NCBI GenBank assembly: GCA_963745235.1
Contig: CAVUXE010000037.1
Coordinates: 32,001 to 96,000, forward strand
Length of the DNA stretch: 64,000 nt
DNA from: an uncultured Spirochaetota bacterium
GTDB lineage: Bacteria > Spirochaetota > Spirochaetia > SZUA-6 > Fen-1364
Direction: 5' to 3'
This document shows, one piece after another, positions 1-64,000 of this stretch. Position 1 is the first letter of the stretch. The number at the start of each line of letters is the position of its first letter. A program made the position numbers and the translations under genes. The notes under the pieces were generated by a model. It had not been told where the DNA came from. It did no database searches and was given only the letters and a program-made list of their open reading frames with translations.

Positions 1-30
1 CGGCAAATCACGGCAAATCTCGGCAAATCC
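1..30 (+). repeat. 3 x 10-bp tandem repeat CGGCAAATC(A/T/C)
   Basis: cggcaaatca cggcaaatct cggcaaatcc read directly at the window start; may extend upstream. Confidence 0.8.
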
Positions 31-37
31 GTCAAAG

Positions 38-66
38 TTGACAGCCCCTGAGGCAACGGCTATCCT
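38..66 (+). promoter_or_regulatory. sigma70-type promoter of tRNA-Leu
   Basis: TTGACA (38-43), 17-bp spacer, TATCCT (61-66), 10 bp before the tRNA. Confidence 0.75.
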
Positions 67-75
67 GCCTGCGAA

Positions 76-160
76 GCCGGCGTGATGAAATGGCAGACAT
101 GCCAGACTCAAAATCTGGTGGGTGGCAACGCCCGTGTCGGTTCAAGTCCGACCGCCGGCA
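76..160 (+). tRNA. tRNA-Leu(CAA)
   Basis: Acceptor stem GCCGGCG/CGCCGGC, anticodon arm CCAGA-CTCAAAA-TCTGG, long variable arm, T-loop GGTTCAAGTCC; no encoded CCA. Confidence 0.97.
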
Positions 161-377
161 GAGAGTTCGTGCAGATGCAAGGAATTGGCGCACCACCCTT
201 CCATGAACGGGCGGAAGGATGGCCCACTCGCCCCTATCCATACCAGTTTCCCTACCAGTTGAGCGGCCTTGTTCCTTCCAAACTGCGAGCCTCGGAAGGG
301 ACTATGCTCGTGACGGCGAGAAGGGTTCGGCATTGCGTCCTCCCGTGTAGGAAGCCGCCAATCCGGCTCGATTCAGC

Positions 378-1118
378 TCACGCAACCCTCGTGCTGCTTC
401 GCGGGGCGTCGTGGGACTTCTCGATCCTTCGCGCAACGAGGAGCGTGGCCTCGTAGAGGATCACAAGCGGAAACATGACGGTCAGGGGCGCGACGATGGG
501 ATCGCTCACGGGCGTGATGATCTCGGCAAAGGCAAAGAGTATGAAGTACGCGACCCGGCGTCTCTTTTTCAGGACAAAGACGCTCAGTACGTGCAGCCGA
601 ACAAGGATGATGAGAAGGCACGGGAGCTGAAAAGAGATGCCGCAGGAGAGAAGGAAAAACGTCACGAAGGAGATGTAGTCATCGGCGGAGGGCATGTACT
701 CGATCCTCGGAGGGAAAAGCTGCACGAGGACCTTGATCATGCTCCAGAGGAGGTAGTAGCCGAAACAGGTCCCTGCCGCGAACAGGACCACCGAAGCCAC
801 GAGCAACGGCATGACGAGACTTCTCTCGGAGCGCCGCAGCCCGGGGGACACGAAACCGATGAGCTGATGCGCCCAGAGCGGGGTGGTGAGGATGATCCCC
901 CCGTACAAGGCGAGGCGCAGCTTTATCATCAACCCGTCGAGAAGCCTGAAAGCTCTCAGGTGCAGACCGCCCGAGGGAAGAAGCAGGACGGTCAGGGCGG
1001 AATCGGCGAAAAAGTATGCAACAACGGTTCCCGCAAACACGGCGACGGCGGCAACGAGGAGGCGCCGCCGCAATTCCGACAGGTGATCGGAAAAACTCAT
1101 GAAAGCGTTGCCCGTCAT
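378..1118 (-). CDS. tatC: Twin-arginine translocase subunit TatC
   Basis: MSFSDHLSELRRRL, FVSPGLRRSE, FQLP and ITPVSDP motifs; six hydrophobic segments. Confidence 0.93.
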   Translation of the reverse strand: MTGNAFMSFSDHLSELRRRLLVAAVAVFAGTVVAYFFADSALTVLLLPSGGLHLRAFRLLDGLMIKLRLALYGGIILTTPLWAHQLIGFVSPGLRRSERSLVMPLLVASVVLFAAGTCFGYYLLWSMIKVLVQLFPPRIEYMPSADDYISFVTFFLLSCGISFQLPCLLIILVRLHVLSVFVLKKRRRVAYFILFAFAEIITPVSDPIVAPLTVMFPLVILYEATLLVARRIEKSHDAPRSSTRVA

Positions 1119-1136
1119 GCAATCCTCACAGCGGGT

Positions 1137-1469
1137 CTATGAGAGCCTGGCTCCACACTGGCCGCAGAATCGGGACTCCTGCGGGTTCAAAGCGTTGCAC
1201 ACGCCGCATGACCGCCCTGCGGCAGAAACGTTGTGCGGCGCGGGAGCCTGCGCTTGCCGAGACGCGGCGTCATCTTGAGAGCGTCTCTCCTGCACGCCGC
1301 TGCCTCCGTTCTCATCCCTGAACTGCGCACTCATTTCCTGGGCGCCTTTGCGGAACTCCCTGACCGACTTCCCAAGCCAGTGACCAAGTTGGGGAAGTCG
1401 CTTTGGTCCGAATATCACGAGCGCGACGATTCCGATGAAAAGCAGATGAATGGGCTGAAGTCCGAACAT
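1137..1469 (-). CDS. tatA: TatA/E subunit with C-terminal zinc ribbon
   Basis: ALVIFGPKRLPQLGHWLGKSVREFRKG; tail CGVC...FCGQCG. Confidence 0.9.
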   Translation of the reverse strand: MFGLQPIHLLFIGIVALVIFGPKRLPQLGHWLGKSVREFRKGAQEMSAQFRDENGGSGVQERRSQDDAASRQAQAPAPHNVSAAGRSCGVCNALNPQESRFCGQCGARLS

Positions 1470-1491
1470 GGTTCCTCCTATTCGTAACGGG

Positions 1492-1797
1492 CTACTCTCG
1501 TATGCGATAGACAGCGCACGAATGGAAATCGATCTCCCACTTGAAGCCAGGAATCCTCTCCCACAGGTATTTTCGGCTCATCGTGTCCCACCACTGCTGG
1601 AAGCGGCCAGTGTTATCGGCCATGTCACGTACCAATCTCTCGTACAGCGCACTCGCCTGCAGGTCGTTCTCGGGAAGACCGACCAGTGACCGGAAGAGCT
1701 CCGCGAGGCCGTTCTTGCGCTCGAAGAGCATGCGGATCTCGTCCCGTTCCACGCCCTCAACCGCGCCCACGCTCACGCGGTCGTTTTCAGTTGCCAT
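1492..1797 (-). CDS. CXXX repeat peptide modification system protein
   Basis: VG.V...ERDEI..LFERKNGL.EL and QQWW..MS.KY.W...WEIDF..C motifs of the CXXX-associated family (TIGR04116 as I recall it); operon context. Confidence 0.8.
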   Translation of the reverse strand: MATENDRVSVGAVEGVERDEIRMLFERKNGLAELFRSLVGLPENDLQASALYERLVRDMADNTGRFQQWWDTMSRKYLWERIPGFKWEIDFHSCAVYRIRE

Positions 1798-2890
1798 TGC
1801 GGTCCTCCTTCTTCAACTGCGCGAGGATCTCTTCCTGCACCGCGAGGATCCGCGCCAGCGTCTGCTCAATGCGCCCGTTTGTGCCCCCCTGCTGAGGCGA
1901 CCCGCGATCCTGGCTCCTGCGAGCGCCGATTTTCGACTGCGCCTGCATGAGCGCATCGAACGGATCGAGGTAGGCGAGCCGGGGGATGGGTTCCGTCCGT
2001 GCAAGGAAAGTCACGTCGCCGAGCAGATCGCGGAGAATGCTGGATGCATTCCTCTCGTGGTGCGAGGCGATGCACTGCTGGTGCGATGGCGCGTTGATCT
2101 CGAGGGTCGTGCGCTTGTTCAGGTAAAGACAGCGCTTGCAATGGTACGCATCGCAGGCTGAACAGATGGCGGCGTGGGCGATGTCCAGGAGTTCGGCGTT
2201 CGGCACGCGGAGGCCCTGGCGAAGATTTCCCACGGGCTGGTTCGGCTCATCGTGCAGGAATCCGGGACAGACATACAGGTTTCCTTCAGGCCCGACGGTC
2301 ACGTGGTCGATCCCCGCCTGGCAGTTGCGCATCGAGGTGAGAAAGATCCTGTCGGTCAGGAAGCCGAGCTCGATGTCGCGCCGCCGCCTCAGCGTCTCGG
2401 CCACGCAATGTGCGAGGTCCTGGAGAGACCGCCAATAGAGCTCGAGCGCCGCATCGCCTGGCGTCTCCAGGTCCAGGAGACAAAGGTTTATCCGCCGGCA
2501 CGTTCCAATCAGCGGGAGCAATACCGCCGGCAGCTCGGCGATACGGCCGATGGGGAAGCGCACGATGATATTGGCATCCCGCACACGGGCTGGCAACGCA
2601 GTCTTTTCGAGGTCTTCGGGCCCGACGATCACCGTCGATGCTGGATGCGCATCCGCCGCGGAAAGCGGGACGATGTCGGCATGGCTGACGCTCTGCATGA
2701 CCGGCGCAAAGGACGCAGGAGGTTCCGTCTCTCCGTATTGGAAGTTCACCACCAGCCCCCGCGCCTGGGCGAACGCAACGGCCTCCCGAAGGGTTTCCAA
2801 CGGGATGGGACGCGGCGCGGGTCTTTCAGGCTTCGCGTAGTAGCAGAAGGAAGGCGCAGACTCGTCGATCGGCACGAGGAGGAACTTCAT
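1787..2890 (-). CDS. CXXX repeat peptide maturase (SPASM-containing, lacks CxxxCxxC)
   Basis: N-terminal SFCYY, LTDRI...MRNC.AG...ITVGPEG..Y.CP.F, then CSACDAYHCKRC and PS.QQC; TIGR04119-like as I recall it. Confidence 0.82.
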   Translation of the reverse strand: MKFLLVPIDESAPSFCYYAKPERPAPRPIPLETLREAVAFAQARGLVVNFQYGETEPPASFAPVMQSVSHADIVPLSAADAHPASTVIVGPEDLEKTALPARVRDANIIVRFPIGRIAELPAVLLPLIGTCRRINLCLLDLETPGDAALELYWRSLQDLAHCVAETLRRRRDIELGFLTDRIFLTSMRNCQAGIDHVTVGPEGNLYVCPGFLHDEPNQPVGNLRQGLRVPNAELLDIAHAAICSACDAYHCKRCLYLNKRTTLEINAPSHQQCIASHHERNASSILRDLLGDVTFLARTEPIPRLAYLDPFDALMQAQSKIGARRSQDRGSPQQGGTNGRIEQTLARILAVQEEILAQLKKEDRNGN

Positions 2891-4105
2891 GGCGATGCCC
2901 CCTCGGGGGCTGCGGCAGCGGGCAGTTCTTCACCTACCGGCGGAAGCTTGGCGAACATCTTCCAGTAGTAGCGGTTGGCGCGCACCCGCGCCTTGTGCAT
3001 CGCGCAGATGAAGACGGCCCTCTGATAGATCGTCTCGGTGTCCGCCGCATCGTAGTTCAAGCCCTGGCACCAGGCACATCCGCTGGCAACCTCGCAGGCG
3101 AGGCATTTCTGCGGGCTCTGGCGCATCCGGTCGAGCGTGAGGAACGGACGAAGCCTGTTCTGATCGATCCCCTCGAAGCAGCTTCCCACGGTCCGCGCCG
3201 GGTGTCGCGCGAGCGAGTAGGGTGCGAACCTGATGCAGGGGTAGAAGAGGCCGGCGTGGTCGACGGCGAGCATCTTCCCTGCCCCGCACCAGTTCTGGGT
3301 GTCCTGCTCCGCATCGAGGGGGAGGCCGATCGAATCCGAGAAGAAGGTCGCGGCCACCGTGTTGAAGAGCCCTTTCGCGAGGACGTGGTCTGCAAGCGAT
3401 TTGAGCTGCTCCTCGAGAACCGCATCATCGCCTTCGACCCAGACGTTCTCGAAAACAGTATTGATGAACACGTTCGGTATCCCAAGGTCCCAGAGGTGCA
3501 CGACGCTCTCGAACACGAACGGCAGGTCCTCGTGACCCACCGTGACCTTCGTGCCTGCGCCCGGAAACTGCTCCAGCCACCGGGGGACGTTGCGCACGAC
3601 GTCGCCATAAGATCCCCTCCCATCGGGATACCGGCGCTGCAGGTCGTGCTTGCGCTGCGTGCCATCCAGGCTTAGCCCGATGCTGAGGTGGGCCCTGTTC
3701 TTTGCGATGAAATCCTGGACGCGCGGGTGGTCGTAGAGGATGCCGTTGGTCGAAAGGCTGAACCGGTAGCTGTCGAACCAGGGGTGGTTCTCCTCGTACA
3801 TACGCCGCTTGATGTAGTCGCACACCGCATCGATCAGCTCGATCTCGAGCAGGGGTTCGCCGCCAATGAAAGCCCATTCGACGCTGGACTCGGGAAAGAA
3901 GCGTTGGTTGGCGAGCACGTAGTCCACCGTGCGCCGCGCGATGTCGAAGCTCATGGGGTGCGCGCGGTTCTTGCCCGGACAGGTAACAGTAGCAGCACCG
4001 CAGCTGGCAGTCCTCCGTTACGATGAAGGAGATATTCTTTGCACTGCCTTCGCCCCAGCTCCGTGGCTTCTGCCCGAAAGTGTAATGGCTACTCGGAATA
4101 GACAT
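2887..4105 (-). CDS. Radical SAM/SPASM peptide maturase, CXXX-repeat target family (one apparent frameshift near 3975)
   Basis: KNISFIVTEDCQLRCCYCYL joins MSFDIARRTVDYVL if one G of GGG is removed; FIGGEPL, NWCGAGKML, YPCIRF, CLACEVASGCAWC; TIGR04115-like. Confidence 0.85.
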
Positions 4106-4120
4106 GAGAAGGGGAACCTC

Positions 4121-4336
4121 TCAGTGTGCGCAGACCATGGTGCACGTCGTTGAGCAACTCCCCGTGCAGGACGAGCTGCAGCCACCGGTGCAGGTCCCCT
4201 CGCAGTTGTCCTTGCAGGCGCTGGTGCACGTCCCGCCGCATCCTCCTGGCGGCGAGCAACTCGAGAGGCTGAGACCGAGCAGGGCGAACGAGGTGAGGAC
4301 GGTTGCAGCGCTTCTCAAGAAATGACGGCGGTCCAT
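4121..4336 (-). CDS. CXXX-repeat RiPP precursor (71 aa) with Tat and lipoprotein signal
   Basis: MDRRHFLRSAATVLTSFALLGLSLSSC followed by ten Cys at exact 4-residue spacing; in frame with the upstream rSAM ORF. Confidence 0.82.
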   Translation of the reverse strand: MDRRHFLRSAATVLTSFALLGLSLSSCSPPGGCGGTCTSACKDNCEGTCTGGCSSSCTGSCSTTCTMVCAH

Positions 4337-5458
4337 TTGATCGCTCAGGGCGGGAAGGCCGCCGTCTCCGGTCGTGACGAGCTCGTCATCGACGACGCCT
4401 CTCGCCGCTGGGCTGAGCCTCGACGGGGAATGGCGTCTCTCGGCCGCATCCTGATACTCGTGCCAGGCGCAGCAGTAGGGATCAGGGGCGTTGATGTTGC
4501 CTGTAAAATAGAGGGCGCGCGCCCGGCACCCTCCGCCCGACACCGCGAGGTGCGGGCAGTCGGCACAGCGGGTGTTCAGGGCGAAGACCTTCTTCCTTGC
4601 CAGGTGCTGCGCCCAGAGACTTGCAAGCGGTTGTGCGCGAATGCTGCCTTCAAGGAAATCGTCTCCCAGGAAAGCGCACGGGCTCATGCGGCCGTCGGCC
4701 CTGATGCCGAGCTTGGTATCGGGACAACCGAACCGCTGCGTTTCATTTCCCGCGCCGCATTGGAGCGAAAGGTCGGGAGATCGGCCTATGGCGGCGATCA
4801 TCTGCCAGGCTTCGCCCGCCATCGATGGCGGGATGAGAAGTGAGGAGTTCTCGAGCGCCCTGCCCGCGGGCTTGACGAGCCCGACGACGAGATTGCGTAC
4901 TCCAATGCTTTTCAGGAACTCGGGCAGGCGCGAGATCTCCTGCATGTTCTCGCGGTGAACGGAATACTGAACGACGAGGTCTCGGATATCCGCCGACTGC
5001 AGAAGCCTGATTCCTCGCAGGGCCGCAGCGAAGGCGCCCTGGCTTCGAAGGGAATCATGGGTCTCCGGGGTCACACCATCAAGGCTGACTTTCACCCGCA
5101 CCTGCTCCTGCGCCAGGCAAGCAGCTGTCTCGGCCGTGACGAGGGATCCCGTGGTCAGGAGCGTTACCGCGAGGCTTTTCGCTCGCGCGCGGGAGACGAA
5201 ATGCCGCAACCCGCTTCGCATCATCGGCTCGCCGCCTGAGAAGGTCACAGCTGGCACGCCCATGTCGCTCACCTGATCAATGAGCGAGAGCACTTCCCCG
5301 TCGGAGAGCTCCTGTTCCATGGGCTTCCCCGCGGAGCAATAGCAGTGCCTGCATTGATTGGAACACCTGTTCGTCAGGTCGATGTAGACGCGTGATGGAA
5401 GAAGCGGTGAGAAGGTCTTTCTTTCAGAGCCCATTCCGACATAGAGACTTCTTGCCAT
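4121..5458 (-). CDS. Radical SAM/SPASM enzyme (PqqE/NirJ-like), reading through into the precursor
   Basis: CSNQCRHC, FSGGEP, KVSLDG, SPASM region C...DGRMSPC...CADC...GGGCRARA...DPYC. Confidence 0.85.
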   Translation of the reverse strand: MARSLYVGMGSERKTFSPLLPSRVYIDLTNRCSNQCRHCYCSAGKPMEQELSDGEVLSLIDQVSDMGVPAVTFSGGEPMMRSGLRHFVSRARAKSLAVTLLTTGSLVTAETAACLAQEQVRVKVSLDGVTPETHDSLRSQGAFAAALRGIRLLQSADIRDLVVQYSVHRENMQEISRLPEFLKSIGVRNLVVGLVKPAGRALENSSLLIPPSMAGEAWQMIAAIGRSPDLSLQCGAGNETQRFGCPDTKLGIRADGRMSPCAFLGDDFLEGSIRAQPLASLWAQHLARKKVFALNTRCADCPHLAVSGGGCRARALYFTGNINAPDPYCCAWHEYQDAAERRHSPSRLSPAARGVVDDELVTTGDGGLPALSDQMDRRHFLRSAATVLTSFALLGLSLSSCSPPGGCGGTCTSACKDNCEGTCTGGCSSSCTGSCSTTCTMVCAH

Positions 5459-5728
5459 TGGAACCCCCCTCGCACACTTTTTTTGGTCTTCAGATCCTGG
5501 CGCGGCTGAGAAAGGTTTTCACATGATAGCTCTACAGGCCGATGGATGCAAGAAGAATATCTCAAGAGCTCAAAAAACTGCAAAATGAAACTCGGTATAC
5601 AAAGCCGCCATACCAGAATCCATACCTATTGGATGAGCCACCGTAGCTGGGGTAGCGGAAATAGCTTCGAGAGCCTTGAAATAGCTCGAAAACGGGCCTC
5701 ATAGCGCGTGTAGGAAGGATGGACGCGC

Positions 5729-5784
5729 CTCAAAATCTGGTGGGTGGCAACGCCCGTGTCGGTTCAAGTCCGACCGCCGGCAGA
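5729..5784 (+). repeat. att-site copy of the tRNA-Leu 3' half
   Basis: Exact 56-bp duplicate of 107-162; the 5' half of the tRNA is absent. Confidence 0.95.
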
Positions 5785-5819
5785 CAATTCCATCCTTGAT
5801 CGGTTTTGCACTCTGGGCG

Positions 5820-6000
5820 CGATTGCGGGGCACGCTGCTGCGAGCCCACGAATGCACCGTATCCGCTGCCTGCCGCGCCTCCTTGGCGTCTGATAGGGTC
5901 AACTCCAGTTCGTTATCGGGGCAGCGGACTTCAACGGCGTACGGATTCAAGATCTGGTCGGCCGCTCGCACGGCAGAAGGGACTCCTTCCGCCCGGTCCG
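5820..6000 (-). pseudogene. HEPN-domain fragment
   Basis: LNPYAVEVRCPD...DAKEARQAADTV resembles the C-terminal half of HEPN proteins (L.PYAV..RYP). Confidence 0.45.
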
Positions 6001-6179
6001 CGCTGACTTCTTCCATGAGCGCCAGGTTGGCCGCTCTTTCCATTCCCGGCGTGGCTGCGCAAGGCCGAAAACGACCTTCTTTCTCAGCCGGCATGAACTT
6101 CTTTGCCCTGAGAAATGACCGCCATCTCTGCCAGCAACCGCACGCCGACGCGCCGGTAGGCGCGAAGCGTGCCCTGGAC

Positions 6180-6810
6180 CGATGATAGTAGCGCACGAGG
6201 CTCGAAAGGCTCTGGCGGAACGCTATTGGCTTTCCCCCCTCCGCCTCTGCGTTGATCTGCGGAATGGTCTCAGCACCCTCCAGCAGTGGCCAATAGTGTT
6301 GCCGCCACTTCTCGCTGACTTCCAGGAGCGGGACACTGACCGACCCGATGGGCTCCCAGCGAGCGGAGGCCCACGAAGTCATGGCGATATCGCAAAGCGC
6401 GCGGATCAAGGCCAGCTTGTACGTAGCCACCTTCCGATCAGCGTTGATGATGCTTTCCACCCGATCGATGGCGCGCGTGCTCACTCCGGAGGACTGGAAG
6501 TACAGTGTTGCCCAGAGAAAGCCCCTCCCAGCGGAGTCAGCGGATTTCCATTCATTCTCAAGCTCAAACCCAAGCCGTTCGAAAAGGAGCCGAACCTGGG
6601 CAACGGACCGGATGATCATGAGCCTGCCCGCCTCATCACGCTGACCGCCGGGCCTGATGTCACCCCGCTCGACTGGCATAGAGATCAGGAGCTTCCCGCC
6701 CTTCTTGAGGCGCTGGCGAAGCTCGAACGCGACGTCGAAGAGCTCTCCGTCCGGGATGTGCATGATAACGCAGAGAGGAGAACACCGTCATACTCGTGTC
6801 GGATATCCGA
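6180..6810 (-). pseudogene. Class I SAM methyltransferase / HNH-associated protein fragment
   Basis: DGVLLSA..MHIP...LKKGGKLLIS, then KVATYKLALIRALCDIA...YWPL; both ends missing. Confidence 0.6.
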
Positions 6811-6844
6811 GGGCAGGCCTCCAGGCAGGAAGCCATCAGAGAGC

Positions 6845-7774
6845 TTGCCCAGATGGAACTTCATACTTACCGGCAGCTCCGCGCGTCAACTCAGGCGAGG
6901 CAGCGCCAATCTCCTTCCTGGCCGAAGCATCGCACATACCCTGACTCCCGTCATGCAGGCAGAGTGCAGGCCGAGTACTCTGCTGCCGGCCGCCCTGCCG
7001 GCTGAGCCGAGATTTCCCCAGAGGAGCCTGGAAGACTACTTGCTGTTCGGAAGCCTCCCTGGGCTGTATTCAGAAGGACGGGACGCCTGGGCTGAGACGC
7101 TGGCAACGTGGGCCGATCTTTACATCGAGAATGAGGTCCGGCAGGAAAACATCGTCAGGGACATGGGAGCTTTCAGCCGGTTTATCGAGCTTGCGGCGCT
7201 TGAGTCCGGCCGTATCGTCAACTACACCAAGATGGCCTCCGCCGTGGGCGTGGCCGTGAACACGCTCCGCAATTTCTTCCAAGTCCTTGAGGACACCTTC
7301 CTCGGAATACGGGTACCGCCATTCACCGAAACACGCCGCCGTGTCGCCCTGGCACCCCGGTTCGTTCTCTTCGACATAGGAGTTCGCCATGCTCTTGCCG
7401 GTCTTCGCATCTCAGAGGACCTCATTCGCATTGGGGCGGAGGAGCTCTTCGAACAATGGGTCATCTCCGAGCTCTGCCACCGCGCCACTGCCCTGGGGCC
7501 TGGATACTCCGTCAGCTCCTGGCGCACCTCTGGCGGGGCAGAGGTGGACGCCATCCTGCGAACTCCCGAGGAGGTGATTCCCGTGGAGATCAAATGGACC
7601 GACAGCCCGCGGCCATCGGACGCGCGGCACGTGGAGACCTTTCTCGATCTCCACTCGGGGGCGAATCGAGGCTTTGTGGTGTGCCGCACTCCCTCACGCC
7701 AGGCGCTTACCGACCGGGTCACTGCGCTGCCGTGGAATGAGTTCTATAGCTACAGCTTGTCGGGTAATTGCTAG
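6845..7774 (+). pseudogene. AAA+ ATPase with DUF4143, N-terminally truncated; last codons hit by the IS
   Basis: FILTGSSARQLRRG.ANLLPGR, FDIGV, WRTSGGAEVD, VEIKW; no Walker A present. Confidence 0.75.
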
Positions 7775-8158
7775 CCTGCTGCACCCTGCTGGGCATGGCG
7801 ACGCCTGACCGGCACCTTGCGCGTTGGTGGCGGCAACTCTTGCAGCTGACGCTCGGTTGCCTCCAGCGAAATGCGCTCCATTTCGGCGACGATGCGATCA
7901 AGTTCCTTGCCGGCAGCGATCCACCCTTCTAGCAACTTGGCTTGTTGAGCTGACAGATTAACCGTGACGGTCCTGCCGTCGAGTTTGCGGGTCCACTGGT
8001 AATACGGACCGTGCAAACGGGGGGGTGAGGCTTTGCAGGCGCAGACGGACTTGCCGCAGGTCATCATGCGCTTGAGCAGGGTGCCGCGGCGGAAGAAGCC
8101 GATGTGGCTCAGGGCGAGTTGAAGCTGCCCGGTAGTCTGATGGAAGGTCGGTTTTCAT
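7771..8158 (-). CDS. DUF6788-family protein carried by the IS (frameshift near 8115)
   Basis: RGTL...CGK..C.C...P..HGPYYQWTRK..G.TVTV. Confidence 0.7.
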
Positions 8159-8169
8159 GGCGATGTATA

Positions 8170-8205
8170 TTGACAGAGATTAGTCCCCAGTTATACTACT
8201 GGGGA
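8170..8205 (+). promoter_or_regulatory. Transposase promoter with palindrome around the -10 box
   Basis: TTGACA (8170-8175), 16 bp, TATACT (8192-8197) flanked by TCCCCAGT / ACTGGGGA. Confidence 0.65.
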
Positions 8206-8342
8206 AGTGTCTCCCGTCAATATCCTCCCGGTTCGACTTTGCCTCCCGATCCTCTCTTCGGCCCTGTGTCTGCTCCTTGTGCTCGGCGGCTTCAGTACAC
8301 GCCCTTGCGTTATCCCAACCACTTCAGCGGAGGTTCCCCCCT

Positions 8343-9713
8343 ATGCCGCGTCAGCCCGATCTATTGCCCAGATCCAAGAGTCCAACCATCCCTGTGGCCG
8401 ACAACCATCGCCTCGTCCAGATCGCCGACACCCTCGATTGGGAGGAGCTGCAACAGCGCGCCCAACAGATCCGTCTGGCAAAGTTGAAGAACGCTGCAGG
8501 CCAGCCGCCGCATTTGCGCGCCACCCTCGGCGCTATGCTGTTCATGGCTACACGCAAGCTCACCTATCGGGAGGCGGAAGACCTCATCCAATACTACGCC
8601 CCGGCGCGTTACCTGTGCGGGCTGACCGAGACGAGCTGGACGCCGGACTTCACCACGATCCAAGACTTCACCGAATTGATGGGAGAGCAGGGGATCAATC
8701 TCATCAATCAGTACGTGGTGCACCTGGCGGTGAAGCAAAAGCTGGCAGATCCCAGGACCCTGGTGGCCGACACCACAGCGCAGGAAGCGGCAATCCCCTA
8801 TCCCAACGAGATGGGACTTATGTCCGCCTTCCTGCGCTCGGCGGCTGCCGCAGGGCGGAAGGTTGGCCGAGGGCTGAAGGGGTTTTTGCAACAGACGGCG
8901 AGTCAATTCCAGGCGGCCGGGCAGAAAGCTCGAGAGTACCGCCTGTTTGCCAAGACCAAGGAGAGCAAGGATCGGGTGATGACTCAGATGCTCACCATCG
9001 TCGAGAAGCTCAACGCGCATTTGGGCAAGGCGCTGGGCGAAGCTGCCGCACAGAGAACAAAGCTACGCAAGTACGCCATCGTGGCCAAGAGCAAGCTGGT
9101 GCAATTGCACGAAACGATGAGCAAATTGCTGCCGCAGATCCGCTACTGGATTCGCTCAGGCTATGTGGCCAGCGGCAAGATCATCAGCCTGCATATCCCG
9201 CAACTCTACAGTATCGTGCGCGGCAAAGTAGGCAAATCGGTGGAGTTCGGACTGAGCTGGGGCATTACGCGTCTGGCCGGTGGGTACCTGCTGGCCACGC
9301 TGGCCAAGGATCGCCGCGAGTTGGTGGACACGAAGTTTGCAGTGCGAGCAGTCAAGGACCACCTCGCGCTCTTTGGCAAAGCGCCGCTGGCATATGCCTA
9401 CGATCGTGGTGGATACAGCGCGCAGAACCTCTCCGCCTTGAAGAAGTTGGGGGTCAAGGAGGTGGGACTGGCCCCCCGTGGACGTACACAGTGGTCGGTA
9501 AGCAGACCGGTGCGCGACCGGCTGGTCAGAGAGCGGGCTTTGGTAGAGGCGGGAATCGGCTCCATCAAAAGTCCGCGCTATGGGTTCAACCGCCCGGCAG
9601 CCCGCTCGGTGACTATGATGGGCGCCTGCGGTCAGCGTGCAGTGCTGGGGTTCAACGCCAACAAACTGGTCCGAGAGCTTGCGCGCCGCAAGACAATGGT
9701 GCTGAGCGGTTGA
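8343..9713 (+). CDS. DDE transposase
   Basis: PDFTTIQDF, VADTTAQEA, RGKVGKSVEFG, YDRGG, RALVEAGIG; lies between the TIRs. Confidence 0.9.
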   Translation: MPRQPDLLPRSKSPTIPVADNHRLVQIADTLDWEELQQRAQQIRLAKLKNAAGQPPHLRATLGAMLFMATRKLTYREAEDLIQYYAPARYLCGLTETSWTPDFTTIQDFTELMGEQGINLINQYVVHLAVKQKLADPRTLVADTTAQEAAIPYPNEMGLMSAFLRSAAAAGRKVGRGLKGFLQQTASQFQAAGQKAREYRLFAKTKESKDRVMTQMLTIVEKLNAHLGKALGEAAAQRTKLRKYAIVAKSKLVQLHETMSKLLPQIRYWIRSGYVASGKIISLHIPQLYSIVRGKVGKSVEFGLSWGITRLAGGYLLATLAKDRRELVDTKFAVRAVKDHLALFGKAPLAYAYDRGGYSAQNLSALKKLGVKEVGLAPRGRTQWSVSRPVRDRLVRERALVEAGIGSIKSPRYGFNRPAARSVTMMGACGQRAVLGFNANKLVRELARRKTMVLSG

Positions 9714-9968
9714 AAATCGATCTAAGAATCGATCATCAGACACAAAGACAAGTAGCAGCAAAGGGAAACGATTCCTACCGCACCGACAGCGCCTCTGAGT
9801 TGACGATGAAGGGTCACAGCGGACCGCCTACCGAGCAAGCATCGTGATAGCCGACGACGTACTGCATGCCACGCGAATCGCCGCCAAGAATTACCCGACA
9901 AGCTGTAGCTACGCAGCACCGCGTTGATCCTCGTCTGGCACCCGGCGCGGGGAGCGCGATCGAATCCT

Positions 9969-10895
9969 CTAATTGAACGACTGTCTGAACTCCAAAGGCG
10001 AAAGATTGGTCTTCTTCTTGAATAACTTGCTGAAGGACTGGGAGTATTCAAATCCCAGCCTGTAGGCGATTTCGCTGACGGTCAGGTCTGTTGTTGACAA
10101 ATCCTGCTTGGCCTTTTCAATCAGCCTGTCCTGTATGTGTTGCTGCGTGCTCCTGCCTGTCAGGGCTCTCAGGAGGCTGCTCAGGTAGTTGGGGGATATG
10201 TTCAGAGCATCGGCAACGTATTGGACGGTAAGCAGCCCGTCCTTCGGGATGGCGTCTCCGTTGAAATAGTCACTCAACAACTCCTCCAGCCGGTCCAGGA
10301 TTCGATGGTTGGCTATTTTTCTCGTTATGAACTGGCGGTGGTAGAACCTCTGGGAGTAGGTGAGCAGCAGCTCTATCTGGGCGATGATGATGTCCTGGCT
10401 GAAGGCATCGATGTTGGCGTGGTACTCCTGTTCGATGTTCCGGATGATCTCCGTGATCATCCCCTCCTCCTTCGGGGAAAGAAACAGGGCCTCGTGTATC
10501 GAATAGCCGAAGTACTCGTGACTCTTAATCGTTTTGGCCAAAGACGTATTCCAGAGGAAGTCGGGATGAATGAGCAGCATCCACCCCGATTGCCTGAGCT
10601 CCTGGCCGGGAGCAAGCTCAACGCCAAAAACCTGTCCCGGCGCCATGAAGCTCATGACCCCTTCGTCGAAATCATACTCCTGCTGTCCATATTTCACCTT
10701 GAAAGGAAAGTTCTTCTTAAGAGCAATGCAATAGAAATCAAAAACGAGGCTCGTCGGTTCATCCCCGGAAAGATTCACATGGGTGATGACGCTGAGATCA
10801 ATGACGCTGATCAGCGGACGCTCGGGCGTGGGCAGGCCCCTGAACCGGTGGAAGTCGGCGATCATCTTGAATCGAAAGGGTCTGGTTCCCGGCAT
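9969..10895 (-). CDS. AraC-family transcriptional regulator
   Basis: KYGQQEYDFDEG, C-terminal HTH SEIAYRLGFEYSQSFSKLFKKKTNLSPLEFR. Confidence 0.92.
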   Translation of the reverse strand: MPGTRPFRFKMIADFHRFRGLPTPERPLISVIDLSVITHVNLSGDEPTSLVFDFYCIALKKNFPFKVKYGQQEYDFDEGVMSFMAPGQVFGVELAPGQELRQSGWMLLIHPDFLWNTSLAKTIKSHEYFGYSIHEALFLSPKEEGMITEIIRNIEQEYHANIDAFSQDIIIAQIELLLTYSQRFYHRQFITRKIANHRILDRLEELLSDYFNGDAIPKDGLLTVQYVADALNISPNYLSSLLRALTGRSTQQHIQDRLIEKAKQDLSTTDLTVSEIAYRLGFEYSQSFSKLFKKKTNLSPLEFRQSFN

Positions 10896-10898
10896 ACC

Positions 10899-11824
10899 TC
10901 AGTGTACCTCGCTTGGATTGAAAACGGCGGCGAACTCCCGTGCGAAGTCACGCATCTTCACCCTTCCCAGGGACGGCCTGTTGCGGTGGTAGTCTTCAGC
11001 CAGCGCCCCGCTGTGATGGGCTGCATACATCTCCACGAGACCCGCAGCGATGCTCGGCTGTATTCCGGCGGCTACCAGGCCGGCCTGCATCTGCTCGCCG
11101 GGAATGATGATCCACCTCAAGTCAGGCTTCCCGATTGCCTCTCCCAGTATGCGCGCCGTTTCGCTGCAGGTGAGCTCGTCGCTTGCCACGTAGCGCACCG
11201 CTCGCGCGGCGCCCTTTCCGGCCTGCCTGCCCGAACGCGGCGCCACCAACTCTTCGGCAACCGCCGCGGCGATGTCGATGGGTGACGCCCACACCACCCT
11301 GTCCTCTTCCCCGTAGTTCGCGGCAATTACTCCCTGCCTCTTTACCATCTCCACGTAGCCGTACAGATTGTAGTAGAACCCGGTCGGCCGCATAAAGGTG
11401 ATAGCCACATCCTTCAATTTGTCGAGGATGAGCTCCATCTCATGGTGAAGGATAATAAGGCCCGAGCCCTTATCCAAATGAGCTCCGATACTGCTCAAGT
11501 GGACTACCCGCTTCACTCCCGCCGCCTCGATGGCCTGGGAGTAGGTAGCACCGATCTGGCGGACCTTTACCATTAGATCGAGATTTGGATCGGAGTAATC
11601 GCCGGGGGAAGCATAGTGTATACCGCATCTGCCCCCTGAAACGTTCGTGAAAGGAAATCGACATCCGTTACCGATCCGATGGCGGCCTTGGCGCCCAGCG
11701 TCTCTATCTCTTGCCTGCGTTCCGGCTTGCTGCTTATGACCGTAACTCTGTGTCCCTTCTGAACCAGTTCCTCCGTCAACGGCCTCCCGATGTGTCCAAG
11801 CGATCCGGTGAGTACGAGATTCAT
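10899..11824 (-). CDS. NmrA-like NAD(P)H-binding protein (frameshift near 11605)
   Basis: MNLVLTGSLGHIG Rossmann start in one frame; VVHLSSIGA...MRPTGFYYN in another. Confidence 0.8.
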
Positions 11825-12018
11825 ATGTGCCTCCGTCCAGGACAAGAAGGTAGTGAAATCCGTCCGCAAGACCATAGCCGGACCTCCGCTCCTTGTAGCC
11901 AGAACCAGAGGTTAGTGGAATTTCAGGCCATGCGGCCGGGTCGGAGGCATGCGCGGGCACGGGTTTCGCCATGAAATTCCGTCTTGCATCACTCGTTTTT
12001 CATGATATGCTTGCCTGT

Positions 12019-13180
12019 GATGATCGAGCGCACCGATCTTCTTGCCGCCTTGAAGAAGGCTCTCTCCCGCAGCCGTGTCGTCGTCCTTACGGGACCACGC
12101 CAGTGCGGAAAAACTACGATAGCCCGCCAGTTTCTGGACGCGACATCAGCCAACTATTTCGATCTGGAGGATCCGGCCGATCTGGAGAGGCTGACTGAGC
12201 CAATGACGGCGCTCGGGCCCCTCGAAGGGCTGATTGTGATAGACGAGGTGCAACGCCGGCCGGATCTCTTCCCGATCCTGCGCGTGTTGGCCGATCGACG
12301 TGATGCCACGGCCCGGTTCCTGATCCTTGGAAGCGCTTCCGGTGATCTCCTGCGTCAAACCTCGGAAAGCCTCGCGGGGAGGACGGAGCGAGTGACCATT
12401 GGAGGCTTCTCATTGAGAGAGTTGGGTGCGAACGCTGAAGAGAAGTTGTGGCTTCGGGGAGGCTTGCCGCTCTCCTACCTCGCCCGAAGCGAAATTGACA
12501 GCGGAGCCTGGCGAAAGAGTTTGATCCAATCACTTCTTGAGCGCGATTTCCCTCAGTGGGGCGTCCGCGTGCCGGCCGTGGCTCTTCTTCGTTTCTGGAC
12601 CATGCTTGCGCACTATCATGGGCAGACATGGAACGCCGCCGAGCCGGCCCGCGCCATGGGAGTCAGCGAATCCACCGCCCGCCGCTATCTCGACCTTCTC
12701 ACGGATGCTTTGATGATACGGCAATTGCATCCCTATCACGCAAATGTCGGCAAGCGCCAGGTGAAGGCCCCAAAGATCTACGTTCGAGACACGGGACTCC
12801 TGCACCAACTCCTTGGCATCGGCACACACAAGGAGCTGCTCAATCATCCCAAGGTCGGGGCGTCATGGGAAGGGTTTGTCATCGAGCAGCTTCTGATGGC
12901 GGAGCCCCATGATGAAGCATTCTTCTGGTCCACCCATCAAGGCGCTGAGATCGATTTGATCCTGCGCCGAGGTGGCAAGCTTCTGGGGGTCGAGTGCAAA
13001 CGCACCGATACACCGCGAACGACGCAGTCTGTCAGAATCGCGATGGAGGACATTGGGCTGTCACGAGTCGCGATTCTCTATCCGGGAACCAAGCGTTTTA
13101 CGATCGCCGAAAAGGTGGAGGCCGTTCCCATACATACTCTCGCGAAGAGCGAATCGATCTTCGAGAAAGGCAAGGGATAA
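12019..13180 (+). CDS. AAA+ ATPase with DUF4143
   Basis: GPRQCGKTT, IDEVQ, ILGSAS, KIYVRDTGLLH, GASWEG, AEIDL. Confidence 0.92.
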
Positions 13181-13198
13181 TCGGATGCCTTATGGAGC

Positions 13199-13425
13199 TC
13201 AAGAAGGCAGCGCACGAACGGCATTGATGAGCGGCCGCTGTTCATTCCCGCCTCCTCCTCGGAGCTTCTCCGCGTCAGGGAAGTTGTCGAAGGTGTCTCC
13301 TGCAAATAGCAGGATATCCGCTTTCTTCCCATTTGCGATTCCGACAATCTCCGACAGGACTGACAGCGAGTACTCCTTTTCCGGGACCGACAAATGCAGG
13401 TCAGCACAATGAAGGATTCGCGTCA
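13199..13425 (-). pseudogene. SbcD/Mre11-like metallophosphoesterase N-terminal fragment
   Basis: RILHCADLHL...LFAGDTFD, then ends. Confidence 0.65.
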
Positions 13426-13542
13426 CCTTCTCGGTGTTCCGGCAATTCGCGGCTTCAACGCCTGCCGCCCTACGCCTTCGCCCCGCTTCGTTGCATTGGA
13501 CTTGCACGCGCCTTTGTGTAACGTCATGTGGAGAGGCGGCAT

Positions 13543-13704
13543 GTGGCCACAACTCTTGCGATCGATGATGAGTTGATACTCGAAGCGCAGAGGATCGGCG
13601 GGCACCGGACAAAGAAATCCGCTGTGACCGAAGCTCTCAAGGTATATATCCAGCGGCTCTTTCGATGGTTGGATTTCTCGGCCGCAATAACGGACCGCAG
13701 GTGA
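13543..13704 (+). pseudogene. vapB: VapB-type antitoxin (53 aa, below the ORF-track cutoff; 3' end probably replaced)
   Basis: GTG start after GGAGAGG; MATTLAIDDELILEAQRIGGHRTKKSAVTEALKVYIQR. Confidence 0.7.
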
Positions 13705-14720
13705 GCGAAAGCCTTCTCCCGCCATTCTGACTTGGCTTTGAACCGATCCGTGTGGGCTTTGAGCTGCTTGTACTGTTCCAGCCGGGGATCTTCCACAAAG
13801 GCCGTCCGCATGAGGGCCATCGCCTCGTCGTGGCGGTCCAGGGCGTGGTATTCCTGCGCAAGGAGTTCTCGAAGCCTTCACGTCCGTGTGGTGTGGAAAA
13901 GCGCCCACGCCTTTTTCCGCCCACCGGACAGCCAGGTCGTCCCTGCCCGCCTTCTTGTATTCTTCCGCGATCTGAAGAAAGTGATATTCAGTCGATTGGT
14001 CGCGGGACAACACCTCCACGAGCTTCGAAAGGTCGCCGCTCTGCCGTGCCAGCGTCTCCATGATACGGGTGATCCTGAAGCGCGCATGGGACTCGCTGGC
14101 ATCGCGCGTTCCGGGACCCACGGGCTTCACCTTCGCCCATTCGGTCTCGGCGAGGACGCGGTACGCGCCCATCTCCTCGGGCCCCAACACATCGGCATAA
14201 GTTGAAGCAGCGTCGTAGAAGACGTCCCACTCTGAATGAAGCTTTCACGCGAAAAGCCTCTGCGCAAGTGCCTTCCCGCCCGGCCGGGCGCTTCTGCAGG
14301 CGCGGTGGTGGATGTCCCGCAGCCTGTCCAGGATGGGCCGGATGCAGCCGTCGGAATCGTCGATCGAATCCAGCTGGGCTTCGACCGCCTGAGCGCGTAT
14401 TCCGCAAGTTCGATGACCGCCTCGAGCTTGCCGGCTTTCCGCAGGCCATCGATGGCATCCACCACATCTTCGATACTCCGCGCGTAGGAAGCCGCCTCGC
14501 GCCAGTTGACGAACCCGTTGTGCCTGACCGCGTCGTCGATGACGGTGCGCAGCGCCTCCCCCTCGACAACCTGTCCCCTGGACCGCGGGGTCTCAAGGGG
14601 GAGTCGTCTCACCAGCCGGTGGTCACCCAACGTCGGCGCCAGGAGGATGTCGACCAGGTCTGACTTCTCGTGCGCCAGGAGGTGTCCGCGAAGGTCCTCT
14701 GCATGAATCTCTGGCATCAG
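13650..14720 (-). pseudogene. SWIM zinc-finger-associated helical protein (DUF6880-like) remnant with several frameshifts
   Basis: FVNWREAASYA, VIELAEYAL, LGPEEMGAYRVLAETEW, ITRIMETLA spread over several frames. Confidence 0.6.
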
Positions 14721-15000
14721 GTCGGACGATGCCCGATCCTCTTCTTGGTCACCGGGCGGTCGAAGGCGAGGTTGCCGAGGTGCGCATGCGCATCCAGGCA
14801 GCGCAAGGAAAGGCCCTCCTCCTGATGGGAGGCGATGCTCAAGGAGGGCATCCAGGTCGGCTATGGGCTGACTGGCCTCCACCCGGTCCTCCGACCAGCC
14901 CGCGACTACCCTGTCCCCTGTCCAGGTGGCAGAGCGTTACGAGAGATTGCCCGGGTCAAGCGAGCGGACATTTCTGCTTGTTTGATGGCAGGACCGGCTC

Positions 15001-15321
15001 TTGAGCGGCGCAGCGCGCCTGCTGGTTCCATCGCTCCATTACTGGGAGTTCGCCAACGCGCTGCGCACCCTGGCTGCCCGGAAGGCTATCGAAGAGGGAA
15101 CCGTTCAGGAGTTGCTGGACCTTCACTTGGACGCCCCGCTCGAGGTCGCGGAGCCGGACCGTCGCGAGGTATTTCGGATCGCGCTGGAGTATGGCGCAAC
15201 GGCCTACGATGCTGTGTTCATCTGCCTCGCGCTGGCCAACGATGTTCACCTGGTGACAGCGGAACGAAGCAGTACCCGATGGGTGAGGAAGCTCGGGGAC
15301 CGCGTGCAGCAGGTGCGGTAG
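15001..15321 (+). pseudogene. vapC: VapC/PIN toxin lacking its N-terminus
   Basis: VPSL...EFANAL...TAYDAVFICLA...LVTAE; first PIN Asp strand missing. Confidence 0.65.
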
Positions 15322-15678
15322 CGGCTCGACCGACAATGCGCCGGCTCCGATGCGCAGGACCCTTATCCAACAAGTCATTGAACGATAACGTTATCGTTCA
15401 AATGAGCGTCATGAAAGTAGTCGTTCAGAACGGACTCGAGCCTCGGCTCACGTGGCACTTCCGCAAAGGTCTTTCAATCGGCTTGGACGTGAAGCGCTGG
15501 TCAGGTGCAAAAGAGGTGGGACGGCGAGGTAGTTCATATGGCCCCTGGAATCGACCCAATGGTTGACCGCCTCTCACTCTACTTGTCGCTCAGGGGCTCC
15601 ACCGACGAGCGCGTGGAGGCCGGGCTGGGCGAGTTCCTTGCGGGAATGAAATGGTAAGCTGCTGAAGGCGATTGTAGA

Positions 15679-16554
15679 GTGACGACCTCAAGGGTGAGCG
15701 CCGCGAGCCATCTTGACTGCCAGGAGATTCGCTATCGCCTCCAGAACCACGCCGTGTTCCGACTTTTGCGCAAGGAGCGGGTAGCCTTCGTTCTCGCTTT
15801 TCTCATCTCCGCGTTCAAGACTCGCCAGCGCTGTGACATCCCGGAATCGGAGCTGGTCACCGTGCTCTCCTCCTACATCGACATGTTGCGGCTCACTGTT
15901 GGCGAAGGAGAGCTCACTCTGGACGCCCGAGCATCTCTGGAAGACTGGGCGAACGACGGGATCCTTCGCAGGTTCCATACCCCCCGTGCCGACGAGCCAC
16001 GCTACGACCTCACCCCGGAAGCGGAGCGTGCCATCGAGTGGATGCAGGGCCTCACCGCCCGGCAATTCGTGGGTGCGGAGTCGCGGCTCCTGAAGATATT
16101 CGACATTCTGAGGGAGGTTGTGTTCGGCGCTTCGCCCGACAAGGAGGAACGCATCAAGGAGCTCGAACGGTGGCGCGACCAGCTCGACCTGGAGATCGAA
16201 CGCCTGCGCTCAGGCTCGGGAGCCGTCATGGACTCCACGAGGATCAAGGAGCGGTACTTCGAGCTTGAGGATACGGCGCGGCGCCTGTTGGCCGACTTCA
16301 AGCAGATCGAGCAGAACTTCCGCGAGCTTGATCGCTCCGTGCGCGCCGAGCGACTGGCGGCGGAGCGTCCACGTGGCAGCGTCCTGAAAGACATCTTCGA
16401 GCTTCGTGACGCCATCATGGCAAGCGACCAGGGCAGGAGCTTCGCCGGGTTCTGGGCGTTCTTGATGTCCGCGGAGAAACAGGAAGAGCTTGAGGGTCTG
16501 GTGGAGCGCCTGCGGATTCCAGACTTACTCGGGGAGAGACATGAGAGGCAATAG
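15679..16554 (+). pseudogene. jetA: Wadjet JetA (DUF3375), C-terminally truncated
   Basis: H...RLLR, YDLTPEAERAIEW, FVGAESRL, ARRLLADFKQIEQNFRELDR, SDQGRSF.GFW.FLMS; no jetBCD follow. Confidence 0.8.
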
Positions 16555-16843
16555 TGAATCCGGAAGAAGCACACCGCTGTTGGGCGGGACTCGACCAGCG
16601 TTCCCGCGGGCTCCCTGAGCCTCACTGGCTTTCCGCCATAAATGAGCCCTTTGTTCAGCGGCGTGCCAGGGGAGACTCCGCCGGCAGAATAGTGACTGAC
16701 ATCGAGTTTGCTCGCTTTGACGGGGAACCCACATCGCGCAAACTCTACGGTTCTATTGCAGAGTTTGCAAGGTCATTGCGAACCTCAAGCGCGGTGTCGA
16801 TTTTGGCGCCTTCTCTTCGACAAGAAGGCGAGGAGGAAAGACA

Positions 16844-17431
16844 ATGAGGAAAATCATTGCAGCAGAGTTCATCACGCTGGACGGCGTGATCCAGGCGCCC
16901 GGCGGCGCAGAAGAGGACAAAGACGGCGGTTTTGTGCACGGCGGCTGGACCCGTCCGTACTGGCATAGTGACATCGGCAAGCATTTCTTTGAGGCTTTCT
17001 CCCAGGCGGACGCGCTCCTGCTGGGACGCAAGACCTGGCAGATCCACGGCGGTGCGTTCGAGCCCATGAAGGCCGGTGATCCGTTCGGGGATTCGATGAA
17101 TGGGATCCAGAAGTACGTTGTTTCAACCACGCTGAAATCCACCACTGCGTGGCGGAACTCGACGCTCATCAGCGGCCAGGTGGTGGCGGAAGTGCGCAAG
17201 CTGAAAGAGCAGACCGGGAAGGATATCCTCGTCGACGGCAGCAGCGCGCTTTTGCACACACTCATCCAGAACGACCTGATCGACGAATACGCGCTGCACG
17301 TGTATCCACTGGTGTTGGGCGGCGGCAAGCGGTTGTTTCCAGAAGGGAAGCGTCTCAACCTGAAGCTCAATCAATCCATCCCGCTTCCCACTGGGGTCAT
17401 CTTTCAGAAGTATGAGCCCGTCCGGAAATGA
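16844..17431 (+). CDS. Dihydrofolate reductase / RibD C-terminal family protein
   Basis: EFITLDGVIQAPGG, LLLGRKT, LIDEY.LHVYPLVLGGGKRLF. Confidence 0.9.
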   Translation: MRKIIAAEFITLDGVIQAPGGAEEDKDGGFVHGGWTRPYWHSDIGKHFFEAFSQADALLLGRKTWQIHGGAFEPMKAGDPFGDSMNGIQKYVVSTTLKSTTAWRNSTLISGQVVAEVRKLKEQTGKDILVDGSSALLHTLIQNDLIDEYALHVYPLVLGGGKRLFPEGKRLNLKLNQSIPLPTGVIFQKYEPVRK

Positions 17432-17482
17432 GGCCTCCCCTTGAGCGCTGCGCGAGCAGAGACTCCTAAGACAGCGGGACGG

Positions 17483-18701
17483 TCAGATCCCGAGAACCTC
17501 CGGGAGGCCCTCCGCGGGGACTCCTTCCAGGATCAGGCCTTCCAATTGCTTCCCCAGGGTCTTGACCCTGGATTGCCCGGGATTGGGATAGATGTCCAGG
17601 ACGGCGCCCACGCTGTGGCCTTCCCGCTCCCAGACTCTCAGATACAGGGACGGTGTGCACCGAAGGACGCGGGACTCCGCGACCGGGTCCGAAGTGACTC
17701 CGCTGTAATTCAAAGAAAACAGGTAGCCGCCAAAGGCCTCACATTTGAGCCTGTAAGGCCGGGGCTCCGGGTGCGCGTCTCCTCCTGCCATGTTGATTCC
17801 CGCGATGGCCCCAGCGCCTTCGGCTGAATGCCACAGCCCCCATGATGCGCCCGGCAGCGGGGCCGCCGCGTCCCCTGCCGCGTAGATGCCCTCGATCCCC
17901 GTTTTCATATCGCGCCCCACGATCACCCCGTTGCGCTTGCCCTTTTCCCGCGGAAGCCCGACGGAGTCAGCCAGGTCGGTCGCACACCTGGCCCCGACGG
18001 AAGCAGCAACGATCCCCGCCTCCAGCTCTCCTTGTTCTGCCAAGAGGCGACAGCTTCGAGCGTCGCGCTGCACTTCGCGAATGTTTCCCATCAGCCGCAC
18101 GTCCACCCCTGCCGCCCGTATTCGCCTTTCCAGGCGGTGACTGGCCTCATCATCCAGATGACCGTCCATGAGACGCTTGCTGTGCCCCACCAGGCTCGTC
18201 GTGATCCCCTGTGCGGCAAACTGGTCCGCCAGCTCCACCCCCTGGACCCCAAAGCCAATGGAAACGGCCTTCGCTACCTCCCGCGCCCCGAGGGCAATCG
18301 CTTCGGCCTCGTGGATCCAGCGCAGATAAGTGAGATGCTCCGAGCCCGCAACGGCAAGGGTGGCGGGCTCTGCACCGGTTGCGATCAGGAGTGACTGGTA
18401 CCCCACCACCTCGCCGGTGCTCAGAAATACCTCTCGAGGAGAGGGTTCGATCCTGACGGCGCGTGTTCCCTGAAGGAGCTCGATCCTGTTTGTCAGATAC
18501 CATTCCGTGGGATGGACGGCAAGGCCGTCACGAGAAAAGCCTTGAAACAGCTGCTTTGACAGTTGAGTGCGCTTGTAGGGCAGCCGGTCTTCTCCATGGA
18601 TCAGGAGGACGGATCCCGCAGGGTCCCGGGAACGGATTGCCCCGGCGGCTGAGAGCCCGGGCAATGGAAGCGCCCACGATGACATATGAATAGCGTTTCA
18701 C
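17483..18701 (-). CDS. NAD(P)/FAD-dependent oxidoreductase (rubredoxin/ferredoxin reductase-like; 5' frameshift)
   Basis: YVIVGASIA joins GLSAA; PYKR..LSK, LIATGA, IYAAGD. Confidence 0.8.
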
Positions 18702-18841
18702 CGCAATGCAATTATAGACCAGGGTCCGGCGCGCACGCAACGGTCTCTTGGGATTGCCGCCCGCTCCGCGTGGCGTGGAGACAGGGGATTAACAGATCCT
18801 TAAGCAAGAGCACATACAATCTTGATCACCGGGAGAGAAGC

Positions 18842-20707
18842 ATGCGTGTGGTCGCGGACAACAGCAAGTGGAAAGACATCGTGGACGCACTCGATTACGC
18901 GCTTCAACCCATCGTCAGCATCTCTACGGGGGCGTGTCTCGGCTACGAGGCGCTGCTACGGGGATGGCAGCTGGAGGGGTTTCACGGCATTCATGAAGTC
19001 TTTGACGCGGCCTATCGCGATGGCGTGCTCTTCCGCGTCGAGCTGTGGTTGAGAGAGAAGGCAATTAGGAAGTTCACGCGCATTGACAACCACCGCAAGC
19101 GCAAGATGTTCTTCAACATCGACAACCGGGTCCTCCTCATGCCGGATTACACGCCGGGCAGCACCTCGCGCATCCTCGCTGACTGCGGGATCCATTCAGA
19201 CTCGGTCTGCTTCGAGCTGTCGGAAAAGTACGAGCTGAACTACGCCGCGGACGCCGGCATGATACTCAACACCTACAAGAGGCAGGGGTACAAGATCGCG
19301 ATTGATGATTTTGGCACCGGATATTCAGGGCTCCAGCTGCTCTACCATTCGGAACCGGATTTCATCAAGATCGACAGGTTCTTCATTGCGGGAATCGAAA
19401 CCGACATGAAGAAGAAGCTCTTTGTCGGCAAGGTTCTCAATCTTGCCCATACCCTGGGGATCATGGTCATTGCGGAGGGAATCGAAACCGAAAGGGAGTA
19501 CGCGTACTGCAAGGAGATCGGCTGCGACTATGTCCAGGGCTATTTCGTCCAGAAGCCGATCACGGACACCTCTGCTCTGCGGGAGAGGTACCCGCACATT
19601 GCCCGGCTGAACGCCGCTGACCGCAGGGAAAAATCGCTTGACCACGTGCTGATCAACGACCAGATGCAATACCTGGAACCCATTCACCTCCACGCCCAGG
19701 ACTCGGATGATCTCACCGCCATGTCAGCGGTCTTCGAGAAGTTCAGGAGTCACAAGGACTACCGCTTCTTTCCCGTCATCAACGGAAACGAGGAGCCCAT
19801 CGGCATCATCAATGAGAGCAACCTGAAGGAGTATGTCTACTCGCGCTACGGGAAGGACCTTCTTCTCAATCCGGCGGGGGGAAAGACAATCCTCGAGTTC
19901 ATTGAGAAGTGCCCCATTTCCGAGATCAGCACCAGGATCGAAAAGATCCTGGAATGCTTTGCCATGGACAACCTGTCGGAGGGCCTTCTCATGACGGAAA
20001 GCGGGAAGTATGTCGGCTTCCTCAGCGCGCGCTCCCTCCTCCGCGTCATCTATGAAAAGAACATCGCCATCGCGCGGGACCAGAATCCCCTCACGCGGCT
20101 GCCCGGGAACACCCTCATAGCCGAGTTCCTGGAGAACCTCCTGGAGGATGCCGCCGCGGCGTATGTCATCGCGTATTTCGATTTCGACGACTTCAAGCCC
20201 TTCAACGACAAGTACGGCTTTCGCCACGGAGACAGGGCCATCCTGCTCTTTTCCGACATCCTCAAGAATGCTTCTGCAACGGACAGGTTCTTTGTCGGTC
20301 ATATCGGGGGAGACGACTTCTTTTGCGGATTCAAGGTCGGCTATCTGGACGACGCTTCCATCCAGGAGAAGATCCGGCGCATAGCGATCAAGTTCGCCGA
20401 AGACGTGCGCAGCATCTATGATCCGCAGGACAGGGAACGGGGTTTCATCCTTTCCGTGGACCGGGACGGGAGGCGGAGAGAGTACCCCCTGCTGACAGTC
20501 AGCACCGCCATCCTCACCATTCCCGACGGCGACAGGAAGGTCGGGATTGAAGAGGTGGGCACCCTGATTGCCGGGTTGAAGAAGAAGTCAAAGGTTACGA
20601 TCGACAAGATAGCGGCAGCGACGCTGGACGGAGCCTCCCCGGCCCTCGTGCGCCAGGCGCCGGAGCTCCGCGGGTCAATGCGGCTTGTAAAAGGCGCCGA
20701 TCTTTGA
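18842..20707 (+). CDS. EAL-CBS-GGDEF c-di-GMP enzyme
   Basis: GYEALLRG, IAIDDFGTGYS, NPLTRLPGN, FKPFNDKYG, GHIGGDDF. Confidence 0.92.
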   Translation: MRVVADNSKWKDIVDALDYALQPIVSISTGACLGYEALLRGWQLEGFHGIHEVFDAAYRDGVLFRVELWLREKAIRKFTRIDNHRKRKMFFNIDNRVLLMPDYTPGSTSRILADCGIHSDSVCFELSEKYELNYAADAGMILNTYKRQGYKIAIDDFGTGYSGLQLLYHSEPDFIKIDRFFIAGIETDMKKKLFVGKVLNLAHTLGIMVIAEGIETEREYAYCKEIGCDYVQGYFVQKPITDTSALRERYPHIARLNAADRREKSLDHVLINDQMQYLEPIHLHAQDSDDLTAMSAVFEKFRSHKDYRFFPVINGNEEPIGIINESNLKEYVYSRYGKDLLLNPAGGKTILEFIEKCPISEISTRIEKILECFAMDNLSEGLLMTESGKYVGFLSARSLLRVIYEKNIAIARDQNPLTRLPGNTLIAEFLENLLEDAAAAYVIAYFDFDDFKPFNDKYGFRHGDRAILLFSDILKNASATDRFFVGHIGGDDFFCGFKVGYLDDASIQEKIRRIAIKFAEDVRSIYDPQDRERGFILSVDRDGRRREYPLLTVSTAILTIPDGDRKVGIEEVGTLIAGLKKKSKVTIDKIAAATLDGASPALVRQAPELRGSMRLVKGADL

Positions 20708-21829
20708 CGCGATCTTGTGCTCCGTGCTGTCCACGAAATCAGGAATGGAAAAGAAGCGCTCCAGGAACATTCCCGCCGCGCCGTACGCCACTGCCTTGTC
20801 GCCCAGGGTGGCGAACTCTATGGCGCATTCGACCGCGTTGTCATACGACCAGTTGCGCCTGATCTCTTCCCTGAGGATCTTCGTCACCTCCGCGCGGTAG
20901 GCGCTTATCTCTCCGCCGAACACCACGCAGGTCAGGTTCAGCACGTTCACGAGCAAGGCGATATGAGCGCACAGCTCCCGCAGGACTTTGAGCAGCACCG
21001 CGCGGTCCTTCCTGATTGTCCTGGCGACCGCGTCGCTGAGGGAGAACTGGCCCTGGTTCTGCTCCTTCCACAGGATGCTCTGGAACTCTCCCGCTGAGAA
21101 ATCGTCGCCGTAGTGGACCCTGCCGTTCAGGACAAAGGCAAACCCGACCGCGATCCCCCAGTAGCCGGACTTCACGGTGCGTCCGGCCCGAAACTCGCCC
21201 AGGACAAACATGAAGTTCGCGTGCCTCTCGGTCTTCTTGAACGCAAGCTCTCCCCAGCAGCAGCACTTCGCGTCGTTCTCTATGAGCACCGGAACTTCCT
21301 GCAGGGAGGCGATTGCGCGGTAGAAGTCCACCGGTTCGCGGATGTTCAGGGGGTTGGACTTCTGGATGATCCCCTTGTGGGGATCGATGATGCCGGCCGT
21401 CCCGACCCCGATCCCGATGAGCGGCAGGGAGACGCGCCGCGTGGATGCGCGCAGCCGCGCGGTGACATCCTGGAACGTGGAGACGATGTCCGCGTCGAAA
21501 CGCATGCTCCCGGAATCCGACAGGATCACCTCTCCCAGCATGTCCGCCGCCACGGCAGTGTAGTGATCTGTCTGGATCTCGATGCCCAGGATGTACCCGT
21601 AGCGGCCGTTGACCATGAGGTGGGTCGGCCGCCTGCCGCCGGCCGGGCCGGACTCCCCGGCCTTCACCCGCTTCACGAGGTTGCGCTTCATGAGGGCGGC
21701 CACGATGTTGGTCACCGTGGACTTCCCCAGCCCGAGCTCGCGCGCTATCTCCACCCTGCTGATCCCCTTGCTGAACCAGAGCTTCTGGAGAACGCGCGAG
21801 ACGTTGATTTCGTTCAGCGTGTTGGCCAT
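20675..21829 (-). CDS. ROK-family transcriptional repressor
   Basis: N-terminal HTH ISRVEIARELGLGKSTVTNIV, GGRRP, IENDAKCC. Confidence 0.9.
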   Translation of the reverse strand: MANTLNEINVSRVLQKLWFSKGISRVEIARELGLGKSTVTNIVAALMKRNLVKRVKAGESGPAGGRRPTHLMVNGRYGYILGIEIQTDHYTAVAADMLGEVILSDSGSMRFDADIVSTFQDVTARLRASTRRVSLPLIGIGVGTAGIIDPHKGIIQKSNPLNIREPVDFYRAIASLQEVPVLIENDAKCCCWGELAFKKTERHANFMFVLGEFRAGRTVKSGYWGIAVGFAFVLNGRVHYGDDFSAGEFQSILWKEQNQGQFSLSDAVARTIRKDRAVLLKVLRELCAHIALLVNVLNLTCVVFGGEISAYRAEVTKILREEIRRNWSYDNAVECAIEFATLGDKAVAYGAAGMFLERFFSIPDFVDSTEHKIASKIGAFYKPH

Positions 21830-21887
21830 GTGACCCCGGGATCATAGCATGCCGAACGGAGGCGACAAACGCCGCGGCAGGCGGCGC

Positions 21888-22697
21888 TCACCCCCGCTCT
21901 CCGCGGGTGACCCTCACCCAGTCCACCAGCATCCTGGCCTTGTCCTCCCGTATCCGCTGGACGGTCTGGTCGGGAAGGCCCCTGTAGGGATGCCGCACGC
22001 CGTTGGTTTTGAAGGGGAACGTGCCGCCCAGGGCGAAGTTCAGGATGAGATACTTTTCCTTGTTGTACGCCCAGGGGCCGTGGAACTCCACCATGGGCCG
22101 GGAGACGCGATACATCAACCTCTCATCCACCCTGAACTCCAGGCTCTCCGGGGTCCAGTCGACGGAGTAGACATGCCACCGGGCAGCGTGGTCGCCCGGC
22201 GGGAAGTAGAGCCGGTTGGTGAGCGCCATCTCGCCGGCGTAGCCGGGGCCATGAAGCGCCGCGCTCACCCAGTCCGGCTCCCCCACGTTCTCCATGATGT
22301 CTATCTCTCCCGAGTCGGGCCACTGCCCCTCTGCCCCGAGCGCCCAGAACGCGGGCCACAGGCCGGCCCCGCCGTCCACCATGATGCGGGCCTCCACCGT
22401 TCCGTAGGTGAACTGGACTCTCTCCCGCGTATCGATGCGACCGGATATGAAGTCGAAGCGTCTCCCCTCCGGCGTGAGAAAGCCGGGCCGGAAGCGGGGC
22501 TGGATGATCAACACCCCGTTCGCCTCCACCGCTTTCCCGTCAAGGCCCAGGCTGATGGTCTCCTCAGAGTCGACATAGGCCTGCTGCTCCTCGTTGACGG
22601 TGACTCCCGTGACGCGCACGTTCCACGCCGAGCGGTCAAGCGCGGGGCGGTTGAAGTCGTCGAAAAACACTGTGTCGGGCTCACTGTTGAGGCTCAT
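21888..22697 (-). CDS. GH16 glycoside hydrolase (beta-1,3-glucanase-like), no signal peptide
   Basis: GLWPAFW, WPDSGEIDIME, LILNFALGG. Confidence 0.92.
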   Translation of the reverse strand: MSLNSEPDTVFFDDFNRPALDRSAWNVRVTGVTVNEEQQAYVDSEETISLGLDGKAVEANGVLIIQPRFRPGFLTPEGRRFDFISGRIDTRERVQFTYGTVEARIMVDGGAGLWPAFWALGAEGQWPDSGEIDIMENVGEPDWVSAALHGPGYAGEMALTNRLYFPPGDHAARWHVYSVDWTPESLEFRVDERLMYRVSRPMVEFHGPWAYNKEKYLILNFALGGTFPFKTNGVRHPYRGLPDQTVQRIREDKARMLVDWVRVTRGERG

Positions 22698-23527
22698 CCC
22701 CGTACCGATCCCTGGAGGACCCCCGCGTAGATCCAGCGCTGAAGCACGAGGAACAGCGCCGCAATGGGAAGCGTCAGCATGAGGATGGCCGCCGCCAGGG
22801 TGGTCCAGTCGTTTCCGTACTGTCCGTAAAAGACCATGAGACCCCGCGTGATGGGCATGTACGTCTTCTTCGTGAGGTAGATCAGGGGCGTGACGTACTC
22901 GTTCCAGATCCCGATGGCATGCAGAACGATCACGCTCGCAAGCGCCGGCCGAATCAAGGGGAATATCACCCGCATCACGAATCGGACGTAGCCGCTGCCG
23001 TCCATGGCAGCCGCCTCGTCCAGCTCTCTGGGGATGGAGCGGATGTAGTTCACCAGGATGACTATGCCGATGGGATCCACCAGGAAGAGCAGCGTGTAGC
23101 CGACGGGCGTGTTGTACAGGCGCAGGTGGAGCATGAGCTGGAACTGGGGAATGAGCGCATAGGGAAGGAAAAGAGCCACGACGAACAGGCTGAAAAGAAA
23201 ACCGCTCCCGCGGACATAGCGGCGCGCTATCGGGAACGCGACAAAAACGGCGGTCAGGATATACAGGCTCGTTGCGGCCACCGTGTAGAGAATGGAGTTG
23301 CGCAGGTACAGGGGAAAGTTGGCCTTGTTCCAGGCAGTCACGAAGTTCGTGAGCTGCAGCCGTCCAACGATGGCCGTGGGATTGAGACTGAACTCCTGGC
23401 GCGTCTGGAGGGAGACATTCACCACCGTGAGCAGGGGCCCGAGGTAGACGGCGGCAAGCACCACCAGGACGGCAAACGAGGCTACGGCGGCGGGTCGAAC
23501 GGGCCGCGGGTGCGTCGCACCGCTCAT
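22694..23527 (-). CDS. Carbohydrate ABC transporter permease
   Basis: IPRELDEAAAMDG EAA loop. Confidence 0.9.
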   Translation of the reverse strand: MSGATHPRPVRPAAVASFAVLVVLAAVYLGPLLTVVNVSLQTRQEFSLNPTAIVGRLQLTNFVTAWNKANFPLYLRNSILYTVAATSLYILTAVFVAFPIARRYVRGSGFLFSLFVVALFLPYALIPQFQLMLHLRLYNTPVGYTLLFLVDPIGIVILVNYIRSIPRELDEAAAMDGSGYVRFVMRVIFPLIRPALASVIVLHAIGIWNEYVTPLIYLTKKTYMPITRGLMVFYGQYGNDWTTLAAAILMLTLPIAALFLVLQRWIYAGVLQGSVRG

Positions 23528-24459
23528 CCCAGCAATCTCCTCTCCCGCCGCCTCATGAGGTACTGCGCGGTCATCCCGATGATGAGCACCAGGACGAACA
23601 GCACCACGGAGGCCGCCGCGCCGTATCCCTGCCGCATGGCCACGGCAGTGGGGTTCTGCACCGTCCGACCGAATGCGATTGCGTAGATGATCAGCCCGAG
23701 GACCTGGGTGCCGTTTGTCACGCCTTTCATCACGAGGAGCAGCTGCCACGCCTGCAGCGACCCGATGATGGCGAGGGTCAGGTTCGTATTGAGGCTCGGG
23801 GTCAGCAATGGATAGGTGATGTGGCGGAAGGATTGCCAACCGGATGCGCCATCGATCCGGGAGGCCTCGACGAGCTCGGACGGGATGGTCTGCAGACCGC
23901 CGAGAAAGATGATCATGGTGACACCCATGTTCGCCCAGATCTGGACCCAGGTCACCCAGAGGAATGCCTGGAAAGGAGGGCCGCCAAGAAACTCGCTGTG
24001 TCCCCCCAGGAGCGCAAGGACCTTCTGCGCGGGTCCGCCCAGGGGGTAGAGGAAAAGGGTCCACGTCAGGCCGACGATGGTCACACCGAGAATCACCGGC
24101 AGGAAGAAGACCGTGCGGAAGACGTTGGTGGCAGCCAGGCGCTGGTTCAGGAGCGCGGCAACGAAGAGCCCCAGGCCCGTCTGGATCACCGTCACGATGA
24201 CGGAGAACTCCAGCGTCCGCACAAGCACCTCCGCGTTGTCCCTGGCGTTCTGGCCCAGGAAGAGGAACTCGCGGTAGTTGGAAAGTCCCACGAACTTCGT
24301 GGGAGAGCCGACGAGACCGGAGGCGTCCGTAAAGGAGTAGAAGACCGTGGCCAGGGATGGTCCCAGGGAGATGAGCAGATACAGGAGCATTCCCGGCAGG
24401 AGGAGCAGGTAGGGCACGAAGCGCGACCCCCTGCCCCCGAAGTGAAAGGCATGCCTCAT
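23524..24459 (-). CDS. Carbohydrate ABC transporter permease
   Basis: LQTIPSELVEASRIDGA EAA loop. Confidence 0.92.
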   Translation of the reverse strand: MRHAFHFGGRGSRFVPYLLLLPGMLLYLLISLGPSLATVFYSFTDASGLVGSPTKFVGLSNYREFLFLGQNARDNAEVLVRTLEFSVIVTVIQTGLGLFVAALLNQRLAATNVFRTVFFLPVILGVTIVGLTWTLFLYPLGGPAQKVLALLGGHSEFLGGPPFQAFLWVTWVQIWANMGVTMIIFLGGLQTIPSELVEASRIDGASGWQSFRHITYPLLTPSLNTNLTLAIIGSLQAWQLLLVMKGVTNGTQVLGLIIYAIAFGRTVQNPTAVAMRQGYGAAASVVLFVLVLIIGMTAQYLMRRRERRLLG

Positions 24460-24485
24460 TCCATCGCTCCTCAGCCGGTCCGAGA

Positions 24486-24510
24486 GAAGGCGCCGCGCGT
24501 TGGCGGCGCC
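24486..24510. terminator. GC-rich intergenic hairpin between SBP and permease genes
   Basis: AGGCGCCGC...GCGGCGCCT inverted repeat; stabilising stem or terminator. Confidence 0.45.
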
Positions 24511-24531
24511 TCTTCCTTGTCCGTGCCGCCT

Positions 24532-25818
24532 CTAGCGGTTTGCGTTCAGGCCGGCGTCCAGGTCCGCCTGGGCCTGGTCAGCGAGCTTGCGCGCGTCATC
24601 CCACTGGTTGAAAGGCTTGAAGAATGAGGCGTTTGGCTGCGCCCACTGTCCGAAGCCTTTCGGGCTGACCCAGAGCAGCTCGTAGCCGAGACGGAAGTTC
24701 GCGAGGTGCGGCGCCACTTCCCTGCCCAGGACGGTGTTGAGCTTTGCCGTGGGCTGCGTGGGCATGATGCCGGTGGCGTTGACGTAGGCCTGGTAATTCT
24801 CCGGTTTGGAGAAGAAGGCCAGCCACTTCATGGCCGCGTCTTTCTTGTCCGTCTTCGCCGCGACGATCCAACCCACATCATACTTTCCAGCAAGATACTT
24901 GTTGTCCGCCGCCTTGTCGCTGCCGGGCATCGGGAAGTAGCCATAGTTCATCTTGGGGTTTGCCGTTTCAATGGCCGGGGCGTCCCAGGAGCCCGCGGGA
25001 TACATTGCGGCTGCACCGGAAGCGAAGCGGCCCGGAGCGGCGTCGAAGGAGATTCCGCTTGCCCCCGGCTCTATCATGTCACGGGCCAGCACCTGCATCT
25101 TCTTCCACATGTCCAGGGAGCGAGCGTCATTCCATTTGATCGTCCCGTTCCACAGGCCCTTCACGAGCGCCGCCTGGTCGGGATACTCCGCGAGGAGGAT
25201 GCCGTAGCCGGCCACCAGGACCGGCCACCCGTCTTTGCCGCCGGCCGTCATGGGGGCAATGCCGTTTTTCTTGAACGTGTCACAGGCGGCAACCAGCTGG
25301 CCCCAGGTTGTGGGGACCTTCACGCCGTACTTCGCGAAGAGGTCCTTGTTGTAGAACACTCCCGTGAAGGCGTAGCGGCCCGTGTTGACCTCATAGACTT
25401 TTCCATTGAAGGAGCCGGCATCCCTGATTGCCGAGGAATCGTAGTGCTTCAGGAAGGGCTGGCCGGTGAGGTCCATGAGCAGGCCCGCTTCAATGAGAGT
25501 CTGCCAGTTGGGCTTGTCCGCATTCTTCATGTAGGGCTGGATCCCCTGCGCAAAGCCGAACATGTCGATGATGTCCACGTCGTTGGCCGTCAGGCGCGTC
25601 TGCGTGGAGGTGGCCAGCTCATCCGACTTCACCACGGAGACATCCACCGTGATGTCGGGGTACTGCTTCTGGAACTTTTCATTGAATGCGTTGATATAGT
25701 CCACGAGCGGAGCATTCTGGTGGATAAGAAGCTCCAGGGTAACCTTTCCCTGCGCAAAGAGGCACAGCGGCAAGGCTGCCAGCAGGACAAGGGCCACAAA
25801 AAACCGTCTGTTCTTCAT
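24532..25818 (-). CDS. Sugar ABC transporter solute-binding protein
   Basis: Signal peptide; FYNKDLFAKYGVKVPTTW. Confidence 0.92.
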   Translation of the reverse strand: MKNRRFFVALVLLAALPLCLFAQGKVTLELLIHQNAPLVDYINAFNEKFQKQYPDITVDVSVVKSDELATSTQTRLTANDVDIIDMFGFAQGIQPYMKNADKPNWQTLIEAGLLMDLTGQPFLKHYDSSAIRDAGSFNGKVYEVNTGRYAFTGVFYNKDLFAKYGVKVPTTWGQLVAACDTFKKNGIAPMTAGGKDGWPVLVAGYGILLAEYPDQAALVKGLWNGTIKWNDARSLDMWKKMQVLARDMIEPGASGISFDAAPGRFASGAAAMYPAGSWDAPAIETANPKMNYGYFPMPGSDKAADNKYLAGKYDVGWIVAAKTDKKDAAMKWLAFFSKPENYQAYVNATGIMPTQPTAKLNTVLGREVAPHLANFRLGYELLWVSPKGFGQWAQPNASFFKPFNQWDDARKLADQAQADLDAGLNANR

Positions 25819-25831
25819 CCTTCGTCCCTCC

Positions 25832-25856
25832 TTAGTTCGTTTCGTAGCCGAACCAA
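25832..25856. promoter_or_regulatory. XylR/ROK-type operator (25-bp palindrome)
   Basis: TTAGTTCG-N9-CGAACCAA, between the SBP RBS and its promoter. Confidence 0.65.
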
Positions 25857-25861
25857 CCGGT

Positions 25862-25889
25862 AGGATAACACAAGGCGGCTGTTTGTCAA
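25862..25889 (-). promoter_or_regulatory. sigma70 promoter of the sugar ABC operon
   Basis: TTGACA, 16 bp, TATCCT with TG extension, on the minus strand. Confidence 0.6.
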
Positions 25890-25909
25890 CACAAATCAGT
25901 TCGTCTGGA

Positions 25910-27773
25910 TTACATCCGCTCCACCGCGGATGGCGCTCCCGGCCCGCCCCCGTTGCCGCCGTGGGCGCCGCCGTCGAGGCTGTCCGGGGCCGGGAGGGCC
26001 GCGGCGGATGCGGCCCCCGCCGCTTCTGTCATCTCTGTGTTTCCGATCTGGAACTGGGCCGTCAGCTTCTGCAACTCCAGCGCCATGCGCGACAGCTGCG
26101 CGGTTGCGGCAGACATCTCCTCCGCGGATGTTGCAGCGCTCTGCGTGACGTCGTTGACGTTCTCCACGGCCTTGGACACCTGCCTTGCGTTTGTCGTCTG
26201 TTCTTCGGTGGCCGCCCGTATGCTCTGGCTCATTTCACTCACGTTCTCCAGCGCCCGGGCAAGCTCCTCCACCGCCGCAACCTGGCGGCGCGTGGCCTGG
26301 GAAAGCGCGGCAATCATTTCCTGCACCTTCTGCGAGGCCGCGCGGATCTGCTCCATGGCAAGCTGTGAGCCCTTGGCCGTTGCGACGCCCCTGGTCACGT
26401 TCTTCGCGCTTTCCTTGATCAGGCCCGAAATCTCCTTCGTGGAGGAGGAGCTGCGGTCCGCCAGCTTGCTCACCTCGTCCGCAACGACGGCGAAGCCCCG
26501 TCCATGCTCCCCCGCCCGCGCTGCCTCGATGGAGGCGTTGAGCGCCAGGAGGTTCGTCTGGTCAGCGATGTCGGAGATCACGCTCACGATCCCGCCGATC
26601 TTCTCCGAGCTGCTGGCTATCAGGTTGATCCCGTCCACCACTTCGCTGACCGCCTTCGCCCCCTCCAGGGCGTTTTCCACCGACCTCTGGGCAAGGTCCG
26701 AGATCTCCGAGAGGTTCTTCGACACTTCCTCGATGGCCCGGTGCACCTGGATCATGGAGCCGGAACCCTCCTCGACGGCGGAGACCTGGCGCTGCGCATG
26801 CTGGGAGACCTGGTCCACCGAAGCGCTGAGCTCTTCCACGGCCGCGCTTGTTTCCTCCAGGGTTGACGCCTGGCTCTGGGCGCCCACGGCGAGCCTCTCG
26901 GCGCCCGCCGTAAGCTGCTGGCTGGAGGCGGCAACCTGCACGGCGCTCTGCTGCACGTTCGCCACCGTGTCGCGAAGCTTCATGGACATGTCATTCAAGG
27001 ACCCGGCGAGGCTCCCGATCTCATCCCTCTGCTGGATGGGAAGCTGCCGCGTGAAATCCCCGTCAGCGATGGCGTGCGCAAACTCCATACTCCTGCGAAG
27101 TGGTCGGGAAATGCCGACCGCGATGATGATGCACAGGATCGCTATGGCAACAAGGATCACGGCCGCCACCCCAAGGAGGAGGATCATTGATCGGGCTTCG
27201 ACCGCTGATGCCATGTTTTCGATCCTCAGCGATTCCTTGTTCGCCATCGATCCCACCGCGTCGATGCTCTTGCGGTGGTTCTCATACCAGGCGCCGAGGG
27301 TCCCGCCGACAATCGCATCCACCTGGTCAGCATGCCCCGCCTGGACTGCGGGGATGAGCTGGGTATCTACAATGTTGAAGAACTGGGCCGCGGAGTTGTA
27401 GGACTCGTCGATCAGCTTGTCCCGCATGGGTCCCGCGGGAAGGTGCGATGCCCAGTACTCGTGCCGATCCCTGTAGTCCTTTTCCAGGGCCGCCAGCCTC
27501 CTGGTAAGAACGTCGACGTCCGAGGCAATTTTTGCGTCCTTCAACTGCAGCGTCGTCAGGTAGGCCTCCATGATGTTCTCGGGAGCAGGCATGATATCGG
27601 CGACAAGGTCCTTTTGAAGCACGATTTCCCGATAGACGGGGCTGTTTATCGTGATCGTCGAAATCGTGTACCAGGAATACCCGCCAAACGCCAGGAAACC
27701 TGCGATGAAAACGCCGCTGAGCAGAAGAAGCTTCCTGCCCAACGCGCAAGTTCGCGATGAATCCTGCTTTCAT
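25910..27773 (-). CDS. Methyl-accepting chemotaxis protein (possible 5' frameshift near 27738)
   Basis: Two TMs, [37 protein letters not shown]. Confidence 0.93.
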
Positions 27774-27958
27774 GATGACGCCCTCCTGGGACCATTCGAT
27801 GGCTGCAAGTACCGTGCCAGCTTAGAACAGCAGGTGATTTGTTACAACTTGGAGCTATGAACGCATCACGCGGCCCGAGCGCCGAACGCATGCAAACGCG
27901 CAGCCGTCACCTGCGTGGTATACTGGGGCACTACAAACCACTGACCAAGGGGACAACC

Positions 27959-28864
27959 ATGACGACTTTCGCAGAGATTATGGAGAAAGCCCGCACTGCG
28001 GGTCCAGTCCGCTTCGTTGTCGCGCAGGCTGCCGACTCAACCATCCTGGAAGCCCTTGCCCAGGCGGAAAGCGCCGGATTCGCCCGGCCCATCCTCGTGG
28101 GGCGCGGTGATGAGATCCGCAGGGCTGCGCGGGAGCGCGAGGTGTCGTTGAACGGCTGGGAGGTTGCGGAAGCTGAGAATGCCGGGGAAGCAGCTACGCA
28201 AGCCGTCAGGCTCGTTGCAAGCGGCAAGGGAGATATCCTCGTCAAGGGGCTCCTGCAAAGCGCGGACCTCCTGCGCGCGGTCCTCAACAAGTCAAACGGT
28301 CTGACAACGGGCCGCACCCTTTCGCATGTCGGGGTTTTCCGGTTTCCCGAGTCGGATCGGTTTCATTTCGTCACGGACGCGGCCCTGACCATCTCCCCTG
28401 ACCTCCAGCAGAAGATCGACATCGTGCGAAACGCCGTCGATGTCGCCCACAGGCTCGGGGTGGCGCAGCCAATTGCAGCCATGCTGTGCGCAATCGAAAC
28501 GGTGAATCCCGAGATGCCGGCCACGGTGGATGCCGCCTGTATTGCGAAAATGGCGGACCGAGGGGCCATTCCCGGCGCGCGCGTGGAGGGCCCGCTCGCC
28601 CTGGACAACGCCGTGAGCGTGGAGGCGGCGCAGCACAAAGGCATCACGGGAGACCTGGCGGGGCGGGCAGACATCCTTGTAGCGCCGAATATCGAGGCCG
28701 CCAATATCCTGTACAAGGCCCTGATATTCTTCGCAAAGGCGGAAGAGGCGGGCATAGTCATGGGAGCACGGTGTCCGATTGTCCTGGCCTCCCGCAGCGA
28801 CTCGGCCCGGAACAAGCTGTATTCGCTGGCCCTCGGGGCCCTGACGCGCTCTGGCGGGATTTAG
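27959..28864 (+). CDS. ptb: Phosphate butyryl/acetyltransferase
   Basis: ILVKGLL, TDAAL.I.PDL.QK, EGPLALDNA, PIVLASRSD. Confidence 0.85.
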   Translation: MTTFAEIMEKARTAGPVRFVVAQAADSTILEALAQAESAGFARPILVGRGDEIRRAAREREVSLNGWEVAEAENAGEAATQAVRLVASGKGDILVKGLLQSADLLRAVLNKSNGLTTGRTLSHVGVFRFPESDRFHFVTDAALTISPDLQQKIDIVRNAVDVAHRLGVAQPIAAMLCAIETVNPEMPATVDAACIAKMADRGAIPGARVEGPLALDNAVSVEAAQHKGITGDLAGRADILVAPNIEAANILYKALIFFAKAEEAGIVMGARCPIVLASRSDSARNKLYSLALGALTRSGGI

Positions 28865-30102
28865 TCCTTGTACTCCCTGAACACCACGATGGCGTTGTGG
28901 CCCCCGAAGCCCAGCGCATTGGACATTGCAGCTCGGATCCGTCCGCCGTAGCCCTTGTGCGGCACGTAGTCCAGGTCGCACTCCGGATCAGGGTTGTCCA
29001 GGTTGCGGGTGGGCGGGAAGAACTGGTCCTCCATGGCCTTCACCGTCACGATTGCCTCTATTCCACCCGCAGCCCCCAGCAGGTGGCCGGTCATGGACTT
29101 GGTGGATGACACCTTCAGCTTTTGCGCGTGCTCCTTGAAGACGGCCTTGATGACCCGGGTCTCGATGGGATCATTGATCTGGGTCGATGTCCCGTGCGCG
29201 TTGATGTAGTCTATCTCCTCGGGAGCAAGACCCGCGGACTGCAGGGCAATGAGCATGGCCTTGATTGCTCCTCGACCTTCGGGATGGGGAGCGGTGAGGT
29301 GGTTCGCGTCACAGGTGGCTCCGTAGCCCACCATCTCCGCGAGAATCCGCGCGCCCCGGGCGCGGGCATGCTCGAGCTCCTCCAGCACGAGGACCCCGGC
29401 TCCCTCCGCCATGATGAATCCGTCCCGGTCCCGATCGAAGGGACGGCTCGCCTTGTCCGGTTCATCGTTTCGCGTGCTGACCGCCTGCAGGGAGCAGAAG
29501 CCCGAGAAGCCCAGCCCCGTGAGCGGGGCCTCCGTGCCGCCCGCCAGCATCACGTCCGCGTCTCCGGAGAGTATCAGGCGCCAGGCGTCCCCCAGGGCGT
29601 CGTTCGACGAGGCGCACGCGGTGACAACGCACCGGCACGGCCCAAAGGCCTTGAACCGGATGGCCACGTTGCCCGGGGCCTCGTTGGCAATCATCATGGG
29701 CACAAACAGGGGATGCACTGATTTCGGACCCTTCTCGAAGATGCGACGGCACTGCGACTCCAGCGTCTCGATTCCGCCGATGCCGTTGCCCAGGACGATG
29801 CCGAAACGCTCGGGGTCCGTGTCTCCCACGGCGAGCTTTGCGTCGCTCATGGCTTCCAGGGAGGCCACCATGGCGAACTGCGTGAAGCGGTCCATGCGGC
29901 GCGCTTCCTTCGCCTCCAGGAGCTTCTCCGGAACGAAGTTCTTCACCTCTCCCGCCACCTTGGAGGAATACCCGTTGGACTCGAAGCGGGTGAGCTTGTC
30001 GATCCCGTTCTCTCCCGCCTTGATTGCCTTCCAGAAATCTTTCACGTTGTTGCCGAGGGGATTCACCGTCCCCATGCCGGTCACGACAACCCTTCTCTTC
30101 AT
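28861..30102 (-). CDS. fabF: 3-oxoacyl-ACP synthase II
   Basis: RRVVVTGMG, TACASS, NAHGTST, STKSMTGHLLGAAG. Confidence 0.95.
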   Translation of the reverse strand: MKRRVVVTGMGTVNPLGNNVKDFWKAIKAGENGIDKLTRFESNGYSSKVAGEVKNFVPEKLLEAKEARRMDRFTQFAMVASLEAMSDAKLAVGDTDPERFGIVLGNGIGGIETLESQCRRIFEKGPKSVHPLFVPMMIANEAPGNVAIRFKAFGPCRCVVTACASSNDALGDAWRLILSGDADVMLAGGTEAPLTGLGFSGFCSLQAVSTRNDEPDKASRPFDRDRDGFIMAEGAGVLVLEELEHARARGARILAEMVGYGATCDANHLTAPHPEGRGAIKAMLIALQSAGLAPEEIDYINAHGTSTQINDPIETRVIKAVFKEHAQKLKVSSTKSMTGHLLGAAGGIEAIVTVKAMEDQFFPPTRNLDNPDPECDLDYVPHKGYGGRIRAAMSNALGFGGHNAIVVFREYKD

Positions 30103-30116
30103 ACTGTCTCCTTGTA

Positions 30117-30857
30117 TTACATGCACAGCCCGCCATCAACGGGGAACACCTGCCCCGTGATGTACGCGGCCTTGTCGGAGGCAAGGAATGCCGCGAGCGC
30201 GGCCACGTCCTCCGGTACGCCGGGCCTCCCCAGGGGGATCTGAGAGAGCAGCGCTGAGCGCGCCTTCTCCGGGAGCGCCTTCGTCATATCGGTCTCCACA
30301 AAACCCGGCGCAATGGCGTTCACCCGAACCCCGCGGGAAGCAACTTCGCGGGCCAGGCTCTTGGAAAGGCCGATCAGTCCGGCCTTGGATGCCGAATAGT
30401 TGGTCTGTCCCGCGTTCCCCATGATTCCGGTCACGGAAGAGATATTCACGATGGAGCCGGCCCTCTGCTTGATCATGAAGCGGGCCAGGAGGCGCGACGC
30501 GAAGAATGCCGCCGTCAGGTTGGCGCTCAAGACCGCGTTCCAATCCGCGCTGGACATGCGGAAGATCAGCCCGTCCCGCGTGATGCCGGCATTGTTGACC
30601 AGGACTTCAATGGTCCCCGCTTCCGCAACGATCTTCTCCAGCGCGCCGACGATCTCTGGTTCCGCCGTGACGTCCGCCTGTCTCCAGACAAAAAGGCCGC
30701 CGTCACGGGCCAGGGCGGAAAGCTCCGCCGCGTTCTCCGGCTCCTTGCGGGACACGGCGTAGACGGTGGCTCCTTCCCGAAGGAACTCGCGCACGATGGC
30801 GTTCCCGATGCCGCGTGAGCCTCCCGTGACGATGGCTCTTTTCCCCTCGAGGAGCAT
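30117..30857 (-). CDS. fabG: 3-oxoacyl-ACP reductase
   Basis: VTGGSRGIG, NNAGITRD, NYSASKAG. Confidence 0.95.
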   Translation of the reverse strand: MLLEGKRAIVTGGSRGIGNAIVREFLREGATVYAVSRKEPENAAELSALARDGGLFVWRQADVTAEPEIVGALEKIVAEAGTIEVLVNNAGITRDGLIFRMSSADWNAVLSANLTAAFFASRLLARFMIKQRAGSIVNISSVTGIMGNAGQTNYSASKAGLIGLSKSLAREVASRGVRVNAIAPGFVETDMTKALPEKARSALLSQIPLGRPGVPEDVAALAAFLASDKAAYITGQVFPVDGGLCM

Positions 30858-31795
30858 CAATTTCCCCCTGCGGCCTTCGCGATGCTCTGGACGGTCCCTG
30901 CCGGATGGCAAACCGCCTCCGGCTGAAGCGCCCTCATCAGGCCAGTGAGCACCGTCCCCGGCCCGGTCTCGAAAAACCTGTCGAACCCGTCCGCGAAGAG
31001 GCTCTGCTCCACTCCGGCCCAGCGCACCGGTGATACCACCTGTTCTCCGCACAGGCGGCGGGCTTCGCTTCCGCTCGTGATGGCCCGGCCCGTCACGTTG
31101 GAATAGACAGGCACCCGCGGGTCGGAGAATGAGTACCCCGCCAGGGCTTCATCGAAAGCCCGGCGCGCCTCCTTCATGAGCGGTGAATGGAACGGACCGG
31201 AGACCGAAAGCCTCACGAACCGCCTGGCCCCGGCCTCTTTGAGGGCCTTTTCAGCCTCAGCGAGGCCCGCGGCGGTGCCTGAGACAACAACCTGCGAGGG
31301 GCTGTTGTGGTTGGCAAGAAAAACCCCCGCTCCTGCCAGTCCCCCCATGACCGCGGTGACCTTTTCAGAGGGGAGGCCGAGCACGGCCGCCATTCCCGGC
31401 GCGCCCGAGGCCGCATCAAGCGACCGGGCTGCCTTCTCCATGAACATACCGCGCATCTTCACGATTGGGAATACGTCCTGCAGGCTGATCACCCCCGCTT
31501 CGCACAGGGCGGCGTATTCGCCGAGGCTGAAGCCCGCGCAGCCCTGGAGAGCCATTCCGGCTTCCTGCAAGGCAAGGCTGGCCGCGAGGTTCGCCAGGGT
31601 GATTGCAATCTGCGTCTTGTCCGTTGCTTTCAGCTCGTCCTCATTGGATTCGAAGAGGAGCTTCTGTACATCGGCTTCCGATGCATCGGACGCCTTTGCA
31701 AAAAGCTCCTTCACCGAGGGGAGCCGTTCCCACAGATCTCTTGCCATGCCTGGATATTGGCTGCCCTGACCGGGGAAGAGAAAGCAGTTCTTCAT
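30857..31795 (-). CDS. fabD: Malonyl-CoA:ACP transacylase
   Basis: LFPGQGSQ, GFSLGEY, SGPFHS. Confidence 0.95.
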   Translation of the reverse strand: MKNCFLFPGQGSQYPGMARDLWERLPSVKELFAKASDASEADVQKLLFESNEDELKATDKTQIAITLANLAASLALQEAGMALQGCAGFSLGEYAALCEAGVISLQDVFPIVKMRGMFMEKAARSLDAASGAPGMAAVLGLPSEKVTAVMGGLAGAGVFLANHNSPSQVVVSGTAAGLAEAEKALKEAGARRFVRLSVSGPFHSPLMKEARRAFDEALAGYSFSDPRVPVYSNVTGRAITSGSEARRLCGEQVVSPVRWAGVEQSLFADGFDRFFETGPGTVLTGLMRALQPEAVCHPAGTVQSIAKAAGGN

Positions 31796-31971
31796 GTAGC
31801 GGCAAAAATACCATGTAGGGGGATGGTGGTCAAGACGAGCCACTGAAACGCAGCTAATTATTTATGAGGATTGAAAATCGGTAAACATGATCGGATTAGA
31901 CTAGTATTTTCGGAAATTCCGCCTATTGACCCGATTTCTTGAATAAGATTACTATTTGGCGGAGCCCACAA

Positions 31972-32958
31972 ATGCGAGCTGTCATTCAAGCTGTAGACTT
32001 TGCAGTTCCCGAGCGAAGAATCACCAACAATGAGCTTGCCACAACGCTCGACACATCGGATGAATGGATCAGGTCACACACGGGTATCGGGTCCCGCCAC
32101 ATTGCAGAGCCCTCTCTCGTCACGTCGGACCTGGCCTTTGAAGCATGCCAGAAGGTCCTGAAAAGGGCCGGAGTAGCCGCGGCAGAGATAGATCTCGTGC
32201 TTGTGGCCACGATTTCCGGTGACTTTCTCGGGTTTCCTTCGGTATCCTGCATCGTCCAGGATCGCCTCGGCGCAGTGTCAGCCGCCGCCATGGACATTGG
32301 CGCGGGATGCACGGGCTTCATTTATGGGCTGGAGACCGCGCGCAGCTTCATCCTGGCGGGGAGCGCAAAGAAAGTCCTGGTTGTCGGCGTTGAGATGCTG
32401 AGCAGGATCATCGACTGGAAAGACAGGAATACGTGCGTGCTCTTCGGTGACGGAGCGGGCGCGGCCCTTGTCACGGCGGAGAACGGGGACGGAAATCGAG
32501 GCATCCTGTCCTCCGTGCTGCGCTCGGACGGTTCCGGCGCCCAGCTCCTGGATCGGCCTGCCGGCGGATCACGCCTGCCCATCACGGATGAGGCATTCGA
32601 TCCAGCGGCCTCCTTCCTGCACATGGATGGACGGCAGGTCTACAACTTCGCGGTGAAGGTTGTCTCCGAGGGGATCGTTGACCTGATGGAAAGGAACAAA
32701 GTCTGCCTGAACGATGTGGCATGGATCGTGCCCCACCAGGCGAATGTCCGCATCATTGAGGCGGCAAGCAAGCGTTCCAAGATCCCGCTGTCGAAGTTTT
32801 TCGTCAATATCGAGGAGTACGCCAATACCTCGGCGGCCTCCATCCCCATTGCCCTCTCCGAGATGCAGGCCAAGGGCCTGGTGAAGCAGGGGGACCTGCT
32901 CGTCACCTTCGGCTTCGGCGCCGGTCTTACCTACGGCGGGAACTTGATCAGGTGGTAG
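31972..32958 (+). CDS. fabH: 3-oxoacyl-ACP synthase III
   Basis: DTSDEWI, AGCTGF, LFGDGAGA, PHQAN, ANTSAASIP. Confidence 0.95.
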   Translation: MRAVIQAVDFAVPERRITNNELATTLDTSDEWIRSHTGIGSRHIAEPSLVTSDLAFEACQKVLKRAGVAAAEIDLVLVATISGDFLGFPSVSCIVQDRLGAVSAAAMDIGAGCTGFIYGLETARSFILAGSAKKVLVVGVEMLSRIIDWKDRNTCVLFGDGAGAALVTAENGDGNRGILSSVLRSDGSGAQLLDRPAGGSRLPITDEAFDPAASFLHMDGRQVYNFAVKVVSEGIVDLMERNKVCLNDVAWIVPHQANVRIIEAASKRSKIPLSKFFVNIEEYANTSAASIPIALSEMQAKGLVKQGDLLVTFGFGAGLTYGGNLIRW

Positions 32959-32985
32959 CCCAGGCCCGCCCGGCGGGTCCTGGCT

Positions 32986-33318
32986 TCAGCTTTCCTTCCC
33001 GACACCGATCACCGCGTCAATGGGGAGCACAAACGCGATGCCCTTCCCCTCCTGGTGCGAGCAGCCCAGGATCTTGTCCAGGACCTCCAGGCTTTCGCGG
33101 GCCTGGGCTTCCCCGATCACCGAAAAGATGATGTTGTTCCGCGGCCTCGCGGAGCGGAAGAGGTTGCGCATGCCGGCGAACAGCGGGACGTCTTCGATGA
33201 TGTGGCCCATGCCGATGGAATCCACCACGGTGGCGCCCGTAATCCCCGTCTCGATGAGCCCTTCCAGGACCTGCTCCAGCATCTCGGTGGCGTTGAGCAC
33301 AATGACGAGGAGCTTCAT
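32986..33318 (-). CDS. P-II-like signalling protein
   Basis: GITGATVVDSIGMG, GKGIAFVLPID. Confidence 0.75.
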   Translation of the reverse strand: MKLLVIVLNATEMLEQVLEGLIETGITGATVVDSIGMGHIIEDVPLFAGMRNLFRSARPRNNIIFSVIGEAQARESLEVLDKILGCSHQEGKGIAFVLPIDAVIGVGKES

Positions 33319-33785
33319 CAGATCTTCGCCTCCTCTTCGGTGAACACCCTGACCATGTCCTGGACAGACCCCGCGGAGACGATCTTCTCGATGAACGCCG
33401 TGCTCTTGATGAGCCGGGCGATGCGCGCCAGCGCCTTCAGGTGAAGGCTGTGCTCCTGGCGGTTGCCCATGAGGAGAAAGACCACCTGCGTGGGCTTGCC
33501 GTCGAAGGAGTCGAACTCCAGGCCGCCCGGGGCGCGCCCGACAATGATGACCAGGTCCGGGATCTCATCCGTAAAGCAGTGCGGTATGGCGATCCTGTTT
33601 CCCACGGCCGTGGTCTGGATGTTCTCCCGCTCCATGAGCTTCGAGAAGACCTGGTCCTCATCCTTGATCAGGCCCTTGACCGCGGCTTCGTGGACGATTC
33701 TGCGCAGCGCCTCCTCACGGGAGGTGTCCGTGAGATCATGAAGGAAGCACTCGGGACGAATATAGCGGGTGAGCTTCATCGCCAT
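33318..33785 (-). CDS. PTS EIIA (PtsN/fructose-type) domain protein
   Basis: ERE...TTAVGNRIAIPHC, FDSFDGKP, HLKALARIARL. Confidence 0.85.
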   Translation of the reverse strand: MAMKLTRYIRPECFLHDLTDTSREEALRRIVHEAAVKGLIKDEDQVFSKLMERENIQTTAVGNRIAIPHCFTDEIPDLVIIVGRAPGGLEFDSFDGKPTQVVFLLMGNRQEHSLHLKALARIARLIKSTAFIEKIVSAGSVQDMVRVFTEEEAKI

Positions 33786-33817
33786 GTCTGGGAGTGAATA
33801 CCGGATGAAACCGACTG

Positions 33818-34903
33818 TCAACGCTGCCCGTGAGCTCCGCGGGCGTAGGCCTCCTGGACGAGCACGCAGTCAGCGAGAACCAGGGCCATCATGGCCTCCA
33901 GGACGGGAATTGCGCGGGGCACGATGCACGGGTCGTGCCGGCCTCCGATCTGGATGGTGGTGGGCGCGCCGCGCGCGTCGACCGCCTTCTGGGGAAGGGA
34001 AATGGAGGCAGGCGGACGGATGGCCGCCCGCACCACGATGTCCCCCCCGGTGGAGATCCCACCCGCTATCCCCCCGGCGTTGTTCGTTCGCGTGAGCATG
34101 CGGCCATCCCGCAGGTAGGGCTCGTCGTTGTACACTGACCCGCGCATGCGGGAGACTGCGAAGCCGGCGCCCACCTCCACGCCGCGCACTGCCCCGACGG
34201 ACATGAGCGCATGCGCCAGCAGGGCCTCGAGCTTGTCGAAGACGGGGTCCCCCAACCCGGGCGGACACCCGGTGGCAACCACCTCCGCAATCCCGCCCAC
34301 GGAGTCCCCGGCTGCCTTGGCCTCCTCTATCGCCTTTACCATCAGGAGCGCGGCTTCGCTGTCCGGGGCCCGCGCCGGGTTGCGCTCGATCTCCGCGGGG
34401 TCCACGCGGGTGGCCCGCACCCCGCCGATCTCCAGGCTGTAGCCCAGGATGGAGATCCCGCGGGTGGCAAGGACCTTCTTTGCGATGGCCCCCGCGGCGA
34501 CGCGGGCGGCGGTCTCTCTCCCGGAAGAGCGCCCTCCTCCCCGCCAGTCACGGACGCCGTACTTGGCCCGGTAGGTCTAGTCGGCGTGGCCAGGACGGAA
34601 AACGTCTTTCAGCTGCTCGTAGTCGGAGCTCTTCTTCTCCTCGTTCCTGATCAGGAGAGAAATCGGCGTGCCCATGGTGAGGCCTTCGAATACGCCGGAG
34701 AGGATCTCCACCCGGTCCTTCTCCGAGCGCGGCGTGGTGATGGCGCTCTGGCCCGGGCGGCGCCTGTTCAGCTCCGCCTGAATGTCTTCAGCCTCCAGCG
34801 CTATTCCCGCGGGAACGCCGTCCACGATGACCCCGATTGCCGGCCCGTGGCTTTCCCCGAACGTCGTGACTGAGAACAGGCGACCGAATGAGCTGCCCGG
34901 CAC
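33818..34903 (-). CDS. aroC: Chorismate synthase (in-frame TAG at 34577-34579)
   Basis: [39 protein letters not shown]; both halves share one frame. Confidence 0.9.
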
Positions 34904-35396
34904 GAATCCTCCCTGCCGCGGTAGAGAACCGCGGCGTTCTAACGGCGCGCGTGATGAGGTGCGTCTTGATGGCGTCCACCCACTGCTCGGGATACAGGAG
35001 CCTGATGGAAATGCCGTCCTCTTTGCCCGAGGTGTTGAGGAACCTCACCACGATGCGATGTCCCCGTGGACCTCTCTGCAGCTCCGAGACGCCGATCCAG
35101 GATATGGACGGGCCCGGCACGAACAGCTCCCGGTTTCCCACCCAGGAGTGGAAGTACAGACCCGTGGAGAGAAGCATGAGCACCCCGAGGCTGCCCAGGG
35201 GGGCGTGGCCGCTGCCGTTGCCATTGCTCGCCCCCACGCGCGCACCGGTGGCAAGCAGCATTGCCTCCCTGCCGAGCTCCGACTCGACGTGGCGGAGAAT
35301 GCGGCGCCGGACGAACAGGAACCCGCAGGCCAGGCCCACGATGGCAGTGCCGAAAAGAAGGCCGATCCACTCCAGCGCGGCGTAGAGGTTCTCCAT
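34788..35396 (-). CDS. Hypothetical membrane-anchored protein (3' end uncertain)
   Basis: N-terminal TM; overlap with aroC suggests an indel near its end. Confidence 0.45.
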
Positions 35397-35489
35397 GGTT
35401 CAAAGGACAAAGTACAGAAATCATTGTCGCTCATCAAGACGCGATGACGTTCTTGACGGCCGCGCTCCGTTCCCTCATGCTTTGCCCGC

Positions 35490-36684
35490 ATGAAGCGGCT
35501 CGCGGCCTTTTTCTCTGCCCTGCTCATTCTCTCCTGCTCGCGTCCCGGCACCGGTGCGCAGATTTCCACCGTGGACCTCGTGCCCTCCCGGGAGCGGGTG
35601 TTCATGCGAAGCGACTCCGAGCAGGTTGTCACCAGCTGGCTTCCCCTCGGGCTGTCGTACCCTTCGGCCAGAAGCTCCATTCTCTACGGGCTTGTGATCA
35701 TGGAGGCGCCCCTTCTGGATGCGCAGCACAAGCCGACGGGTCAGGCCCTCCGGCGCGGGTCCCGCGTGACGGTGGTTGATTCCACGGAGTGGGAGTCCAT
35801 GGGCGCGGGAATACGGGAGATGGTATCGAGTCCACCCCGAGGGCTCCGGCGGGGACGGCTGGCTAGATTCGCGCAACGTCGCCCTCATCACGACGGCCAA
35901 GGGTGCGCTCAGCTGCGGATTCCTCGAAAGGAAGATCGGCATTGCCGGCGGTGATTCGGTCTACAACCTCCTCGTGCTCTGTGACGGCAGCGCCGTGTCC
36001 CTGGTGGACACCAGTGCCCTGGTATTCCCGGATTCCTTCCATCCCTCCGGAGTGACGGGCGTGGCCATTGAGGACGTGAACGGGGACGGAGTGCCTGAGG
36101 TGGTCGTCCAGGCCCAGACCATCGTCTCCCTCCAGTTCCTCGGCTCGTCGCCGCTCAGCTGGGAAGCGTGGCTGCGGGAAAAGGGCGGCTCCTGGGGGGC
36201 CATCTTCCGTTACAACGTGGGCTATGGCACCGACCAGGGCAACTCCTACGCGGCAACCCGGCGCGCCTTTTCCTCCTCCGGCGCCGGCTTCCTTGATACG
36301 GTGAAGGTGACAACGGACATCGTGGAGACAAGCGGCCAGGGGGAGTTCCGCACGACCATTCAGACTTTCTTCCGTTGGAACGGCTCCGTCTACAAGGAAG
36401 ACCCGCGGAGCGAGCTCCCCCAGTCAGGGACGGTTGCCGCGGCAACCGCGGAGCTGCGAGAGCTCCCCGCGGGTAATGGCAAATCCGTCGCGAGGCTGCA
36501 CAAGGGAGATGCCCTCTACGTATTCGATCGGGCGGATACAGAACAGAACGCAGGCGGGAAAACCGGATTCTGGCTCCATGCAACCAGCCGCTCGGGCAGG
36601 GACGGCTGGGTCCATTCATCCGCGGTGACGCTTTCGAAGATCGACCCGCTCAAGATCAACCGCCAGGTGTTCCTGGGCAAATGA
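35490..36684 (+). CDS. SH3b-domain lipoprotein (frameshift near 35800)
   Basis: MKRLAAFFSALLILSC lipobox; WYRV...GWL and FWLHA...DGWV SH3-like motifs. Confidence 0.65.
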
Positions 36685-37626
36685 TTCTGCTCCTGCTTCT
36701 CCTTGGCGGCCTTGCCCTGCCCGGCCCCTGGCGCCGTGGCCGAACCTTCATGGACGCCGACCCGCTATCCTCTCACCGTGACCGACGACAGCGGAACCGC
36801 GGTGACCCTGCCATCGCAGCCGCGGCGGATCATATCGCTCACCCTGCCCACGGATGAGATTCTTCTTTCCCTCGTGGACGCCTCCCGGATCCTGGCCGTG
36901 ACAACGCTCGCGGCGGACCCCGCAATTTCGAACGTTTCAGCGCAGGCGTCACGGATCCCGCGTGCCATGACTCTGAGCGTGGAGCCCATCATCGCCCTGC
37001 ACCCGGACCTCGTGTTCACCGCGAGCTGGAGCGATTCGGGAGCCGTCAGCCAGCTGCGGGAGGCGGGCGTCCCGGTGTACCTGATTGCCAGCGCGACCAC
37101 GGTGGCCGCCGTGGAACAGGTGGTCACGAAATGCGCTCTCCTGACCGGGGAACCGCGGAAGGGCGCGGCGCTCGTTGCGCACATGGAGGAAATCATAGCG
37201 GCGGTGGAAAAAAAAACCGCCTCCATCCCGAGGGAGAAACGCCTGAGCGTCCTGGACTACACCACTTTCGGGGCCTCGATGGGCCGGGGGAGCTCCTGGG
37301 ACGATATCGTCCGCCTTGCGGGACTTGTGAACGCGGCGGCCGCCATCGTCTCCGACGAATGGGGCCAGGTGCCCGTCTCCACGGAGAAGCTTTTGACAGT
37401 GGACCCTGATATCCTGATCCTTCCCGGCTGGGTCTATGGGGACCCTCATGGCGCCACTGCGTTTTTCAGCCGCGTCGTCACCGACCCTGCCCTGCGCGGG
37501 CTTTCCGCCGTGAAAGCCGGCAGGGTATACATGATGCCGGAAAGCCTGCGGGCGTGCACTTCCCAGTACATCGCGGATGCTGTACAGTGGCTTGCCCGCA
37601 CCGCTTACCCTGGGATGTTCCATTGA
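36681..37626 (+). CDS. Cobalamin/iron ABC substrate-binding protein (BtuF-like)
   Basis: YPLTVTDDSG...PRRIISL.LPTDEIL, EPIIALHPDLV; upstream of cobUTS. Confidence 0.8.
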
Positions 37627-37684
37627 CAACCGCCGGATCTTCTATTTCCCGCTTCCACGCCCGCCGCGCTCGAGACAGGCACCC

Positions 37685-38220
37685 ATGCTGATCCTGGTGA
37701 CCGGCGGGAGCCGGAGCGGCAAGTCGGGCTTTGCGCTGGAGACGGCAGGACGCTTCAAGCTCCCCGGGTTTTTCTTGCCACGGCTGAGCCGCACGACGAG
37801 GAAATGAGGCTTCGCATAGAAGCGCACCGCAAAGCCAGGCCCGCGGGCTGGTCCCTGGTGGAAGAGCCGCTCATGGTGGCGCAGGCGCTGCGAGCCGCTG
37901 GTCGCACGGCCGGCTCGGTGGTCGTGGACTGCGTCACCATCTGGATCTCGAATCTCCTTCTGGCTGATCCGGGCTTTGGCGAGACGGAAGCGGCGGCGCG
38001 TGCGCAGGCGCTGGCGGATGCGGCAGGGGAAACACCGGCGGGGGTGATCGTGGTCACGAACGAGGTGGGCAGCGGGATCGTCCCGGATAACGAGCTGGCA
38101 AGGCGCTTTCGCGACTGCGCGGGGAGGGCCAACCAGGTCCTTGCGCGCTCGGCAAGCGAGGTGCATTTCATGGTGAGTGGAATAGCCATGACAATACGGA
38201 AAGGACGGGAAGGGGCATGA
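37685..38220 (+). CDS. cobU: Adenosylcobinamide kinase/guanylyltransferase (frameshift near 37770)
   Basis: LVTGGSRSGKS, DEEM..RI..H, VDCVTIW, TNEVGSGIVP. Confidence 0.88.
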
Positions 38221-39283
38221 ACATGCAGGAGCTGACAGGGATACAGGTCCCGGTGATAGACGAGGCGGGGATGACCCGGGCCTCGGAGCGGATCGACCAT
38301 CTGCTCATGCCCCGGCACGCGCTGGGAAAGCTTCTCGATCTGGGCCGCAAGGTCGCGGGCATCACCGGCTACGACAGGATGGACCTCGGCCGCAAGATGG
38401 TCGTGGTCATGGCGGGGGACCACGGCGTCACGGAGGAAGGGGTGAGCGCGTATCCCTCCGAGGTGACGGCGCAGATGGTCCGCGGCTTTGCCGCGGGGGT
38501 CGCGGGGATCAACGTGCTGTGCAGGCACTCCCGGATCGACGTACGCGTCGTTGACATGGGCGTGAAGGGAGACCTCTCGGACCTCGTTGCAAAAGGCGTC
38601 CTGGTGGACGCGAAGGTCGGCCCCGGCACGCGCAACATGAGACGGGCAGCCGCCATGACGCGCACGGAAGCGATCTCCTGCATCGAGCGCGGGGCAGGCA
38701 TTGCGCGCGGGCTGGCGCAGGAAGGCGTGCGGATGCTCGGCACGGGAGACATGGGAATCGGCAACACCACGCCGTCCACGGCCATCGCCTCGGTGGCCAC
38801 GGGAGCCCCGGTGGCGGAGATTGCGGGCCGCGGGACCGGCGTGGATGACGACGGCCTGAAGCGCAAGATCAGGGTGATCGAGGACAGCATATCGCTCGAA
38901 CCGGCCGTCGCGCTCGGACCCCATCGGGCTCCTGGCGGGAGTCGGGGGCTTCGAGATCGGCGGGATTGCGGGCCTGATCCTGGGAGCCGCGGAGAGCCGC
39001 ATCCCCGTCGGTGATCGACGGGGTGATCTCCACGGCGGGGGCAATGATCGCCTGGCTCCTGGAGCCGCGGATCGCGGACTTCATTTTCGCGGCGCACAGG
39101 TCCGTGGAAAAAGCCCAGTCCTCGATGCTCGCCCTCATGGGGCTGGAGCCCGTCCTGGACCTCGGCATGCGCCTCGGAGAAGGGACGGGATGCGCGCTCG
39201 CCATGCCGATCATCGAGGCCGGGGCCAAGGTCATTCGGCAGATGGCCACCTTCGAGGAAGCGGGCGTGAGCGGCGAGGCGTGA
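38217..39283 (+). CDS. cobT: Nicotinate-nucleotide-DMB phosphoribosyltransferase (frameshifted)
   Basis: [36 protein letters not shown]. Confidence 0.9.
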
Positions 39284-39293
39284 GCCGGCAACC

Positions 39294-40079
39294 GTGATGC
39301 GCGGTTTCTTTTCCGCGATGTCCTTCCTCACGGTGATCCCGTTTCCTCGTTCCGTGAAGGATGAGAACGGCGCGATGTTCGGGGGCTATCCCGCGGCGGG
39401 CCTGGTCATCGGCTGCATTCTTTCCCTGGTCTTCCTTGCCGCGCGTCTCCTGTTCTCCGACGCGCTCACGGCGGTGACGCTGGTGGCAGCCTCCCTGCTT
39501 CTCACCGGGGCGATTCACCTGGACGGGCTCGCGGATTGCGCGGATGCGTTCTACGGCCGGCGTGACAGGGCGGAGACGCTGCGCATTCTCAAGGATCCGA
39601 GGATCGGCACCATGGGAGGGGCGGCCATCGGTCTCTCCCTCCTGGGTCGATACGCAGCGCTCGTCTCGCTTCCCGCGACCGTGGTCCTCCTTGCCCTCCC
39701 CATCGTCTCTGCCTTTTCCCGGACCACCGTCCTCGCAGCCCTGCGGGTTCTCCCCTACGCTCGCGACAAGGGAGGGATCATCAGCGCGGGCCCTTCGGTT
39801 TCCGTCCGCCTCACCGTAGCCGCCGCCTGCGTTGTCCTTGCGGTGGGTGTTCTTCTGCCCATCCCCACCGCGGTCGCGCTGCTTGCCCTGGCGGCCTTCT
39901 GGAGGCTGTCATGGAAGCGGATCGGAGGCTGCACGGGTGACGTGCTGGGAGCATCCATCGAGATTGCGGAGATCGCTTTCCTGGCCGCCCTTGCAGCCAT
40001 GGCTCACGGCGGTGTCGGGCTGGGAGCCTTCTTTCCCCTCGCCCGCCTCATCCTCCCCGGCGCTCCGCTTGTGTCCTGA
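39294..40079 (+). CDS. cobS: Cobalamin synthase
   Basis: [38 protein letters not shown]. Confidence 0.92.
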
Positions 40080-41278
40080 GCGGGGAACGGAAGGCAAGAA
40101 AAAGAAAAGCGAGCGCTGCCAGCAGGCTCACCCCGGCGGACGCCAGGAAGCCGGCCCCGATGGCGGTGGCCGTGATGATCACCCCGGCAATGAATGGCCC
40201 CGATGAGTGACCGATGTCCATGATGGAGCTGAGCGCTCCCAGGGATGCCCCAAGGCTGTCCTCTCGCGCAACGTCTGCGACATACGTGCTCGTTGCCACC
40301 GTGGAAACCGACATGGCAAGTCCGAACAGCACGGCGACGACCCCCACCGCAATGACTCCGTGGACCAGCGGCAGCACCGCAATGAACGCCGCGAGGAGAA
40401 GGATCCCGAAGAGGACCTGGACCCTGCGGTCCACGCGGTCGGCAAGCCTCCCGAAGAGCGGCTTGGTGAGCGCAATGGACAGGACCTGGACGGAGAACAC
40501 CAGCCCGATCTGGTAGGCCGGAACGCCCTGGCCCGAGAGGTAGATCGGGAGATACGTCTCGATCACGCCGTAGCAGAAGTAGGTGGCCATCTCCACGAGG
40601 GACGTGCCCAGGAGCCTCCCGTTATGGACAAACTCCGCCAGGCTCCTGCCGAAATCCGCCATCGTCACTTTCTTCACCTTCCCGCTGTCCGCGGCGGGGT
40701 TTGCGCCCGCGTCGTCGCGCTTCAGGACGAGGGCCAGGATGAGCACCGGGACGCACAGCAGAAAGGCCGCGCCGTAGACGGAGCGGAAGTCCAGGAGAGA
40801 GATGATGGCGCCGCCCAGCAGCGGGGCGAGGGTGCGCCCGATAAGCGTGGCGGAAGAATACAGCCCGAGCTTCTCCCCCTTGGTGTCGGGATATGCGCTC
40901 ACGATGACCGCCGAGGCCACGGGACCAAGGATGGCGGTGGCGATGCCGTGGAAAAACCTGATGGGGATCAGCCAGAACGGGTTGTGCACCAGGAGGTAGA
41001 GAGGAGGGGCCAGGAGGAAGACACATGCGGCAACCACCAGCAGGCGCTTCTTCCCCAGCCTGTCGGCAAGCAGGCCCACGGGAAAGCTGAAGAGGATCCC
41101 CGCCAGGGGGGAGATGGCGGCGATGAGCCCGATCACGGTGTCGCTGCCCGGAGAGGGACTTCACGAAGAGAGGGAGCACGGGGCTCTTGGACATCGTGGT
41201 GGAGAAGATCCCGAAGAAACCGATCAGCGAAACGGCAAGGATCCCCGACCCGCCCCGGTCCCGCGCCGCGTCCGCCAC
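40048..41278 (-). CDS. MFS transporter (5' frameshift)
   Basis: GLLADRLGKK and GRLADRVDRR MFS motifs; 12-TM pattern. Confidence 0.85.
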
Positions 41279-41282
41279 CGCC

Positions 41283-42799
41283 TCAGCCCTTGGGAAAGAC
41301 GACGGTGAAGGTGGAGCCGGCGTCCGGCTTCGACTGCACGGTGATGCGGCCGTTGTACTCTCCCAGCACGCGCTTCACCGTGGCCAGGCCAAGACCGGTC
41401 CCCGCGATGCCGGACGTCTTGTGGCTCTTCACCCGGTAGAACTCCTGGAAAATGCTGGCGAGCTCCGCCTCGCTCATGCCGATGCCGGTGTCGCTGACGG
41501 CGACCTCCCAGGCGTCGCCTGCATCCGCAATCCGCACCGTGAGGCTGCCCCTCTCCCTGTTGTACTTGATCCCGTTGGAGATGAGGTTCATGAAGATCCG
41601 GTCCAGGTCCCCGCGGTCCGCCTTCACGGGGTAGCCGGCAAGCGGGGCATCCAGGCTCGCGCGGATATGGCGCTTGTCCGCCTGGACCTTGAAGAACTCC
41701 AGCTGGGAGGAGATGACGGCCTTCAGGTCCAGGTCCTCGATGGAGCGCTCCACCTTGCCCACCTCGCGGCTGTTGATGTACAGCAGGTCCCGCACGAGGT
41801 CCAGGAGCGCTTCGCCGCGCACCTTGCAGCGCTCCAGCATCTCCCGGACCTTCGCCGGGTTGTCGTCGAACATCCCCGTGAGGATCACGTTGATGTAGTT
41901 GATGATGGCCGAGAGCGGGCTCTTCAGCTCGTGGGCCACCATGGAGACGAAGCGGTTCTTGTCCTGCTCCGCCTTCCAGCTCTCCGTCACGTCGGTGAGG
42001 ATGACGATGGCCCCCCCGCGCTCCCCGTCCCGCATGAGGGGGGACATGCTCACGGAAAGCATCCCTTCCCAGGCGCCGGTGCGCTGGATGCGGAGGCGCC
42101 GCCCTCTCCCATGGCGTGCTGCAGGACGCGCGTCTCGGGCCTGCCCCCCACGGAGTCCACCACCGCCTCGATGGCGGCCTGGATCTCCAGGTCGGGGAAA
42201 AGGTCCGGCAGCGTGATGCCGTCTCGGAAGTGGGTGCCGAGGAAATGCTCCGCCCGGGGATTCATCAGGACGGGTTCCCTGCGGATGTTGAGGACCACCA
42301 CTCCCTCATGCATGGAGGAGATCATCTGGTGGGACAGGTTGCGCTCGCCGGCAAGCTCCGAGAGGTACTTCTCCCGCTCCCGGATGAGCCGCCACTGCTG
42401 GGCCGCGCGGTTGGCCACCTGCACGAGGTCATCCGGGGTGAACGGCTTGACCAGGAAATCGAATGCGCCGTGCTGGGTCACCTCCACCGCCGCCTCCACG
42501 GTGGCAAGGGCGGAGACGATGACGACCACGGTGCGCCCGGCGAACCTGCGCGTGATGTGCTCCGTGACCTTGAAGCCGTCGATGCCGGGCATCTTCAGGT
42601 CCACGAGGGCAACGTCCGACGGCTCCTCCTCCAGGAGCCGCAGGGCCGTTTCCCCGTCCCGCGCCGTTCGAACGGAAAAGCCGCGGCGCTCCAGGACCCG
42701 CCGCATTCCCTCCCGCATGCCTTCCTCGTCGTCGATGACGAGCACGTGGATGTTTTCCTGAGGTGTCTGCAGTGATGCGGCGGGCCGCGTTTCAGGCAT
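41283..42799 (-). CDS. Hybrid receiver-PAS-histidine kinase (frameshift near 42070)
   Basis: VIDDE...VDLKMPG...LVKPF; SMVAHELKSPL, NLISNGIKYN, GTGLGL. Confidence 0.85.
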
Positions 42800-43196
42800 T
42801 CTGCTTGCTGCCGGAGAGGTACTGCTCGATCTTGCCCACCAGGTGCTCCAGCGGCACCGGCTTGGTGAGCACCTCGTCCACCTTCATCCACTCGCGACCC
42901 GGAGCTCCGCCGGCCTCGAAGGTGAAGCCGACCTTGCGCGGGGCGGCGGTCTGCATGAGGATGGGGACCTTCCCGAGACCGGGGAGCTCCCGCACCTTCT
43001 TGCAGAACACGAAGCCCGAATCGTAGTGCTCCATCATGAGGTCTGCGATAATCATGTCAGGGGCGGTTGCCTTTGCCTTCTCCAGGCCCTCCTCGACGGT
43101 CAGGGCCGTCTCGATGACGTATCCGTTCTTCTCCAGGAACGCTTTCTGTCCCTCGAGGAGATCTGTGTCATCGTCAACGATCAGTATCCGCGCCAC
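42792..43196 (-). CDS. Single-domain response regulator
   Basis: IVDDD, ADLMME, LTKP. Confidence 0.88.
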   Translation of the reverse strand: MARILIVDDDTDLLEGQKAFLEKNGYVIETALTVEEGLEKAKATAPDMIIADLMMEHYDSGFVFCKKVRELPGLGKVPILMQTAAPRKVGFTFEAGGAPGREWMKVDEVLTKPVPLEHLVGKIEQYLSGSKQNA

Positions 43197-45279
43197 GTCC
43201 TTCCTCCTTCGTCACTCGGCGGGCCGAACCGGCATGGCGGTGAATGCGCACGGTGAAGCACGCCCCGCCGGTGGGGTTGTTGGCTGCCTGGATGGTCCCT
43301 CCGTGCATCTTCACAATGCCGTAGCAGACCGACAGACCGAGGCCGGTGCCTTTCCCGACCTTCTTCGTGGTGAAAAAGGGCGAGAACATCTTGGGCAGGT
43401 TCTCCTCCGGGATTCCGGGGCCGGTGTCGGAGACAGTGACCACAAACTCTCCGTCCCCGCTCTCCGTGGACACGTGGATCAGCCCCCCGCCGGGCATGGC
43501 CTCCACCGCATTCTTCAACAGGTTGTCGAACACCTGGCGCAGCTGTCCGCCGTCCACCTGCTCCGGCGGAAGCGATGGGTCCAGCGCGAACTCTATCCGG
43601 AATTTCCCGTTTGGTGAAGTTCCCAGGATTTCCCTCGCGGAGCTCTGCACCAGGGCGTTGATATCGGCGGGAGCGCGCTCCACCTTCTCCTCCCGCGCGA
43701 AGTTCAGGATGCCGCGCACGATCGTCGCGTGCGTTCCGCCTCCGCGATGATCCGGTCCAGGTCCTCGCGGCTTTTCGCCGCGGCCCCCGCATCCGCGGCG
43801 CCAGCCCCCACCCCGTCGGGGGCGCCGGCCCCGGCCCTGACGGCGGTGTCGGCCCCGGCATTCGCGTCCTCAAGCTCATCCTTCAGCAGGTGGGAGTACA
43901 TGAGCACGACGCCCAGGGGGTTGTTGATCTCGTGCGCGATCCCCGCCGCCATCTGGCCCATGGAGGCCAGCTTCTCCGCCTGGATCAGCCGGGCCTGGTT
44001 TTCCGTGAGGTCCTTCATGGCCTTCTCGATGCGGGAGATCAGGTACGGCAGGCACATCTCCACCTCGGCCTTGCCGCGATACACGGCCTCCGCCTTCTGC
44101 CGGCAGGAGGGATAGCCGCAGGCGCCGCAGTTCAGCTCGTCCGCGGGGGTGTTCTTCCCCGTGAGGGCCAGGATCCGGCGGATCTCCTCTTCGGGGGCCG
44201 GCAGCTCTTCCCGCATGACCGGGTGGAATGTCTTCGCAAGGTCCATGTCCAGGTAGTCCGCGTGCTGGGCGGCCCACTCCTCGACGTCCCGCGTGCACGG
44301 CCTGTCCTGCAGGTAGCGACGACGTACTTCTTTCTCTCGAAGAAGGTGAGGTCGTTCACCATGACCGGCCCGCCGATGCATCCCTCGCAGAAAAGAAGGT
44401 CGAACAGGCGATACGTGGTGCCTTCTCCGCTCTTCACGCGGTCCGAGAGCACGCGCAGGATCTCCATCACCCGGTCCTGGCCTTCCACGACATAGACGGG
44501 ACTTTCCAGGAGGTCGTCGTCAATGGCGGCGGCCTTCAGGAGCCCGCCCGTCACCGGGTAGATCCGGCCGAGGTTCGCGTGAGGGGGGAGAAAGTCGACG
44601 GGGGCCGCTGACCGCGGATCGATTGCGGAATCAGCGAACAGCTCGACCAGCTCGGAGAAGGTGAGGACGGCGTCCACCTCTCCCGAGCGCCACGCCTCCA
44701 CTTTCTTGGCCACGCAGGGACCGATGAAGACAACTTTCGCCTCCGGGTCGATCTTCTGCCGGACCAGGCGCGCCGTGGCCTCCATGGGAGACACGATGGC
44801 CGCCAGGTGCGGCGTCAGCTCGGGGAGCATCTTCTCCACGTACTGCACCACCGCGGGGCAGGGAGTGGAGATGAGGAAGTCCTCTGGATTCTTCTCCAAC
44901 AGCTCGTGGAAGGTCTTGAAGTACCGGTAGGAGACGAGGTCGGCGCCGAAGGCGACCTCGAAGACGCCGTCGAACCCCGCTTCCTGCAGGGCCCCGACGA
45001 GGCGCCCGGGGGGAGGTTCAGGAAAGCGGCGGGGAACGAGGGGGCAAGGAGCGCGTACTTTTTTCCCGGACCTCCCAGGATGGCTTTCACGCCGCCGAGG
45101 GAAGAGGTGACGCGCTTGGCCCCCTGGGAGCAGACATTCACGCAATAGCCGCAGGAGATGCAGAAGTCCTCTATGATCTCCGCCTGCCCCCCGCGGACCT
45201 GCAGCGCCTTGGTGGGGCAGGAACGGACGCAGGAGTAGCACTTCTTGCAGATCTCTCCGACCGTATAGACCGATACCAT
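43174..45279 (-). CDS. Sensory (group C-like) [FeFe]-hydrogenase fused to a histidine kinase (several frameshifts)
   Basis: 2x[4Fe-4S] N-terminus, [36 protein letters not shown]...[26 protein letters not shown]. Confidence 0.82.
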
Positions 45280-45286
45280 GGTTCCC

Positions 45287-47012
45287 CTACCTGCTCGCCG
45301 CCCGCGGCGCGTAGCCCGTGTGCAGGAGCTCGTGCGCCTTGTGGGACCCGGGCTTTCCGAAGAACTCCTTGTAGACCTCCGTGATGGCGGGGTTCTTGTA
45401 CGAGAGCCGGATCGTTCTGCCCTTGTCCAGAGCGTAGATGGATGAGATCCTCTTCTCAATCCTCTGCGGGATCGTAGCCGAACATCTGGCCGCCTCCGCC
45501 CGCGCACCCGCCGGGGCATGCCATGATCTCGATGAAGTCCCAGGGCGCGTCTCCCGCTTTCACCCTCTCCGCGATGAGGCGCGCGTTGGAGAGTCGGTTT
45601 GCAATCGCGATCTTCAGGGTGCGATCCCCGACGGTGACATTTGCCTCCTTCACGCCCGCCATGCCCCGCACGTCCTCGAACTCCACCTTTGCGAGGTCCT
45701 TGCCGGTGAGCAGGTGGTAGGCGGTGCGGAGGGCGGACTCCATGACGCCGCCGGATGCCGCAAAGATGTCCCCCGAGCCCGTGGGGGCCCCGAAGGGCCG
45801 GTCGTACTCCTCGTCGGAGAGGCTGGCGAACTCGATGCCGAAAATCTGCATCATGCGGTTGAACTGCCGCGTGGTCAGCACCGCATCCACGTCCGCAACG
45901 CCCCGCTCGGAGGACAGCTCGGGCCGCCCTGCCTCGAACTTCTTGGCGGTGCACGGCATGACGGAGACCACGAAGATGTCCTTGGGATCGATGTTCTGCT
46001 TCTGCGCCAGGTAGCTCTTGATGGTGGCCCCCATCATCTCCTGCGGGCTCTTGCACGTGGAGATGCGGGGAAGGAGCTCGGGGTAGTAGTGCTCGGCGTA
46101 CTTGACCCATGCCGGGCAGCAGGAGGTGAACAGGGGAAGCTTCTCTCCCTTCGTTATCTTGTTCACCAGCTCGGTGCCCTCCTCCATGATCGTGAGGTCT
46201 GCCGCGAAGTCCGTGTCGAAGATCTGGCGGAACCCCATGCGCCGCAGGGCTGCGGCAACCTTGCCGGTGACGTTGGTCCCGACAGGCAGGCCGTAGAAGT
46301 CCCCCAGGGACACGCGGATGGCCGGGGCCACTTGCGCCACGATGTACTTCTTTCCCTCCTGCATGGTCATCATCACTTTTTCCACCGCCCGCACCTCGTG
46401 CAGCGCCCCGGTGGGGCAGGCCAGCGTGCACTGCCCGCAGTTGACGCAGCTCGTTTCAGAAAGGTCCTTCTCGAACGGGGGAAGGACCATGGTGTCGAAT
46501 CCGCGATGGGTGAAGTCGATTGCCGCCACGCCCTGGATCTCCTCGCAGATGCGCACGCACCTGCCGCACAGGATGCACTTGTCGGGCTCCCGGATGATCG
46601 AGGGGGAGGAGAAGTCCGTGTAGTGATGACGCGTCTTTCCCTGGAAGGGGACCCTGTCGATGCCGTACTCGGAGGCCAGGGACTGCAGCTCGCAGTAGCC
46701 GTTCTTCGGGCAGGTGAGGCAATCGAAGGGATGGCTTGCCAGCAGGAGCTCGATGATGGTCCTGCGGGCCGTGATCACCCGCGGACTGCGGGTCTGGATG
46801 TCCATGCCTTCTTCGGCGGGGAACGCGCAGGACGGGGTGAGGTTCGGCTTTCCCTTGACCTCCACGACGCACATCCTGCAGGCGCCGCTGGGAAACATTT
46901 CCTTGATATGGCAGAGGGTGGGGATCTTCTCCCCCGCCTCCTGCGCGGCCTCGAGGATGGAGCAGCCGGGCTTCCCCTGGATCTTCCTGTTGTTGATTGT
47001 CAGATTGATCAT
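45287..47012 (-). CDS. hydA: Group A [FeFe]-hydrogenase catalytic subunit (frameshift near 45460)
   Basis: FTSCCPAW, MPCTAKKFE, EIMACPGGCAGGGGQ; the tail HELLHTGY lies in another frame. Confidence 0.93.
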
Positions 47013-47026
47013 GATGTTCCTCTCCC

Positions 47027-48850
47027 TCAGCTCACCAGCACGGAGTCGAACCTGCACACGTCACGGCAGGTGCCGCACCTGATGCACTTCTCGTCCACGA
47101 TGTAGTGCGTCTTCTTCTTTTCCCCGACAATGGCGCCCGTGGGGCACTTCTTCGCGCACACGGTGCATCCGGTGCAGGCGTTGGTGTCGATGGTGAAAGT
47201 GAGGAGGCCCTTGCACTGGTGCGCGGGGCACTTGCGGTCATAGATGTGCGCGTCGTACTCGCTCTTGAAGAAGCGAAGCGTGGAGAGGACCGGGTTCGGC
47301 GCCGACTGTCCCAGCCCGCACAGCGAGGTGTCCTTGATGACCTGCGCGAGGGACTCCATGTTGAGCACCCGGTTGAAGCGCAGGAGGTTCTCCTCCTCCC
47401 CGCGCATCTTGGAATAGGGAGAAACGATGGAATCCAGGACCTCGTAGAGCCTCTGCGTTCCTTCCCGGCAGGGGATGCACTTGCCGCAGGACTCCGAGGT
47501 GATGAAGCTCAGGAAGTAGCGGGCCATGTCCACCATGCAGGTGTCCTGGTCCATGACCACGAGGCCTCCGGATCCCATGATCGTGCCCAGCGTCTTCAGC
47601 GACTCATAGTCGATCTGGGTGTCCAGGTGCTGCGCCGGGATGCACCCGCCGGAAGGACCGCCGATCTGGACGGCCTTGAACTCCTTGCCGTCCGGAATCC
47701 CGCCCCCGATATCGAAGACGATCTCCCGCAGGGTCATGCCCATGGGGACCTCGACGAGGCCCGTGTTCACCACCTTGCCGGTGAGGGCGAAGACCTTCGT
47801 GCCCTTCGACGTTGCGGTTCCCATGGCGGCAAACTTTTCAGCGCCCTCCCGCATGATGTGGGAGACGTTGGCCATGGTTTCCACGTTGTTGACGATGGTG
47901 GGTTTCTGGAACAACCCCGCCACGGAAGGAAACGGCGGACGGGGTCGCGGCATGCCGCGGCGGCCCTCCACGGAGGCCATGAGCGCGGTCTCTTCCCCGC
48001 ACACGAAGGCCCCGGCTCCCTTTTTCACCCGCAGCTTGAACTGGAAGCCGCGTTCCCCGACGGGCTTTTCCAGGAGGCCCTCCGCCTTGAGAACGTTGAT
48101 TGCCTTGTTGATGCGCTCGATTGCCAGGGGGTACTCCGCCCTGCAGTAGATGATCCCTTCGTCGGCCCCGATGGCGTAGCCGGCCGTCATCATGCCTTCC
48201 AGGACGGCGTAGACGTCTCCCTCGAGGATTGAGCGGTCCATGAAGGCACCCGGGTCGCCCTCATCCGCGTTGCAGATCACGTACTTCTTCGCGTTCTTTT
48301 CCCGCAGGGCGAGCTCCCACTTCTTGCCCGTGAGGAACCCGCTCCCGCCCCTTCCGCGGAGCCCGGACCGGGTGATCTCCTGGACCACCTCTTCGGGGGT
48401 CATCCCGAGGGCGCGCTTGAAACCCTGGAACCCGCCCATGGCGCGGTAGTCCGCAATGGACTCCGGGTCTATCACGCCGCAGTTGCGCAGGACGTACTTC
48501 ACCTGCTTGCGGAAGTAGGGGTGCTCGTCGATCATAGGAATGCCCGGCAGCGGCTCCTTGCCGTTCTTGAACTGGCCGAGCAGCCCGTCCAGCTTGTAGT
48601 TCCTGCGGACGAAGACCTCATCCAGGATGAAGCCGGCAACATCCGGGGTGACATTGCTGTACGAGACGCGGTGCCCCGAATCCGTCACCACGTCCATGAT
48701 GGGTTCAGCCTTGCAGTAGCCGATGCATCCCGTCGGTGTGATCTCCATCTTTATCCCGCGCGTCGCGGCCCACTTCTCCACCGCCGTCCTGACCTGGCCC
48801 GCCCCGGTGGCAAGACCGCACGTCCCCATGCCGATGAAAACCCTGCTCAT
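47027..48850 (-). CDS. hydB: NuoF-like diaphorase subunit
   Basis: SGLRGRGG, CNADEGDPGAFMDR, GAFVCGEET, ESCGKC.PCR, C-terminal 2x[4Fe-4S]. Confidence 0.93.
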   Translation of the reverse strand: MSRVFIGMGTCGLATGAGQVRTAVEKWAATRGIKMEITPTGCIGYCKAEPIMDVVTDSGHRVSYSNVTPDVAGFILDEVFVRRNYKLDGLLGQFKNGKEPLPGIPMIDEHPYFRKQVKYVLRNCGVIDPESIADYRAMGGFQGFKRALGMTPEEVVQEITRSGLRGRGGSGFLTGKKWELALREKNAKKYVICNADEGDPGAFMDRSILEGDVYAVLEGMMTAGYAIGADEGIIYCRAEYPLAIERINKAINVLKAEGLLEKPVGERGFQFKLRVKKGAGAFVCGEETALMASVEGRRGMPRPRPPFPSVAGLFQKPTIVNNVETMANVSHIMREGAEKFAAMGTATSKGTKVFALTGKVVNTGLVEVPMGMTLREIVFDIGGGIPDGKEFKAVQIGGPSGGCIPAQHLDTQIDYESLKTLGTIMGSGGLVVMDQDTCMVDMARYFLSFITSESCGKCIPCREGTQRLYEVLDSIVSPYSKMRGEEENLLRFNRVLNMESLAQVIKDTSLCGLGQSAPNPVLSTLRFFKSEYDAHIYDRKCPAHQCKGLLTFTIDTNACTGCTVCAKKCPTGAIVGEKKKTHYIVDEKCIRCGTCRDVCRFDSVLVS

Positions 48851-49338
48851 TCCTCGACCCTCCCCGCAGCGCGGAACTTTTCAACGAGCGCCTCGAGCTT
48901 CTTCTTGTCCAGCCTTCCAAAGAACTTCCCGTTCGCCATGATGACGGGGGCAATGGAGCAGCAGCCGAGGCACGCCACCGTCTCCAGGGAAAAAAGGCCG
49001 TCCTTCGTCGTCTGCCCCACGTCGATCCCGAGCAGCGTCTTCACGGAGTCAAGGAGGTTGAGCGAGCCTTTCACGTGACAGGCCGTCCCTCTGCACACGG
49101 AAATCTGGATGCTGCCCGGCGCGTTCAGGCGAAACTGGTTGTAGAAGGTGGCTACACCAAAGATCTTCGAGGAGGGAAGGCCAAGGTAACCCGAGATCCT
49201 GTCAATGCTTTCCCGTGACAGGTAACCGTACTCCTCCTGCACTTCCTGGAGGATGGAGATGAGGTGCTCTCTCTGGGCGGGATATTTGGACATCACCTCG
49301 TCAAAGCTTCTTTTCTTCTGGGTTGTTTCCATGACCAC
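48847..49338 (-). CDS. hydC: NuoE-like [2Fe-2S] subunit
   Basis: VATFY, CRGTACHVKG, ACLGCC. Confidence 0.92.
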   Translation of the reverse strand: MVMETTQKKRSFDEVMSKYPAQREHLISILQEVQEEYGYLSRESIDRISGYLGLPSSKIFGVATFYNQFRLNAPGSIQISVCRGTACHVKGSLNLLDSVKTLLGIDVGQTTKDGLFSLETVACLGCCSIAPVIMANGKFFGRLDKKKLEALVEKFRAAGRVEE

Positions 49339-49381
49339 TCCTTCGATCTCCCGTTCGCAGCAATGCCGACGCAGGTCTATA

Positions 49382-49399
49382 TTGTGAATCTATTCACTA
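49382..49399. promoter_or_regulatory. Rex operator upstream of hydC
   Basis: TTGTGAA-TCTA-TTCACTA, one mismatch to TTGTGAA-N4-TTCACAA; next to a minus-strand TTGACA-17-TACTCA (49432-49404). Confidence 0.75.
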
Positions 49400-49600
49400 T
49401 AAATGAGTACCATCTCGTGAAGGAAATGTCAATATCCTGAGCGTAGATCCTTTCTTTTTGGTACGATTGGTTTTGGGCTGATATTTCAGGAAGTTTCAGG
49501 ACTAAAAACTCCAAATAATGCATTGACCCCAGATCATTATCTGCTACAATGGCCCGATTTCCGTGGAGTAAAATCCGCCCAGCTTCGAGGAGGACCACAG

Positions 49601-50872
49601 ATGGCGGCGAGAAGTGTCTCGATCAAGACAAGAATTACCCTCACGCTGGTGCTTTTTCCCCTTGTCTCCCTGGTCGTGGTGGGCGCCATAGCGCTCTTCC
49701 AGAACAGGGACTCCTTGAGCTCCCAGGCGGAAAGCAACCTGGAGAGGACGCTGAGGGTGAAGACCGAAGCGTATGATCTCATCTTCCAGAGGGTCCAGCA
49801 GGAGGCGGATGGGGCCGCCCGCTTTGCAGCGCTGACCTATGCCTCCCCGGTTTCCCCCTCCAACGCGCCGCGCCGCCTTCTCATGCCGTGGACAGGGACA
49901 GGCTACGGAGACAACGAGATGCGGCGGAGCCTCAACGGGGACATCCTGCGGCTCCAGGAGATCGGCAAGGCGCTCCAGGCCACGGTGGCCAGCAACTCCT
50001 ACCTCACCCTCGGATACATGGCCACCGAAAGCGGCATCACCGTTTTCGACAACGAGAAAGTTGTCGACGTCATCGAGGCAATCAAGGGCTTCGATCCCCG
50101 CTCCCGACCGTGGTACAAGATGGTGAAAGGCAGCGGCCGGCCCGCGTGGACGGACTTGTACGTGGATGCCAACACGAAGAAGCTCACCGTGACCGCCGCT
50201 TCCCCCGTGCGGGACGCCGCGGGGGCCTTCGTGGGAGTGGTCGGGCTGGACGTGCTGCTGGAAACCCTCCAGAGGGATATCATCACCATCGATATCGGGT
50301 ACGCCAACGAGCCTTTCATGATCAACTCCCAGGGCAAGGTCATTGTCCGCAGGGGGATGGATGAGAAAGGCACCGCGTGGGACAAGACATACAAAACCGA
50401 CAACCTGCTGGAGGCGCCCAACAAGGCGTTTACCGCCATCATCCATCGCATGGTCGCCGGCGAGTCGGGAATCAGCGGCTATCGTGAGAGCGACGGGACC
50501 CTGAGCTACCTGGCCTTTGCGCCCATTCCCACCGTCGGCTCCAGCGTGGGCGTCATTGTGCCTGCCCGGGAGATCGTGCAGCCCGTGCAGGACAGCGGCA
50601 AGCTCCTGATCATCGTGCTCGCCATCTTCATGGTCGTGGCCGTCGGAGTCGGGATCCTGCTCGCCAACCAGGTCACCCGGCCCATCGAAGAGCTCACGGT
50701 CCTCATGGACAAGGCAAGCAAGGGCCTCGTGGAGATGGACGAGATTCCCATCCGCCGCCTGGACGAGGTTGGCATGCTGGCGCAATCCTTCAACCGCATG
50801 GTGGCAAACCTCGCCACGGTGATGCGGGAGCTGGAGCAGCGGGAGTCTTCGAAGGAAGAGACGCAGGAATGA
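49601..50872 (+). CDS. Cache + HAMP membrane sensor with no output domain
   Basis: TM, FDPRSRPWY...WTDLYVD, TM, HAMP (DEVGMLAQSFNRM), then stop. Confidence 0.85.
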   Translation: MAARSVSIKTRITLTLVLFPLVSLVVVGAIALFQNRDSLSSQAESNLERTLRVKTEAYDLIFQRVQQEADGAARFAALTYASPVSPSNAPRRLLMPWTGTGYGDNEMRRSLNGDILRLQEIGKALQATVASNSYLTLGYMATESGITVFDNEKVVDVIEAIKGFDPRSRPWYKMVKGSGRPAWTDLYVDANTKKLTVTAASPVRDAAGAFVGVVGLDVLLETLQRDIITIDIGYANEPFMINSQGKVIVRRGMDEKGTAWDKTYKTDNLLEAPNKAFTAIIHRMVAGESGISGYRESDGTLSYLAFAPIPTVGSSVGVIVPAREIVQPVQDSGKLLIIVLAIFMVVAVGVGILLANQVTRPIEELTVLMDKASKGLVEMDEIPIRRLDEVGMLAQSFNRMVANLATVMRELEQRESSKEETQE

Positions 50873-52782
50873 ATCTCTTCATCCTCTGGGCGAAGCTCTT
50901 CCTGTCGCTGTCCCTGCTGATCCTGCTGGCCGCGCTGGCGCGAAGGCGGATGCTTCCCGGCCTGGGGCTCCTGGCGGCCCTGTTCGCGCTGCTCGCGGTC
51001 CGGGATGTCGCGTACAGCGTCTTCCCCAATCCTCTCCTGATACCGCTTTCGGATATCCCCGTCCTTGCGCTGCTTCTCGTCTGGTCACGGGTCGTCACCG
51101 GCGCCTGGCCCGCGGACAGGATCTACCTCGGCGTGAACGGCGCCTTCCTGGCCGGGGCGGTCCTTGCGTTGTTCTTCCCGCTTGTCACCCTGAACCCCTT
51201 TGCAGTCGGCCTCTTCCTGCTGGCGGACGTGGTGTATGTCGCCATTTCGATCGGCCTGGTGTCCCAGTACACGGCACAGAACGCGGCGCTCATTTTTCGA
51301 ACCAGGTTCATCCTGATCTCCGCCCTGTTCATCTCGCACGTGATCACGCTGCTCTACGGCTACGAAGGCCTGTGGGTGCACTGGGTGGTCCTTCCGCTCA
51401 CCTACCTCGCCTACGGCTCCACGCTCCTGGCCTATGAGCGTTTCACGAACGAGGAGCAGGAGAAGTCCATCCAGTTCTTCTCCTCGAACCTGGATTCCAC
51501 CTACGCGTTCATGGAAAACCTGGGAGGCGCCATCACGGCAAAGATCGACCTCCCGCGCGTCATGGAGATCATCATAGATTCAGCGGTCCGCGGCATCGGC
51601 GCGGACGCCGGTGCCATCCTCATGGTGGACGAGTACCAGGACGTGCTGCGCGTGCGGTCCACCTACGGCATCTACCCCCCGCTCCTTCCCGTGCCGGACC
51701 TCGCCAAAGTGAGAACCAGCAGCCTGAAGCAGCACTTCCGCGACACGCCCATCCCCATCGGGGCAACCGTGCTCGGCGAAGCGGTGAAGAGCGGGCTGTC
51801 AGTGATGATCCGGGATTGCCGTGAGGATCCCCGCATGGGGCAGAACGTGAAGGACGACATCCTTTTTGTCAGCTCCCTCCTCGCCATCCCCCTCGTTGTC
51901 GGCAACCGGGTCCTTGGCGTCATCTCCGCCCTGAAGAGGGCGGAGAACCAGCACTTCACCGACCTGGATTTCCAGCACCTGAAGACCTTCGCGGACTACG
52001 CCTCCATCACCATTGACAACCTCTATACCTACCTGGAGGTCCTGGAAAAGCGCCAGATGGAGAAAGAGGTCGAAATAGCCGCGCAGATCCAGAAGCGCCT
52101 CCTGCCCGCCGAGCTTCCCCAGCTTCCCCTGGCGTCCCTGGCCGTGCACAGCCTGCCGGCGCGCGGCGTGAGCGGAGACTACTATGACGTGCTCCCTCTG
52201 GACGGGGACAAGGTGGCGCTCGTCATCTGCGACGTGGCGGGCAAGGGGATACCCGCGGCCATGGTCATGGTGATGATCCGCTCCATCGTTCACCTCCTGG
52301 TCACTCCCGGGAGGGACGCCGCCGCCACGCTCACCGAGATCAACCAGGGCATCACGGGGCGCATAGAGATCGACCATTTCGCGACCATCGGGGTGCTCAT
52401 CTATGACCAGGGCCGCCGGGAAGCACAGTACGCGAACGCCGCCCACCTGCCCCTCATGGTCTACCGCCATCGGACCGGTACCCTGGGGAAGCTGGATGCG
52501 AAGGGGCTTCCCATCGGGGTGGAACGCGACGCATCCTACGAGCTGAAGAACCTGCGCGTCGAGCCGGGGGACGTGCTCGTGCTCTGCACGGACGGGATCA
52601 TCGAGGCAATGAACGCGGACGGCCAGCAGTATACCCTGGGACGGCTGAAGGCCGTCATCGAGAAGAGCGCCGCCGCCGGGGCGGAGAAGCTCGTGGAGGC
52701 CATCCGGCGCGACGTGGACGCTCACGTGGGAGCGGCGCGCCAGCACGACGACCAGACGCTTCTGCTCCTGCAGGTCCGGTAG
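50869..52782 (+). CDS. Membrane GAF + PP2C (RsbU/SpoIIE-like) phosphatase
   Basis: Multi-TM N-terminus, GAF, VSGDYYD, DVAGKG, TDGIIE, DDQT. Confidence 0.92.
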   Translation: MNLFILWAKLFLSLSLLILLAALARRRMLPGLGLLAALFALLAVRDVAYSVFPNPLLIPLSDIPVLALLLVWSRVVTGAWPADRIYLGVNGAFLAGAVLALFFPLVTLNPFAVGLFLLADVVYVAISIGLVSQYTAQNAALIFRTRFILISALFISHVITLLYGYEGLWVHWVVLPLTYLAYGSTLLAYERFTNEEQEKSIQFFSSNLDSTYAFMENLGGAITAKIDLPRVMEIIIDSAVRGIGADAGAILMVDEYQDVLRVRSTYGIYPPLLPVPDLAKVRTSSLKQHFRDTPIPIGATVLGEAVKSGLSVMIRDCREDPRMGQNVKDDILFVSSLLAIPLVVGNRVLGVISALKRAENQHFTDLDFQHLKTFADYASITIDNLYTYLEVLEKRQMEKEVEIAAQIQKRLLPAELPQLPLASLAVHSLPARGVSGDYYDVLPLDGDKVALVICDVAGKGIPAAMVMVMIRSIVHLLVTPGRDAAATLTEINQGITGRIEIDHFATIGVLIYDQGRREAQYANAAHLPLMVYRHRTGTLGKLDAKGLPIGVERDASYELKNLRVEPGDVLVLCTDGIIEAMNADGQQYTLGRLKAVIEKSAAAGAEKLVEAIRRDVDAHVGAARQHDDQTLLLLQVR

Positions 52783-52789
52783 AAGAGGG

Positions 52790-53194
52790 GTGAGTGTGAA
52801 CTCAGTCATGGAACTGAAGCTGCGCAAGGCGGGGCCGATCTACGTCATTGACGTGATCGGGGAGATGGACCTGTACAACGCGTTCAAGCTCAAGGACCTC
52901 GTGCGGAAGATGGTGGATAGCAACGTGGCCAGCTTCATCCTCAACCTGGAGCACGTCTCGTACATGGACTCAAGCGGCATCGGCTCTCTCCTGTACGTGC
53001 ACTCCGAGCTGAAGAAGAAGGGCCTTCCGCTGCGCATCGTGGGAGTGACAGGCAGCGTACGGAAGGTCATCGAGCTGACCAAGCTCATGGAATACTTTCC
53101 CATTGTCGGCGGACTTGAACACCGCCTTGCAGCAGTTGAAACCCAAGACATAGAGGAAGCGTATGGAAGAGATGAGAGCGATCCTGGTGGATGA
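52790..53194 (+). CDS. STAS anti-anti-sigma factor
   Basis: GEMDLYNA, YMDSSGIG. Confidence 0.88.
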   Translation: MSVNSVMELKLRKAGPIYVIDVIGEMDLYNAFKLKDLVRKMVDSNVASFILNLEHVSYMDSSGIGSLLYVHSELKKKGLPLRIVGVTGSVRKVIELTKLMEYFPIVGGLEHRLAAVETQDIEEAYGRDESDPGG

Positions 53195-53711
53195 GGCGAG
53201 CGAGCTTTTCGACCGCACGGGCATGTTCTACAAGAAGTTCCCCAGCGACTTCCGGCAGATCCGCTACTTCACCCTCCTGATTCTCCAGAAGGCCCCGCCG
53301 GAGATGAAGGAAATCAACCTCCTGGAGCAGCAGATCAGCGAGCTGATCAAGAATGCCGTGAAGCACGGCAACCGCAAGGACCCCGGCAAGAGTGTCCACG
53401 TGTGGTCCGCGTTCGACGAGTCGAGCGCCCGGGTCATCGTGCAGGACGAGGGGGAGGGCTTCCGGAGACTGGAGGAATGGAACGAGTTCAACCGGAGGCG
53501 AAATGACTGCTTCCGGCGCCAGGATTTCGAGGAGATGGCGCAGTTCGTCTCCTACGTCACCCCGGACAGTGATGATCATGACGGCGGCAACGCCCTGTTC
53601 GCCGCCGTGGAGTACTGGGACGCGGGGCTGGTCTTCAATGAGAAGAAGAACTGCGTGGCCGCCGCGAAGCGCTTTCCCCACAAAAGGCATGGGATTGCTC
53701 TGGCGTCCTGA
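53163..53711 (+). CDS. RsbW-like HATPase (anti-sigma factor kinase)
   Basis: SELIKNAVKHGN, QDEGEGF. Confidence 0.8.
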   Translation: MEEMRAILVDEASELFDRTGMFYKKFPSDFRQIRYFTLLILQKAPPEMKEINLLEQQISELIKNAVKHGNRKDPGKSVHVWSAFDESSARVIVQDEGEGFRRLEEWNEFNRRRNDCFRRQDFEEMAQFVSYVTPDSDDHDGGNALFAAVEYWDAGLVFNEKKNCVAAAKRFPHKRHGIALAS

Positions 53712-53720
53712 GGAGGCCGC

Positions 53721-54884
53721 GTGAGGGCACGCAGGTCGCCCGTCATCGAGCTTCCTCTCAAGATCACGTTGACAACGGCTGGGGTGGAGTGGTTCATCCG
53801 CAACAAGCGCCAGCTGAAGCAGCTGCGCATGGCGGACAGCCGCCTTGAGTACGGGATCTCCGTGGCCATGATGTCCGCCGCGGCCCTCCAGAAGATGATC
53901 AACATCGACTACATCGCCTCGGTGGAGCTCGCGCGCTCGGAGTTCTACTCGAAACGCTCGGAGATCATCGACCTCACCAAGCTGATCGTCCACAGGATCC
54001 TCTTCAAGAAGTTCGAGAACGAGACCTCGCGGATGTTCATGGCCTCGGCCCTGATCAAGAAGTGGAACCGGCAGAACCCGGGGCGCTGCATAGATGAGAA
54101 CACGGCCTACAACCAGGGGCAGGTGGACACCCTGTTTGCCGGCATTGCCTCCGAGATCCCGCTGGTGTCCATGGACATCCAGGAGCCCCTGATGCGGAGG
54201 TACGCCGCCAACGCGGCGTTGAGCGATGAGGATCGCACGCTGCGCGCCTACCTCGCTGACGGGTTTGTCGTCAACGCATCCAAGCTCCTCTGGTGCATCC
54301 TCGCCAAATCGCGCGGCCAGCCCGAGTATGACGGGCTGATAGGCGAGCTGAGGGAAACCCTCGCGGGCTACGTGGAGAAGGCAGCCATTTCGGGGAACCT
54401 CGCGCTCATGGTGGTGGAGCTCCTGGGCTACACCGAGGTGAGCCACTACCGGCAGGTGACCGACCGTCTCCTCAAGGGACGCAAGACCGGTGATGCGCTG
54501 ATGACCGACGAGCGCATGCGCAGCGAGGTGCGCCGCCGCATGGAGGCGGAGGGCGACCTGCTCTCCCTGACGTTCCAGCTGGGAAGCAAGGGGGCCTCCA
54601 TCGGGACGGAGTACCGGCTGCGGGTGAGCATCTGCAACCAGGAGAAGAGCTTCCGCCGGCTGAACGAGCAGCTGGAGTCACGGCTCGGGATGGATGTGAA
54701 GGAGCACTCCCTGCTGGACTTCTATCGGCGCATCCCCGAGCAGCAGATCAACACCGAGCTGGGGCTGTACTACCTCTCTTACCTGCAAAAGGCCTGCGAG
54801 AAGCAGAACATCCGCATCGAGAGCACGGTCAACGTGATCCCGCGCAGCGACCTCACGCTGATCAACCTGACACTGGGGTTCTGA
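53721..54884 (+). CDS. Hypothetical protein in the partner-switching operon
   Basis: Long ORF with RBS GAGGAGG; no family recognised with confidence. Confidence 0.7.
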   Translation: MRARRSPVIELPLKITLTTAGVEWFIRNKRQLKQLRMADSRLEYGISVAMMSAAALQKMINIDYIASVELARSEFYSKRSEIIDLTKLIVHRILFKKFENETSRMFMASALIKKWNRQNPGRCIDENTAYNQGQVDTLFAGIASEIPLVSMDIQEPLMRRYAANAALSDEDRTLRAYLADGFVVNASKLLWCILAKSRGQPEYDGLIGELRETLAGYVEKAAISGNLALMVVELLGYTEVSHYRQVTDRLLKGRKTGDALMTDERMRSEVRRRMEAEGDLLSLTFQLGSKGASIGTEYRLRVSICNQEKSFRRLNEQLESRLGMDVKEHSLLDFYRRIPEQQINTELGLYYLSYLQKACEKQNIRIESTVNVIPRSDLTLINLTLGF

Positions 54885-54912
54885 GGCCCGCGTCGCGGAG
54901 CCCGCCCGGCTG

Positions 54913-56709
54913 TCAGCGGGCTTCTATCTCTTCCACTCCCTGCCAGTCCGCCGGCGCGCCGAGGGCAACCAGGTTTTCGCAGCGCCTCTGGTAGATGCTG
55001 AGGATCTTGTCATCAGTGTTCGCGGCCCTGAGCCGCACCACGATTTCCCGGGAGTCCTCGAAGTGTCGGCCGAAATACAGCCGCAGCGCGCGGGCAAGCT
55101 CATCCTTGTACGAGGCGCGCTGCCGGGCCTGGTCCTCGCTCTCCCCATCCAGGATCTCGAACAGGAGGATGGCCTCCTGCCTTCCCCGCACGCGCACCCG
55201 GTCGATGAACCGGTAGGAGAACCTGCGCGGATCCGTGAGAGCCCTCAGGGTCTGGCCGGTGGTCAGGATGGACGACCCGTACACCCGGGTGAGCGTCTGC
55301 ACCCGGGAGCACAGGTTCACCGCGTCGGCGATCACCGAGCCGTCCATGCGCTGGTGCTCTCCGACGGTCCCCAGCATCAGCTTCCCCGCGTTCACCCCGA
55401 CGCCGATCCCGATGGGCCCGTACCCGCTTTTCGCGCGGTCCGCGTTGTAGCTGACGAGCTTCTTCTGCATGGCAACGGCCGCCGCGAGCGCGTCGTCGGG
55501 CTTGTGTGGAAACAGGGCCATGATCTCGTCCCCGATGTACTTGTCGATGAAACCGCCGTTGGCCCGGATCTCCGGACCCATGCGCCGCAGGTACGAGTTG
55601 ATGAAGTTGAAGTTCTCTTCGGGCGTCATGGACTCGGAGAGCGTCGTGAAAGACCTGATGTCGGAGAACAGCACCGTCATGTCTTTCTGCGTCTGGTCTC
55701 CGAGCTTCACGTCCAGGATGCTTCCTTTTTCGAGGAGCCGGAGGAACTCGTGGGGCACGAACTTGCCGTAGGCTTCCAGGAACGCGGCCTGGCGAGCGCT
55801 GAACTCCTGGATGGTCTCCGCCATGTGGTTGAAGCTGATGCTGAGCCTGCCCACCTCGTCACGGGAACGCACGTTGGAGCGAACATTCATGTTGTCCTTG
55901 TCGAACGTGCGCACCACCTTGTCCAGCGTGATGATGCCGTGGGTGAAGAGCGTTCCCAGGAGGATGGAGCTTGCCACCGTCAGCGCCAGGGCGGCGGCAA
56001 CCACGGCAAGCGCGATGGTCGTTGCGCTGGAGACGATGGCGCGCACGTCCGTGTCCACCATGTCCATGGCCAGCACGCCCACGAAAGTCCCGTTTCGAGC
56101 GAACACGGGGGCATAGCCGGTAATCGAGTTGACCTTGAAGTCCGGGTCCCACGACCAGGAGTCCTCCACCAGCGGCACCTGTGACGCGAGCGCCCGCTCC
56201 GCAACCGGATATTGCGAGATATCGAAGACGGAAGAGAAGTGAGAGATGTCCTCCGTCTTCTCCCCGGCCGCCTGCCGCGCCTTGTCGCGAAGCACGTCAC
56301 CGTCGACGATATACAGGGCCGTCTTGGGATCATCCGTCGGAGCGAAGGTGTAGATGTAGCGCACGAGCTTGCTCTCCACCCCGCGGACCCGGTTCAACTG
56401 GTCCGAGACGATGCGGAAGTCGGCGGAGCTCTCGATGCGGTCCGTCACGTCTGAGGGAAGATCCCTGGCGATCCGGGCGCGCAATCGCGCCAGGGCCTCC
56501 GTGTCCACGACGTTCGTCCCCACGCGGGCAAGGTCAAGGACCCTTCCCTGCATCTGGCGCAGGAGGCCGGCGTTCAGGATGCTGTAGACGCTCACCGAGA
56601 GCAGGCCGCTCACCGCCATCCCGACGATGAGGAACGTGAGAATGATCTTCAGCCGAAGGCTGAAATTGACGCGCACGGTCTGGACCGTCCCGCCGCCATC
56701 ATCCGGCAT
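54913..56709 (-). CDS. Membrane class III adenylate/guanylate cyclase with HAMP
   Basis: VLFSDIRSFT, IDKYIGD, DAVNLCSR. Confidence 0.92.
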   Translation of the reverse strand: MPDDGGGTVQTVRVNFSLRLKIILTFLIVGMAVSGLLSVSVYSILNAGLLRQMQGRVLDLARVGTNVVDTEALARLRARIARDLPSDVTDRIESSADFRIVSDQLNRVRGVESKLVRYIYTFAPTDDPKTALYIVDGDVLRDKARQAAGEKTEDISHFSSVFDISQYPVAERALASQVPLVEDSWSWDPDFKVNSITGYAPVFARNGTFVGVLAMDMVDTDVRAIVSSATTIALAVVAAALALTVASSILLGTLFTHGIITLDKVVRTFDKDNMNVRSNVRSRDEVGRLSISFNHMAETIQEFSARQAAFLEAYGKFVPHEFLRLLEKGSILDVKLGDQTQKDMTVLFSDIRSFTTLSESMTPEENFNFINSYLRRMGPEIRANGGFIDKYIGDEIMALFPHKPDDALAAAVAMQKKLVSYNADRAKSGYGPIGIGVGVNAGKLMLGTVGEHQRMDGSVIADAVNLCSRVQTLTRVYGSSILTTGQTLRALTDPRRFSYRFIDRVRVRGRQEAILLFEILDGESEDQARQRASYKDELARALRLYFGRHFEDSREIVVRLRAANTDDKILSIYQRRCENLVALGAPADWQGVEEIEAR

Positions 56710-57346
56710 CCCTCAGCCTCCTCACCGGCAGTCCCCAGTCCCGAGCCAGCTCGAAAGCCGCTTCCTCCGCGGACCGAAAGACGAGGGCGGGGATCCCGAC
56801 TGCCCGGGCCCCCGCGGCATTTTCCGGGACATCATCGAGGAAGACGCACTCCTCGGGCGACGCGCCGAGCTTTTCCAGGCACAGCCGGTATATTGCAGGG
56901 TCCGGCTTGACCAGGAAATGCTCGCAGGAGAATACGGCGACGTCGAAATCCTTGATCCACCGGAACTGCCCGTCCGCCCGCATGAAGGCGAGCTTCTCCG
57001 AGGGCATGTTGGAAAGGATAGCCGTGCGATACCCAGCCTCGCGAAGCTCGTACGACCAGTCCACGACCCGTTGATTGACCCGCGACCACCCCAGGGCATC
57101 CTCACGCTCGATGCGGCCAAGCAGGTCCGGCGTCGCCTCCACTCCGCCCGCGACGAAAAGGCGGCGCCAGTACTCATCCGTGTCCAGCGTGCCCCTGTCC
57201 AGCTCAATCCTGTCCCGCCGGTAGGCGGCGTGAAACTCCGCGGGTGAGAGATGCGTGAGGCTCATCATGGCGGCTTCCCTCTCGGGGTCCAGAGGCAGCC
57301 CGAGCACCCCGCCGAAGTCGAAAATCACCGTTGTGAGAGGTGTCAT
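56699..57346 (-). CDS. HAD-family phosphatase
   Basis: IFDFGGV, ILSN, KPDPAIY, FLDD. Confidence 0.88.
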   Translation of the reverse strand: MTPLTTVIFDFGGVLGLPLDPEREAAMMSLTHLSPAEFHAAYRRDRIELDRGTLDTDEYWRRLFVAGGVEATPDLLGRIEREDALGWSRVNQRVVDWSYELREAGYRTAILSNMPSEKLAFMRADGQFRWIKDFDVAVFSCEHFLVKPDPAIYRLCLEKLGASPEECVFLDDVPENAAGARAVGIPALVFRSAEEAAFELARDWGLPVRRLRDAG

Positions 57347-57693
57347 CAGACCGCGTATTCCGGCCTCATGGGCGCAAAGCACTCGATGACCTCGCTGTCC
57401 TCCAGGACCTCCGCGCCGTGCTTCTCCCGAGGGGCAAAGCAATAGCCGGTCCCCGCTTCAGCGACGAACTCTTCCCCTGCCTCACGGATCATTCGAAGCT
57501 TGCCGCGAATGACATACCCGTTCTGGGCGGCATCATGACTGTGCAGGGGAACGACCGCGCTCTGTTTCATGGTGTAATGACAGACCATGATCTGGTCGTT
57601 GTACGCGAGTGTGGCGCGCACGATTCCCGCCGGATTCTCGACAAGGGGGGAATCTCCCGCGCGGGCAACACGACGTGGTGTGTGCTGTGGCAT
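57346..57693 (-). CDS. Cupin domain protein
   Basis: VPLHSH..Q.GYVIRG, H..EVLEDS..IECFAP.R. Confidence 0.8.
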   Translation of the reverse strand: MPQHTPRRVARAGDSPLVENPAGIVRATLAYNDQIMVCHYTMKQSAVVPLHSHDAAQNGYVIRGKLRMIREAGEEFVAEAGTGYCFAPREKHGAEVLEDSEVIECFAPMRPEYAV

Positions 57694-57813
57694 TCCGGGA
57701 TCATAGCGTCCCCCGGCCATTCGTTCAATCCTAGCGGAGAATTAGCGGGATTGGGCAGAAGCTTAACGCCATCCCCATAGCCCCGGGGCGGCTGGACGGA
57801 CTACTGTGGATGC

Positions 57814-57903
57814 ATGAACGCTCAATTGATCATTGCAGGAATCATTGGAATCTTCCTTCTCTTCTACCTCATCTATTCCATCGCGCGTCCGGACAAGTTC
57901 TAG
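57814..57903 (+). CDS. kdpF: K+-transporting ATPase subunit F (not in the ORF track)
   Basis: MNAQLIIAGIIGIFLLFYLIYSIARPDKF directly before kdpA. Confidence 0.88.
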   Translation: MNAQLIIAGIIGIFLLFYLIYSIARPDKF

Positions 57904-57912
57904 GAGACAGCA

Positions 57913-59631
57913 ATGAGCACGACAAACTGGATCCAGCTCATCGTGTACCTCGGGATTCTCTTTGCCCTGGCGCCCTTCCTGGGCAAGTTCATGGCCCGTG
58001 TCTACGGGGACGAGAAACACATTCTCTCTTTCCTCAAGCCGCTGGAGAAGGGAATCTATCGGATCTCGGGGATCGATTCGAGCCAGGAGATGAACTGGAA
58101 GCAGTACGCCGCGGCGCTGCTTGCGCTGAACGTCCTGGGCTTCCTGTTCCTCTCCCTGCTCCTGGTGACCCAGAAATGGCTGCCGCTGAACCCCGCAAAG
58201 ATCGACAACATGTCCTGGCACCTGGCGCTGAACACCGCGGTCAGCTTCATGACGAACACGAACTGGCAGAACTACGGCGGGGAGAATGCCGCCAGCTACC
58301 TCTCCCAGATGGCGGGGCTGGCAGTGCAGAACTTCCTGAGCGCCGCCACGGGCATGGCGGCCCTCCTGGTCCTCGTCCGAGGGATCGCAAACAGGCCGAA
58401 AAACGGCACCACCAGGCTGGCAATGGACAATGTTCAGCTTGGCAACTTCTGGGTCGACCTGACTCGCTCGACTCTGTACATCCTCCTGCCCCTGTCGCTG
58501 ATTCTCGCCGTCCTGCTCATGTCGCAGGGAGTCATCCAGACCTTTGCCGGCCCGGTCCATGCGGTGACCCTGGAAGGGAAGGACCAGGTCATCCCCCTGG
58601 GGCCTGCCGCCTCGCAGATTGCGATCAAGCAGCTGGGAACGAATGGCGGAGGTTTCTTCAACGCGAACTCGGCGCATCCTTTCGAGAATCCAACGCCGCT
58701 CACCAACTTGTTCGAGATGCTCGCGATCCTCCTCATCCCCGTGGCGACCCCCTTCGCGTACGGGCGGATGGTGAGGGACAGGAGCCAGGGATACTCGCTG
58801 TTTGCGGCCAAGACCGTTCTCTTCGCCATCGGGCTGATCGTGATCCTGTTTGCCGAATACGGCTTCAACGGCATGACGGGAGGGCACGGTACCATGGAGG
58901 GAAGGGAAACGCGATTCGGTATTGCGGGAAGCGCAATGTGGGCCGAAGCCACCACGGTGACCTCCAACGGATCGGTGAACTCCATGCATGACAGCTTCTC
59001 GCCCCTCGGCGGGATGGTCCCGCTCACGAATATCCTGCTCGGCGAGATCATCTACGGCGGCGTGGGCTGCGGCATGTACGGGATGCTGGTCTTCCTGTTC
59101 GTCACGGTGTTCATCGCCGGGCTGATGGTGGGCAGAACGCCGGAGTACATGGGAAAGAAGATCGAGTCGCGCGAAATGCAGCTGTCGGTCCTCGCAATCA
59201 TCGGGCAGACCTGCACCGTCCTTTTCCTGGCCGCAGCCGGGGTTGCCACGAAGGCGGGTCTCTCCGGCCTCAACAACCAGGGACCGCACGGGTTGACGGA
59301 AATCCTGTACGTGTTCGGCTCCAGCGTCGGGAACAACGGCAGCGCCTTTGCCGGCCTGAACGGCAACACGATCTTCTACAATACCCTGGGAGCGTTCGCG
59401 ATGCTCGTGGGCAGGTTCGTGCTCGTGATCCCGGTCTTCGCAATCTCGGGAAGCCTGGGCGCCAAGACTCCCATCCCCGCCAGCGTCGGGACATTTGCGA
59501 CCAACAACACGATCTTCGTGGTCCTGCTCGTGATCACCATCATCATCATAGCAGGGTTGAACTTCTTCCCCGCCCTGACCCTCGGGCCGATCGTTGAGCA
59601 CTTCCTGGCCCTCAAGGGCATGGTCTTCTAG
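57913..59631 (+). CDS. kdpA: K+-transporting ATPase subunit A
   Basis: [34 protein letters not shown]. Confidence 0.97.
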
Positions 59632-59642
59632 AGGACACGCAC

Positions 59643-61718
59643 ATGAGACAGGAAATTCGTCTTTCAAGCCTTCCCGTCCTGGCCCGCGCCACGGGAATGG
59701 CTTTCCGGAAGCTCGACCCCCGGGGGGAGATCAGGAACCCGGTCATGTTCATGGTCTGGATCGGCTCCGTCTTCATCTCCCTCGTGTTCATCCTCGACGC
59801 ATTCCGAGGCCTGTACAACGGCTTCAACCTCCAGATCGCCATCTGGCTGTGGTTCACGGTCCTGTTCGCGAACTTCTCCGAATCCCTGGCCGAGATCCAG
59901 GGAAAGGCGCGGGCGGACTCGCTTCGGGCCATGCGCACAAAGACCATTGCCCGCCGGCTCCTGAACGGCAGCGGCCGGGAGGAGAAGGTCCCCTCCATCG
60001 AGCTGCGCCTCGGAGACCGCGTGGTGTGCGAGACCGGGGACACCATCCCCGGAGACGGGGAGGTGGTGGAGGGGATCGCGAGCGTCGACGAGTCCGCGAT
60101 AACGGGAGAATCCGCTCCGGTCATACGGGAGTCCGGCGGCGACCGCAGCGCCGTCACGGGAGGGACGAAGGTCATCAGCGACCGCATCGTCGTGAGGATC
60201 ACCGCGGAGCAAGGCAAGACCTTCGTGGACAGGTTGATCGGGCTGGTTGAAAACGCGACGCGGCAGAAAACACCCGGAGAGATAGCGCTCCTCATTCTCC
60301 TCTCCGCCTTTTCCATCATCTTCCTGGCGGCGGTCGGGACCCTGTGGTTCTTTTCCGATTACAGCGCAAAACAATCCGGCAGCACCGTCTTCATTACAAC
60401 GGCTGTCCTCTTCGCCCTCCTGGTCTGCCTGATCCCGACGACAATCGGCGGGCTCCTCTCCGCCATCGGCATCTCCAGCGTCAGCCGGCTCATCAAGAAG
60501 AACGTGCTCGCCCTCAGCGGCCGCGCGGTTGATGCCGCCGGCGACATCGACGTGATGCTCCTGGACAAGACGGGCACCGTGACGATGGGAAACCGGATGG
60601 CCTCTTCCTTTTTCCCGGCCAAGGGAGTGACGCAGGCCGCGGTGGCGGAAGCGGCCCTCCTTGCCTCGCTCGCGGATGAGACGCCCGAGGGCAGGTCAAT
60701 CGTCAACCTGGCCAGGCGTGATTACGCGGTGAAGGCCGCGAGCGTGCAGGAAATCGGAGGACGGTTCGTCCCGTTCTCCGCAAAGACGCGCATGAGCGGG
60801 CTGGACTTCGAGGATGAGCGCAGGCACATCAGGAAGGGCGCCGCGGAGGCCGTCAAGGAATGGGTGCTTGCCGCGGGCGGCAGATTCCCGCCGGAAGTGG
60901 ACACCGAGGTGAAGAGGATTTCCGCGGAGGGAGGGACGCCGCTGGTCGTTGCCCGCGGCAGCGAGGTCCTCGGGGCAGTCTACCTCAAGGACGTGGTCAA
61001 GGGCGGCATCAAGGACCGCCTGTCTCACCTGCGGCAGATGGGGATCCGCTCCATCATGATCACGGGAGACAACCCCCTGACTGCGGCCACTATCGCCGCG
61101 GAAGCGGGAGTGGACGACTTCATTGCGGAGGCCACTCCGCAAGCCAAGCTGGAGCGCATCCGCGCGGAGCAGAAGAACGGCCACCTGGTGGCCATGATCG
61201 GGGACGGCACGAACGACGCCCCTGCCCTCGCCCAGGCCGACGTGGGAGTGGCGATGAGCTCGGGCACGCAGGTGGCTCGCGAAGCGGGCAACATGGTGGA
61301 CCTGGACTCCAACCCGACCAAGCTCATCGACATCGTGGAGGTGGGCAAGGAGCAGCTGATCACCCGCGGGGCGCTCACGACGTTCAGCATCGCGAATGAC
61401 GTGGCGAAGTTCTTCGCCATCCTGCCCGCCATGTTCGTTACGCTGTACGCCGCGAAAGGCGCAGTCGGACCGCTGTGGGCGTTGAACGTCATGCGGCTGG
61501 CCTCTCCGCAAAGCGCCGTGCTCTCCGCGGTGATCTTCAACGCGCTCATCATCGTGGCGCTCATTCCCCTGGCTCTGCGCGGCGTGCGCTACCGGGCCAT
61601 CGGGGCGAACCGGATCCTGAGGCGAAACCTTCTCATCTACGGCCTGGGAGGGATCATCGCGCCGTTCATCGGGATCAAGGCGATCGACCTCCTGGTCCAC
61701 CTCATCGGCCTTGCGTGA
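59643..61718 (+). CDS. kdpB: K+-transporting ATPase subunit B
   Basis: [24 protein letters not shown]. Confidence 0.97.
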
Positions 61719-61731
61719 CGGGAGGAATGAC

Positions 61732-62304
61732 ATGAAACCCATCAGGACGGCCATCATCGTGTTCGTGTTCTGGACCATCGTTGTCGGCGGGATCTATCCC
61801 CTGCTGATGACCGGGATCGGCAGCCGCGCTGTTCCCCAAGGAAGGCCCAGGGAAGCCTGGTCGCAAAAGACGGAAAAGTGGTCGGCTCGGCGCTGCTCGC
61901 GCAGGATTTTTCCACGCGACGTCTACTTCCATCCCCGGCCCTCGGCCGCGAAGTATGATCCCACCAACTCGGGAGCCAGCAACTGGGGCTGGACGAGCTC
62001 GGACTTGAAAAAGGCCTACGACCAGCGCAAGAGCGACTGGCAGAAAGCGTATGGTCCAGCGGAGCCCCCCATGGATATGATGTTCGCCTCTGCAAGCGGC
62101 CTTGACCCCGATATCAGCCCGACGGCCGCCGAGGCGCAGGTGAAGAGAGTCGCTTCCGCCCGGCAGCTGGGAACGGACAAGGAGGCGCAGCTCCTTTCCC
62201 TGGTGCGCTCATTCGAGGAGGGACCCCAGCTCGGCTTCCTGGGGGAACCGAGGGTCGACGTCCTGGCACTGAACCTTGCGGTGGACAAGCGGTTCCCTAA
62301 GTAG
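61732..62304 (+). CDS. kdpC: K+-transporting ATPase subunit C (short out-of-frame stretch at ~61825-61915)
   Basis: YFHPRPSA, SGASN, ASASGLDPDIS, GEPRV.VL.LN. Confidence 0.9.
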   Translation: MKPIRTAIIVFVFWTIVVGGIYPLLMTGIGSRAVPQGRPREAWSQKTEKWSARRCSRRIFPRDVYFHPRPSAAKYDPTNSGASNWGWTSSDLKKAYDQRKSDWQKAYGPAEPPMDMMFASASGLDPDISPTAAEAQVKRVASARQLGTDKEAQLLSLVRSFEEGPQLGFLGEPRVDVLALNLAVDKRFPK

Positions 62305-62348
62305 CCCGTCGGTGCGATACTCCTCCGTGATGCAGAGCGGAGCCCTGG

Positions 62349-64000
62349 ATGTCTGACGATCTCAGGCCTGATCCCGACGCCCTGCTGCGCGCCGTGGAAA
62401 AGGAGCGGGAGGGGAAAGGCAAGCTCAAGATTTTCTTCGGCATGGCCGCGGGGGTGGGCAAGACCTACTCCATGCTCAAGGAGGCGCGGCAGAAGCAGGA
62501 GGAGGGGGTGGACGTCGTCATCGGCTACCTGGAGAGCCACCAGCGAAAAGAGACCGAAGAGCTCGCCACGGGTTTCGAGACCATCCCCCGAATGACCCTG
62601 GACTACCGGGGGAGGACGCTGGAAGAGATGGACGTCGATGCCGTCCTTGCCCGCAAGCCCGCCCTCGTGCTGGTGGATGAGCTGGCCCACACCAACGTGC
62701 CGGGCGCGCGAAACGGAAAACGCTACCAGGACGTCCTGGAGCTCACGGACCGCGGCATCGACGTCTTCACCACGGTGAACGTCCAGCACCTGGAAGGCTT
62801 CGCGGACACGGTGGAGGAGATCACCGGGATCCAGGTCCACGAGCGCATCCCGGATTCCATTTTCGACACCGCGGACCAGGTCGTCCTCATCGACATCTCT
62901 CCCGAGGAGCTTCTGAAGCGGCTGGCGGAGGGGAAGGTCTACCTGGGAGACGCGCGCGCAGCGCGGCCATGGAAAACTTCTTCAAGAAGAGCACGCTGAC
63001 CGCGCTGCGCGAGATGTCTCTGCGGCATACCGCGCTCCTCGTGGACCACCAGCTTGCAAGCTACGCGCGGGAAGGCGGGCGGGAGAGCCCCGCCAAGTCC
63101 GGGGACCGTCTCCTGGTTGCCATCAGCCCCAGCCCGAACTCGGCGCACCTGATCCGATGGACGCGCCAGAGGGCGTTCAACCTGAAGGCGGAATGGACCG
63201 CGCTCTTCGTCGAGACGGGCAATCCGCTCAGCGAGACCGCGCAGGAATCCCTGCGAAAGAACATGAACCTGGCGCGGCAGCTCGGCGCGGCCGTGGTGAG
63301 CATCCCCTCGGAGGATGTCGCGGACACGGTGCTGCGTTTTGCGCGCACCAACAACGTTTCCCAGATCGTCCTTGGCAAGTCCGGTCTCAGCACACACGCG
63401 CGGCTGTTTGCAAAGCGCTCGGTGACAGACCGGATCCTGGCGGCAAGCGGCGACATCGACGTTGCGGTCGTCCAGGAAAAGGGAACAACGGTCGTCCACA
63501 GGCCCACGAGCGTCGCCGCCGCGGCGAAGTCTCAGGCGGGCACATTCTCCCTGTCCGTGCTGCTCGTGGCAGCGGTCACGGTCATCAACCTCCTGGCCCT
63601 CCCCGTGGTCGGCTATCACTCCGTGTCCATTCTCTACCTTCTTTCGGTGATCGCCACGGCCTTTTTCGCCAGCCGCGCGGCCGTCATGGTCTGTGCGGCG
63701 CTGAGCGCCGTCCTCTGGGACTACTTCTTCATTCCGCCGCGCTTCACCTTCGTGATCAGCAAGCTCGAAGACGTGCTCATGTTCTTCCTCTACTTCGTGA
63801 CCGCCGCTGCCCTGGCATTCCTCATGTCCCGGCTGCGGAGCAACCAGCGGATGCTCGCCGTGCGGGAACGGCGGGTGACGCTCCTGTACAACTTCTCCCA
63901 GGAGCTTTCCATCACGCGCAGCATTCCCGAGATCGTGCAGAAGAGCCTGGGGCACATCTACGCGCTACTTCGAGGCGGAGTGTCTCCTGTTCCTGCGGGA
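62349..64000 (+). CDS. kdpD: Sensor kinase KdpD, partial (frameshift near 62965; runs off the window)
   Basis: RPDPDALL, GMAAGVGKT, LVDELAHTN, then USP domain and four TMs. Confidence 0.92.

Follow-up and report, generated by a model that had tools for sequence, protein, structure and literature searches.

A cysteine-repeat peptide cassette of the CXXX family with a candidate Tat-targeted substrate on a tRNA-Leu island

Within the window, by which we mean the whole 64,000-nucleotide stretch of DNA analysed here, lies a minus-strand operon that, judged by its profile matches, belongs to the CXXX-repeat peptide maturation family (TIGR04115 + TIGR04119 + TIGR04116). We consider it probable that the substrate of this family member is a Tat-targeted cysteine-repeat peptide and that the cassette is carried on a tRNA-Leu island. 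The reading is based on the gene content, on a twin-arginine (RR) leader that recurs across the family, on the repeated linkage of the cassette to tatAC, and on a coordinated swap of leader and exporter, all compared over 80 homologous cassette loci from many phyla. The CXXX family is defined by bioinformatics only. No paper was found in the literature on its product or describing a link with Tat; Haft and Basu 2011 may cover the family.

Operon content and family assignment

ORF and profile searches place seven coding regions at 378-5458 (Table 1). By their coordinates, neighbouring genes are either separated by 15-22 nt or overlap by 4-11 nt, and all operon ORFs have a coding-type GC3 (0.68-0.83). 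An earlier note on this DNA had described a seven-gene minus-strand operon, and its order, strand and families stand: in the HMM search that it proposed, TIGR04115, TIGR04119, TIGR04116, TatA and TatC all score above cut-off, and, as it stated, neither an ABC exporter nor a protease lies between the two 62-nt repeats that bracket the operon. What did not hold is its view of the CXXX precursor as a separate gene, since the precursor is in frame with the first rSAM/SPASM and no stop codon intervenes. The note also makes no mention of the frameshift in TIGR04115 or of the tRNA-flanked island, both described below.

Table 1. Features of the island (window coordinates)
Feature	Position	Strand	Evidence or remarks
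tRNA-Leu (anticodon CAA)	76..160	+	ARAGORN; Rfam tRNA 56.2 bits
Left 62-nt direct repeat	107..168		anticodon loop to tRNA-Leu 3' end + 8 nt
tatC, 246 aa	1118-378	-	TIGR00945 153.5 bits vs cut-off 132.7; Pfam TatC
tatA, 110 aa, C-terminal zinc ribbon	1469-1137	-	TIGR01411 55.7 bits vs cut-off 53.9; Pfam TatA_B_E
TIGR04116 small accessory protein, 101 aa	1797-1492	-	78.8 bits vs cut-off 50
TIGR04119 'CXXX repeat peptide maturase', 367 aa	2890-1787	-	195.3 bits vs cut-off 150
TIGR04115 radical SAM/SPASM maturase	4105-2887	-	518.5 bits vs cut-off 350
Tat-signal/CXXX precursor part, 71 aa from internal ATG	4336-4121	-	MDRRHFLRS...LSLSSC, then 10 Cys spaced by 3; TIGR04117 ~46 bits; stand-alone relatives align from MDRR
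rSAM/SPASM	5458-4337	-	best NCBIfam match AhbD, 141 bits vs cut-off 500
rSAM/SPASM-precursor fusion ORF, 445 aa	4121..5458	-	enzyme residues 1-335, linker 336-374, precursor 375-445
Lower-GC stretch 5' of operon, 270 nt	5459..5728		GC about 0.5
Right 62-nt direct repeat	5729..5790		copy of tRNA-Leu 3' half

No NCBIfam family attains its own cut-off on the first rSAM/SPASM, and the precursor part scores 46-49.9 bits against TIGR04117, just below the cut-off of 50. The lower-GC stretch is presumed to be the promoter region of the operon; a sigma-70 scan of it gave no promoter match, and an Rfam search of it gave no match.

With respect to the CXXX system of NCBIfam/TIGRFAM (targets TIGR04114/TIGR04117), the window is alike in its three proteins above cut-offs, in the gene order of the 80 loci and in a target whose cysteines keep a strict period of 4. 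It differs in the extra precursor-fused rSAM/SPASM, otherwise known from two metagenome proteins only, and in its tatAC of host-genus type and its location on a tRNA island.

The precursor and its fusion to the first rSAM

The precursor comprises the twin-arginine motif MDRRHFLRS, a hydrophobic stretch, a lipobox-like LSSC, SPPGG and the ten spaced cysteines. In the fusion ORF it is joined to the rSAM/SPASM by a 39-aa linker. Only two close homologues of this ORF were found, the metagenome proteins P0015 and P0016, both likewise fused, and an extra rSAM/SPASM adjoins the cassette in 0/80 surveyed homologous loci. A comparable arrangement is known from the borosins (OphMA type), in which a modifying enzyme and its C-terminal substrate tail share one polypeptide. 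Borosin enzymes are methyltransferases without an export signal, whereas the window enzyme is an rSAM/SPASM with a Tat/lipoprotein-type signal between enzyme and tail.

That signal lies 374 residues deep in the sole ORF containing it, which counts against our preferred explanation. A Tat signal normally must be N-terminal, which favours separate translation of the precursor, and there is nearly an even chance that the fusion is merely apparent, the precursor being translated alone from the ATG at 4336 and the open frame between having no function. About 48 of the 52 relatives of the linker and precursor stand alone, as proteins of 70-136 aa whose alignment starts at MDRR, and several of them begin within 2-5 residues of RR; the Met preceding DRR is kept in all three fused proteins; and the precursor frame is unharmed in contigs whose rSAM part is broken. 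However, the frame stays open across a diverged linker of ~40 codons in 3/3 known fusion members, the residues right ahead of the Met are conserved among them as protein ([LF]P.LS.Q), and the linker is coding-like in composition (GC1/2/3 = 0.77/0.56/0.74). Moreover, the ATG has no clear Shine-Dalgarno sequence ahead of it, and the 30 codons upstream contain no other in-frame ATG, GTG or TTG.

The tRNA-Leu island and the integrity of this copy

An island of 5.6 kb carries the operon, which is bordered by tRNA-Leu on one side and by a 62-nt repeat of the tRNA 3' half on the other. The two repeat copies are 97% identical, and a 24-mer from the repeat occurs twice in the 64 kb, with 0 occurrences expected. 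No integrase was found between the two repeats, and the operon was missing from all 24 same-genus and same-family genomes searched. We regard the bracketed operon as a small, mobile-looking, integrase-less island at tRNA-Leu.

The TIGR04115 gene is split over two frames, with the CX3CX2C motif in ORF 4105-3425 (N-terminal piece, 27.2 bits) and the remainder in ORF 3954-2887 (518.5 bits). An additional G in tccGGGcaag, near 3974-3977, produces this 1-nt frameshift; an intact homologue reads CYVHGKNNLNKMDV. This G is part of a run of Gs and is missing in both covering contigs, which come from two independent public assemblies, and may therefore reflect a mistake in assembly. Two changes occur in public contigs from three studies, an 11-nt tandem duplication behind 4855 (3/3 covering runs) and the loss of 1 nt at 4715 (4/4 covering runs), and together they break the first rSAM there. 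With the core rSAM frameshifted in the window and the first rSAM broken in public contigs, the window copy may be inactive.

Indeed, the copy could be a decaying relic on an integrase-less island remnant, with broken accessory genes around it and one rSAM inactivated, although we hold this to be somewhat doubtful. Besides the two damaged rSAM genes and the lack of an integrase, its damaged neighbours point that way (a DUF4143 ATPase with the end of the AAA domain only, an IS transposase and a truncated DUF3375), as does the other tatC of the host, likewise split into two frames. Against decay stand the suspect nature of the extra G, the coding-type GC3 retained by all ORFs, and the lack of indels in the covered parts of tatC, tatA, TIGR04116 and TIGR04119 in four runs.

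Predicted chemistry and related enzymes

The next-best family of the core rSAM is the PapB/freyrasin ranthipeptide maturase (NF047865), at 162.4 bits (E 1.6e-47), far under the PapB cut-off of 340. According to the available part of PMC9413430, PapB forms Cys-Asp/Glu thioethers on a substrate in which, as in the window peptide, several short Cys motifs follow one another; that part mentions no Tat signal in PapA. The PapB motifs have the form Cys-X3-Asp/Glu, whereas in the window repeat position +4 is taken by the following Cys and acidic residues occur only rarely. Over 821 units, the repeat reads C-[S/T/K]-[G]-[S/G/T], with Gly at 43% of x2 positions; its lack of the Asp/Glu acceptor used by PapB also counts against our preferred explanation.

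The best solved relative of both TIGR04115 (5wgg, E 1.2e-14) and the SPASM part of TIGR04119 is the SCIFF maturase CteB (PDB 5WGG/5WHY). By alignment offsets, CteB has about 100 residues ahead of its radical SAM motif, which form a peptide-binding domain (available part of PMC10288494), while TIGR04115 has about 32 ahead of CX3CX2C. The latter thus appears to have no built-in leader-binding domain, which makes a separate leader-binding protein plausible.

CrpC of Methanococcus voltae (TIGR04463), a related orphan rSAM enzyme of SPASM type, introduces ranthionine links into CrpA, a Cys-rich, repeat-containing protein that like the window peptide is encoded alongside its enzyme (available part of PMC13692751); orphan Cys-repeat systems therefore do make thioethers. 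It belongs to a different family (core rSAM 35.5 bits vs a cut-off of 525), and the CrpA repeats, unlike those of the window, span 17 residues and contain C-X-X-Q/D motifs. Neither 'export' nor 'secret' occurs in the available text on CrpC/CrpA (PMC13692751). Also related to the core rSAM is TIGR03906, the family of QhpD, which acts on QhpC of quinohemoprotein amine dehydrogenase (89.9 bits, far under the cut-off of 453). QhpC, the small subunit, receives its thioether links in the cytoplasm before it is moved to the periplasm, and this export depends on a leader protease and an ABC transporter of its own rather than on Tat.

The second Fe-S protein, TIGR04119, has a SPASM-type Cys set (its invariant residues include C190, C208, C243, C246, C251, C254 and C273) and matches the CteB SPASM region 250-405 at E 6.7e-4. 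Having these cluster cysteines only and no CX3CX2C motif, it cannot carry out radical chemistry alone. This, together with the glycine-rich, acceptor-free repeat, would also suit a peptide that is not cross-linked at all but is a secreted redox-active or cofactor-/metal-binding protein (Fe-S, Cu or similar), which the two Fe-S proteins would load or shape in the cytoplasm. It would leave folded around its cofactor and hence need Tat, the usual route for cofactor-bearing proteins. We consider this unlikely, because TIGR04115 is complete as an rSAM/SPASM enzyme, thioether formation is common to all of its closest characterised relatives (PapB, CteB and QhpD-type), and CxxxC at a strict period of 4 is not among the known Fe-S ligand patterns.

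Twin-arginine leader, tatAC linkage and exporter swap

An RR-x-[F..]-[L..] motif precedes the repeats in 87/98 plus-strand CXXX ORFs of the 80 loci, and at least one RR-bearing precursor is present in 63 of the 70 loci that have such an ORF. Among 64 aligned precursors, which were chosen by motif so that RR and the +3 residue alone are there by construction, Phe occupies +2 in 64/64, S/T occupies -1 in 40/64 and K/R occupies +4 in 52/64. Directly behind TIGR04116, tatA-tatC is found in 38/80 loci; 34 have room but no tatC, seven have no room and one has tatC elsewhere in the locus. The lack of adjacent tatAC in 34 of the 73 assessable loci counts against the Tat reading. The surroundings of the homologous cassettes hold no further conserved gene family.

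In the TatC tree the 'in cluster' label changes at least four times. A separate clade (support 94/82) unites 34 cluster TatCs, 32 of them from Bacteroidota and two from MAGs labelled as Bacillota, while the window TatC groups with same-genus TatCs (support 100/99) and is 64% identical to one of them. The zinc ribbon of the window TatA (Zn_Ribbon_1, 23.9 bits vs a cut-off of 25) belongs to an architecture shared by the TatAs of the genus. The cluster copy is the sole tatC found in 9/15 cluster-tatC genomes, and each of the ten cassette genomes that lack a cluster tatC carries a tatC at another site. tatC is thus present in 25/25 cassette genomes checked, a weak test given that Tat is common to most bacteria (11/14 control genomes).

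In seven of the 80 loci an ABC exporter stands directly behind TIGR04119. All seven are without TIGR04116 and tatC, and six have a non-RR leader, MA[RK][RK]TVPSFGF; in the seventh, no precursor or leader was found. Conversely, TIGR04116 occurs in 70/80 loci, none of which has the ABC gene. We propose TIGR04116 as a candidate leader- or signal-peptide-binding accessory. It is small, cytoplasmic and tied to one leader type, and on this basis a functional likeness only is proposed to the chaperones TorD, DmsD and NapD and to RiPP leader-recognition domains, to which profile searches gave no sequence match. It could alternatively be a regulator, in view of weak HTH-type matches (HTH_38 in 32/69 members, with a best E of 9.4e-4, and Csa3 with E about 0.4).

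These results bear out the earlier note where it read the RR leader as a Tat signal, suggested surveying cassette neighbourhoods for tatAC and raised the question of another tatC in the host, which is present as the split copy mentioned above. The window pair is not of the special 'minimal' kind that it proposed as a dedicated TatAC, but is related to the Tat of the host genus. That the RR region is a RiPP leader only, the peptide no Tat substrate and the neighbouring tatAC coincidental is already disfavoured and very improbable: leader peptides can be conserved purely for enzyme recognition, and Pfam TAT_signal stays under its cut-off of 22.7 bits (window 13.1, P0015 15.3, P0016 19.2), but tatAC adjoins 38/73 assessable loci with at least four independent origins, is often the sole tatC found, changes in step with the leader type, and accompanies a motif closely fitting S/T-R-R-x-F-L-K.

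Proposed course and implications

In the course we propose, the precursor would be synthesised in the cytoplasm, and its twin-arginine signal peptide would double as the leader recognised by the maturation proteins, with TIGR04116 as the likely leader-specific accessory. The Fe-S enzymes would then modify the Cys-x-x-x repeats, most likely by PapB/CteB-like thioether cross-links. A peptide so modified could no longer be threaded unfolded and would cross the membrane via TatAC; in the window copy, the lipobox-like LSSC may leave the product lipid-anchored outside the membrane. The island would have acquired a tatAC pair akin to that of the host genus, and it also bears the extra rSAM/SPASM fused in frame with the precursor. 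Comparison with hundreds of genomes supports a connection of this peptide family with export by Tat, which, as far as gene neighbourhoods and leaders can indicate, would be a family-wide pattern and not a peculiarity of the window genome.

The operon and its families

The seven coding regions described by the earlier note are found on the minus strand, from 5458 to 378 and in its order, and neighbouring genes are separated by 15-22 nt or overlap by 4-11 nt. The genes of the cassette adjoin with overlaps of 4 and 11 nt, and tatA and tatC are encoded together, 18 nt apart. Its family assignments were recovered when the ORFs were searched against NCBIfam models: TIGR04115, TIGR04119, TIGR04116 and TatC score above their cut-offs, and TatA just above. 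The cassette belongs to a family that is already known and bioinformatically defined. A separate TatB is absent, and the host genome (85.7% complete) has just two TatA-family genes, a single precursor and a single TIGR04115 gene. An Rfam scan matched the tRNA alone, with no riboswitch found ahead of the operon, and a scan for promoters and terminators stayed at chance level (one promoter-like site, upstream of the tRNA, against 1.0 expected).

Features of the operon and its flanks, with scores on family models
Feature	Position (strand)	Score or remark
tRNA-Leu(CAA)	76-160	left end of bracket
TatC (TIGR00945)		153.5 bits, cut-off 132.7
TatA (TIGR01411)	1137-1469 (minus)	55.7 bits, cut-off 53.9
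TIGR04116		78.8 bits, cut-off 50
TIGR04119, 'CXXX repeat peptide maturase'		195.3 bits, cut-off 150
TIGR04115, rSAM/SPASM 'CXXX-repeat target family', main part	3954-2887 (minus)	518.5 bits, cut-off 350, for this part
TIGR04115, frame with CX3CX2C motif	4105-3425 (minus)	
Precursor part	4336-4121 (minus)	predicted Tat signal, then CXXX repeats
445-aa frame	5458-4121 (minus)	first rSAM/SPASM, linker and precursor
62-nt copy of tRNA-Leu 3' half	5729-5790	97% identity; copies 5622 nt apart; 0 such matches expected by chance
Accessory-like right flank	5699-9847 and 11984-16554	one ORF reads through tRNA fragment

The first rSAM/SPASM is a generic enzyme, which reaches the cut-off of no NCBIfam family (best match AhbD, 141 bits vs 500). 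The Cys-repeat part consists of MDRRHFLRSAATVLTSFALLGLSLSSC-SPPGG and then 10 Cys with three-residue spacing, and scores 46 to 49.9 bits on TIGR04117 (cut-off 50) and 12.1 bits on TIGR04114 (cut-off 20). After D-R-R-H-F-L-R, the precursor continues with 18 residues, most of them hydrophobic, and then LSSC; the Pfam TAT_signal model gives 13.1 bits vs 22.7. L-S-S-C here, and L-S-G-C in the fused homologues P0015 and P0016, match the pattern of a predicted lipobox, [LVI][ASTVI][GAS]C, as a pattern only.

Twin-arginine leaders and tatAC in homologous loci

An alignment of 15 TIGR04119 proteins led to at least 538 confirmed relatives in species-representative genomes, many of which are gut Bacteroidales, and the best 80 loci of these were studied with profiles built from the window's proteins. 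These 80 come from Bacteroidota, Ignavibacteriota, Spirochaetota, Bacillota, Aminicenantes, delta-proteobacterial MAGs and others; the same-order genome with the cassette is the contig of locus L024 and was counted once. The link of tatAC with CXXX maturases that the earlier note proposed recurs among them: tatA-tatC follow TIGR04116 on the same strand in 38 of the best 80 loci, while 34 have no tatC despite at least 1.5 kb of room, seven end too soon for a call, and one has tatC 6 kb off on the other strand. In two Bacteroidales loci (L041, L056), tatA follows TIGR04116 and tatC was not found in the several kb beyond. When all ORFs of the 80 loci were clustered, no other widely conserved family was found around the cassettes, the recurrent ones being the precursor, the three maturation proteins, TatC and TatA.

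The leader is more widespread than the adjacent Tat genes. Of the 98 plus-strand ORFs in the best 80 loci that contain four or more CXXX units, 87 have RR-x-[F..]-[L..] ahead of the repeats. The motif occurs in 63 of the 70 loci having such an ORF, and does so both with adjacent tatC (32/33 loci) and without it (25/31). Among 64 precursors chosen for the RR motif and aligned, every one has the two Arg and, at +2, Phe; 40 have S/T at -1 and 52 have K/R at +4, and the consensus is QSRRxFFKxAAKxALPxxG.

Seven of the best 80 loci carry an ABC exporter (ABC_membrane + ABC_tran) directly after TIGR04119, and all seven are without TIGR04116 and without tatC. The precursors of six of them bear a different leader, MA[RK][RK]TVPSFGF; in the seventh no precursor was found. 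Conversely, TIGR04116 is present in 70 of the 80, the ten without it being these seven and three truncated contigs, and no locus bearing it has this ABC gene. Leader type, TIGR04116 and export route thus change together, from which we infer that the RR leader is a working Tat signal and that TIGR04116 is tied to it. On these grounds, TIGR04116 might be a leader-binding or hold-back factor; a role as regulator would suit its weak HTH-type matches equally well. Against PDB sequences it gave nothing below E 0.3, and the protein atlas returned its own family only. Judged from sequence, Tat export of CXXX peptides, as the earlier note had suggested, appears well supported for the family.

Origin of tatAC

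When the label 'in the cluster' is mapped on a maximum-likelihood tree built from 62 TatC proteins, at least four changes are needed, and starred branches force all four. The window TatC falls with housekeeping TatCs of its own genus, five in number (support 100/99; identity at best 63-64%). A separate clade (94/82), next to non-cluster Bacteroidales TatCs, comprises 34 cluster TatCs, of which 32 are from Bacteroidota and two from MAGs labelled Bacillota; cluster TatCs labelled Spirochaetota make up a further clade. On the TIGR04119 tree, no tatAC adjoins the cassette in the genome-resolved relatives closest to the window (L012, L013, L031). Together, these patterns suggest that tatAC has been drawn to the cassette repeatedly from local stock, and such recruitment would be hard to explain without a functional tie between the two. 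Two loci from MAGs labelled Lachnospiraceae and Clostridia (L063, L077) fall within the Bacteroidota clade in both trees, through either transfer of the entire cassette together with tatAC or mis-binning of the contigs.

Among 15 genomes with a cluster tatC, nine had no other tatC found and six had one or two more (these are MAGs, in which none found does not mean absent). Where the cassette is without adjacent tatC, tatC occurs elsewhere in 10 of 10 genomes. In the window's genus, tatC was found in just seven of 20 other genomes. The host was checked for another tatC, which the earlier note had raised as a point, and a second tatAC was found (contig C79:8382-9301 of host genome G000; locus L002). 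The tatC of this second pair is split into two frames, and its match ends at profile position 184 of 215; if the split is real, the island tatC would be the sole intact tatC in the host genome.

The TatA of this genus has a C-terminal zinc ribbon, C-x2-C ... C-x2-C. Besides the island copy, the host's second one (L002:1090-1458) and five same-genus genomes (L115, L116, L130, L131, L132) have it. It is an unusual addition, and we are not aware that any role has been described for a zinc ribbon in TatA.

The enzyme-precursor fusion

The earlier note had taken the precursor for a separate ORF, and this did not hold: a single 445-aa frame without a stop runs through enzyme, a 39-residue linker and precursor, and the RR motif would lie at the N-terminus only with a translation start at ATG 4336. 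Of 126 proteins related to the 445-aa product, the closest two, P0015 (447 aa) and P0016 (463 aa; both at 54-55% identity), are also fused, and the remaining relatives are unfused proteins of about 345 aa. Both share one layout, namely the SPASM domain, a diverged linker, [LF]P.LS.QMDRR.FLRS...LGLSLS[GS]CS and the CXXX repeats. P0016 and P0002, a TIGR04119 homologue 56% identical to that of the window, each come from a 9017-bp contig, which is probably one and the same. A query of linker plus precursor against 1.84 billion cluster representatives gave 52 relatives, among them a single fused protein and about 48 free-standing ones, 70-136 aa long, whose alignment begins at MDRR. Residues 336-445 queried alone yielded 608 candidates, none at E <= 0.001, and a metagenome scan with the rSAM alignment yielded 21 loci, all of them unfused relatives, with P0015 and P0016 not recovered.

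The enzyme-precursor fusion with a signal in mid-protein is rare and is the most unusual local feature. We put the chance that the 445-aa ORF is a real fusion at roughly even. The frame stays open across the diverged linker in all three members, the residues ahead of the Met are conserved, the linker composition is coding-like, and a clear ribosome-binding site or alternative start was not found. Against this, the Met before DRR is conserved, free-standing relatives are numerous, and a Tat signal normally has to be N-terminal.

A fuller version, in which enzyme and substrate are truly fused in the ORF, with a Tat/lipoprotein signal inside it and a maturase used once, seems to us unlikely. Here, the Cys-repeat tail at the C-terminus would be modified in cis by the rSAM/SPASM domain of the same chain; TatAC would then take in the twin-arginine segment as a loop, and the tail would cross the membrane; and cleavage at the lipobox would free a lipid-anchored, cross-linked peptide. 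The spent enzyme would stay in the cytoplasm, so that each maturase would act once. If true, an rSAM maturase joined to its own substrate would be seen here for the first time, and nature would offer an example of Tat transport in which the signal lies 374 residues deep in a soluble protein. A precursor relative of 240 aa (P0170) has about 105 residues ahead of its RR motif, representing either a second Tat-type signal inside a longer protein or a mis-called start.

A probable tRNA-flanked island and the state of this copy

Between the tRNA-Leu and the partial copy of its 3' half lie the seven operon genes and nothing else. No integrase was found between the repeats, nor among the ORFs scanned rightward up to about 22.7 kb. 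TIGR04119 was detected in 0/20 same-genus genomes and in 0/4 other same-family genomes. No relative has the tRNA joined to the window's right flank, as relatives share the tRNA region only; with no empty site found, the reading of the operon as a tRNA-flanked island draws on the repeat and the patchy distribution. Loose contig ends at the tRNA match neither flank and are probably from tRNA-Leu genes of other organisms. The right flank itself looks like accessory DNA, with a DUF4143 ATPase retaining the end of its AAA domain only, a DUF6788 protein, a DUF772-type transposase, a second and intact DUF4143/AAA_14 gene and a truncated DUF3375.

In the window, TIGR04115 is split, with the CX3CX2C motif in one frame and the other 330 profile positions in another. 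The break is an extra G in tccGGGcaag, near 3977; without it the protein reads ...CYLSGKNRAHPMSF..., matching ...CYVHGKNNLNKMDV... in an intact homologue of another genome. Alleles were compared over 1-6500 with contigs of four public runs from three peat/soil studies, one of which may be the window's own sample. The extra base is absent from both covering contigs (X1 and X3, depth below 3 each). Relative to the window, all four runs have a 1-base deletion at 4715, and three of three covering runs have an 11-nt tandem duplication at 4855 that the window lacks; a copy translated with both changes has the first rSAM broken into three frames. In the common environmental allele, then, the core rSAM is whole and the extra one broken; in the window it is the other way round, so that each haplotype seen has one of its two rSAM genes disrupted. 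No indels were found in tatC, tatA, TIGR04116 or TIGR04119 in the covered parts of the public contigs. The frameshifts do not prove poor assembly, as the window preserves the conserved frame at 4715 and 4855 where the contigs do not, including residues of the first rSAM that are invariant among homologues across that stretch. The TIGR04115 frameshift in the window is either an assembly error or a real lesion. Accessory genes neighbouring the operon are truncated.

Chemistry of the Cys repeats

The nearest named relatives of TIGR04115 are PapB (162.4 bits), the SCIFF maturase and QhpD-type enzymes, which are thioether formers, and its nearest solved structure is CteB. PapB is reported to join Cys to Asp/Glu in Cys-X3-Asp/Glu motifs (PMC9413430), and CrpC, which belongs to a different orphan family, to make ranthionine links in a repeat protein rich in Cys (PMC13692751). 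On the PapB (ranthipeptide) model NF047865, the core rSAM scores 162.4 bits vs 340, and the +4 residue here is Cys, with D/E rare: across 821 units the repeat is C-[S/T/K]-[G]-[S/G/T] with few acidic residues. The core rSAM may work like PapB though it is not a PapB member, and our best guess for the modification is a thioether ladder; alternatively, the Cys-repeat peptide may bind a cofactor. TIGR04119 has seven invariant Cys in a SPASM-like pattern, and the radical SAM motif is absent.

Unfused relatives of the first rSAM on metagenome contigs (L092, L095/L096, L098, L100/L101, L104) have a different conserved gene set. The enzyme gene is abutted by one for a 130-310-aa protein ending in a short Cys motif (...PPVSSCSV, ...PPTCGCSL, ...ETSCGV, ...GGCQ or ...QPAGC), after which come a methyltransferase-like gene and, in several loci, a Crp-like regulator. 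This looks like another orphan peptide- or protein-modifying system.

Significance

RiPP-type peptides are normally thought to exit via ABC transporters with leader proteases. In open-access PMC and bioRxiv, we found no paper linking Tat to the CXXX family or to rSAM RiPPs, nor was the repeated recruitment of tatAC or the Tat/ABC swap found in print there. The export signal of a large orphan family, with at least 538 species-level genomes, would be a twin-arginine signal peptide, and in many small genomes the Tat pair beside the cassette is the only Tat system found. This offers a testable reason for the existence of the CXXX family, namely that modification would take place in the cytoplasm and export would follow with the peptide folded, and it suggests what TIGR04116 and TIGR04119, both orphan proteins, are likely to do. 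The fused enzyme-precursor form poses a further question for Tat biology, and the Tat-type and ABC-type clusters provide a natural experiment on how a leader peptide can double as a signal peptide.

Follow-up and report, generated by a model that had tools for sequence, protein, structure and literature searches.

The question raised by this locus is whether a short, cysteine-rich reading frame in the window (the whole stretch of 64,000 nucleotides that was analysed) encodes a peptide that is modified by radical-SAM enzymes, exported by the twin-arginine (Tat) pathway and anchored to the membrane by a lipid. The frame (4121..4336, minus strand) runs from an ATG at 4336 to a TGA at 4123-4121 and specifies a product of 71 residues, MDRRHFLRSAATVLTSFALLGLSLSSCSPPGGCGGTCTSACKDNCEGTCTGGCSSSCTGSCSTTCTMVCAH, that comprises, from N- to C-terminus, RRHFLR, an 18-residue h-region, LSS followed by C27, SPPGG and ten C-X3 units. 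The twin arginine is R3-R4 in the context D-R-R-H-F-L-R with 18 uncharged residues after it; L24-S25-S26-C27 matches the lipobox pattern [LVI][ASTVI][GAS]C, and the 12 residues preceding C27 are uncharged. Eleven cysteines (residues 27, 33, 37, 41, 45, 49, 53, 57, 61, 65 and 69; 15% of the peptide) are spaced by six residues once and then by four residues nine times, with the ten-Cys ladder occupying residues 33-69 and the X2 position being rich in glycine. The poly-Cys layout given in the original prediction (RR, h-region, LSSC, SPPGG and ten cysteines four residues apart) is thus what the sequence contains, and its assignment of the peptide as a RiPP-type precursor is also borne out: radical-SAM maturase genes adjoin the frame, that of TIGR04115 starting 15 nt after the precursor stop, and the CXXX-repeat precursor family TIGR04117, a model of the narrow 'paralog' type, matches with 46.0 bits and E 4.2e-12 by hmmscan (cut-off 50), with 49.7 bits in a six-frame genome search and with 50.1 bits when neighbours in frame are included. 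The minus-strand orientation, the open frame upstream and the presence of tatA and tatC in the operon are further features of the locus that were absent from that earlier description. A heme-binding role was rejected, as the sequence contains no CXXCH, and so was a formylglycine-type (anSME) substrate, given that the motif of such substrates, C/S-x-P/A-x-R, does not occur in the precursor.

We consider it probable that the 71-residue frame encodes the substrate of a CXXX-repeat radical-SAM cassette and that this substrate is exported by Tat and anchored by a lipid. In this proposal, the precursor would be synthesised in the cytoplasm and its C33-C69 ladder modified by the TIGR04115 enzyme, a catalytically degenerate SPASM partner (TIGR04119) and a second radical-SAM/SPASM enzyme, with intramolecular thioether cross-links as the most likely product by analogy with PapB, QhpD, CteB and CrpC. 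Cross-linking would make the peptide rigid and therefore unfit for Sec, so that it would require Tat and leave through the TatA/TatC of the cassette by means of its twin-arginine signal; in the sub-lineage of the window, Lgt, LspA and Lnt would then acylate Cys27, with cleavage before this residue, to give a peptide of ~45 residues that a lipid would hold in the cell envelope, which is that of a diderm.

The TIGR04117, TIGR04115, TIGR04119, TIGR04116, TatA and TatC families are encoded in a single minus-strand operon. Upstream of the precursor lies the second radical-SAM/SPASM enzyme, which is NirJ/AhbD/PqqE-like (4337..5458; PF04055, 79.9 bits) and scores below every NCBIfam cut-off. Downstream follow the main maturase, a radical-SAM/SPASM protein of TIGR04115 (2887..4105; 518.5 bits for the main piece against a cut-off of 350, and 27.2 bits for the N-terminal piece), the CXXX repeat peptide maturase TIGR04119 (1787..2890; 195.3 bits, cut-off 150), the 101-residue CXXX repeat peptide modification system protein TIGR04116 (1492..1797; 78.8 bits, cut-off 50), a TatA/E-family protein with a zinc-ribbon-like C-terminal tail (1137..1469; TIGR01411, 55.7 bits, cut-off 53.9; PF02416, 51.6 bits; Zn_Ribbon_1, 23.9 bits, below its cut-off of 25) and TatC (378..1118; TIGR00945, 153.5 bits), all on the minus strand. 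All seven genes, tatAC and maturases included, are enclosed in an islet of ~5.6 kb between direct repeats on the plus strand: one copy of 62 nt (107..168) includes the 3' part of a tRNA-Leu(CAA) gene (76..160, plus strand), whilst the other, 97% identical, marks the far end of the islet (5729..5790), and a 42-nt core of the repeat is found exactly in these two places, versus 0 occurrences in shuffled sequences. Acquisition of the cassette as a 5.6-kb islet at tRNA-Leu would fit this arrangement; the notion of a compositionally foreign islet was rejected (GC 0.613 versus 0.624 for the window). The succession rSAM-maturase-TIGR04116-TatA-TatC is seen again in genomes of Bacteroidota and in two from the order that the window comes from. 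Haft and Basu reportedly delineated the CXXX-repeat system by in silico work in 2011, and all four of its families are matched in the operon of the window, with a similar C-X3 core; what the window adds is a second radical-SAM/SPASM enzyme fused in frame to the precursor, a signal ending in a lipobox and a tRNA-flanked islet that holds the whole set including tatAC. Database relatives of the precursor have already been named 'Cys-Xaa-Xaa-Xaa repeat radical SAM target protein' by NCBI and JGI, and many carry the annotation PF27846: the precursor is a member of a family already named by NCBI and its class is not new.

In this assembly, an additional base near 3977 divides the TIGR04115 maturase between two frames, placing CxxxCxxC in the frame 3425-4105 and the remainder in 2887-3954. 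This frameshift in an essential gene counts against the preferred explanation and could instead indicate that an acquired cassette has lost its function and is decaying, leaving its peptide idle in this genome, as could the frame-breaking indel alleles of the upstream radical-SAM gene in other samples, the truncated homologue P0003, the lack of an integrase in the islet and the failure to find the system in 20 genomes of the same genus and 24 of the same family. Base 3977 is, however, missing from the contigs of both runs covering the site (X2 and X3), and without it the gene forms a single 405-residue frame that is colinear with its homologues; since other genes are split in the same assembly (tatC on contig C79, lnt on contig C49), the frameshift may be an assembly error. 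All other genes of the cassette have uninterrupted frames and exceed their cut-offs, and we regard decay as quite improbable.

Comparison of the main maturase with characterised enzymes places it, at the level of profile matches, as a relative of thioether-forming families and not as a member of them: it scores 162.4 bits (E 1.6e-47) against the PapB model NF047865 (cut-off 340), 83.9 bits against the SCIFF model TIGR03974 (cut-off 425), E 1.4e-25 against the QhpD model TIGR03906 and E 4.6e-9 against the CrpC model TIGR04463. The protein starts ~30 residues ahead of CxxxCxxC, which by inspection leaves little room for an N-terminal (RRE) domain. The TIGR04119 protein has a radical-SAM/SPASM fold without CxxxCxxC, whilst the cysteines of its SPASM part are invariant in the alignment of homologues; its AF2 model (pLDDT 89.8) resembles CteB (5why/5wgg, E 6e-10) and anSME (4k36) as best fold matches. 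In case of TIGR04116, the AF2 model (pLDDT 91.5) consists of a helical hairpin and a small sheet: Foldseek returned no match for it at E 0.001 or better, VIA-align wide returned generic helical hairpins alone (Z up to 6.9), and prediction of a complex between this protein and residues 1-36 of the precursor gave a score of 0.01 and a mark of 0.32.

In the related Qhp system, the radical-SAM/SPASM enzyme QhpD introduces thioethers into QhpC, a small polypeptide rich in cysteine, in the cytoplasm, before the periplasm is reached; a protease then removes the leader, a dedicated ABC exporter transports the peptide, and it becomes an enzyme subunit (the gamma subunit of quinohemoprotein amine dehydrogenase). 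For the locus in the window, by contrast, export through Tat is predicted, and its neighbourhood contains no gene for a partner enzyme. Among characterised enzymes, the main maturase is closest to PapB of the freyrasin (ranthipeptide) system, whose substrate PapA also carries repeated cysteines in a four-residue register, C-X3-D, in the part of the source available (PMC9413430). The score of the window maturase is nevertheless far below the PapB family cut-off, and residue i+4 is Cys here, not Asp/Glu: the precursor core lacks C-X3-Asp/Glu, the acceptor motif for thioethers of the PapB type, a point against the preferred explanation. In the available material on PapA, a free antibiotic-type RiPP, neither a Tat signal nor a lipobox nor tat genes are described, whereas Tat export is predicted for the precursor in the window. 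A more distant relative, CrpC from Methanococcus voltae, is a SPASM radical-SAM enzyme that forms ranthionine links in the Cys-rich, repeat-rich CrpA, a protein of unknown function with 47 leader-like N-terminal residues, according to the accessible portion of its report (PMC13692751). Differences from the window are the 17-residue repeat of CrpA with its C-x-x-Q/D motif and the RRE domain of CrpC, and a word search of the same portion for an export signal in CrpA returned none. Across the relatives of the precursor, 1842 of 2109 successive cysteines are four residues apart, and the core of the family favours S/T/K at X1, G (38%) at X2 and S/T/G (69%) at X3, with D and E as minor components. 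Thioether chemistry of the Cys ladder, suggested by analogy with these enzymes, is put forward as a tentative assignment that falls a little short of an even chance. A literature search by family names found no biochemical study of the CXXX-repeat system or experiment on any of its members, which weighs against the preferred explanation as a whole.

The cysteines could instead escape cross-linking altogether and be loaded with metal or Fe-S in the cytoplasm, so that the peptide would be exported by Tat as a metal-binding or redox element of the envelope. Typical cargo of the Tat pathway consists of cofactor-loaded proteins, and both the Cys content and the glycine-rich X2 position would suit such a role. 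Metal binding has furthermore been suspected for the Cys-repeat protein CrpA by its authors (PMC13692751, available portion). Set against this are the two or three radical-SAM/SPASM-fold proteins dedicated to the peptide, the fact that every one of the nearest characterised relatives of the maturases either forms covalent thioethers or oxidises Cys, and the lack of a metallochaperone or Fe-S assembly gene in the islet; we thus judge a metal-loaded peptide to be very improbable and retain the cross-linked ladder as the preferred reading.

The evidence for the export route is stronger. The motif RR.[FLIVMAG][LFIVMT] stands ahead of the Cys block in 106 of 135 Cys-repeat frames near maturases, and among the 29 frames without it nine run off a contig end and eight are enzymes. 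RR is present in all 100 unique precursors (67 loci), and the Tat motif was found in 120/120 of the best 120 among 2421 database relatives, which had not been preselected for RR. An alignment of 86 precursors, which had been selected for RR, has the Tat motif in common throughout and reveals an unusually conserved signal consensus, RRxFFKxAAKxxLPxLG. Where enough sequence is available, TatA is encoded downstream of the cassette at 36 of 64 loci and TatC at 30 of 51. In this genome assembly, the sole tatC above the family cut-off is that of the cassette, and in three of five other genomes checked the single TatC likewise belongs to the cassette. Less favourable are the score of the Pfam TAT_signal model with the precursor (13.1 bits, cut-off 22.7), which together with the TIGR04117 hmmscan score below its cut-off counts against the preferred explanation, and the locus of the closest maturase relative (L028), where no tatAC follows the cassette within 3.7 kb. 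The twin-arginine signal of the original prediction is hence real and conserved across the family, with the TatA and TatC of the cassette in its support: the family-wide motif and its linkage to tatA-tatC make Tat export of the precursor highly probable and, as judged from motifs and gene neighbourhoods, tie the CXXX-repeat system firmly to the Tat pathway. The accompanying claim that the signal doubles as the RiPP leader did not stand as worded: its one basis is the unusual conservation of the signal sequence, and we would give such a leader role even chances.

In case of the lipid anchor, the picture is more varied. Of 100 unique precursors, 22 have a strict lipobox at their first Cys, compared with 17 of 2109 other cysteines, and the motif has been retained by both closest relatives (LSLSG-C in P0001, LSLAS-C in L029), of which L029 clusters with the window on a quick maturase tree with an SH-aLRT of 98. 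In 72 of the 100, the lipobox is missing by the strict as well as the loose pattern, most of them exhibiting an AxA-type site as judged by eye and uncounted, and three of them LNSC, which neither pattern scores; in the best 120 of the 2421 database relatives the strict lipobox is found in 0/120. The proposed lipobox is therefore above chance without being family-wide, and the conservation of Cys27, taken beforehand as one of the points on which the lipid anchor would stand or fall, gave a mixed result: the lipobox is retained by both nearest homologues and missing from most of the family. Other properties separate the two groups. The next Cys follows the first at an offset of 1 to 23 residues in the strict-lipobox precursors, whilst it follows four residues later in 56/72 of those without lipobox; two or more D/E residues at +2 to +7 are present in 13/22 versus 6/72; and the distance from the first Arg to the Cys is 24 residues in the precursor of the window and 19-32 in other lipobox forms compared with 28-48, mostly 33 or more, in forms without. 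On the quick maturase tree, the lipobox label requires at least eight gains or losses. The lipobox is a recurrent, non-random minority variant of the family. The genome encodes the lipoprotein machinery with Lgt (234.6 bits), LspA (87.6 bits) and Lnt (306 bits) all over their cut-offs, as well as BamA (408 bits). Tat-dependent lipoproteins are a recognised class, the class II Tat substrates, in the available part of a recent review (PMC13673990); the precursor likewise combines a twin arginine, an uncharged h-region and a lipobox, and its host has Tat and Lgt/LspA, the difference being that the lipoproteins described in that part are ordinary folded proteins, unlike a Cys-ladder peptide. The words 'radical SAM', 'RiPP' and 'thioether' were absent from the text of the review that was available for a word search.

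An alternative that shares the modification system and Tat export has the signal removed by SPI, giving a cross-linked peptide that would be soluble, either in the periplasm or secreted, and in which Cys27 would be the first core Cys. A site of this type, after S23-L-S25 and before S26, is readable in the precursor, with small residues at -1 and -3, and the many precursors without lipobox as well as its absence from the best database matches speak in the same direction; moreover, the abundance of cysteines makes a Cys after LSS less telling than it would be in an ordinary protein. What leads us to regard SPI cleavage as distinctly unlikely in the window is the architecture of the peptide itself: it does not have the c-region of 8 to 10 residues seen in the SPI-type relatives L032-L035, its Cys comes straight after the h-region at the Arg distance of the lipobox forms, the string LSL[SA][SG]C is kept in P0001 and L029, and SPPGG sets C27 apart from the C-X3 register. 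Lipidation of Cys27 thus appears plausible and is slightly favoured.

The nature of the translated product also has to be considered, given that the second radical-SAM/SPASM frame (374 codons) lacks a stop codon and continues in frame into the precursor: the combined frame 4121-5458 comprises 445 residues, with a 44-residue linker between enzyme and precursor. A homologue, P0001 (447 residues, 55% identity), exhibits the same layout with a linker that is also 44 residues long by our own count and only ~20% identical to that of the window, and this equal length in spite of low identity argues that the linker is translated. A stop at the junction is likewise absent from the contigs of three other runs (X1 covering the whole junction, X2 and X4 part of it), gene callers report the fused protein only, and the exact 71-residue precursor has no record as a separate protein in a collection of 15 billion proteins. 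The Shine-Dalgarno sequence of the precursor ATG is a weak GAG, whereas good ones precede five of the remaining six genes in the operon, the rSAM_Cxxx gene having likewise a distant one only. The product could accordingly be a 445-residue fusion of enzyme and substrate with an internal Tat signal, in which the enzyme would stay cytoplasmic, the ladder would be passed across the membrane and cleavage at the lipobox would release it; such a frame would resemble the class V arrangement of FecR, where an internal Tat signal behind a folded cytoplasmic domain is known (PMC13673990, available part).

Several observations nevertheless make the fusion unlikely. There are two examples only, and a search with residues 336-445 of the combined frame returned no further fused forms; as this search also failed to recover P0001, and as the 71-residue precursor gave zero matches as a single-sequence query, both results are probably due to low-complexity filtering and do not imply that relatives are absent. 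The homologues P0002, P0004 and P0006 end 15-25 residues past the PDPYCC motif, all other precursors (67 loci) are free-standing small frames that start a few residues before RR, and the ATG at 4336 lies exactly at the start position typical of these. A run of 40-odd open codons at 62% GC is not rare by chance (~0.3, by estimate), and alleles exist in which the upstream enzyme is broken and the peptide intact. The free 71-residue peptide hence remains our preferred product, although the in-frame fusion and the weak Shine-Dalgarno sequence leave it putative. A bolder combination, in which the precursor would be the tail of its own maturase, released by the internal Tat signal and by Lgt/LspA at Cys27, within a family of Tat-dependent laddered peptides, we hold to be improbable; if true, the maturase would act a single time, and the RiPP would be both exported by Tat and lipidated through the lipoprotein pathway. 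Precursors that gene callers merge into an upstream enzyme in this way would be missed.

Two forms of precursor export are thus predicted, a soluble one (SPI-type) and a lipid-anchored one (lipobox), and we predict that these radical-SAM-modified peptides act as envelope components and not as secreted antibiotics. The need of CXXX-repeat peptides for Tat may arise because they are cross-linked before export. On the bolder and improbable reading given above, the whole CXXX family, with at least 2421 precursors, would consist of envelope peptides that carry a covalent ladder and depend on Tat; a search for literature joining radical SAM with twin-arginine, RiPP and thioether found none. The variant in the window offers a compact model for such peptides, being 71 residues long, GC-rich and lipobox-bearing, and poses the testable question of a natural maturase-precursor fusion with an internal Tat signal. 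When a single maturase sequence was used as query against genome contigs, three loci only were obtained; the database relatives of the precursor, all of them short, number 2421, and a precursor relative is encoded in 555 of 596 maturase stretches. The CXXX-repeat system is common in gut Bacteroidota, namely in Prevotellaceae, Muribaculaceae and Bacteroidaceae.

The 71-aa peptide encoded on the minus strand at 4336 to 4121 was, on re-reading, found to be accurately described by the original prediction as regards its motifs and its ten Cys residues four apart: D-R-R-H-F-L-R is followed by 18 uncharged residues, L-S-S-C27, S-P-P-G-G and a ladder in which the ten Cys span residues 33 to 69 at a spacing of 4 throughout. 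Against the NCBIfam family TIGR04117 ('Cys-Xaa-Xaa-Xaa repeat radical SAM target protein') the peptide reached 46 bits (E 4.2e-12; cut-off 50), while a six-frame genome search gave 49.7 bits, or 50.1 bits including frame neighbours. No record of it as a separate protein was found in a 15-billion-protein collection. The peptide is a genuine precursor belonging to a catalogued but uncharacterised system, to which our analysis adds a firm Tat link, a division of the precursors into two export classes, this one falling in the lipobox class, an islet context and a fused reading frame; lipidation and cross-linking of the precursor are putative.

The precursor gene is followed, all on the minus strand, by genes for a 'radical SAM peptide maturase, CXXX-repeat target family' (TIGR04115, 518.5 bits; the main maturase, rSAM_Cxxx), a 'CXXX repeat peptide maturase' (TIGR04119, 195.3 bits), a 'CXXX repeat peptide modification system protein' (TIGR04116, 78.8 bits), a TatA/E protein (1137-1469) and TatC, and is preceded on the same strand by a second radical-SAM/SPASM gene scoring under every family cut-off. 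All seven cassette genes are enclosed by tRNA-Leu(CAA) (76-160; 76-168 with the repeat part) and a 62-nt direct repeat of the tRNA 3' part (5729-5790, 97% identical), an arrangement characteristic of inserted islets, here one of ~5.6 kb. No integrase was found inside the islet, which does not differ from its surroundings in GC content; its neighbours include two genes for DUF4143/AAA ATPases and one resembling a DUF772 transposase (6182-7774, 8277-9713 and 11984-13180). Searches of 20 same-genus and 24 same-family genomes did not find the system. It scored over cut-off in 3 of 61 relatives (the window's own genome counted among them) and was scored in 2 of 401 genomes of a phylum sample; within the order, multiple copies occur in two genomes belonging to a single other genus. 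Elsewhere the system is common: a metagenome contig scan returned 555 maturase relatives among 596 candidate stretches, 80 of which were retained, and three named genomes with the system are Bacteroidota (Prevotellaceae, Bacteroidaceae and Muribaculaceae).

The precursor set was drawn from 88 related loci and the window by taking all stop-to-stop frames in which four or more Cys repeats follow one another. The motif RR.[FLIVMAG][LFIVMT] stands ahead of the Cys block in 106 of these 135 frames; the 29 frames lacking it comprise nine that run off a contig end, eight maturase enzymes and 12 short or spurious fragments. Discarding frames with less than 10% Cys left 100 unique precursors from 67 loci. 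In an independent sample, a profile of precursor N-termini matched 2421 proteins of 24-128 aa, some of which NCBI or JGI already list as 'Cys-Xaa-Xaa-Xaa repeat radical SAM target protein', and the RR motif was present in all of the best 120. The signal consensus is RRxFFKxAAKxxLPxLG, with F and P kept in at least 90% of 86 aligned precursors and the cores freely variable. The signal region is thus conserved beyond the needs of Tat targeting and in this resembles a RiPP leader, which is only a hint. Using HMMs built from the window's proteins, by which divergent copies may have been missed, TatA was found after TIGR04116 in 36 of the 64 loci offering 350 nt or more of sequence and TatC next in 30 of the 51 offering 1300 nt or more. 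The order rSAM, TIGR04119, TIGR04116, TatA, TatC is shared by Bacteroidota genomes and the two from the window's order; L028, the locus with the nearest maturase relative, shows no tatAC within 3.7 kb. The cassette TatC is the only TatC over cut-off in the window's genome, and five other genomes with the system have a single TatC each, which in three is the cassette copy. Thus, tatA and tatC are part of the cassette, and since the RR motif is family-wide and tatAC is both tied to the cassette and within the islet repeats, predicted Tat export of the precursor is well supported. The cassette TatA has a zinc-ribbon-like C-terminal CxxC...CxxC tail, unusual for TatA, that scores 23.9 bits against Pfam Zn_Ribbon_1, slightly below the cut-off of 25. 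Furthermore, in some human gut loci (L072:2868-3020 and the matching position in L073, L074, L085 and L086) an ORF of 109 aa that bears both RR and an L[VA]SC lipobox lies between the TIGR04119 and TIGR04116 genes and may encode a further Tat lipoprotein of the cassette.

The lipobox itself, defined strictly as [LVI][ASTVI][GAS]C at the first Cys with the preceding 12 positions uncharged, occurs in 22 of the 100 unique precursors, whereas the [LVI][ASTVI][GAS] triad precedes merely 17 of 2109 other Cys; a looser, PROSITE-type pattern is found in 28. The two classes also differ in build: in strict forms the Cys lies 19-32 residues past the first Arg and the next Cys 1-23 residues further, whilst the 72 no-lipobox forms place their first Cys 28-48 residues past the Arg (mostly at least 33), that Cys starting the C-X3 register in 56. 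At least two Asp/Glu stand at +2 to +7 in 13 of 22 strict forms versus 6 of the 72; in Bacteroidota lipoproteins, acidic stretches of this kind serve as the signal for surface export. By locus, 42 hold no-lipobox precursors only, 17 lipobox precursors only and 8 both, and on a quick maximum-likelihood maturase tree the label changes at least eight times on well-supported branches (the loose pattern has probably mislabelled L042 as a lipobox form). In the same tree the window clusters with L028 and L029 (98 SH-aLRT), the L029 precursor reading LGLSLAS-C; P0001, the sole close homologue of the upstream ORF, reads LGLSLSG-C. Because it is enriched at the first Cys, goes with a different build and is kept in relatives, the lipobox is, as judged from sequence, a real and recurrent variant of the family that is conserved in the window's sub-lineage. 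The original prediction of a lipobox thus holds for this sub-lineage, and comparison with homologous precursors shows the lipobox Cys kept in L029 and P0001 but not across the family, 72 of 100 precursors having no strict or loose lipobox. A signal peptidase I site (S-L-S|S) can also be read in the window precursor. The host is a diderm with a full lipoprotein pathway: Lgt, LspA, two Lnt and BamA all score over cut-offs.

The upstream rSAM/SPASM frame runs without a stop from its PDPYCC motif through 44 residues to the precursor Met (445 aa in total). Among 1.84 billion representative proteins the search found one with the same layout, P0001 (447 aa, 55% identical, residues 20-443 aligned), which comes from a 1515-nt contig and is named merely 'radical SAM protein with 4Fe4S-binding SPASM domain'; by our own count its linker also has 44 residues, is ~20% identical and shares the end G-x-[LF]-P-[AS]-L-S-x-Q-M. 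The junction is identical in contigs of three other sequencing runs (X1 covering it fully, X2 and X4 partly). In a recent review (PMC13673990), Tat lipoproteins form class II, and class V comprises substrates such as FecR, in which a folded cytoplasmic domain precedes an internal Tat signal. Instead of a translated fusion of enzyme and substrate, the precursor may be nested and initiated on its own. ATG 4336, the sole in-frame start codon from the end of the enzyme domain to the RR motif, is preceded only by a weak GAG; good Shine-Dalgarno sequences stand at 5 of 6 other operon genes, and only a distant one at rSAM_Cxxx. Other enzyme homologues stop 15-25 residues past PDPYCC. Given the absence of a stop, the equally long linker in P0001, the weak start and the class V precedent, we consider the fusion possible, if rather improbable.

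In other-run contigs, all of low depth (2-6), the upstream rSAM frame is disrupted by a 1-nt deletion at 4715 (three runs) and, in two of these three, by an 11-nt insertion after 4855; P0003 is the recorded truncated 177-aa protein of this indel allele. A further frame-breaking indel of this gene, -1 at 5354, was seen in other samples. In this assembly one extra base near 3977 (3960-3980) divides the TIGR04115 gene between two frames; two runs, drawn from two other studies, have contigs that lack this base, and removing it restores one 405-aa frame colinear with homologues. As other genes of the assembly are also split, this frameshift may be an assembly error. In the same genome, a second tatC (contig C79:8784-9301) is spread across two frames and an lnt-like gene (C49:23012-23988) across three, which may reflect a frameshift-prone assembly or pseudogenes.

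Among characterised enzymes, the TIGR04115 protein is nearest to PapB (E 1.6e-47), CcpM, QhpD (E 1.4e-25) and the SCIFF maturase, although it falls under the family cut-offs of all four. The TIGR04119 protein lacks CxxxCxxC and keeps invariant cysteines in its SPASM part; its AlphaFold model (pLDDT 89.8) best matches thioether-forming CteB (E 6e-10, TM 0.57-0.60) and anSME, so that it reads as a degenerate radical-SAM/SPASM partner. The model of the 101-aa TIGR04116 protein (pLDDT 91.5) is a helical hairpin with a small sheet, for which fold searches returned no informative structural relative. A 2026 study (PMC13692751) shows that CrpC (TIGR04463), a distant SPASM enzyme, puts ranthionine links into a Cys-repeat protein. 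Based on the maturase kinship, the CteB-like model and the CrpC precedent, thioether laddering would be our best, still tentative, guess for the chemistry. The C-X3-Asp/Glu rule of PapB substrates, however, does not hold for the CXXX-repeat ladders: across the family, where a spacing of four separates 1842 of 2109 successive Cys, S/T/K predominate at X1, Gly makes up 38% of X2, and S/T/G together 69% of X3. The longest core in the set belongs to a ~330-aa precursor of another genome (L023:7382-8413), with roughly 70 C-X3 units and a Tat signal ending ATG-C. Elsewhere the ladder forms the C-terminus of far larger proteins with a non-Cys domain of roughly 300-490 aa (L097:4773-5861, L094:4203-5087, L039:2-1051 and L018:3-1463), and hence the maturases may act on proteins as well as on short peptides.

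Follow-up and report, generated by a model that had tools for sequence, protein, structure and literature searches.

Does the reading frame on the reverse strand at positions 4121–5458 of this 64,000-nucleotide stretch of DNA from an uncultured Spirochaetota bacterium (the window) encode a radical SAM enzyme that carries its own peptide substrate, or are two genes merely read together there? The initial annotation, made from the sequence alone, saw a precursor peptide in frame at the C-terminus of the enzyme and offered two explanations, an enzyme-substrate fusion or an artefact. We confirmed the in-frame arrangement: there is no stop codon between the end of the SPASM-type region (DPYCC, residues 326–330) and MDRRHFL (residues 375–381), and the linker, estimated at about 40 aa, corresponds to a spacing of exactly 44 residues from DPYCC to MDRR. 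The exact 445-aa protein is recorded on two contigs, and two metagenome proteins, P0001 (447 aa) and P0002 (463 aa), share its architecture at 54–55% identity over 93–97% of the query. We conclude, with a probability of roughly 55%, that the fusion gene is genuine, was fixed long ago, and that its product is a tethered enzyme-substrate protein within a CXXX-repeat maturase/Tat island (Table 1).

Table 1. Features of the fused gene and the surrounding island, in window coordinates.
Feature	Positions	Strand	Evidence
Fused ORF, 445 aa: radical SAM/SPASM enzyme, tail and linker, Tat signal, lipobox, CXXX-repeat core	4121–5458	−	Open frame and family matches
Shine-Dalgarno-like GAGGGGGG, 5 bases upstream of ATG 5458	5464–5471	−	Sequence and motif test
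Radical SAM core and SPASM-type auxiliary-cluster domain, residues 21–330, no N-terminal RRE	4469–5398	−	PF04055, below-cut-off NCBIfam matches, conserved Cys, model
Enzyme C-terminal helix and tail, residues 331–349	4412–4468	−	Alignment; common to stand-alone homologues
Linker, residues 350–374; sequence free, length fixed; final 6 residues P-x-L-S-x-Q conserved	4337–4411	−	
Twin-arginine signal M375-DRRHFLRS and hydrophobic stretch, ending in lipobox L-S-S-C401	4256–4336	−	Sequence, TIGR04117
Core: 10 Cys in an exact 4-residue period, C407 to C443, Gly/Ser/Thr-rich	4124–4255	−	Sequence, TIGR04117
Out-of-frame 14-codon mini-ORF, ATG 4389 to TGA 4347–4345	4345–4389	−	Sequence, motif
TIGR04115 CXXX-repeat-target radical SAM maturase, PapB-like, split by extra base 3977	2887–4105	−	518.5 bits vs cut-off 350
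TIGR04119 CXXX repeat peptide maturase, SPASM-like, no radical SAM core	1787–2890	−	195.3 bits vs cut-off 150
TIGR04116 CXXX repeat peptide modification system protein	1492–1797	−	78.8 bits vs cut-off 50
TatA/E-family protein with C-terminal zinc ribbon	1137–1469	−	TIGR01411 55.7 bits, PF02416
TatC	378–1118	−	TIGR00945 153.5 bits
tRNA-Leu(CAA), proximal island border	76–160	+	Rfam match
Direct repeat (97%) of tRNA 3' half (107–168), distal island border	5729–5790	+	

The enzyme domain matches PF04055 with 79.9 bits. Its CxxxCxxC motif (C32/C36/C39, positions 5342–5365) is invariant across 53 aligned sequences, in which Cys 245, 261, 298, 301, 311, 329 and 330 are also invariant or near-invariant. 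The CX2CX9C spacing in the SPASM-type region departs from what we take to be the SPASM motif, and PF13186 gave no match to the window protein at E ≤ 0.01. NCBIfam matches were of the NirJ/AhbD/StsB/SkfB type, every one below its cut-off. We rejected the heme enzymes, for which the scores were 141.4 bits against a cut-off of 500 (AhbD) and 136.9 against 515 (NirJ); with values so far under the cut-offs, the name 'AdoMet-dependent heme synthase' on the P0002 record is unsupported. An RRE is absent, as the StsB and SkfB profile matches start at profile positions 96–102 and CxxxCxxC already lies at residue 32. AlphaFold2 modelled the enzyme with pLDDT above 90, a helix at residues 327–343 and the linker below 50. 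The fold neighbours of the model are SkfB, PqqE, anSME, ChlB, CteB and SuiB, all of them maturases of peptides or proteins; by sequence the nearest solved relative is 6efn (E=3.3e-19), with solved relatives only 15–28% identical. The whole-fusion model had low confidence over residues 356–445 and no docking of the tail, and is uninformative on docking.

The mature part of the precursor is a 45-residue CXXX-repeat peptide behind a Tat lipoprotein signal. TIGR04117 scored 46.0 bits on the peptide alone and 49.7 in the genome scan (50.1 with neighbours), against a cut-off of 50, and PF10518 (TAT_signal) matches the same stretch in P0001 and P0002, both under its 22.7-bit cut-off. The RR motif (residues 377–378) follows a confidently modelled domain, and the signal region aligns with free-standing Tat lipoprotein precursors. 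The lipobox L-S-S-C401 predicts cleavage by signal peptidase II. A weak hairpin (4123–4105) follows the stop codon of the fused ORF, and we treated an antisense ORF at 4322–4843 on the forward strand as a by-product of high G+C content. A promoter and terminator scan of positions 1–6000 gave no signal above shuffled expectation.

How widely is the fusion conserved? We know it in only three sequences, from two deep lineages. In an exhaustive search of representative proteins, P0001 was the only one among the best 150 of 38,604 matches to align through to residue 443, and a search for longer proteins with the tail returned only P0002, together with a 767-aa CXXX-repeat protein lacking the enzyme (P0270). 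A search for near relatives with the tail found none, which is weak evidence from a word-based method on a low-complexity query. None of the 25 enzyme loci in GTDB species genomes is fused, none of the 37 loci in a metagenome scan exceeds 38% identity, and no orthologue was found among the 40 related genomes searched. In a sample of the phylum, 4 of 400 other genomes gave a match (G172, G206, G128 and G383); that in G172 is a free-standing 98-aa precursor, and we discarded those in G206 (an unrelated ACKA repeat within a 524-aa ORF) and G128 (which contains stops). Stand-alone homologues of the enzyme are 36–48% identical, and at six of their loci no CXXX run occurs in any frame. Because the stand-alone homologues do not adjoin CXXX peptides, the link between this enzyme and its substrate rests on the fusion itself. 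All four stand-alone loci with upstream DNA have an overlapping or abutting upstream ORF with a Cys within its last 1–4 residues.

Where the fusion does occur, its geometry is constant. All three proteins place 44 residues between DPYCC and MDRR, with no gaps, and in an enzyme-only tree (a quick IQ-TREE run) they form one clade (SH-aLRT 99) with a path of 0.77 changes per site. P0001 and P0002, which are gene calls compared as protein sequences, share 88% identity across the enzyme and 96% across the signal. Their tails (residues 331–349) agree at 13 of 19 positions, and the linker (residues 350–368) at only 4 of 19, again with no gaps and with no stop or frame break. Of the six residues before M375, four to five are conserved among the fusions (five between P0001 and P0002), although their DNA is not purine-rich. 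The join therefore consists of the enzyme's own C-terminal helix and a linker of free sequence and fixed length. An open spacer is not in itself rare: among intergenic-like windows of this genome, any one frame lacks stops in 15% of those 132 bases long and in 36% of those 75 bases long, and the chance of one in-frame open spacer is roughly 5–12%, including the 1 in 3 frame match. The same spacer length in three proteins of one clade, so far diverged, would not be expected by chance.

Codon usage provides a second line of evidence on whether the linker is read through. Residues 331–374 reach a score of S=11.3, which none of 240 intergenic-like windows attained, and residues 350–374 reach S=7.1, attained by 1.6% of 618 windows and 4.5% of the stop-free ones. 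As the initial annotation had stated, ATG 4336–4334 has no clear Shine-Dalgarno sequence; AGGA, GGAG and GAGG are all missing from −20 to −4, and each of the six other starts in the cluster has one. Codon usage, the missing Shine-Dalgarno motif, the fixed length and the alignment with free-standing precursors together suggest translation through the linker. As far as the reading frame goes, the fusion proposed in the initial annotation is supported by linker codon usage, the lack of a ribosome-binding motif and the conserved length.

The strongest competing account, which we regard as less likely, is that two products are made: a functional precursor would be translated separately from ATG 4336, and the fusion would be tolerated as a side product of a stop codon lost long ago. 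Initiation would be Shine-Dalgarno-independent, or would follow termination and reinitiation after the mini-ORF that runs from ATG 4389 to TGA 4345, and the Tat signal, N-terminal in the free precursor, would direct its export as usual. M375, proposed at the outset as the start of the precursor, is indeed kept in all three fusions, immediately ahead of the RR motif. It need not be a start, however, since it aligns with Ile or Leu in five free-standing precursors, whose own starts sit 9–22 residues further upstream. The mini-ORF has GAGAGG 8 bases upstream of its ATG (4403–4398) and ends 8 bases before ATG 4336, and starts that lack the motif are common in this genome, where only 34.5% of 2053 first ATGs in long ORFs have one. 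ATG 4336 is nonetheless the sole motif-less start among the seven of the operon. The GAGG-preceded ATGA overlap is present at 4389–4386 as described, but we rejected it as a true gene junction: its ATG does not share the precursor's frame and opens an ORF that stops after 14 codons, so it cannot yield the precursor without two indels. A by-product frame would also not be expected to hold a 44-residue stop-free spacing over this divergence, nor does separate initiation explain the coding-like codon usage of the linker in the fusion frame, and ribosomes on the long ORF would probably hinder internal initiation.

Additional support for separate initiation comes from other strains. Contigs X1, X2 and X3, assembled from three studies in the run table, all lack one base at 4715; X1 and X2 also carry an 11-base duplication behind 4855, X3 has lost one base at 5354, and each of these changes breaks the enzyme part of the frame. 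X1 and X2 are unchanged wherever they cover 4121–4516, in whole or in part, and because of the frameshifts in their enzyme part the precursor could be obtained from them only through an internal start.

The same alleles indicate that other strains bear frameshifted versions of the fusion gene, and this species may be losing the locus through decay. This raises a further alternative, which we consider improbable, namely that the gene is a non-functional relic of a decaying island, its fused frame here no longer expressed or selected whatever its ancestral role. Besides the frame breaks, two truncated gene calls are on record (P0122 and P0272), a frameshift at 3977 interrupts the window's copy of the main maturase, tRNA repeats flank the island, which is integrase-free, and the 40 related genomes searched lack an orthologue. 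Against decay, the window allele keeps all 445 codons intact and shows no frame breaks when aligned to its homologues, and a further contig, X9, is identical over 4535–4865, its full cover. The assembly contains other split genes, a second tatC elsewhere in the genome among them, so that base 3977, which is missing from the X2 and X3 contigs, may be an assembly error and not decay. Moreover, decay in one species leaves the conservation of the fusion in P0001 and P0002 unexplained.

The split genes also count in favour of the other possibility raised at the outset, that an indel of one base in the linker has merged two distinct genes. The initial annotation saw many indels in the window, and other genes there are indeed split, among them the TIGR04115 maturase (3977), an NmrA-like gene (10899–11972/11573–11875) and a DUF4143 ATPase (6182–7774). 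The predicted stop is also present: TGA 4347–4345 lies in another frame, as the end of an ORF at 4345–4566 on the reverse strand, where the enzyme would terminate after a one-base shift. We nevertheless dismiss an artefact as extremely improbable, because the X1 contig, from an independent run, spans 4223–4974 with indels at 4715 and 4855 alone and none in 4337–4468, X2 is identical to the window over 4206–4384 (X3 does not cover 4070–4531), linker codon usage fits the fusion frame and looks off-frame in the other two, and P0001 and P0002 share the same spacing. Nor do all homologues encode enzyme and precursor separately, an outcome that the initial annotation had named as counting against a fusion, as these two carry the same one.

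The fusion gene heads a horizontally acquired island that contains the TIGR04115/TIGR04119/TIGR04116 set together with its own TatA and TatC. The TIGR04115 score comes from 2887–3954, with profile positions 1–30 in the frame 3425–4105. The zinc ribbon of the TatA/E protein matches PF13240 with 23.9 bits, below the cut-off of 25. The island's TatC is the genome's only tatC readable in one frame, and lgt and lspA are also present in the genome. With these genes, and with internal signals known from class V Tat substrates, export of the tail is feasible. No integrase lies inside the tRNA-repeat-bracketed island, and the tRNA was the only Rfam match.

Taking the gene as a genuine fusion, we propose how its product might work. 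The fused radical SAM enzyme probably modifies its cysteine-repeat lipoprotein precursor. We infer all three of the steps required, namely translation as a fusion, self-modification and export. The whole 445-aa chain would be translated, and the covalent tether would stand in for leader recognition, so that the enzyme could act on a cysteine-repeat tail, its own or that of a neighbouring chain. Working next to the PapB-like TIGR04115 enzyme, it would probably carry out radical chemistry directed at Cys, for instance the formation of thioethers. The internal twin-arginine signal would then engage TatC in the manner of class V (FecR-type) substrates, with the enzyme staying cytoplasmic and the modified tail crossing the membrane. 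Lgt and signal peptidase II would act at C401 to free the lipidated peptide, thereby serving as the leader protease, and the fused enzyme would be consumed once per product. We put forward tentatively, as a possibility short of even odds, the complete scheme: a single-use radical SAM enzyme that is the leader of its own substrate and modifies its own tail, with Tat threading only that tail, the lipoprotein signal peptidase as leader protease and export separating product from enzyme.

Parts of this scheme have counterparts in known systems. Borosin fusions of the OphMA type carry enzyme and C-terminal core in one polypeptide, as three proteins do here at the level of the ORF, and use the enzyme once per product, as proposed above. 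The borosin enzyme is an alpha-N-methyltransferase, whereas this one is a radical SAM/SPASM protein, and in borosins the enzyme adjoins the core with no intervening export signal, and a separate protease is needed for release. Substrate choice by radical SAM peptide maturases normally depends on a recognition domain that works with a leader peptide, and SkfB, CteB and SuiB have an N-terminal RRE of about 100 residues that the fused enzyme lacks. If true, covalent tethering of enzyme to substrate in a natural member of this superfamily would be a further route to substrate specificity.

In open-access PubMed Central and bioRxiv we found no description of the CXXX-repeat system, or of a radical SAM enzyme fused to a precursor. 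The locus agrees with that system in its TIGR04115, TIGR04119 and TIGR04116 proteins, all above their cut-offs, and has a 10-Cys target behind a Tat signal, with a borderline TIGR04117 score; it differs in that the target there, in the family model and in the free-standing relatives found (98–195 aa), is a separate protein, whereas here a further radical SAM enzyme carries it as its tail. The TIGR04115 enzyme is PapB-like (NF047865, E=1.6e-47, under its cut-off). In freyrasin maturation PapB acts on a separate precursor with Asp or Glu as acceptor, and the PapB-like enzyme of this island is distinct from the fused one. According to one report, PapB forms thioether links from Cys in repeated motifs (PMC9413430). 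Passages of another report describe CrpC of Methanococcus voltae (TIGR04463) as a SPASM radical SAM enzyme that forms thioether crosslinks not in a short peptide but in the large cysteine-repeat protein CrpA (PMC13692751). CrpC and CrpA are encoded by separate genes according to these passages, with an RRE predicted in CrpC and a repeat unit of 17 or 34 residues with C-X-X-Q/D, and a Tat signal goes unmentioned in them (PMC13692751). The fusion, if true, would be a ready-made construct for the chemistry of the uncharacterised CXXX-repeat system.

The closest comparison for export is with FecR. An internal Tat signal was initially thought to need proteolysis or internal initiation, which is too strict: as passages of a Tat review describe them, class V substrates such as FecR carry an internal signal behind a folded cytoplasmic domain, and their C-terminal part crosses the membrane (PMC13673990). 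The fused protein resembles FecR, at the level of sequence and model, in having an internal RR signal behind a folded domain. Of the classes treated in that review, class II comprises lipoproteins, and the signals it names for class V stay uncleaved (PMC13673990). The signal here differs from that of FecR in being followed by a lipobox, with class II-like cleavage and lipidation predicted, and the cytoplasmic domain is an enzyme; a Tat signal that is internal and has a lipobox behind it is without precedent in what we found. If true, the locus would add a product that is cleaved and lipidated to the few known Tat substrates with internal signals, and single-use, export-coupled release would represent both a new RiPP maturation logic and a sixth kind of Tat substrate that is internal, cleaved and lipidated.

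The fused ORF (4121–5458, minus strand) runs for 445 codons without a stop and joins a radical SAM enzyme to a linker, a Tat signal, a lipobox and a Cys-Xaa-Xaa-Xaa (CXXX) repeat precursor. The enzyme carries the SAM-cluster motif C32-x3-C36-x2-C39, and conservation across 53 homologues marks seven further conserved cysteines in a SPASM-type C-terminal domain. Its best NCBIfam names (AhbD, NirJ, StsB, ScmE, mycofactocin and PqqE) all fall far under their cut-offs. Among solved structures, its closest relatives in sequence and fold, SkfB, PqqE, anSME, ChlB, CteB and SuiB, are all peptide or protein maturases. Because matches to the StsB and SkfB profiles start only at profile positions 96–102, the enzyme lacks the N-terminal leader-recognition domain of those proteins. 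The final 71 residues of the ORF match TIGR04117 (Cys-Xaa-Xaa-Xaa repeat radical SAM target) with 46 bits alone and 49.7–50.1 bits in a genome scan (cut-off 50). AlphaFold2 predicts the enzyme domain confidently (pLDDT >90 to about residue 340), with linker and tail disordered except for a helix at 377–393.

Features of the fused ORF, its island and related loci (residues refer to the fused ORF)
Feature	Position	Strand	Basis or remark
Radical SAM enzyme	residues 21–330	-	PF04055, 79.9 bits
Enzyme tail and linker	residues 331–374 (44 residues)	-	sequence
M375-DRRHFLRS, hydrophobic stretch, lipobox L-S-S-C401	residues 375 onward	-	sequence
Ten Cys, exact four-residue period	residues 407–443	-	sequence
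TIGR04115 CXXX-repeat-target radical SAM maturase, PapB-like	2887–4105	-	518.5 bits
TIGR04119	1787–2890	-	profile match
TIGR04116	1492–1797	-	profile match
TatA	1137–1469	-	profile match
TatC	378–1118	-	profile match
tRNA-Leu(CAA)	76–160		proximal bracket of CXXX/Tat cluster
62-base direct repeat (97%) of tRNA-Leu(CAA) 3' half	107–168 and 5729–5790		copy at 5729–5790 is the distal bracket
Upstream ORFs of stand-alone homologues	L054:3139–3645, L055:5504–6013, L056:152–883, L057:5247–5981
G032 CXXX proteins	L080:227–1558 and L079:361–930

The initial annotation had proposed a search for homologues with the same fusion, and a protein search found two. The metagenome proteins P0001 (447 aa) and P0002 (463 aa) share the architecture and are 54–55% identical to the query at 93–97% query cover; P0001 is probably truncated by the end of its own 1515-base contig. 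The next 35 matches are stand-alone enzymes of 299–378 aa (41–51% identity), and the fusion architecture is known in three sequences. All three have a spacing from DPYCC to MDRR of exactly 44 residues, gapless, and in an enzyme-only tree (53 rows, none omitted; quick IQ-TREE search) they form one clade (SH-aLRT 99) with a path of 0.77 changes per site from the window to P0001/P0002. This fixed spacing and single clade, at such a distance, indicate that the fusion is old and has been kept, and we put the probability of a genuine, conserved in-frame fusion at about 0.9.

For its function we lean slightly towards a full model of tethered modification and export-coupled release. The whole chain would be made as a single polypeptide, the tether would stand in for leader recognition, and the fused enzyme would modify the Cys-repeat tail jointly with the PapB-like TIGR04115 enzyme. 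The internal signal would engage TatC and the tail would cross the membrane with the enzyme remaining inside, and Lgt and signal peptidase II would free a 45-residue lipidated peptide.

Within the window, codon usage of residues 331–374 agrees with the genome's coding model when read in the fusion frame, and with off-frame models when read in either of the other two. None of 240 intergenic-like windows scored as high as this segment (11.3); for residues 350–374 (score 7.1), 1.6% of all 618 windows did, and 4.5% of those free of stops. The null set is small, at 163 segments, and probably biased towards A+T. Between P0001 and P0002 the enzyme is 88% identical (273/310 positions) and the Tat signal 96% (26/27); in linker residues 350–368 only 4 of 19 positions agree, near the level of unconstrained change, and despite this divergence there is no stop, frame break or length change.

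It is possible, though we think it unlikely, that the functional precursor instead comes from internal initiation at ATG 4336, perhaps aided by an out-of-frame mini-ORF at 4389–4345. The sequence bears out the initial annotation in all its details: the TGA at 4347–4345 lies in another frame than the fusion, an ATGA at 4389–4386 has GAGAGG ahead of it, and a motif test agrees that ATG 4336 has no Shine-Dalgarno motif. This last point argues against internal initiation, as all six other cluster genes have AGGA, GGAG or GAGG at −20 to −4; across the genome the motif is not universal, being present at 34.5% of first ATGs in long ORFs (n = 2053) and at 19.5% of internal ATGs (n = 15,147). The six residues preceding M375 are conserved (4–5 of 6), and the window DNA there is not purine-rich. 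Free-standing Tat-lipobox-CXXX proteins in the genomes of a same-order relative, G032 (105–195 aa), and of G172 (98 aa) align Ile or Leu with M375 and start 9–22 residues upstream of that position, so MDRRHFL need not be a retained start codon, which also counts against this alternative.

Over 3300–5600 we compared the window with contigs from four public sequencing runs, which belong to four studies. Runs X1–X3 hold a lineage with common substitutions and an enzyme part broken at three places, by a 1-base loss at 4715 (X1, X2 and X3), an 11-base tandem duplication behind 4855 (X1 and X2) and a 1-base loss at 5354 (X3). Also on record are P0122 (177 aa; 97% identity to the window protein) and P0272 (163 aa), truncated gene calls from the same 90%-identity cluster, and the C-terminus of P0122 is the translation worked out for the duplication allele. 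In favour of internal initiation, the X1 and X2 contigs, which span all or part of 4121–4516, are unchanged there (X3 has no cover over 4070–4531), but this is not significant, since only about 2.6 events are expected from the overall difference rate.

The three breaks and the truncated calls, with the split of the window's TIGR04115 gene by an extra base at 3977 (GG/CCC context), also speak for a decaying island that is a non-functional relic in this species, a reading we consider improbable. Base 3977 is missing from the X2 and X3 contigs, without it 2887–4105 reads as a single frame, and it may be an assembly error given the several split genes in this assembly. Among these are an NmrA-like gene split over two frames (10899–11972(-) with 11573–11875(-)), a DUF4143 ATPase (6182–7774(+)) whose AAA_14 half is not in frame, and the genome's only other tatC, split over two frames at profile position 99–100 (G000:C79:8784–9301); they suggest either that the assembly is prone to indels or that pseudogenes are numerous. 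The frame breaks, truncated calls, split maturase and count of only three fusions leave room for both decay and internal initiation. Between fusion and assembly artefact, which the initial annotation had left undecided, the fusion stands and an artefact is extremely improbable: the X1 contig (762 letters, 4223–4974) has indels at 4715 and 4855 only and so confirms the linker (4337–4468) base for base, X2 is identical to the window over 4206–4384, and P0001 and P0002 independently show the same architecture.

The TIGR04115, TIGR04119, TIGR04116, TatA and TatC genes lie downstream of the fused ORF on the same strand. The bracketed CXXX/Tat set looks like an integrated island with att-type borders, with no integrase between the tRNA and the distal repeat; past that repeat lie the DUF4143 ATPase, a DUF6788 protein and a DUF772 transposase. 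The island TatA matches PF13240 at residues 88–109 (23.9 bits, cut-off 25) and may bear a C-terminal zinc ribbon, unusual for a TatA. Directly after the stop of the fused ORF, a weak hairpin of 7 pairs (4105–4123(-)), no more than shuffled expectation, overlaps the ribosome-binding site and start of the TIGR04115 gene. The genome contains lgt and lspA. An orthologue of the fused gene is absent from the 40 related genomes searched (best match E=1.5e-28, 29% identical), and among the matches listed there none exceeds 38% identity.

Stand-alone homologues of the enzyme occur at six GTDB loci (36–56% identical), where no CXXX run of at least four units was found in any frame (downstream DNA covered in five of the six). 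At all four loci with upstream DNA an ORF overlaps or abuts the enzyme start; two of these ORFs give sub-threshold matches to TIGR04222 (37.1 and 26.9 bits; cut-off 43), and all four end with a Cys among the last one to four residues. Given these C-termini and the lack of CXXX runs, the partners of the enzyme family seem to be Cys-bearing C-termini and not CXXX repeats, and in the fusion clade the link from enzyme to CXXX tail rests on the fusion itself. Upstream ORF and stand-alone enzyme may together form a separate, undescribed enzyme–substrate pair. The G032 genome encodes four free-standing Tat-lipobox proteins with long CXXX regions, three in tandem, and no maturase gene lies near them within the stretches examined (L080, L079). 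In P0270, a JGI metagenome protein of 767 aa, an unbroken CXXX-repeat region of about 350 residues precedes three repeated beta-rich domains; precomputed Pfam annotation places it, P0001 and P0002 in family PF27846.

Radical SAM thioether formation is described on cysteine-repeat peptides for PapB (PMC9413430) and on a cysteine-repeat protein for CrpC/CrpA (PMC13692751). Our searches of open-access papers turned up neither a description of the CXXX-repeat system nor a case of a radical SAM enzyme joined to its own precursor. The Tat step of the tethered, export-coupled model has precedent in class V Tat substrates such as FecR, whose Tat signal is internal and follows a folded cytoplasmic domain, and class II substrates are lipoproteins (2026 review, PMC13673990); a class V internal signal combined with a class II lipoprotein would be new. 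The fused ORF resembles FecR in its internal Tat signal and adds a lipobox, as in class II. Enzyme–precursor fusions are known among the borosin methyltransferases, which likewise hold enzyme and precursor in one chain, whereas the enzyme of the fused ORF is a radical SAM protein.
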